A stretch of 15,764 nucleotides of DNA, from positions 1-15,764 of the forward strand of contig JARKSN010000110.1 of the NCBI GenBank assembly GCA_029974275.1. Reading direction: 5' to 3'. The position numbers and the translations under genes were made by a program. This document shows, in pieces, positions 1-15,764 of the stretch. The stretch's first letter is position 1, and each line of letters starts with the position of its first letter. The stretch is from Candidatus Hydrogenedentota bacterium. GTDB lineage: Bacteria; Hydrogenedentota; Hydrogenedentia; Hydrogenedentales; SLHB01. The notes beneath the pieces are model-generated. The model searched no databases and was not told where the DNA came from. It saw only the letters and a list, made by a program, of their open reading frames with translations.

Positions 1-1
1 C

Positions 2-187
2 GAGGTCAAGGTCGGCGAGGGCATGGTGCGCTACCCCGAGTTCATCCGCCGCCTCCTCGAAATCGGCTTCGCCGGCGATCTGATCATCGAACGGGAAATC
101 TCCGGCGACCAGCAGAAGAAGGACATCGCGGCGACGGTCCGCTATCTCGAATCGCTTTTGTCGGCGGCCGTGGGGCCGAAGGAATGA
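2..187 (+). CDS. 3' end (partial) of a sugar phosphate isomerase/epimerase, xylose-isomerase-like TIM barrel
   Basis: Frame from nt 2 reads EVKVGEGMVRYPEFIRRLLEIGFAGDLIIEREISGDQQKKDIAATVRYLESLL..., TGA at 185-187. The GEG.V....(F)...L...GF.G...IERE pattern is typical of the AP_endonuc_2 C-terminus, and such genes often neighbour Gfo/Idh/MocA genes. Not in the ORF track because it is 5'-truncated. Confidence 0.8.
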   Translation, partial: EVKVGEGMVRYPEFIRRLLEIGFAGDLIIEREISGDQQKKDIAATVRYLESLLSAAVGPKE

Positions 188-250
188 AACCAACAACCGA
201 ACCGCTCCGGGCTCCCCGGAAGTTCAGCGAAAGAAAGAAGGAAGGTCGAA

Positions 251-1360
251 ATGGCTGAGAGCGTATCCACCAAAATGGAAGGCAAGCAGAAGGCGTACAA
301 GGGCAAGAAGCTCCGCGTCGCCATCATCGGGTGCGGCGGCATCGCCCAGACGCACCTGAACACGTACAAGGAGATCCCCGAGGTCGAGATCGTCGCCGGC
401 GTCGACATTCTCCAGGAGCGCCTCGACGTGATGCACGAGAAGTGGGGCGTCCCCCGCGAGGCCCTCTTCCTCGACTGGAAGGAGATGCTCAAGGTCGTCA
501 AGCCCGACGCCGTCGACGTCTGCACGCCCAACGGCGTGCATTGCGCGCCGGTCGTCGACGCCTGCAAGGCGGGCTGCCACGCCTTCGTCGAGAAGCCGAT
601 GGCCATGAACCCCGCCGAGTGCGAGAAGATGATCGCCGCGGCCAAGAAGGCCAAGGTCAAGCTCAGCGTCGGCTTCCAGTGGCGCTACACGCCGAACACC
701 AAGGCGCTGCGCGCCGCCCGCGAGAAGGGCCAGTTCGGCAAGATCATGTTCGTCAAGTGCCAGGCCCTGCGCCGCCGCGGCATCCCCAACTGGGGCGTCT
801 TCGGCCAGAAGAAGCTCCAGGGTGGCGGCCCGATGATCGACATCGGCGTGCACATCATGGAAATGGCCCATTACGTCATGGGATCGCCGAAGCCGGTCGC
901 CGCTACGGGAAATATCTGGACTTATCTGGGCGACAAGCCTTCGAAGGTTGTGTGTCCCTGGCCGCATTGGGACTACAAGACGTACACCGTCGAAGACCTC
1001 GCCATCGGTCACATTCGTTTCGACAACGGGGCCATTTTGCAGGTCGAGGCGAGCTTCGTGGCGCATATCGAAAAAGATGTTTGGAACTTCAGCATCATGG
1101 GTTCGAAGGGAGGCGCGCAGTGGGATCCGCCCATGCTGTTCGCCGACAAGAACGACACCATGGTGAACTGCGCGCCCAATTTCCTGGGGTCGGACATGTC
1201 GTTTGATGCGCTGTTTTACGCCAAGTTGCGGAATTGGATCGACGCAGCCACGAAGAACGTCCCCCTGGATGCGCCGGGCGAAGCGGGGCTCGCCATTCAG
1301 AAAATGATCGACGGCGTATACCGTTCCGCGGCCGCCGGCAAGGAAGTGATCATCAAGTAG
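251..1360 (+). CDS. Gfo/Idh/MocA family NAD(P)-dependent oxidoreductase (369 aa)
   Basis: Rossmann motif LRVAIIGCGGIA, DAVDVCTPNGVH, FVEKPMA, GGGPMIDIGVH; purine-rich SD (GAAGGAAGG) upstream. Confidence 0.95.
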   Translation: MAESVSTKMEGKQKAYKGKKLRVAIIGCGGIAQTHLNTYKEIPEVEIVAGVDILQERLDVMHEKWGVPREALFLDWKEMLKVVKPDAVDVCTPNGVHCAPVVDACKAGCHAFVEKPMAMNPAECEKMIAAAKKAKVKLSVGFQWRYTPNTKALRAAREKGQFGKIMFVKCQALRRRGIPNWGVFGQKKLQGGGPMIDIGVHIMEMAHYVMGSPKPVAATGNIWTYLGDKPSKVVCPWPHWDYKTYTVEDLAIGHIRFDNGAILQVEASFVAHIEKDVWNFSIMGSKGGAQWDPPMLFADKNDTMVNCAPNFLGSDMSFDALFYAKLRNWIDAATKNVPLDAPGEAGLAIQKMIDGVYRSAAAGKEVIIK

Positions 1361-1373
1361 AGCCGGGCGCGCG

Positions 1374-2321
1374 TCATTCGGTGAGGTACGCGAAAACGGC
1401 TTGAAGGTTGTCGTCGGGGCAGACGATCGCCGTTATCGCGATGTTTTCATCGATCACGCGCGCGTTGATCTCTTCATAGAGCCGATGGGGATCGCGGGTG
1501 CGGAAGGTGACGGCGTCGCGCGCGAAGTCCATCTGCACGATGGCGTCGTGATGCAGAAACGCCGCGGCCAACCCGCGGGGATCGGGGCAAGACACCGTGA
1601 TGGCGTGGGCGTGTTCGGCGGCGCACGGCGTCTCGATCGGACGTTCGGCGATATGGTCGCGGATTTCGTGAACGTCCCCGTGCGCCAGAAGGGATCCGTT
1701 TCGCAGCATGACGACGTGCGTGGTGACGCGTTCGATCTCGTGCAGGATGTGGCTGGACACCAGCACCGTGCGCCCGTCCCGCGCATAGTCGCGGATGAAG
1801 GCGAAAAGCTCCTCGCGGCCTTCGGGATCGAGCCCCGACATGGGTTCGTCGAGAAACACCAGGTCGGGCCGATGCGCGATCGCCTGGGCTATTTTCACGC
1901 GTTGCCGCATGCCCTTGCTGTAGCCGGCGATGCGGTCGTCCATGCGATGGTCCATGCGCAGCCGCGCAAGCGCTTCGCGGGCGGCCGATTGCGCGGCTGC
2001 GTGCGCCATGCCGTGGAACCGCATGTTCCAGTATACGAACTCGCGGCCGGTCATGCCTTCGGGAAACGCGTCGGTTTCAGGGCAATATCCGATGCGGCGC
2101 AGCGCATCGAGATTGTTGCGAGGCGCTGCGCCGAACACATCGACCGATCCCCGGCTCGGAGCGTAGAGTCCCAGCGCAAGCTTGATGAAAGTGCTCTTGC
2201 CCGCGCCGTTGGGGCCGAGAAGCCCGGTGACGCCGGGGCCGATGGCGACGGAGAGATTGTTCACCGCGACAACTTCGCCGAACCATTTCGAGGTTTCGTG
2301 CATTCGGATGACGTCGGTCAT
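1374..2321 (-). CDS. ABC transporter ATP-binding protein (ABC-2 exporter type), 315 aa
   Basis: Start MTDVIRMHETSKWFGEV at 2321 overlaps the upstream stop (ATGA). Walker A GPNGAGKST, signature YSKGMRQR, Walker B VFLDEP, H-loop SSH. The track's extension to 3137 is an alternate frame over the permease. Confidence 0.93.
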   Translation of the reverse strand: MTDVIRMHETSKWFGEVVAVNNLSVAIGPGVTGLLGPNGAGKSTFIKLALGLYAPSRGSVDVFGAAPRNNLDALRRIGYCPETDAFPEGMTGREFVYWNMRFHGMAHAAAQSAAREALARLRMDHRMDDRIAGYSKGMRQRVKIAQAIAHRPDLVFLDEPMSGLDPEGREELFAFIRDYARDGRTVLVSSHILHEIERVTTHVVMLRNGSLLAHGDVHEIRDHIAERPIETPCAAEHAHAITVSCPDPRGLAAAFLHHDAIVQMDFARDAVTFRTRDPHRLYEEINARVIDENIAITAIVCPDDNLQAVFAYLTE

Positions 2322-3190
2322 GCGGCCGCCTCCGCGCGCCGCGTCCGCAAGCACACGATCACGGCGCCTGTCACGGCGACGGCCGCCGCGAGGCTCAACC
2401 CCCATTCCCATGGGAGATCGAACATGCGGCTGCGTTGCCCAAAAAGGGCTTCGCCCACTTGGTTGATCGCGAGCGGAACCGAAAGAACGAGGCATTCGGG
2501 CTTGAAGAGGGCGGCGGCAAAGGCTCGAGGAATGATCAGATCGCCCATGAGCAGGACGAAGAGAGCCGTGGCTGCCTGACGCTGTCCATGCGACAGAGCG
2601 GAACTGGCCAGCACGGCGAAGGCTGTGGGAAAGGTCATCAGGCACGAAAAGGCGACGATCGGGCCCGCCAGCCAAGCGGTGTCGCGCAGGGTTTTCATGC
2701 CTGGCACGAGCAGATTGTGGAGCAGCAGCAGCAAAAGCCCGGGAACGAGCGTTACGCCAAGGCCGATGAGGATAAGCGCGATGGATTTGCCCAGGACGTA
2801 GTCGATCCAAGTCAGGGGTTTCGAAAAAAACACTTCCATGAGGTTGTTGCGAAAATCGTTGCAGATCATGCCCGAGCCGGCATAGAGCAGGATGACGACC
2901 ATGACGGGGCCCTCGGTGCGCAAAAAATTGAGGAACATCGCTTCGTTGATGGCCAGCGCGTCGAACTGGTTCAGCATCGCCGCGACGTTGCGGTTGGACG
3001 ATCGAAACGAATCGACCGCAATCACTTGTGCGGCGCGCAGGAGGAACAGAAGCGACGCCCACGCAAGCAGCATGAGGAAGGGCTTTGCCGCAATCAACGT
3101 GCGCAGTTCCTGCCAAACGATCGCCCGCCATCGCCACATCAAGCGGTCGTTTCCCTCGTAGCTCCGGTAGGTTTGCTCGAAAATCGGCAT
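2318..3190 (-). CDS. ABC-2 type transporter permease (290 aa)
   Basis: Start MPIFEQTYRSYEG at 3190 with SD GAGGG. Several hydrophobic helices; motif GSGMICNDFRNNLMEVFFSKPLTWIDYVLGK is typical of ABC-2 permeases. Confidence 0.9.
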   Translation of the reverse strand: MPIFEQTYRSYEGNDRLMWRWRAIVWQELRTLIAAKPFLMLLAWASLLFLLRAAQVIAVDSFRSSNRNVAAMLNQFDALAINEAMFLNFLRTEGPVMVVILLYAGSGMICNDFRNNLMEVFFSKPLTWIDYVLGKSIALILIGLGVTLVPGLLLLLLHNLLVPGMKTLRDTAWLAGPIVAFSCLMTFPTAFAVLASSALSHGQRQAATALFVLLMGDLIIPRAFAAALFKPECLVLSVPLAINQVGEALFGQRSRMFDLPWEWGLSLAAAVAVTGAVIVCLRTRRAEAAA

Positions 3191-3203
3191 GATTATGTTT
3201 CCC

Positions 3204-4172
3204 TCATGCAAGCAGCGCCGGGTTGGAAGCCTCGACCCCTTCGACGGCTTGCATGAAGGCGTCTTCGAGGCTGTTGCGCACGGCCTGGAAATGCCGGATG
3301 TGCGTGCCGCACGACCGCGCGGTTTGGAACAAAAAACGCCGGGCTCGATCCGCGTCCTGCGCATGAGGCGGCGCGGACACCCGGAGACGTCCGTTCTGAA
3401 GTCCAATGCAGGAATAGTCCGCCGCCGCGAGCCGATCGAGGAAGGCTTGGCGCGCGTCGTCAACCCGCACTTCGTACATGCCCGCCTTGAACGCGGTTAG
3501 TTCCGCCATCGCGGCGTCGCGGACGATGCGGCCTTGGACAATGATGAGCACGCGGTCGCAGACGCGCTTCACGTCGGGCAGCAGGTGCGACGAAAGCAGC
3601 ACGGTCACGCCGCGCCCATAGGCAAGGCGCCGGATCAACTCGAGCATTTCCGTGCGCCCTTCCGGGTCGAGTCCGTTCGTGGGCTCGTCGAGCAACAGCA
3701 GCTTGGGGTCGTGGATCAGCGCCTGCGCGAATTTCACGCGCTGACGCATGCCCGTCGAGTACGTCTCCATTTTGCGGTAACGGGCATCGTCCAGGCCCAC
3801 GTAGCCGAGCGTCTCGTGGGCGCGTTCCATCGCGTCGGCGCGCGACATGCCGGACAGCCTGCCGCAGTAGGTAAGGAACGACACCGCGCTGATCTTGGGG
3901 CTGACAACGTCCTTTTCCGGCATATAGCCGAGACGGCGCCGTATGGCAAGGCGGTCCCGGGGCATGTCGAGGCCGAACAACGACACGCGCCCCTCCGAAG
4001 GCCTGACGAATCCGAGCGCGCTTTTCAGGAGCGTGCTCTTGCCCGCGCCGTTGGGGCCGAGCAATCCGATGGCGCCGCGGTCCAGGCGGCAGCTCACGCC
4101 TTTCAAGGCATCGATGGCGCGGTAGCGCACGCGGACGTTTTCGAGCTCCATCACCGCGTGGACGTCGCTCAT
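3204..4172 (-). CDS. ABC transporter ATP-binding protein (322 aa)
   Basis: Walker A GPNGAGKST, signature YSTGMRQR, LLLDEPTNGLDP, LSSHLL; ATGA overlap with the upstream gene at 4169-4172. Confidence 0.95.
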   Translation of the reverse strand: MSDVHAVMELENVRVRYRAIDALKGVSCRLDRGAIGLLGPNGAGKSTLLKSALGFVRPSEGRVSLFGLDMPRDRLAIRRRLGYMPEKDVVSPKISAVSFLTYCGRLSGMSRADAMERAHETLGYVGLDDARYRKMETYSTGMRQRVKFAQALIHDPKLLLLDEPTNGLDPEGRTEMLELIRRLAYGRGVTVLLSSHLLPDVKRVCDRVLIIVQGRIVRDAAMAELTAFKAGMYEVRVDDARQAFLDRLAAADYSCIGLQNGRLRVSAPPHAQDADRARRFLFQTARSCGTHIRHFQAVRNSLEDAFMQAVEGVEASNPALLA

Positions 4173-7027
4173 GGCGCGGCCTTTACGGGCGCCTGCACCT
4201 CCAAGCGCGGCTCTCCGGAAATCCGCACGACCTGACTGTGGACGGGATCGACCTTCCGCCGCAAAAAGTCGCCGGGGCGCAGGTAGTATACGTGCAACAG
4301 AAAATCGCCGCGCGGCGCGTTCTCAATGGAGAAGGTTCCATCGCTTCCCACGACGCCGTACCCTTGGATGTTGGCGGCCGCCGAAGACGCCGCCCCTTGC
4401 GCATACCAGAGCATGGGATTGGCGAGGTTCAATCCTTGGGCTCCGTCTTCCGAAGGAATCATCAACAGCGCGACGCCCTGCACGCCGTTGCCCGGCGGCG
4501 GAGCGCAACGGCCCGCGATCAGCGTTCCCGTTTCGTGCGGCGCATCGTCTTCCTGGCCAAAATTTTGGGTGGTCGTTTGGCCTTCTCGTATGCGCACGCG
4601 GGCATGCATCGGACGGAACGCGCCGCCCGAAATGTCGTCGAGAAGCATCGCGGAAGCCAGATACTCGCCCACGGGAACGTTGCGGATGACGTACTGCCCG
4701 TTTTGGTCCGCGCTGGCCATTTCGCGGACGCTGTTTCCGGCAAGCACGATCACCGCCCCTTCCCGAATCTTCCCGTCGACGGCGACATATCCTTGCAGCG
4801 TTCCGCCTTGACCCAAGACGATGGCGACATCCGGCGCCCGTTGACCCGCCGCGACGGCGATAGGTCCCGCAGACCCCATGGCATACCCGTTCATCCGCGC
4901 CTCCAAGCGATACGATCCCTCTGCGAGACGCTCAAACGCGAACTCGCCGGCGGCGCCGCTCTCCGTTTGCTTGCCGGAAAAGGAATCCGAAGCCGCCTCC
5001 ACGATCCCCATGTACGACAACCCTGCGCGGCCGATGCGGACATTGGCCCCGGGCATCGCGCGTCCGTCCACCGAGACCACCCTGCCTCGGATGACGCCGC
5101 CACTTTGGCTCACGGGTATTTCGATGCCGGATGCGTCACGTCCGGGAACGAGCGAAACCTGCGCGCTTCCCGGCGCGTACTGCGACGCCGATGCCTCTAG
5201 CGCGTATTCTCCAGGGCTCAAGCGCAACGTGAAGCGTCCGTCGGCGTCGGTGTGCGCGACGTCGCGCGTCATCGAGGCAATGGCGAAGAAATCGGCGGAT
5301 TGTTCCAGCGGAATCGCGCGAACGTCCGCGCCGGGCACAGCATCCCCCGTTTCCCGAACCACCACGCGTCCGCTGACTTCGACATGCGCATCCAGCACGA
5401 TGTCGGTTGGCGCGTCCAACTGCACCGCATCCACGGTCTTGCCGGCGTAGCCGTCGCGCGAAACGCGGAGAAACAGACTGCCTTCCTCGATGCCGTCGAA
5501 CGAATAAAAACCTTGGGCATTGGTCGTCGCCCGCAACTCGTTCACGCTGACGGAGAAGCCCGATACGAGCGTGAGCGACACGTCGACCGCGGCAATCGGA
5601 CGGCCGAACGAATCGGAGATCGTGCCGAAAACCGTGTGCTCGCCTGACGCGATGGGAGTCAACCAAACTTCCACGCCGCGAATGTCCCGGACGCCGTCCG
5701 GACGCACAGGCTCTCCCATCAGCGCGAATTTGAACCCTTCCTTCCGCGCCAGGATTTGATATTCGCCGGACGGAAGTCCCGTCAAGACAAATTCCCCCCG
5801 CTCATCCGATCGAGCGGAGCGAATGGCTTTGGGGCTTGCCATGGGGGTCGTAAACTGGGAATAGGCGGGCAGACATGCCACGTCCGCTCCCGGCGCTACG
5901 CCGCCCCGCGTCGAAACCACCCGCCCGCTGATTGTCGTGCCAAGGCTAAGGAACACGTCCACGCGGGCCGTGCGCGCCCCATCGGTCAGGAGGAACGGAC
6001 GGCTCAACTGCGGCGCCAGCGCATCGGGCATCGCCTGGACCCGCCACTCTTTGTTCAACGGCGCGCCGATCAACTCATAGTAGCCATTCTCGTCCGAACG
6101 GCTCGATAGCGGCGGGGTGCGCTGCGCCGCAACATGAATCGCCTGCGTCAGAATGCTCTCCGACGTGCACAACAGCACATCGGAGCCCGCGACAGGCATC
6201 TTGTCCGGCCCGTATATGTATCCCCACACCGTCCCTGCGGGACGGACCACGAAATCCACATCCGTGATTTCCGCATCGGGAACCGGCACGACGATGCGCT
6301 GTGCGGGGATGCCGCCGAAAGCCAGATAGCGGCTCTGCGAAAGATCGAGCAGCACATCGTGATCGCCCGGAGCGATGCCGGAAAGAACGTAGCGTCCGTC
6401 CGACCCCGTGCGAACAGGCGACGAATGGCCGCCCGTCTTCTGACGCACCGCCACGGGCACATCGGCCGCCGGACGTCCCGTTTCCGCCTCGGTGACCCGG
6501 CCCGACACCGTTGCCCCGCGCGACAGCTCCACGTCCACAGATACCCGCCGCTGTCCCGCCGCGAACGCAATCTTTTGCGGGGCGCTATCCAGGAATCCCG
6601 CCGCACTGGCCTCGATAACATAATCAAAACCCGCCGCCGCCGTTACTTCGAAACGGCCATCCTCCCCGCTCCGTGCGCCATACGACAACGGATCGGCCCT
6701 CTCCCCGGACGCCTCCGCGCGCGCCGTCACCTTGGCATGCGGCACAGGGTTCCCCGTACGCATTTCCGTAACCCTTCCCGAAAAAAACACGCGCTCGCCC
6801 TCGGCCGGGAACGAGGCGTCATGGCCCAAATCCGCATCGACCCGGCCTCGATCGACATCGAACACGCTCGATCCTCGGTCGGAGACGTGACGCCCCTCGG
6901 GAAGCGCGGCATACGAAACCTCCGAAGTCGGGGCAGGCGGCGGCTTTCGGGGCGCGAACAAGGCCACAGCGCCCACGACAAGGGCTATCCCTACCCAGAG
7001 GAGGAGGATGATTCTGGGAGTGCTCAT
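4169..7027 (-). CDS. Membrane-anchored/exported protein of tandem carboxypeptidase-regulatory-like (CarboxypepD_reg) domains, ~952 aa
   Basis: N-terminal hydrophobic helix (IILLLWVGIALVVGAVALF), then repeated units SGRV....G.PV.GA.V ... T(D/G).(D/E)G.(F/Y).(L/F)....G.Y.L.A...G(F/Y). ATG at 7027 preferred over GTG at 7054; exact start uncertain. Confidence 0.85.
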   Translation of the reverse strand: MSTPRIILLLWVGIALVVGAVALFAPRKPPPAPTSEVSYAALPEGRHVSDRGSSVFDVDRGRVDADLGHDASFPAEGERVFFSGRVTEMRTGNPVPHAKVTARAEASGERADPLSYGARSGEDGRFEVTAAAGFDYVIEASAAGFLDSAPQKIAFAAGQRRVSVDVELSRGATVSGRVTEAETGRPAADVPVAVRQKTGGHSSPVRTGSDGRYVLSGIAPGDHDVLLDLSQSRYLAFGGIPAQRIVVPVPDAEITDVDFVVRPAGTVWGYIYGPDKMPVAGSDVLLCTSESILTQAIHVAAQRTPPLSSRSDENGYYELIGAPLNKEWRVQAMPDALAPQLSRPFLLTDGARTARVDVFLSLGTTISGRVVSTRGGVAPGADVACLPAYSQFTTPMASPKAIRSARSDERGEFVLTGLPSGEYQILARKEGFKFALMGEPVRPDGVRDIRGVEVWLTPIASGEHTVFGTISDSFGRPIAAVDVSLTLVSGFSVSVNELRATTNAQGFYSFDGIEEGSLFLRVSRDGYAGKTVDAVQLDAPTDIVLDAHVEVSGRVVVRETGDAVPGADVRAIPLEQSADFFAIASMTRDVAHTDADGRFTLRLSPGEYALEASASQYAPGSAQVSLVPGRDASGIEIPVSQSGGVIRGRVVSVDGRAMPGANVRIGRAGLSYMGIVEAASDSFSGKQTESGAAGEFAFERLAEGSYRLEARMNGYAMGSAGPIAVAAGQRAPDVAIVLGQGGTLQGYVAVDGKIREGAVIVLAGNSVREMASADQNGQYVIRNVPVGEYLASAMLLDDISGGAFRPMHARVRIREGQTTTQNFGQEDDAPHETGTLIAGRCAPPPGNGVQGVALLMIPSEDGAQGLNLANPMLWYAQGAASSAAANIQGYGVVGSDGTFSIENAPRGDFLLHVYYLRPGDFLRRKVDPVHSQVVRISGEPRLEVQAPVKAAP

Positions 7028-7194
7028 GCGTTGCCACGAACCCCAAAGCTGCACACAAGACTGCCGCGCCGCCGAACAAACCTGTGCGCTTGCGGCGGCG
7101 CCCTTCCTGCGATTATGAAGGTCGCGCCCGGACGGGTCAACCGCCGCTCATTCAAACAAAGACGATACATGACGTAGACGGCGCCACAAACAAG

Positions 7195-7224
7195 TTGCAT
7201 CCCACACAATTAGTATGCTATTCT
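7195..7224 (+). promoter_or_regulatory. Candidate sigma70 promoter for the GntR gene
   Basis: TTGCAT (7195-7200), 18 nt spacer, TATTCT (7219-7224) with extended -10 TG at 7216-7217, in an AT-richer intergenic patch. Confidence 0.4.
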
Positions 7225-7312
7225 TTGATTCGATCGCAGGACGCCCAGACAAAGCCCGGCGCAGCCGGGCAGGGATACATAAATGCATATGCAGTGAGGG
7301 AGGATATCAACC

Positions 7313-7735
7313 ATGGCGCAGCAGAACGTTACATTCGCGATAGACACCCAAAGTCCCATCGCCGTGTACGTCCAAATCGAGAATCTCATTCAGTTCGCTA
7401 TCGCGTCGGGACGGCTCAAGCCCGGAGACACCCTGCCGTCGGTGCGGGAGATGTCCTTGACGCTTGACATCAATCCCAACACCGTCACCAAAGCCTATCG
7501 CGATCTCGAGATACTCCAGCTTGTCACCACCCGCCGGGGCGTGGGCGTTGCTATTTCCGACAAGGCTCCCAAAATTTGCAAGGAAAAAACCATCGACATG
7601 GTCCGAGGGCATCTGCGCGACGCCATCGCCGAATGCCTTGCCGCAGGCCTATCCGCCGCCGACATCAACACGATGGTCAAGACCGTCGCCGCGGCGCGCG
7701 TCGCGCCGTACTCGGGCAACAAACACAAGTCCTAA
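7313..7735 (+). CDS. GntR family transcriptional regulator, YtrA subfamily (140 aa)
   Basis: VYVQIENLIQFAIASGRLKPGDTLPSVREMSLTLDINPNTVTKAYRDLE wHTH with the short C-terminal domain characteristic of YtrA; strong SD GGAGG. Confidence 0.93.
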   Translation: MAQQNVTFAIDTQSPIAVYVQIENLIQFAIASGRLKPGDTLPSVREMSLTLDINPNTVTKAYRDLEILQLVTTRRGVGVAISDKAPKICKEKTIDMVRGHLRDAIAECLAAGLSAADINTMVKTVAAARVAPYSGNKHKS

Positions 7736-7917
7736 GGGCCGAGAACACAACCCCGGAGACAAAACCCTGCGGATGCGGCCCCGATCAGCCGTTTCCCGAG
7801 ATAGACCAGCCCCCCAAAAGCACAGGGCCACAGCGGAAGGATTCTCCGCGCACGCCCCTGTTTGGGCGCGATTTCTTCCCCTTACGCCAAGACCTACGGT
7901 CAACACCGCAGCGATTC

Positions 7918-7947
7918 ATCAGGAAACAAGAATCAGGAAACAAGAAT
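7918..7947 (+). repeat. Perfect 14-bp tandem direct repeat ATCAGGAAACAAGA x2
   Basis: Copies at 7918-7931 and 7932-7945 followed by AT; directly upstream of the tRNA -35 box. Confidence 0.9.
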
Positions 7948-7948
7948 G

Positions 7949-7977
7949 TTGATTTTGCCGCGCCTGAGAGCTATGCT
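7949..7977 (+). promoter_or_regulatory. Sigma70 promoter of tRNA-Pro
   Basis: TTGATT (7949-7954), 17 nt spacer, TATGCT (7972-7977), 14 nt before the mature tRNA 5' end. Confidence 0.65.
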
Positions 7978-7991
7978 ACCCATCCTCAGGT

Positions 7992-8069
7992 CGGGGTGTA
8001 GCGCAGCCCGGTTAGCGCGCTTCGTTCGGGACGAAGAGGCCGGTGGTTCAAATCCACTCACCCCGACCA
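7992..8069 (+). tRNA. tRNA-Pro (anticodon CGG)
   Basis: Acceptor CGGGGTG/CACCCCG, D stem GCGC/GCGC, anticodon arm CTTCG-TTCGGGA-CGAAG, T arm GGTGG-TTCAAAT-CCACT, discriminator A and encoded CCA; 78 nt. Confidence 0.97.
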
Positions 8070-8377
8070 TTTTTAGAAATGAGCCCTTTGGCGAACGCGT
8101 CAAAGGGCTTTCTCATTGTGGGGGGTTAGGGTTGCGCCGTCGAGGGTAAAGTTCAAACTGATGATATCCAAGATATGGCGCTTTGCGTCCCGTTCGGCTG
8201 TACCCCATTTCTTTTGAAGCGATTGTGAACGTTCAAACGCTTTGATCGCCATGTCGCCATACTCTGCATGTCGTCGGTCGTTAACGTCGCTCAGCAGCTT
8301 TAACCGCTCAATTCTGTGTTGCAGCTGTGCGTTCTTGACCTTGAAGGCGAGCGCTCAATCTCATCGGTCAAGCGAAT
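8048..8377 (-). pseudogene. 3' remnant of a large serine recombinase (integrase) with two frameshifts, ending inside tRNA-Pro (antisense)
   Basis: Minus strand: IRLTDEIE / shift ~8350 / AFKVKNAQLQHRIERLKLLSDVNDRRHAEYGDMAIKAFERSQSLQKKWGTAERDAKRHILDIISLNFTLDGATLTP / extra base in the 6-G run 8120-8125 / TMRKPFDAFAKGLISKNGRGEWI*, stop at 8048-8050. From memory this resembles C-termini of tRNA-targeting recombinase-family proteins (..KR.IL.I..LN..LD..TL....RKPFD..A.GL). Catalytic N-terminus absent. Confidence 0.75.
8082..8113 (+). terminator. Stem-loop downstream of tRNA-Pro (probable intrinsic terminator)
   Basis: AGCCCTTTG (8082-8090) and CAAAGGGCT (8101-8109) form a perfect 9-bp inverted repeat followed by TTCTCATT; the U-tract is weak. 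Confidence 0.5.
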
Positions 8378-8426
8378 CTTGTAATGTCGTTGACTGCTCT
8401 CAAGCGTATGGTCTTAGCGGTGAATA

Positions 8427-8457
8427 GATTGCTTCGCTGCGCTGCGCTCGCAATGAC
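8427..8457. repeat. REP-like palindromic element GATTGCTTCGCTGCGCTGCGCTCGCAATGAC
   Basis: Imperfect hairpin (ATTGC...GCAAT) matching the widespread intergenic GATTGCTTCG...CTCGCAATGAC repeat family, recognised from memory; single copy here. Confidence 0.65.
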
Positions 8458-8472
8458 GGCAGGGCAATTCTT

Positions 8473-8555
8473 CTCTGCGAACTCAGCGTTCTCTGCGCCT
8501 CTGCGTTGAGCTCTTCCTTTGTGAACCTCTGTGTCCTTTGTGCCTTTGTGGTGAA
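8473..8555. repeat. Two adjacent quartets of heptamer repeats (CTCWGCG x4; CTYTGTG x4)
   Basis: CTCTGCG 8473, CTCAGCG 8482, CTCTGCG 8491, CTCTGCG 8499; CTTTGTG 8517, CTCTGTG 8527, CTTTGTG 8536, CTTTGTG 8544. Confidence 0.85.
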
Positions 8556-8588
8556 TCCTAAATCCCTCTTAAGAAAGGAAAACACATC

Positions 8589-8786
8589 ATGCTCCCCACC
8601 ACCCCAACGCCCCCTAAACAGAACGTGACGAACTACTCGATCCTATTGTATGGCGCGAGCAAGTGCGGCAAGACCAGCACCGCATCGCAGGCCGACGGCG
8701 CGTTGTTTCTCGCGACCGAGCCCGGCCTGAACACGCTCGAAGTGTATCAATATCTCGGCACGAATTGGGCAGGTCGCTCTAGATAA
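8589..8786 (+). pseudogene. Truncated phage-type AAA_24 / Sak4-like NTP-binding protein (N-terminal ~55 aa only)
   Basis: SD AAAGGA; MLPTTPTPPK...SILLYGASKCGKTS (Walker A) and ALFLATEPGLNTLEVYQ, typical of AAA_24 N-termini. Stops at 65 aa with no Walker B, far shorter than a full domain. Confidence 0.75.
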
Positions 8787-8822
8787 ACAGCGAACTGGTC
8801 TACCGTTCAGGCATAAGCTCCG

Positions 8823-9152
8823 TCAGTCGATCACCACATGTTCAATCCAGGGGCACTCTTTCTGGAGACGCCCAAATACCTTCAACATAATCTCCACGTC
8901 CTCGGGAAATTTTTTCCGGGCTGCCGATACCCCATAGAACTCGATCAAAACAGGATCGGGGCTGAACCCCCAGGCCACGTCCCAGATCGCGTCCCAGTTC
9001 TCACCACAGTCACCGGGCAAACCCAGCTTTCTCTTGAGCAACCCGAAGATGTCAAAACGTGACTTCCACTCTTTCAGGTCAATCCTGATAGGATTCTCCG
9101 TGATCGGTGTGTACGGCATCATCTCGCCGCTAGGCCCTTTTCCCTCAGCCAT
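8823..9152 (-). CDS. Barstar family RNase inhibitor, copy 2 (109 aa)
   Basis: IRIDLKEWKSRFDIFGLLKRKLGLPGDCGENWDAIWD matches barstar L..L.LP..YGENLDALWD. ATG at 9152 with SD GAGGGG; same length as copy 1. Confidence 0.9.
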   Translation of the reverse strand: MAEGKGPSGEMMPYTPITENPIRIDLKEWKSRFDIFGLLKRKLGLPGDCGENWDAIWDVAWGFSPDPVLIEFYGVSAARKKFPEDVEIMLKVFGRLQKECPWIEHVVID

Positions 9153-9172
9153 TGTGCATTTCCCCTCTTCAG

Positions 9173-9244
9173 TTATAGTCCGACTTCCGTGAATGTCAGG
9201 TAATGGCTGTCCATGAAGAGCAACAAACCGGCGATCGGAAACAG
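9173..9244 (-). pseudogene. Diverged orphan copy of the RNase toxin's last 23 codons
   Basis: Reads LFPIAGLLLFMDSHYLTFTEVGL* and aligns without gaps to the toxin end LFSNDGLIFFTDDHYLTFTEIGL* (9605-9676), including the TAA stop. Confidence 0.9.
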
Positions 9245-9250
9245 GCACCT

Positions 9251-9580
9251 TCAATCGATCACAACATACTCAATGTGAGGCCAGCCTCTGTGAAGATCAT
9301 GAAATATCTCCAGCATAATATCCACATCCTCGGGGAATCGTTCCCGGGCTGTAGATACGCCATGAAGTTCGATGGTAACGGGCACATCCGTGAACCCTTT
9401 AGCTAGGTCCCAGATCGCGTCCCAGTTCTCACCGCAGAAATCGGGCAATCCCAACTTCCTCTTGAGCAACCCGAAGATGTCAAAAAGCGACTTCCATTCT
9501 TTCAGGTCGATCCGGATGGGATTCTCCGTGATGGGCCTGTACGCCTTCTCTTCTTCGGTCAGTTCTCTTTTCTTAGGCAT
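9251..9580 (-). CDS. Barstar family RNase inhibitor, copy 1 (109 aa), presumed cognate immunity protein
   Basis: LKRKLGLPDFCGENWDAIWD barstar motif; SD AAGGAG 6 nt before ATG 9580 (alternative ATG 9583); 24 nt downstream of the toxin stop. Confidence 0.92.
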   Translation of the reverse strand: MPKKRELTEEEKAYRPITENPIRIDLKEWKSLFDIFGLLKRKLGLPDFCGENWDAIWDLAKGFTDVPVTIELHGVSTARERFPEDVDIMLEIFHDLHRGWPHIEYVVID

Positions 9581-9604
9581 CATGAACTCCTTCAAACGGA
9601 CCGC

Positions 9605-10243
9605 TTATAGTCCGATTTCTGTAAAGGTCAGGTAATGGTCATCCGTGAAGAAGATCAATCCATCATTTGAAAACAGAATCCTCTTCGCGTTTCGGTAACC
9701 ACCGGCATAATCGACATCCGCCTCATACCATACCCGTCCGGGCGCATCAGGCAGTTTACCTTTCCTATTCTCAAAGACATCTCCGCCAATCATACGCCCC
9801 GGCAGAACCTCAGCCAGATTCCCCTCTTTCCGTATCCAGCCCAATCGCTCGGCCTCTTCCGACGAGATGTAGTACTCAGGGAGTTCGCCATAAACCAGCA
9901 GCCAGTAGTCCGCGCCCTCTTCGCCTCTATCGGTGGCATACCCCGCCTGAATAAACGACAACGTTTCGAGAGTACACCTGCAATTCGGGTGCAATGGCGG
10001 CCCATCCGCCGGGGCGCTGTCCATCGCGTATATTTTACCATGACGCTCCCGGCACGCGGCGCATGCGCGAGAATCCGTTGCGGCGCACCACTCCTTCCAG
10101 CGTGCGCTTTTTCGGCCGGCGCTGTCCGTTTCGTTGCTGCGCCAACAGCCCAGAACGATTCGTATCGCTCTTCGCAGGCGAATGCGATGGTTCTTCGCAA
10201 CCGCATCGATTCGACCGCTTTCCTTTGTTTGTGACATTTGCAT
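9605..10243 (-). CDS. MuF (phage Mu gpF/SPP1 gp7-like) C-terminal motif fused to a barnase-family ribonuclease (212 aa)
   Basis: WCAATDSRACAACRERHGKIY...PPLHPNCRC (~9974-10099) is the MuF signature. The C-terminal ~105 aa (LPEYYIS..EA..LGW....GNLAEVLPGRMIGGDVFENRKGKLP...GRVWYEADVDYAGGYRNAKRILFSNDGLIFFTDDHYLTF) are colinear with barnase. SD AAAGGA 8 nt before ATG; no signal peptide. Confidence 0.92.
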   Translation of the reverse strand: MQMSQTKESGRIDAVAKNHRIRLRRAIRIVLGCWRSNETDSAGRKSARWKEWCAATDSRACAACRERHGKIYAMDSAPADGPPLHPNCRCTLETLSFIQAGYATDRGEEGADYWLLVYGELPEYYISSEEAERLGWIRKEGNLAEVLPGRMIGGDVFENRKGKLPDAPGRVWYEADVDYAGGYRNAKRILFSNDGLIFFTDDHYLTFTEIGL

Positions 10244-10431
10244 CCGTCTTGTCCTTTACGGTTCATACATGTCTTTAGCCCTTTTCCTCTCTGAAAGAAA
10301 CAGCGATAGCGCCCACTATATACATGGCCCCGCTTGTTGCACTGCGAAGCCGGCATATTGCGATCGTCACACCGAAATGAGCCTCCGCGCCAAGGCGTGA
10401 GATACAACGATGGAAACAGGGGATGTCTGCA

Positions 10432-10812
10432 ATGAGAAAATTTTCGCGTTACGTGCGCGCGCAATTGCGAGGTATTTCCACGTTCGACTTGAGGTCGCCA
10501 AGCGTGCGCAAGAACATGGCGTGAACGACACCTGCGAATGATGGAATACGTGCAAATCGCATCGCTTTTCGGATTATGTTTGCCGGAGAAGGCCCGTATG
10601 CCCAAATGCTTGCGAATATGGAGTATCTGGCAAACGATCACGAGCGAATTGCCGCGTTGTATTCTTTTGTGGTCGGCGAGAATCTTGGTTGGCTATATCG
10701 CTGGGCGCGTCTGCCGGTTGCTGACAAAAACGTAGAAAGAGCGATGAGCGGCTTGAATGCGGATGCGCCTCTCATTGATTCAGGAAATGATGGTGCGCCT
10801 GACCTAGCGTGA
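10432..10812 (+). pseudogene. Possible hypothetical gene interrupted by one in-frame TGA
   Basis: ATG 10432 (SD-like AGGGG upstream) MRKFSRYVRAQLRGIS... is in frame with track ORF 10576..10812, broken only by TGA at 10522-10524. No family recognised. Confidence 0.3.
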
Positions 10813-10935
10813 TCGTCCGGAGAAGGGCATCTTTCGCTCGCCGCTGCTGCAGATGTCCGCTGCCGGAACGCGCAAGAAACCCTGGCGAAAATGCTCTCGC
10901 AAGACTGACCCGTAGCCCTAAAAAGTTAAACCGCT

Positions 10936-13395
10936 CTACTTCGATCGCACCGTTATGGCCGCCGTCGATCGCGCGCCCTCCCCCGGCGCGACGTAAACGA
11001 ACATGCTGTCGCCCACGCAGCGGGCGGTCCATTCCGCTTGGGGGGCGTCGATCTCAAACGACGTCTGGCTCTTCTTGAATGGACCAAAACGCAACGAGGC
11101 GATGGGCAAGGGAGCGTCCGCCTCGACTTCCAGCCGGTAGCCGTTGTCAAGGCGCGTGTAGCGCATGCGCACGTGCGCGCTGGCTCCATCCGGCAACGCC
11201 ACGCGCCAGCGCTCGACGCCAAGGGACTCCCAACCGTCGGGAAGCCGGGGGAGGATGCGCAGGCCGCGCTCAGGCCGCAGGTCGTCGATGCCGATGAGCA
11301 GACGGATGCTCTTGACGATTTCCGCTTGGTGAACCGCATTGCCGAGGTCGCCGTCGCGGAACCAGAAGCGTCCCGACGGATGCGCGATCACCCCTTCCGG
11401 CACGAGGTAGTTGTGATCGGCGTGATGATAGCAGAACGCCGCGGCTTCCTCGACGATGGCGCGCGCGTCGACGAGTTGATCCAACAGGATGGCGGTTTGG
11501 GCCAGATATCCTTGGCCATAGCCCATCTCGCGGCCGGAGGCCGGGGTGAAGTAGTCTTCTTTTTGCGCGGCGTACGTGTTGCGGGCCAGTTCGTAAACGT
11601 CCGGGGCATCCACTGCCGGGTCAAGCGTCTCGCAATCGGCCAATGCGAACAAGGGCGCGAAACGTTTGTATTCATAGGTCCAGCAGTCCTCGTTGATATC
11701 GGTAAAAATACGGCCGTGCCGGGGCTGATCGATCACGAACGTATTCATCAAGCCCTGCCATAACGCGTCGGCGCGGCTGCGCCATCGGGCAGCGTCATCC
11801 GTATGTCCCAGCGTCGATGCCAGACGCTCAAAGGCGCGCAGGGCATACGCGGCATAGGTGTTGGAGAACAGATCAAATCCGCCAAAACCTTGGTAAGACG
11901 CCTCTGAGCGCGAGCAGAGCACGCCGTCGAAGCCGGACTCGGCGGGATGGTCCATTTGCCAAACGAACCAATCGGCAGCGTCCTGGAACGCCTTCCAGTT
12001 TTTTTGGACGAAATCCCGGCTCACATGGCCTTTTTGCGCCAGCGCCGCCAGCCCAAGCATGATTGCCCCGTGGCCGTCGTTTTCCTTGGTGATCCCCGCG
12101 CTGGAATCGCCGATCTCCGACGCGTTCATGACGCGCTTCCAGCTTGGGCGGTCGTACTTCGAATTGGCGTCATAGAGAAAATGCAACAGTCGCGCCGCCA
12201 TGCGCGCGGACGTGTCGGCATAGCCCGCGTGAATGGTTTCGGTGAAGACCCGGCCCGTATCCCGGGCGCAGATGAGGGCGTGGTAAGTGCCAACTCCTTC
12301 GCGAAACGTTCCAAACCCGAAGGTGTGGCCGAAACTCGGCGCGCCCCGGGTCGACGTGCGCGGCGTGCCGTCCGGATCCGGCTTGGCGACCGCCATGTCC
12401 TGCACGTTGTGGGCGTACACATTGCCCAGTATGGCCGCATACGGCGAAGCCTCGAAGCGGACGAGAGGTCCCGCGTAGGCTGCGGGGGCGTTTGGGGCGA
12501 CGCGTGCGGGCAACTCGTCACGGAACTGGTACAGCCGGCGTGCGAGACGATCCAAGGCGGGGTAGTACCCCTGCCGCAGAAAATAGAGCTGGTCGTAGAT
12601 GGGGACCGGCAGCGTCTCCTGGGCGTCTGGAGGCGCCGTCACGCCGGTGGCGGCGCTAACCACATAGTGCGCCCGGCGAAAATCCTCATAGCGAATCCAG
12701 ATGCTTTGAATCCGTTTTGGGCGCGGACGAACGCCGAACACATAGCGGAAAGGTTTGGGGCCGTCTGTTTCGCTCACGATCAACGCATCGTCGAGCAGGC
12801 GTCTGGCCGCGGGGTCGGATTCAAACGGCTCGCGGTAGGGGCTGCGAATCTTGTTCAGGCGCTCCTCGCCCGCCTGCAGCGGCGTGAACATCTCGTAGGG
12901 CCACACGTTCACCCCAAAAATGACGGGAAACGTGTCCAACGTGACGTCCGGGTCGTCATAGAAAATCAGGATGCTGCCGATCCGGTCGCCGAGGTATACG
13001 CGGCGGCCATGATCGTGGTAGCGTTCCCAACGGCCCCACCCCTCGTTGCCCTCAGGGCGATCCGTGGTCATGCCCAGAAAGTATACGGCATCGAACTGTC
13101 GGCCAACCGGGATCGGGGCGTACTGGCCTGTCACCATGTTGCGATACCCGTCGCCGTCTTTCACCGGCGAAAAGGGAATGCCAAAGCACTCCACGGTCGC
13201 GCCGGCGTCCGCCTCGACGCCAATCGGATGAAAGCGTTTTGTGATCATCTCTCCCCCTTTGGGCTCAAGCCCCTCTGCCGCCGCAGAGGGATTCCCCGCA
13301 AGGCCAACCATGCCAATCCCCAGCGCCGTCACAAGCCCTAAGGCGCGCACCGCCATCGCTACGCAGCGCACCCCAAAACCGTCTATCGCCTCCAT
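10936..13395 (-). CDS. Secreted protein with a probable six-hairpin (alpha/alpha)6 glycosidase-like domain (~819 aa)
   Basis: Start 13395 after SD GGAGGA (track start 13557 runs through AT-rich intergenic DNA); signal-peptide-like ...RALGLVTALGIGMVGLAGNPSAAA. Motifs ARDTGR, ENDGHG, NTYAAYALRAFERLASTLG....AARWRSRADALWQGL and C-terminal LRILPRLPDGW are typical of (alpha/alpha)6 GH enzymes. Confidence 0.75.
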   Translation of the reverse strand: MEAIDGFGVRCVAMAVRALGLVTALGIGMVGLAGNPSAAAEGLEPKGGEMITKRFHPIGVEADAGATVECFGIPFSPVKDGDGYRNMVTGQYAPIPVGRQFDAVYFLGMTTDRPEGNEGWGRWERYHDHGRRVYLGDRIGSILIFYDDPDVTLDTFPVIFGVNVWPYEMFTPLQAGEERLNKIRSPYREPFESDPAARRLLDDALIVSETDGPKPFRYVFGVRPRPKRIQSIWIRYEDFRRAHYVVSAATGVTAPPDAQETLPVPIYDQLYFLRQGYYPALDRLARRLYQFRDELPARVAPNAPAAYAGPLVRFEASPYAAILGNVYAHNVQDMAVAKPDPDGTPRTSTRGAPSFGHTFGFGTFREGVGTYHALICARDTGRVFTETIHAGYADTSARMAARLLHFLYDANSKYDRPSWKRVMNASEIGDSSAGITKENDGHGAIMLGLAALAQKGHVSRDFVQKNWKAFQDAADWFVWQMDHPAESGFDGVLCSRSEASYQGFGGFDLFSNTYAAYALRAFERLASTLGHTDDAARWRSRADALWQGLMNTFVIDQPRHGRIFTDINEDCWTYEYKRFAPLFALADCETLDPAVDAPDVYELARNTYAAQKEDYFTPASGREMGYGQGYLAQTAILLDQLVDARAIVEEAAAFCYHHADHNYLVPEGVIAHPSGRFWFRDGDLGNAVHQAEIVKSIRLLIGIDDLRPERGLRILPRLPDGWESLGVERWRVALPDGASAHVRMRYTRLDNGYRLEVEADAPLPIASLRFGPFKKSQTSFEIDAPQAEWTARCVGDSMFVYVAPGEGARSTAAITVRSK

Positions 13396-13551
13396 CGCTT
13401 CCTCCAGCGCCCGCGCACCTGAATCCCATCCCAGTACTGTCATTTTTCGAAAAAAATAGACAATCAAATGTTGTTTTATGTGCATATTTTGAATAATATA
13501 TACACGTATTGATTGGTAATAACAAGTCATAATCAAGAGGATGGAATCCCT
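13396..13551. promoter_or_regulatory. AT-rich divergent promoter region between two glycosidase-like genes
   Basis: Strongly AT-rich 13440-13540. Contains TTTTTCGAAAAA palindrome (13443-13454), CAATCAA (13461-13467), TTGATTG (13509-13515) and AATCAA (13531-13536). Confidence 0.6.
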
Positions 13552-15764
13552 ATGCACTCGCGAAGCGTCTGTTTTTTCTTGATGGGTCTCGGCCTATCCT
13601 TGACCGCACAGGGAGCCGAGGGCGGCTCCTGGGTGGCGCCCTACATGGGGCGGCAAACCATGTTCATCGACGGCAAACCGGAAGCGCCGCTTATCTATCT
13701 TTTGTCGGGACCTTCGGCTTCCGAACCCTGGCGGCCAGAGGCGCAAGAAACGATGGGCGCTTTCGCCGAGGAAGGGTATCGCCTGTTCGGCGTCCTGGCA
13801 TGGTTGCAGAACATATGGAAACCGGACGGACTGGACGTCGACCACGTGAAGCGTCAGATTCGCGCCGTCCAGCAGGCGCGCCCAGACGCCCGCATTCTGC
13901 TGCGCATTGCCTTATGGGCTCCGGAGTGGTGGATGGATCAGCATCCGGAGGAACGAATTGGCTGGACCCTGCGGGCAGGCACGCACATTCCCGAGGCCGT
14001 GCGCCAAAATCCGGATGACTGGAAAATGCCTAGCTATGCCTCGACGGTCTGGCGACAAGAAGCAGGGGAACAGCTTCGAAAGCTGCTGCAAGAGCTTGCC
14101 GCCTCTCCCGAGGGTGACGCGGTGTTCGGGCTGCTGGTGACGGGCGGCCAATGGATCGAGTGGTTCTATCCGAAATTCGAGTTCGAGCCGGATAACGGCC
14201 CCGCCATGACGCGTCATTTCCGGCAATGGCTGCGCGCGAAGTACGCAACGGACGACGCCTTGCGGATCGCCTGGAACAAACCCGACGTCACCTTCGACAC
14301 CGCCGAGGTGCCGGGCGTGCCGGAGCGCTTCAAGACGTCCGAACGGATGTTTCGCGATCCCCAAAAGGAGCGGCAGGCCATCGACTACTACAAATGTCAC
14401 CAGGAACTGGTGGCGGACCTTCCCATCGAGTTTTGCCGTATCGCGAAAGAGGCGTGGCCGCGTCCCGTGATAGTAGGCACGTACCATGGCTACCTGCTGC
14501 ACATTACCCATCAGGCTTCCGGCGGTCATTTGGAAATGCAACGCCTGTTCGAGTCGCCCTATATCGACTTCCTGTCGTCGCCGTTCAGTTACGAGTTCGA
14601 TTCGCGGTTCCTGGGCGGCTCCGGTCATTACCGGTGCCTATGGGAAAGTCTGCGCATGCACGGCAAGCTCTGGCTCAACGAGAACGACCACCCCACGCAT
14701 GTCGGCGACATTTTTGGCCGTCCCGGCCCGTTTTGGCCGACAACGGTCGAGGGGGACATTGCCGCGATGCGCCGGAACACGGCGCATTGCTACACGCTCG
14801 GGCAAGGCATGTGGTGGTTTGATTTCGGCCCCGGGGGTTCCAAGGGTCGCGGCCGGTGGTGGGCGCATCCCGCATTGAAGGAGGAGACGGGCAGGCTCTT
14901 GAAATTGTCCGAGGGCTTGTTGAATAAACCGCACGAAAACTCCGCCGATGTCTTGTTCGTCTATGATACCGAATGCTTCTACTACCTGGCGCCGCACTAC
15001 CTGCCCCTATACAACCAGGACAGCCATTGGGACCGCACCGAGACGCTGTCGCTGGAGGCATTGAACGAAACCGTGGCGGGCGCCTACAAGAGCGGCGTGG
15101 CCTTCGACCTGATCCATCTCAACGACCTTGGCGCCGCCGACCTGTCTCGATACAAAACGGTGGTGTTTGGATTCACGCCCTACCTCAGCGAAGCCCACCG
15201 CGCTCTGATTCGCGAAAAGGTGGTCACGCCGGGCCGCACGGTGGTGTGGGTGTATGCGCCGGGCTACGTGGACGGTGAACGGCTAAGCGTCGAACGCGTG
15301 GCGGATACGGTGGGGATGGCGATCACAAAATCGACGGTCAACTTGCCGCCGCAATTGCTCTTGCGGGAAGGAAGCATTACGCCGAACTTCCCGGAGACGC
15401 GCATCAACGCGCGGGTCCAGGATGCGTGGACCGCTCCGACCTTCCAAGTGACGGACCCCGAAGCGAAAGCGTTGGGCTACTACGGCGGTTCGGTCGAAGT
15501 GGCGTTGGCGCGCAAAGAAGTCAACGGAGCCGCCGTGTGGTATTCGGCGCTGCCGTTGAAGCATCCTCCGTTGATGCGAGAGATTTTCCGGGAGTCGGGG
15601 GCGCACATCTACAACGAAAAAAACGACGTGGTCAGTGCGGGCGGCGGGGTGCTGTGGATTCACACCGAGACCGGCGGCAAGCGCACCCTGACCTTGCACA
15701 ACGGCAAAAAAGTGAAAATCAACCTCGCCCCGTGGTCCACCGTGATACTCGATAGCGACACGGG
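13552..15764 (+). CDS. Secreted GH42-like (beta-galactosidase-like, clan GH-A) glycoside hydrolase, 3'-partial (at least 737 aa)
   Basis: Frame from ATG 13552 appears open to the window edge: signal peptide MHSRSVCFFLMGLGLSLTAQG, MFIDGKP, APEWWMDQHPEE, SYASTVWRQ, GGQWIEWFY, FRQWLRAKY.TDDALRIAWN, GKLWLNEND, then trimerisation-like region GVAFDLIHLNDL...DLSRYKTVVF. Absent from the ORF track (no stop in window). Confidence 0.88.
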   Translation, partial: MHSRSVCFFLMGLGLSLTAQGAEGGSWVAPYMGRQTMFIDGKPEAPLIYLLSGPSASEPWRPEAQETMGAFAEEGYRLFGVLAWLQNIWKPDGLDVDHVKRQIRAVQQARPDARILLRIALWAPEWWMDQHPEERIGWTLRAGTHIPEAVRQNPDDWKMPSYASTVWRQEAGEQLRKLLQELAASPEGDAVFGLLVTGGQWIEWFYPKFEFEPDNGPAMTRHFRQWLRAKYATDDALRIAWNKPDVTFDTAEVPGVPERFKTSERMFRDPQKERQAIDYYKCHQELVADLPIEFCRIAKEAWPRPVIVGTYHGYLLHITHQASGGHLEMQRLFESPYIDFLSSPFSYEFDSRFLGGSGHYRCLWESLRMHGKLWLNENDHPTHVGDIFGRPGPFWPTTVEGDIAAMRRNTAHCYTLGQGMWWFDFGPGGSKGRGRWWAHPALKEETGRLLKLSEGLLNKPHENSADVLFVYDTECFYYLAPHYLPLYNQDSHWDRTETLSLEALNETVAGAYKSGVAFDLIHLNDLGAADLSRYKTVVFGFTPYLSEAHRALIREKVVTPGRTVVWVYAPGYVDGERLSVERVADTVGMAITKSTVNLPPQLLLREGSITPNFPETRINARVQDAWTAPTFQVTDPEAKALGYYGGSVEVALARKEVNGAAVWYSALPLKHPPLMREIFRESGAHIYNEKNDVVSAGGGVLWIHTETGGKRTLTLHNGKKVKINLAPWSTVILDSDT

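Follow-up and report, generated by a model that had tools for sequence, protein, structure and literature searches.

A short MuF-core barnase homologue with two barstar genes beside a phage gene fragment in a Candidatus Hydrogenedentota genome

The Locus and Its Phage Context

The window analyzed here, a 15,764-nucleotide stretch of DNA from a Candidatus Hydrogenedentota bacterium, carries on its minus strand a compact cassette of one putative toxin gene and two barstar genes. The toxin open reading frame (9605..10243) encodes 212 residues and is followed by barstar A (9251..9583; 110 residues from an ATG at 9583) and barstar B (8823..9152; 109 residues from an ATG at 9152). Between the two barstar genes lies the stump of a second barnase gene, recognized by a direct repeat and by its translation and reduced to the last 25 codons and a stop (9173..9250, minus strand). 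A sequence-only reading of the same DNA had described a 212-residue toxin composed of a minimal C-terminal part of MuF and a complete barnase domain, accompanied by two barstars, and Pfam, NCBIfam, and the predicted fold bear this description out.

The cassette sits in a low-GC island (8070..10935) that extends from a tRNA-Pro to a gene for an 873-residue protein, with a GC content of 0.51-0.56 in 500-base windows from 8001 to 11000 versus 0.58-0.67 in most other windows. The tRNA-Pro (anticodon CGG; 7992..8069, plus strand), identified by ARAGORN, points its 3′ end toward the island and is immediately followed by a strong terminator-like hairpin (8075..8117, plus strand; stem within about 8075-8113). 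The 60 nucleotides from 8066 to 8125 fold at -27.1 kcal/mol (z -4.4), and none of 200 shuffles was as good. Farther into the island, Pfam and PHROG profiles both recognize the 5′ fragment of a Sak4-like/AAA_24 phage recombination gene (8589..8786, plus strand; 65 residues), which retains Walker A and is truncated at the point where the cassette starts. This fragment corresponds to positions 2-41 of 195 in Pfam AAA_24 and to positions 26-80 of 382 in phrog_124 (E 7e-12). Another contig of the same genome, C51, carries a full-length Sak4-like gene whose start is 73% identical to the fragment over 60 residues. The junction between the sak4 fragment and the cassette is spanned by an exact 388-nucleotide contig (8528-8915) from a DNA run of another study.

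The sequence-only reading had presented the cassette as stand-alone, with no head genes nearby. Both points stand, and family searches of the 15.8-kb contig returned no capsid, portal, or terminase families. There is phage context nonetheless, as the 65-residue Sak4-like fragment and the tRNA-Pro adjoin the cassette. Remnants of a MuF N-terminus, of a portal, or of the missing part of sak4 were sought in the stop-to-stop reading frames of 8070-8560 and 10244-10935, none of which matched a Pfam or PHROG family. No integrase was found in the window, nor was a repeat of the tRNA-Pro 3′ end of 12 nucleotides or longer. A candidate att pair (8076-8100 and 10374-10398) that agrees at 18 of 25 positions, with a 10-nucleotide exact core, was rejected as being at the estimated chance level. 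The search for an empty site led to the sole clear orthologue of the 873-residue gene (G018, 70% identity), which is not syntenic and has no tRNA nearby on its contig.

The Toxin and Its Barnase Domain

An in-frame stop lies four codons 5′ of the toxin ATG, which is preceded by AAGGA at 8 nucleotides. This gene does have its own Shine-Dalgarno sequence and its product a basic N-terminus without a signal peptide, as first proposed: no 15-residue stretch within residues 1-60 exceeds a Kyte-Doolittle mean of 0.39, which leaves no hydrophobic core, and residues 1-44 hold 10 Lys and Arg against 4 Asp and Glu. This N-terminal extension (10112..10243, minus strand) is poorly conserved, with low pLDDT (44-70) and a dN/dS of 0.56-1.05, and is missing from the 168-residue forms of the protein. 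A promoter scan recognized nothing relevant on the minus strand. One RNA library contains an exact 184-nucleotide contig within the toxin gene, a weak hint of transcription. RNA runs X17 and X18 gave one exact low-depth contig each, for which carried-over DNA is a possible source, and the contigs of run X19 are only 90-95% alike and therefore come from relatives.

Residues 101-212 together with the stop codon (9605..9943, minus strand) make up the barnase domain, as delimited by Pfam, alignment, and predicted fold. The Ribonuclease family PF00545 matches residues 121-210 at 54.6 bits (Pfam cut-off 24), and residues 111-210 align with barnase residues 11-109 (E 2e-35). The model has pLDDT above 90 across this part and superposes on barnase with a Z of 16.8 and an rmsd of 1.5 Å over 106 residues at 51% identity. 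Measured against the Bacillus amyloliquefaciens barnase-barstar pair (PDB 1a2p and 1brs, among others), identity is 51-52% with the same fold over 106 residues, and neither the catalytic residues (Glu, two Arg, and His) nor the barstar contact segment has been lost. Barnase D54, F56, N58, R59, E73, R83, R87, H102, and Y103 are all retained in the toxin. Glu73 and His102 with Arg83 and Arg87, which we take to be the catalytic set, correspond to toxin E174, H203, R184, and R188. Lys27 of barnase is replaced by Ser128, at a column that is variable across the family, and this substitution may reduce the RNase activity of the toxin. The barnase domain has a dN/dS of 0.14-0.21.

The MuF Core

The MuF core occupies residues 45-100 (9944..10111, minus strand), as placed by Pfam, NCBIfam, and structure superposition. 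Phage_Mu_F matches residues 32-92 at 42.6 bits (Pfam cut-off 29.6) over profile positions 51-111 of 112, and NCBIfam phageSPP1_gp7 matches residues 51-92. PHROG profiles put the match at about 250-300, and some 200 residues of MuF are missing on the N-terminal side. Within the core, C61, C64, H85, C88, and C90 are invariant. Superposition on models of phage minor-capsid (MuF) proteins covers 45-51 columns at an rmsd of 1.1-2.2 Å with a probability of 1.0. The core modeled alone (pLDDT 73) matched no solved structure, the best results being a VIA Z of 2.6 and a Foldseek E above 5. Selection on this segment is purifying, with a dN/dS of 0.17-0.33 for the core and 0.14-0.33 for residues 45-212 as a whole. 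The core is conserved and therefore has a function.

The Barstar Array

Both downstream frames belong to the Barstar family (9251-9595 at 55.6 bits and 8823-9254 at 51.1, cut-off 23.4), and Barstar is the sole Pfam domain in each. The family assignment of the sequence-only reading was correct, but not the starts: these likely lie at ATG 9583, with the Shine-Dalgarno sequence AAGGAG, and at ATG 9152, with the similar GAGGGG, rather than at upstream TTG codons. Barstar A starts about 20 nucleotides past the toxin stop and matches residues 9-78 of the B. amyloliquefaciens barstar (E 3e-9). The contact segment G-E-N-x-D-A-x-W-D is present in both barstars; Asp35 and Asp39 of barstar belong to the acidic contact helix. 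Given their homology, and with a barstar gene directly downstream of the toxin gene at 81 of 92 loci, we infer that the barstars bind and inhibit the neighboring RNase.

Barstar B is 71% identical to barstar A and 85-87% identical to "type B" copies in related loci. Across loci, the barstars are mosaics of type A and type B, and their order varies. The barnase stump shares with the toxin gene a direct repeat (9173-9244 and 9605-9676) at 75%, and its translation matches the toxin tail, the active-site His-Tyr included. The N-terminal extension of the 143-residue barstar frame overlaps this stump in another frame. A diverged second barstar together with a barnase stump indicates that toxin-immunity units were duplicated or swapped here. 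The orphan toxin-tip/immunity modules of CDI and Rhs loci likewise form immunity arrays with displaced toxin 3′ stumps, and the likeness to our locus consists of the immunity-gene array and the stump of a toxin 3′ end. A general model of such modules is set out in the available portion of PMC3482391. In contrast to them, the array described here has no long main toxin upstream, and its toxin has its own start and Shine-Dalgarno sequence; across the family, the toxin domain is nearly always barnase.

A Family of Short Homologues

At E<=1e-3, 419 short homologues share this architecture, most of them 150-250 residues long; a metagenome scan confirmed at least 556 relatives, and the ESM Atlas holds 13 clusters combining PF00545 and PF04233, the largest with 1113 members. 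The toxin frame is stop-closed upstream in 89 of 92 loci, with intact lengths mostly of 141-267 residues, and in hundreds of proteins the start lies just before the MuF core. Where no barstar lies directly downstream (11 of the 92 loci), the sequence ends within 107 bases of the toxin in 7 cases. The copy at L003 lacks the catalytic His, and that at L004 is frameshifted. The best 150 relatives of the MuF core are all short except for one 366-residue MuF protein. Barnase is present in 76 of the 149 closest representatives; another 45 break off too early and 28 are ambiguous, which puts barnase in 76 of the 104 judgeable by length.

Long fused forms were sought among proteins of 372-2000 residues at E<=1e-3 and none was found, which is weak evidence of absence. 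None of 50,697 GenBank phage records covers 80% of the query; in 82 records the match is confined to residues 36-128 and falls in a genuine head protein. Plasmids gave a similar picture, with 0 of 72,556 records covering 80% of the query and 56 matching the barnase part only. The concern that this gene might be a truncated relic of long MuF proteins in head operons is answered by homologues that are themselves short and that, at 20 of the 21 non-viral loci inspected, are not part of a head module.

The claim that the system is undescribed holds in part. No published account of a short, head-independent MuF-barnase family was found in the literature searched, but such proteins have more than 1000 database members, and the available portion of PMC3482391 (Zhang et al. 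2012) includes a table in which MuF is one of the trafficking modes given for Tox-Barnase and its partner Imm-Barstar. This 2012 table is the only place in the literature found where the MuF-barnase link appears. PF00545 is absent from the toxin list in the available portion of PMC5576092 (Jamet et al. 2017).

Mobility and Neighborhoods

The cassette is sporadic, occurring in 3 of 135 genomes of the phylum. At the Hydrogenedentota loci, homology ends at the cassette borders, which in the window run from 8791/8817 to 10256. A co-oriented tRNA lies within 700 bases upstream in 8 of 32 evaluable clusters, and in 5 more a tRNA or tmRNA lies within 2.5 kb downstream with its 3′ end facing the cassette. 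Six loci (L072, L032, L027, L106, L075, and L102) among 54 usable ones have the cassette between direct repeats of 21-83 bp. Head or tail genes flank it at none of 7 genome loci and at 1 of 14 metagenome loci. Phages carry the cassette at L024, L025, L041, and L065; at the last three, the toxin-barstar pair is an opposite-strand insert in a siphovirus, with the tail genes on one side and the tape measure gene on the other.

Interpretation

We lean toward the view that this is a mobile toxin-immunity cassette of phage origin, selfishly kept, and that nothing else remains intact of the decayed element that had inserted 3′ of the tRNA-Pro. The toxin would act as a cytoplasmic RNase of the barnase type. 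Classical barnase is exported via a signal peptide and has one barstar, whereas the window toxin has a MuF core instead of a signal peptide and two diverged barstars; the roughly 55-residue Cys/His core would thereby occupy the place of the classical secretion signal. Barstar, coproduced with the toxin, would by homology plug the RNase active site one-to-one, and because it is made alongside the toxin, the producer is proposed to go unharmed. Selfish persistence would follow if a cell that lost barstar but kept the RNase were harmed, and spare barstars could neutralize related incoming RNases. Our leading guess for the MuF core, by analogy with proposals for MuF toxins, is that it may be a handle for meeting phage heads or phage DNA.

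Three hypotheses had been attached to the cassette at the outset: a domesticated anti-phage system, a toxin that hitchhikes in helper-phage capsids, and an addiction module that stabilizes the island. The last fits the prophage-remnant context best. Turnover and decay, seen in the stump, the barstar mosaics, and the broken copies at L003 and L004, are what one would predict for a selfish cassette. Prophage morons and type II toxin-antitoxin pairs offer a likeness as small two-gene units that sit on the opposite strand in a phage structural operon and survive in a decayed element. However, the toxin is encoded first here and its inhibitor has no DNA-binding domain, features more in keeping with polymorphic toxins than with type II toxin-antitoxin systems. 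Classical barstar is stable, whereas addiction requires an inhibitor less stable than the toxin. Addiction alone also does not account for purifying selection on the MuF core. A host-beneficial role is possible because most neighborhoods consist of plain housekeeping genes.

The available portions of PMC3482391 and PMC5576092 describe polymorphic toxins in which the N-terminal domain sets the delivery route, with MuF standing for the phage-head route. MuF toxins in these sources combine a MuF-type N-terminal part, a C-terminal toxin of more than 100 residues, and a small immunity gene directly downstream. The criterion in the available part of PMC5576092, a C-terminal toxin extension of at least 100 residues plus a small downstream open reading frame, describes our cassette as well. 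Our protein differs in that, of the 112 Pfam MuF positions, just the final 60 or so are present within its 212 residues, with a structural match of about 48 residues. MuF polymorphic toxins sit in the head-morphogenesis module by portal and terminase, whereas this cassette does not. Variable toxin domains are a further mark of MuF polymorphic toxins; among the short MuF-core proteins, barnase prevails and one other C-terminal domain was found.

That delivery route motivates an alternative that we regard as unlikely, in which the MuF core would suffice to direct the protein to phage heads, as a minimal tag, and the RNase would be packed into the heads of resident or helper phages and injected with the DNA. 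RNA would then be degraded in cells without the matching barstar, and lysogens would be immune. Consistent with this proposal, no part of MuF is better conserved than the core, which superposes on phage MuF models (1.1-2.2 Å) and is under purifying selection, and phages carry the cassette at four loci. Additionally, a short MuF-core protein at L051 bears a different C-terminal domain, one that full MuF and the phage protein VG15 also carry as a fusion, and the genome under study has two phage portal genes. These portals are, however, HK97-type, as in the L025-type siphovirus, and no SPP1-type portal was found. The absence of the N-terminal roughly 200 MuF residues, the position of the gene outside head modules in nearly all non-viral loci, the orientation of the siphovirus copy on the strand opposite the late genes, and the absence of any further PF04233 match elsewhere in the genome also argue against capsid delivery. 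A related conjecture, likewise doubtful, is that the core of about 55 residues is a self-sufficient portable tag, by which a chromosomal or moron-encoded RNase would get into the heads of phages lacking its gene and be delivered along with the phage DNA, or else a bait that reports head assembly. Short MuF-core proteins, with barnase or with at least one other C-terminal domain, would then be a distinct head-hitchhiking class independent of the head module.

Anti-phage abortive infection strikes us as improbable. The MuF core would sense a phage head or portal protein, or infection would titrate or degrade barstar, so that the RNase is freed and the infected cell killed. A cytoplasmic toxin with a phage-derived domain suits this scheme, and at L061, L069, L094, and L008 restriction, methylase, or reverse-transcriptase genes are nearby. 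Against it, PADLOC-DB 2.0 returned no families at E<=1e-3 for the toxin or either barstar, neighbors are mostly ordinary housekeeping genes, phages themselves carry the cassette, and no means of releasing the RNase is apparent. Few known protein pairs bind as tightly as barnase and barstar, which also counts against such release. The sporadic, mobile-looking distribution (3 of 135 genomes) speaks against host domestication in particular, and we found no supporting evidence for a domesticated anti-phage system. It is highly improbable that the gene is an inert leftover, a truncated and functionless MuF-barnase gene of a dead prophage: the prophage-remnant context, the replaced Lys27, the sister copies that are broken or lack the catalytic His, and the near-neutral N-terminal 44 residues agree with that view, but the frame is intact with a Shine-Dalgarno sequence, dN/dS is low over residues 45-212, and the same short architecture, starting just before the core, recurs in hundreds of proteins.

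For the favored reading of a mobile, selfishly kept cassette, the MuF core is the part of widest interest. MuF toxins are thought to travel in phage heads, and which part of MuF does the targeting is a question. Nature has placed a MuF core of about 55 residues, under selection, on hundreds of small RNases outside head operons. The result is a minimal, tractable construct of a textbook enzyme, its inhibitor, and one further domain, which allows one to ask whether the core binds portal, DNA, or zinc, and if toxins ride the capsids of phages that do not encode them. In gut Firmicutes, the survey shows, a very common cassette that carries the annotation "phage head morphogenesis protein" is a putative barnase-barstar toxin-immunity pair.

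The toxin gene and its barstars

The toxin gene (9605-10243(-)) encodes 212 amino acids, and an in-frame stop four codons 5' of its ATG closes the frame. The sequence-only reading of this gene as a partial MuF domain joined to a complete barnase and followed by two barstars is borne out by Pfam matches above cut-off and by a barnase-like predicted fold. Phage_Mu_F matches residues 32-92 (42.6 bits, cut-off 29.6) through positions 51-111 only of the 112-position profile, the SPP1 gp7 domain of NCBIfam falls at residues 51-92, and Ribonuclease matches residues 121-210 (54.6 bits). With PHROG head-protein profiles, the MuF match falls at about positions 250-300 of 500-700; the toxin therefore lacks approximately the N-terminal 200 residues of a typical MuF protein. 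Residues 111-210 align with barnase residues 11-109 (E 2e-35), and the AlphaFold model (pLDDT 86.4, pTM 0.77), confident over residues 45-212, matches barnase with a Z of 16.8 and an rmsd of 1.5 A over 106 residues at 51% identity. Barnase D54, F56, N58, R59, E73, R83, R87, H102, and Y103 are all conserved (offset +101), and K27 is replaced by Ser in a column that varies across the family. The same reading described a protein with a basic N-terminus and without a signal peptide, and we agree: no hydrophobic N-terminal core was found, and residues 1-44 are basic.

Two Barstar genes (55.6 and 51.1 bits in Pfam) lie 3' of the toxin. Barstar A (9251-9583(-)) likely starts at the ATG at 9583, with the SD AAGGAG, and barstar B (8823-9152(-)) likely starts at the ATG at 9152. 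Barstar A aligns with the barstar of B. amyloliquefaciens with the contact segment conserved. At 71% identity, A and B represent two types, whose order differs among related loci, where mosaics also occur. Direct repeats of 72 nt (9173-9244 versus 9605-9676, 75%) and 300 nt (8804-9103 versus 9232-9531, 76%) together define a unit of about 430 bp, made of the toxin 3' end and a barstar, in two copies. Translation in the proper frame reveals a second barnase gene stump at 9173-9250, comprising its final 25 codons with the stop. No further MuF, barnase, or barstar matches were found in this genome.

A family of short MuF-core-barnase proteins

The window toxin is a member of a large family of short proteins and no private truncation. 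Its homologues at E<=1e-3 number 419 (116-371 aa); the best 120 of these span 120-279 aa, typically share 50-58% identity across residues 45-212, and in many cases contain both Pfam domains. Alignment of 34 homologues shows C61, C64, H85, C88, and C90 to be invariant and the N-terminus to be variable or missing, with the shortest forms beginning directly at the core. A metagenome scan confirmed at least 556 relatives. We examined 92 loci (the window plus 7 genome, 4 viral, and 80 metagenome loci). An upstream stop closes the toxin frame in 89 of them, six copies are broken, and intact toxins are mostly 141-267 aa long, most commonly 168 aa. A barstar lies directly 3' of the toxin in 81/92 loci, and two or three barstars are present in 11/92. 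Among the 11 barstar-less loci, the DNA stops within 107 b of the toxin in seven. Loci L029, L033, L060, and L074 have 0.8-8 kb of DNA downstream of their MuF-core-barnase genes and no barstar at E<=1e-5; their inhibitor may be different or very divergent.

When a core-only profile was run against 1.84 billion representatives, 4054 matches were obtained at E<=1e-3. The top 150 of these span 54-218 aa, bar one ordinary MuF of 366 aa. Classification of 149 of the representatives gave 76 with barnase, 45 cut short, and 28 unclear (mostly frameshift-like). In the ESM Atlas, the two domains occur together in 13 clusters of up to 1113 members, mostly Bacillota. Longer fused MuF-barnase forms did not turn up when searched for, a negative that carries little weight.

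Genomic setting and phage link

The contig, 15,764 b in its entirety, comes from a genome of 4.38 Mb in 342 contigs, and its nearest cassette-bearing relatives are labelled Hydrogenedentota/Hydrogenedentales. Near the cassette is a tRNA-Pro(CGG) (7992-8069(+)) with a strong hairpin immediately after it, and GC content drops from about 0.6-0.67 to 0.51-0.56 across 8001-11000. A 65-aa ORF (8589-8786(+)), the N-terminal fragment of a Sak4-like/AAA_24 phage protein, ends at the cassette start. Over 60 aa, it shares 73% identity with the beginning of a full-length gene on contig C51 of this genome. The junction of this ORF with the cassette is not an assembly artefact because an exact contig from the DNA run of a separate study crosses it. 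An exact 14-nt tandem duplication (7918-7945) lies about 45 nt 5' of the tRNA. Elsewhere on the contig are an oxidoreductase, two ABC ATPases, a 961-aa CarboxypepD_reg repeat protein, a GntR regulator, an 873-aa glycosidase-like protein (10936-13557(-)), and an open-ended 750-aa ORF (13513-15762(+)) with no Pfam or PHROG family. The divergent starts of the last two overlap by 45 b, so one predicted start is probably too long. The genome also has two HK97-type portal genes and two full Sak4-like genes on short contigs (C43, C161, C51, and C206); assembly of the phage or prophage DNA in this bin is therefore poor.

For the neighbourhoods, ORFs came from a simple greedy caller; all were compared with Pfam, and the Pfam-negative ones then with PHROGs. 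The sequence-only reading would have fallen had all homologues been long MuF proteins in head operons. Instead, the 419 homologues are short, and head or tail genes occur at 1/21 loci (0/7 genome loci, scanned 7 kb to each side, and 1/14 metagenome loci, scanned 5.5 kb to each side). Neighbours are housekeeping genes (EF-P, PBP5, a sigma-54 activator, RNase J, ribosomal protein L9, DnaX) and mobile or restriction genes (a type III Res subunit, a C5 methylase, a serine recombinase, an IS3 transposase, reverse transcriptases). Reverse-transcriptase genes near the cassette, at L008:1128-2813 (fused with a trypsin-like peptidase domain) and L094:9974-11503, are reminiscent of defence islands. The sole metagenome locus with head or tail genes, L041, belongs to the phage that viral contig L025 and L065 also represent. 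In this siphovirus, a 200-aa family member and its barstar form an opposite-strand insert that separates the tail genes from the tape measure gene; the terminase-portal-protease/capsid block of this phage contains no MuF gene. Matches in GenBank phages (82 records) are through the core only, in true head proteins, and 0/50,697 phage records cover 80% of the toxin query. Plasmid matches are through barnase only.

Signs of mobility

The cassette is present in 3/135 genomes of the phylum (3/86 of good quality), with two copies in one genome, and DNA similarity among these genomes ends at the cassette boundaries. Clustering at 80% identity gave 50 clusters, 32 with sufficient upstream DNA. In 8/32, a co-oriented tRNA (Gly, Pro, Ser, Trp, Tyr, or Asn) lies within 700 b upstream, an arrangement that, by rough estimate, a random gene would show about 1% of the time. 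In five further clusters, that of the window included, a tRNA or tmRNA lies no more than 2.5 kb downstream, in all cases with its 3' end toward the cassette. Exact direct repeats of 21-72 bp flank the cassette in 6/54 usable loci. In L072, repeats of about 83 bp with one mismatch (968-1050 and 2048-2130) begin, in the first copy, at the 3' end of a tRNA-Asn and take in its terminator. The first copy in L106 (repeats at 6985 and 8255) begins at or just past a tRNA 3' end and likewise includes the terminator. Repeats also occur in L032 (182-252 and 1849-1919) and bracket the toxin-barstar cassette in L027, L075, and L102. No integrase lies between the repeats in any of these six loci, and no flanking repeat of this kind was found in the window.

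Selection and possible roles

Comparison of the window with related loci L002 and L003 gave dN/dS values of 0.14-0.21 in barnase, 0.17-0.33 in the MuF core, and 0.56-1.05 across residues 1-44. The low value for the core indicates that it has a function in the short proteins. The basic N-terminus, which in L003 can still be aligned with MuF profile positions 25-50, is probably vestigial. Predicted phage MuF proteins superpose with the core over 45-51 columns at an rmsd of 1.1-2.2 A (probability 1.0); among solved structures, nothing matched it. Related genomes hold sister copies in decay: in L003 (9992-10639) the catalytic His of barnase is gone, and L004 (10001-10634), followed by three barstars, has a frameshift within the MuF core.

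The window protein would work like a MuF toxin and a barnase-barstar pair joined. It differs from MuF toxins in that half of the Pfam MuF domain is missing and in lacking head-module residence, one of their defining features according to PMC12226406. The description of this cassette as a candidate undescribed system holds in part. Searches of the literature on MuF/polymorphic phage toxins, prophage barnase-barstar, and MuF with barnase or barstar did not turn up the short stand-alone family, whereas the MuF-barnase link was already tabulated in 2012, as one table row in the covered part of Zhang et al. (PMC3482391). Within the portions covered of Jamet et al. 2017 (PMC5576092), barnase is not mentioned in the main text, and PF00545 does not appear in the toxin list. 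The cassette family is real, widespread, and testable, yet made of well-known parts.

With parts, family, phage link, signs of mobility, and selection established, we favor, as somewhat probable, a selfish phage-derived toxin-immunity cassette that survives from an element inserted at tRNA-Pro, its spare barstars being leftovers of cassette turnover. From the barnase-barstar literature, the RNase would be toxic and barstar would block it one-to-one. The favored reading does not account for the purifying selection on the MuF core. By polymorphic-toxin logic, as set out in the covered parts of PMC3482391 and PMC5576092, our leading guess is that the core may be a head- or DNA-targeting handle. 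Such a handle would support hitch-hiking, with the RNase riding in phage heads via the core, a reading that we consider unlikely. An anti-phage role receives no support from PADLOC and is more doubtful still. An inert relic is the least credible, being at odds with the selection data.

Other short MuF-core proteins

Database representatives P0135, P0147, P0205, and P0269 are short proteins with an acidic tail in place of barnase after the MuF core, and may be deletions that took out the RNase. At L051:6937-7748, a second short MuF-core protein (218-aa ORF, with a near-identical database form of 178 aa, and followed by a 71-aa ORF) lies between tRNA-Gly(CCC) and the MuF-barnase gene, an arrangement also implied in L054. 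Its unnamed C-terminal domain differs from barnase and is found alone (about 141 aa), on short MuF-core proteins of 184 and 223 aa, on a 288-aa full-MuF protein, and on phage protein VG15 (PF25310).
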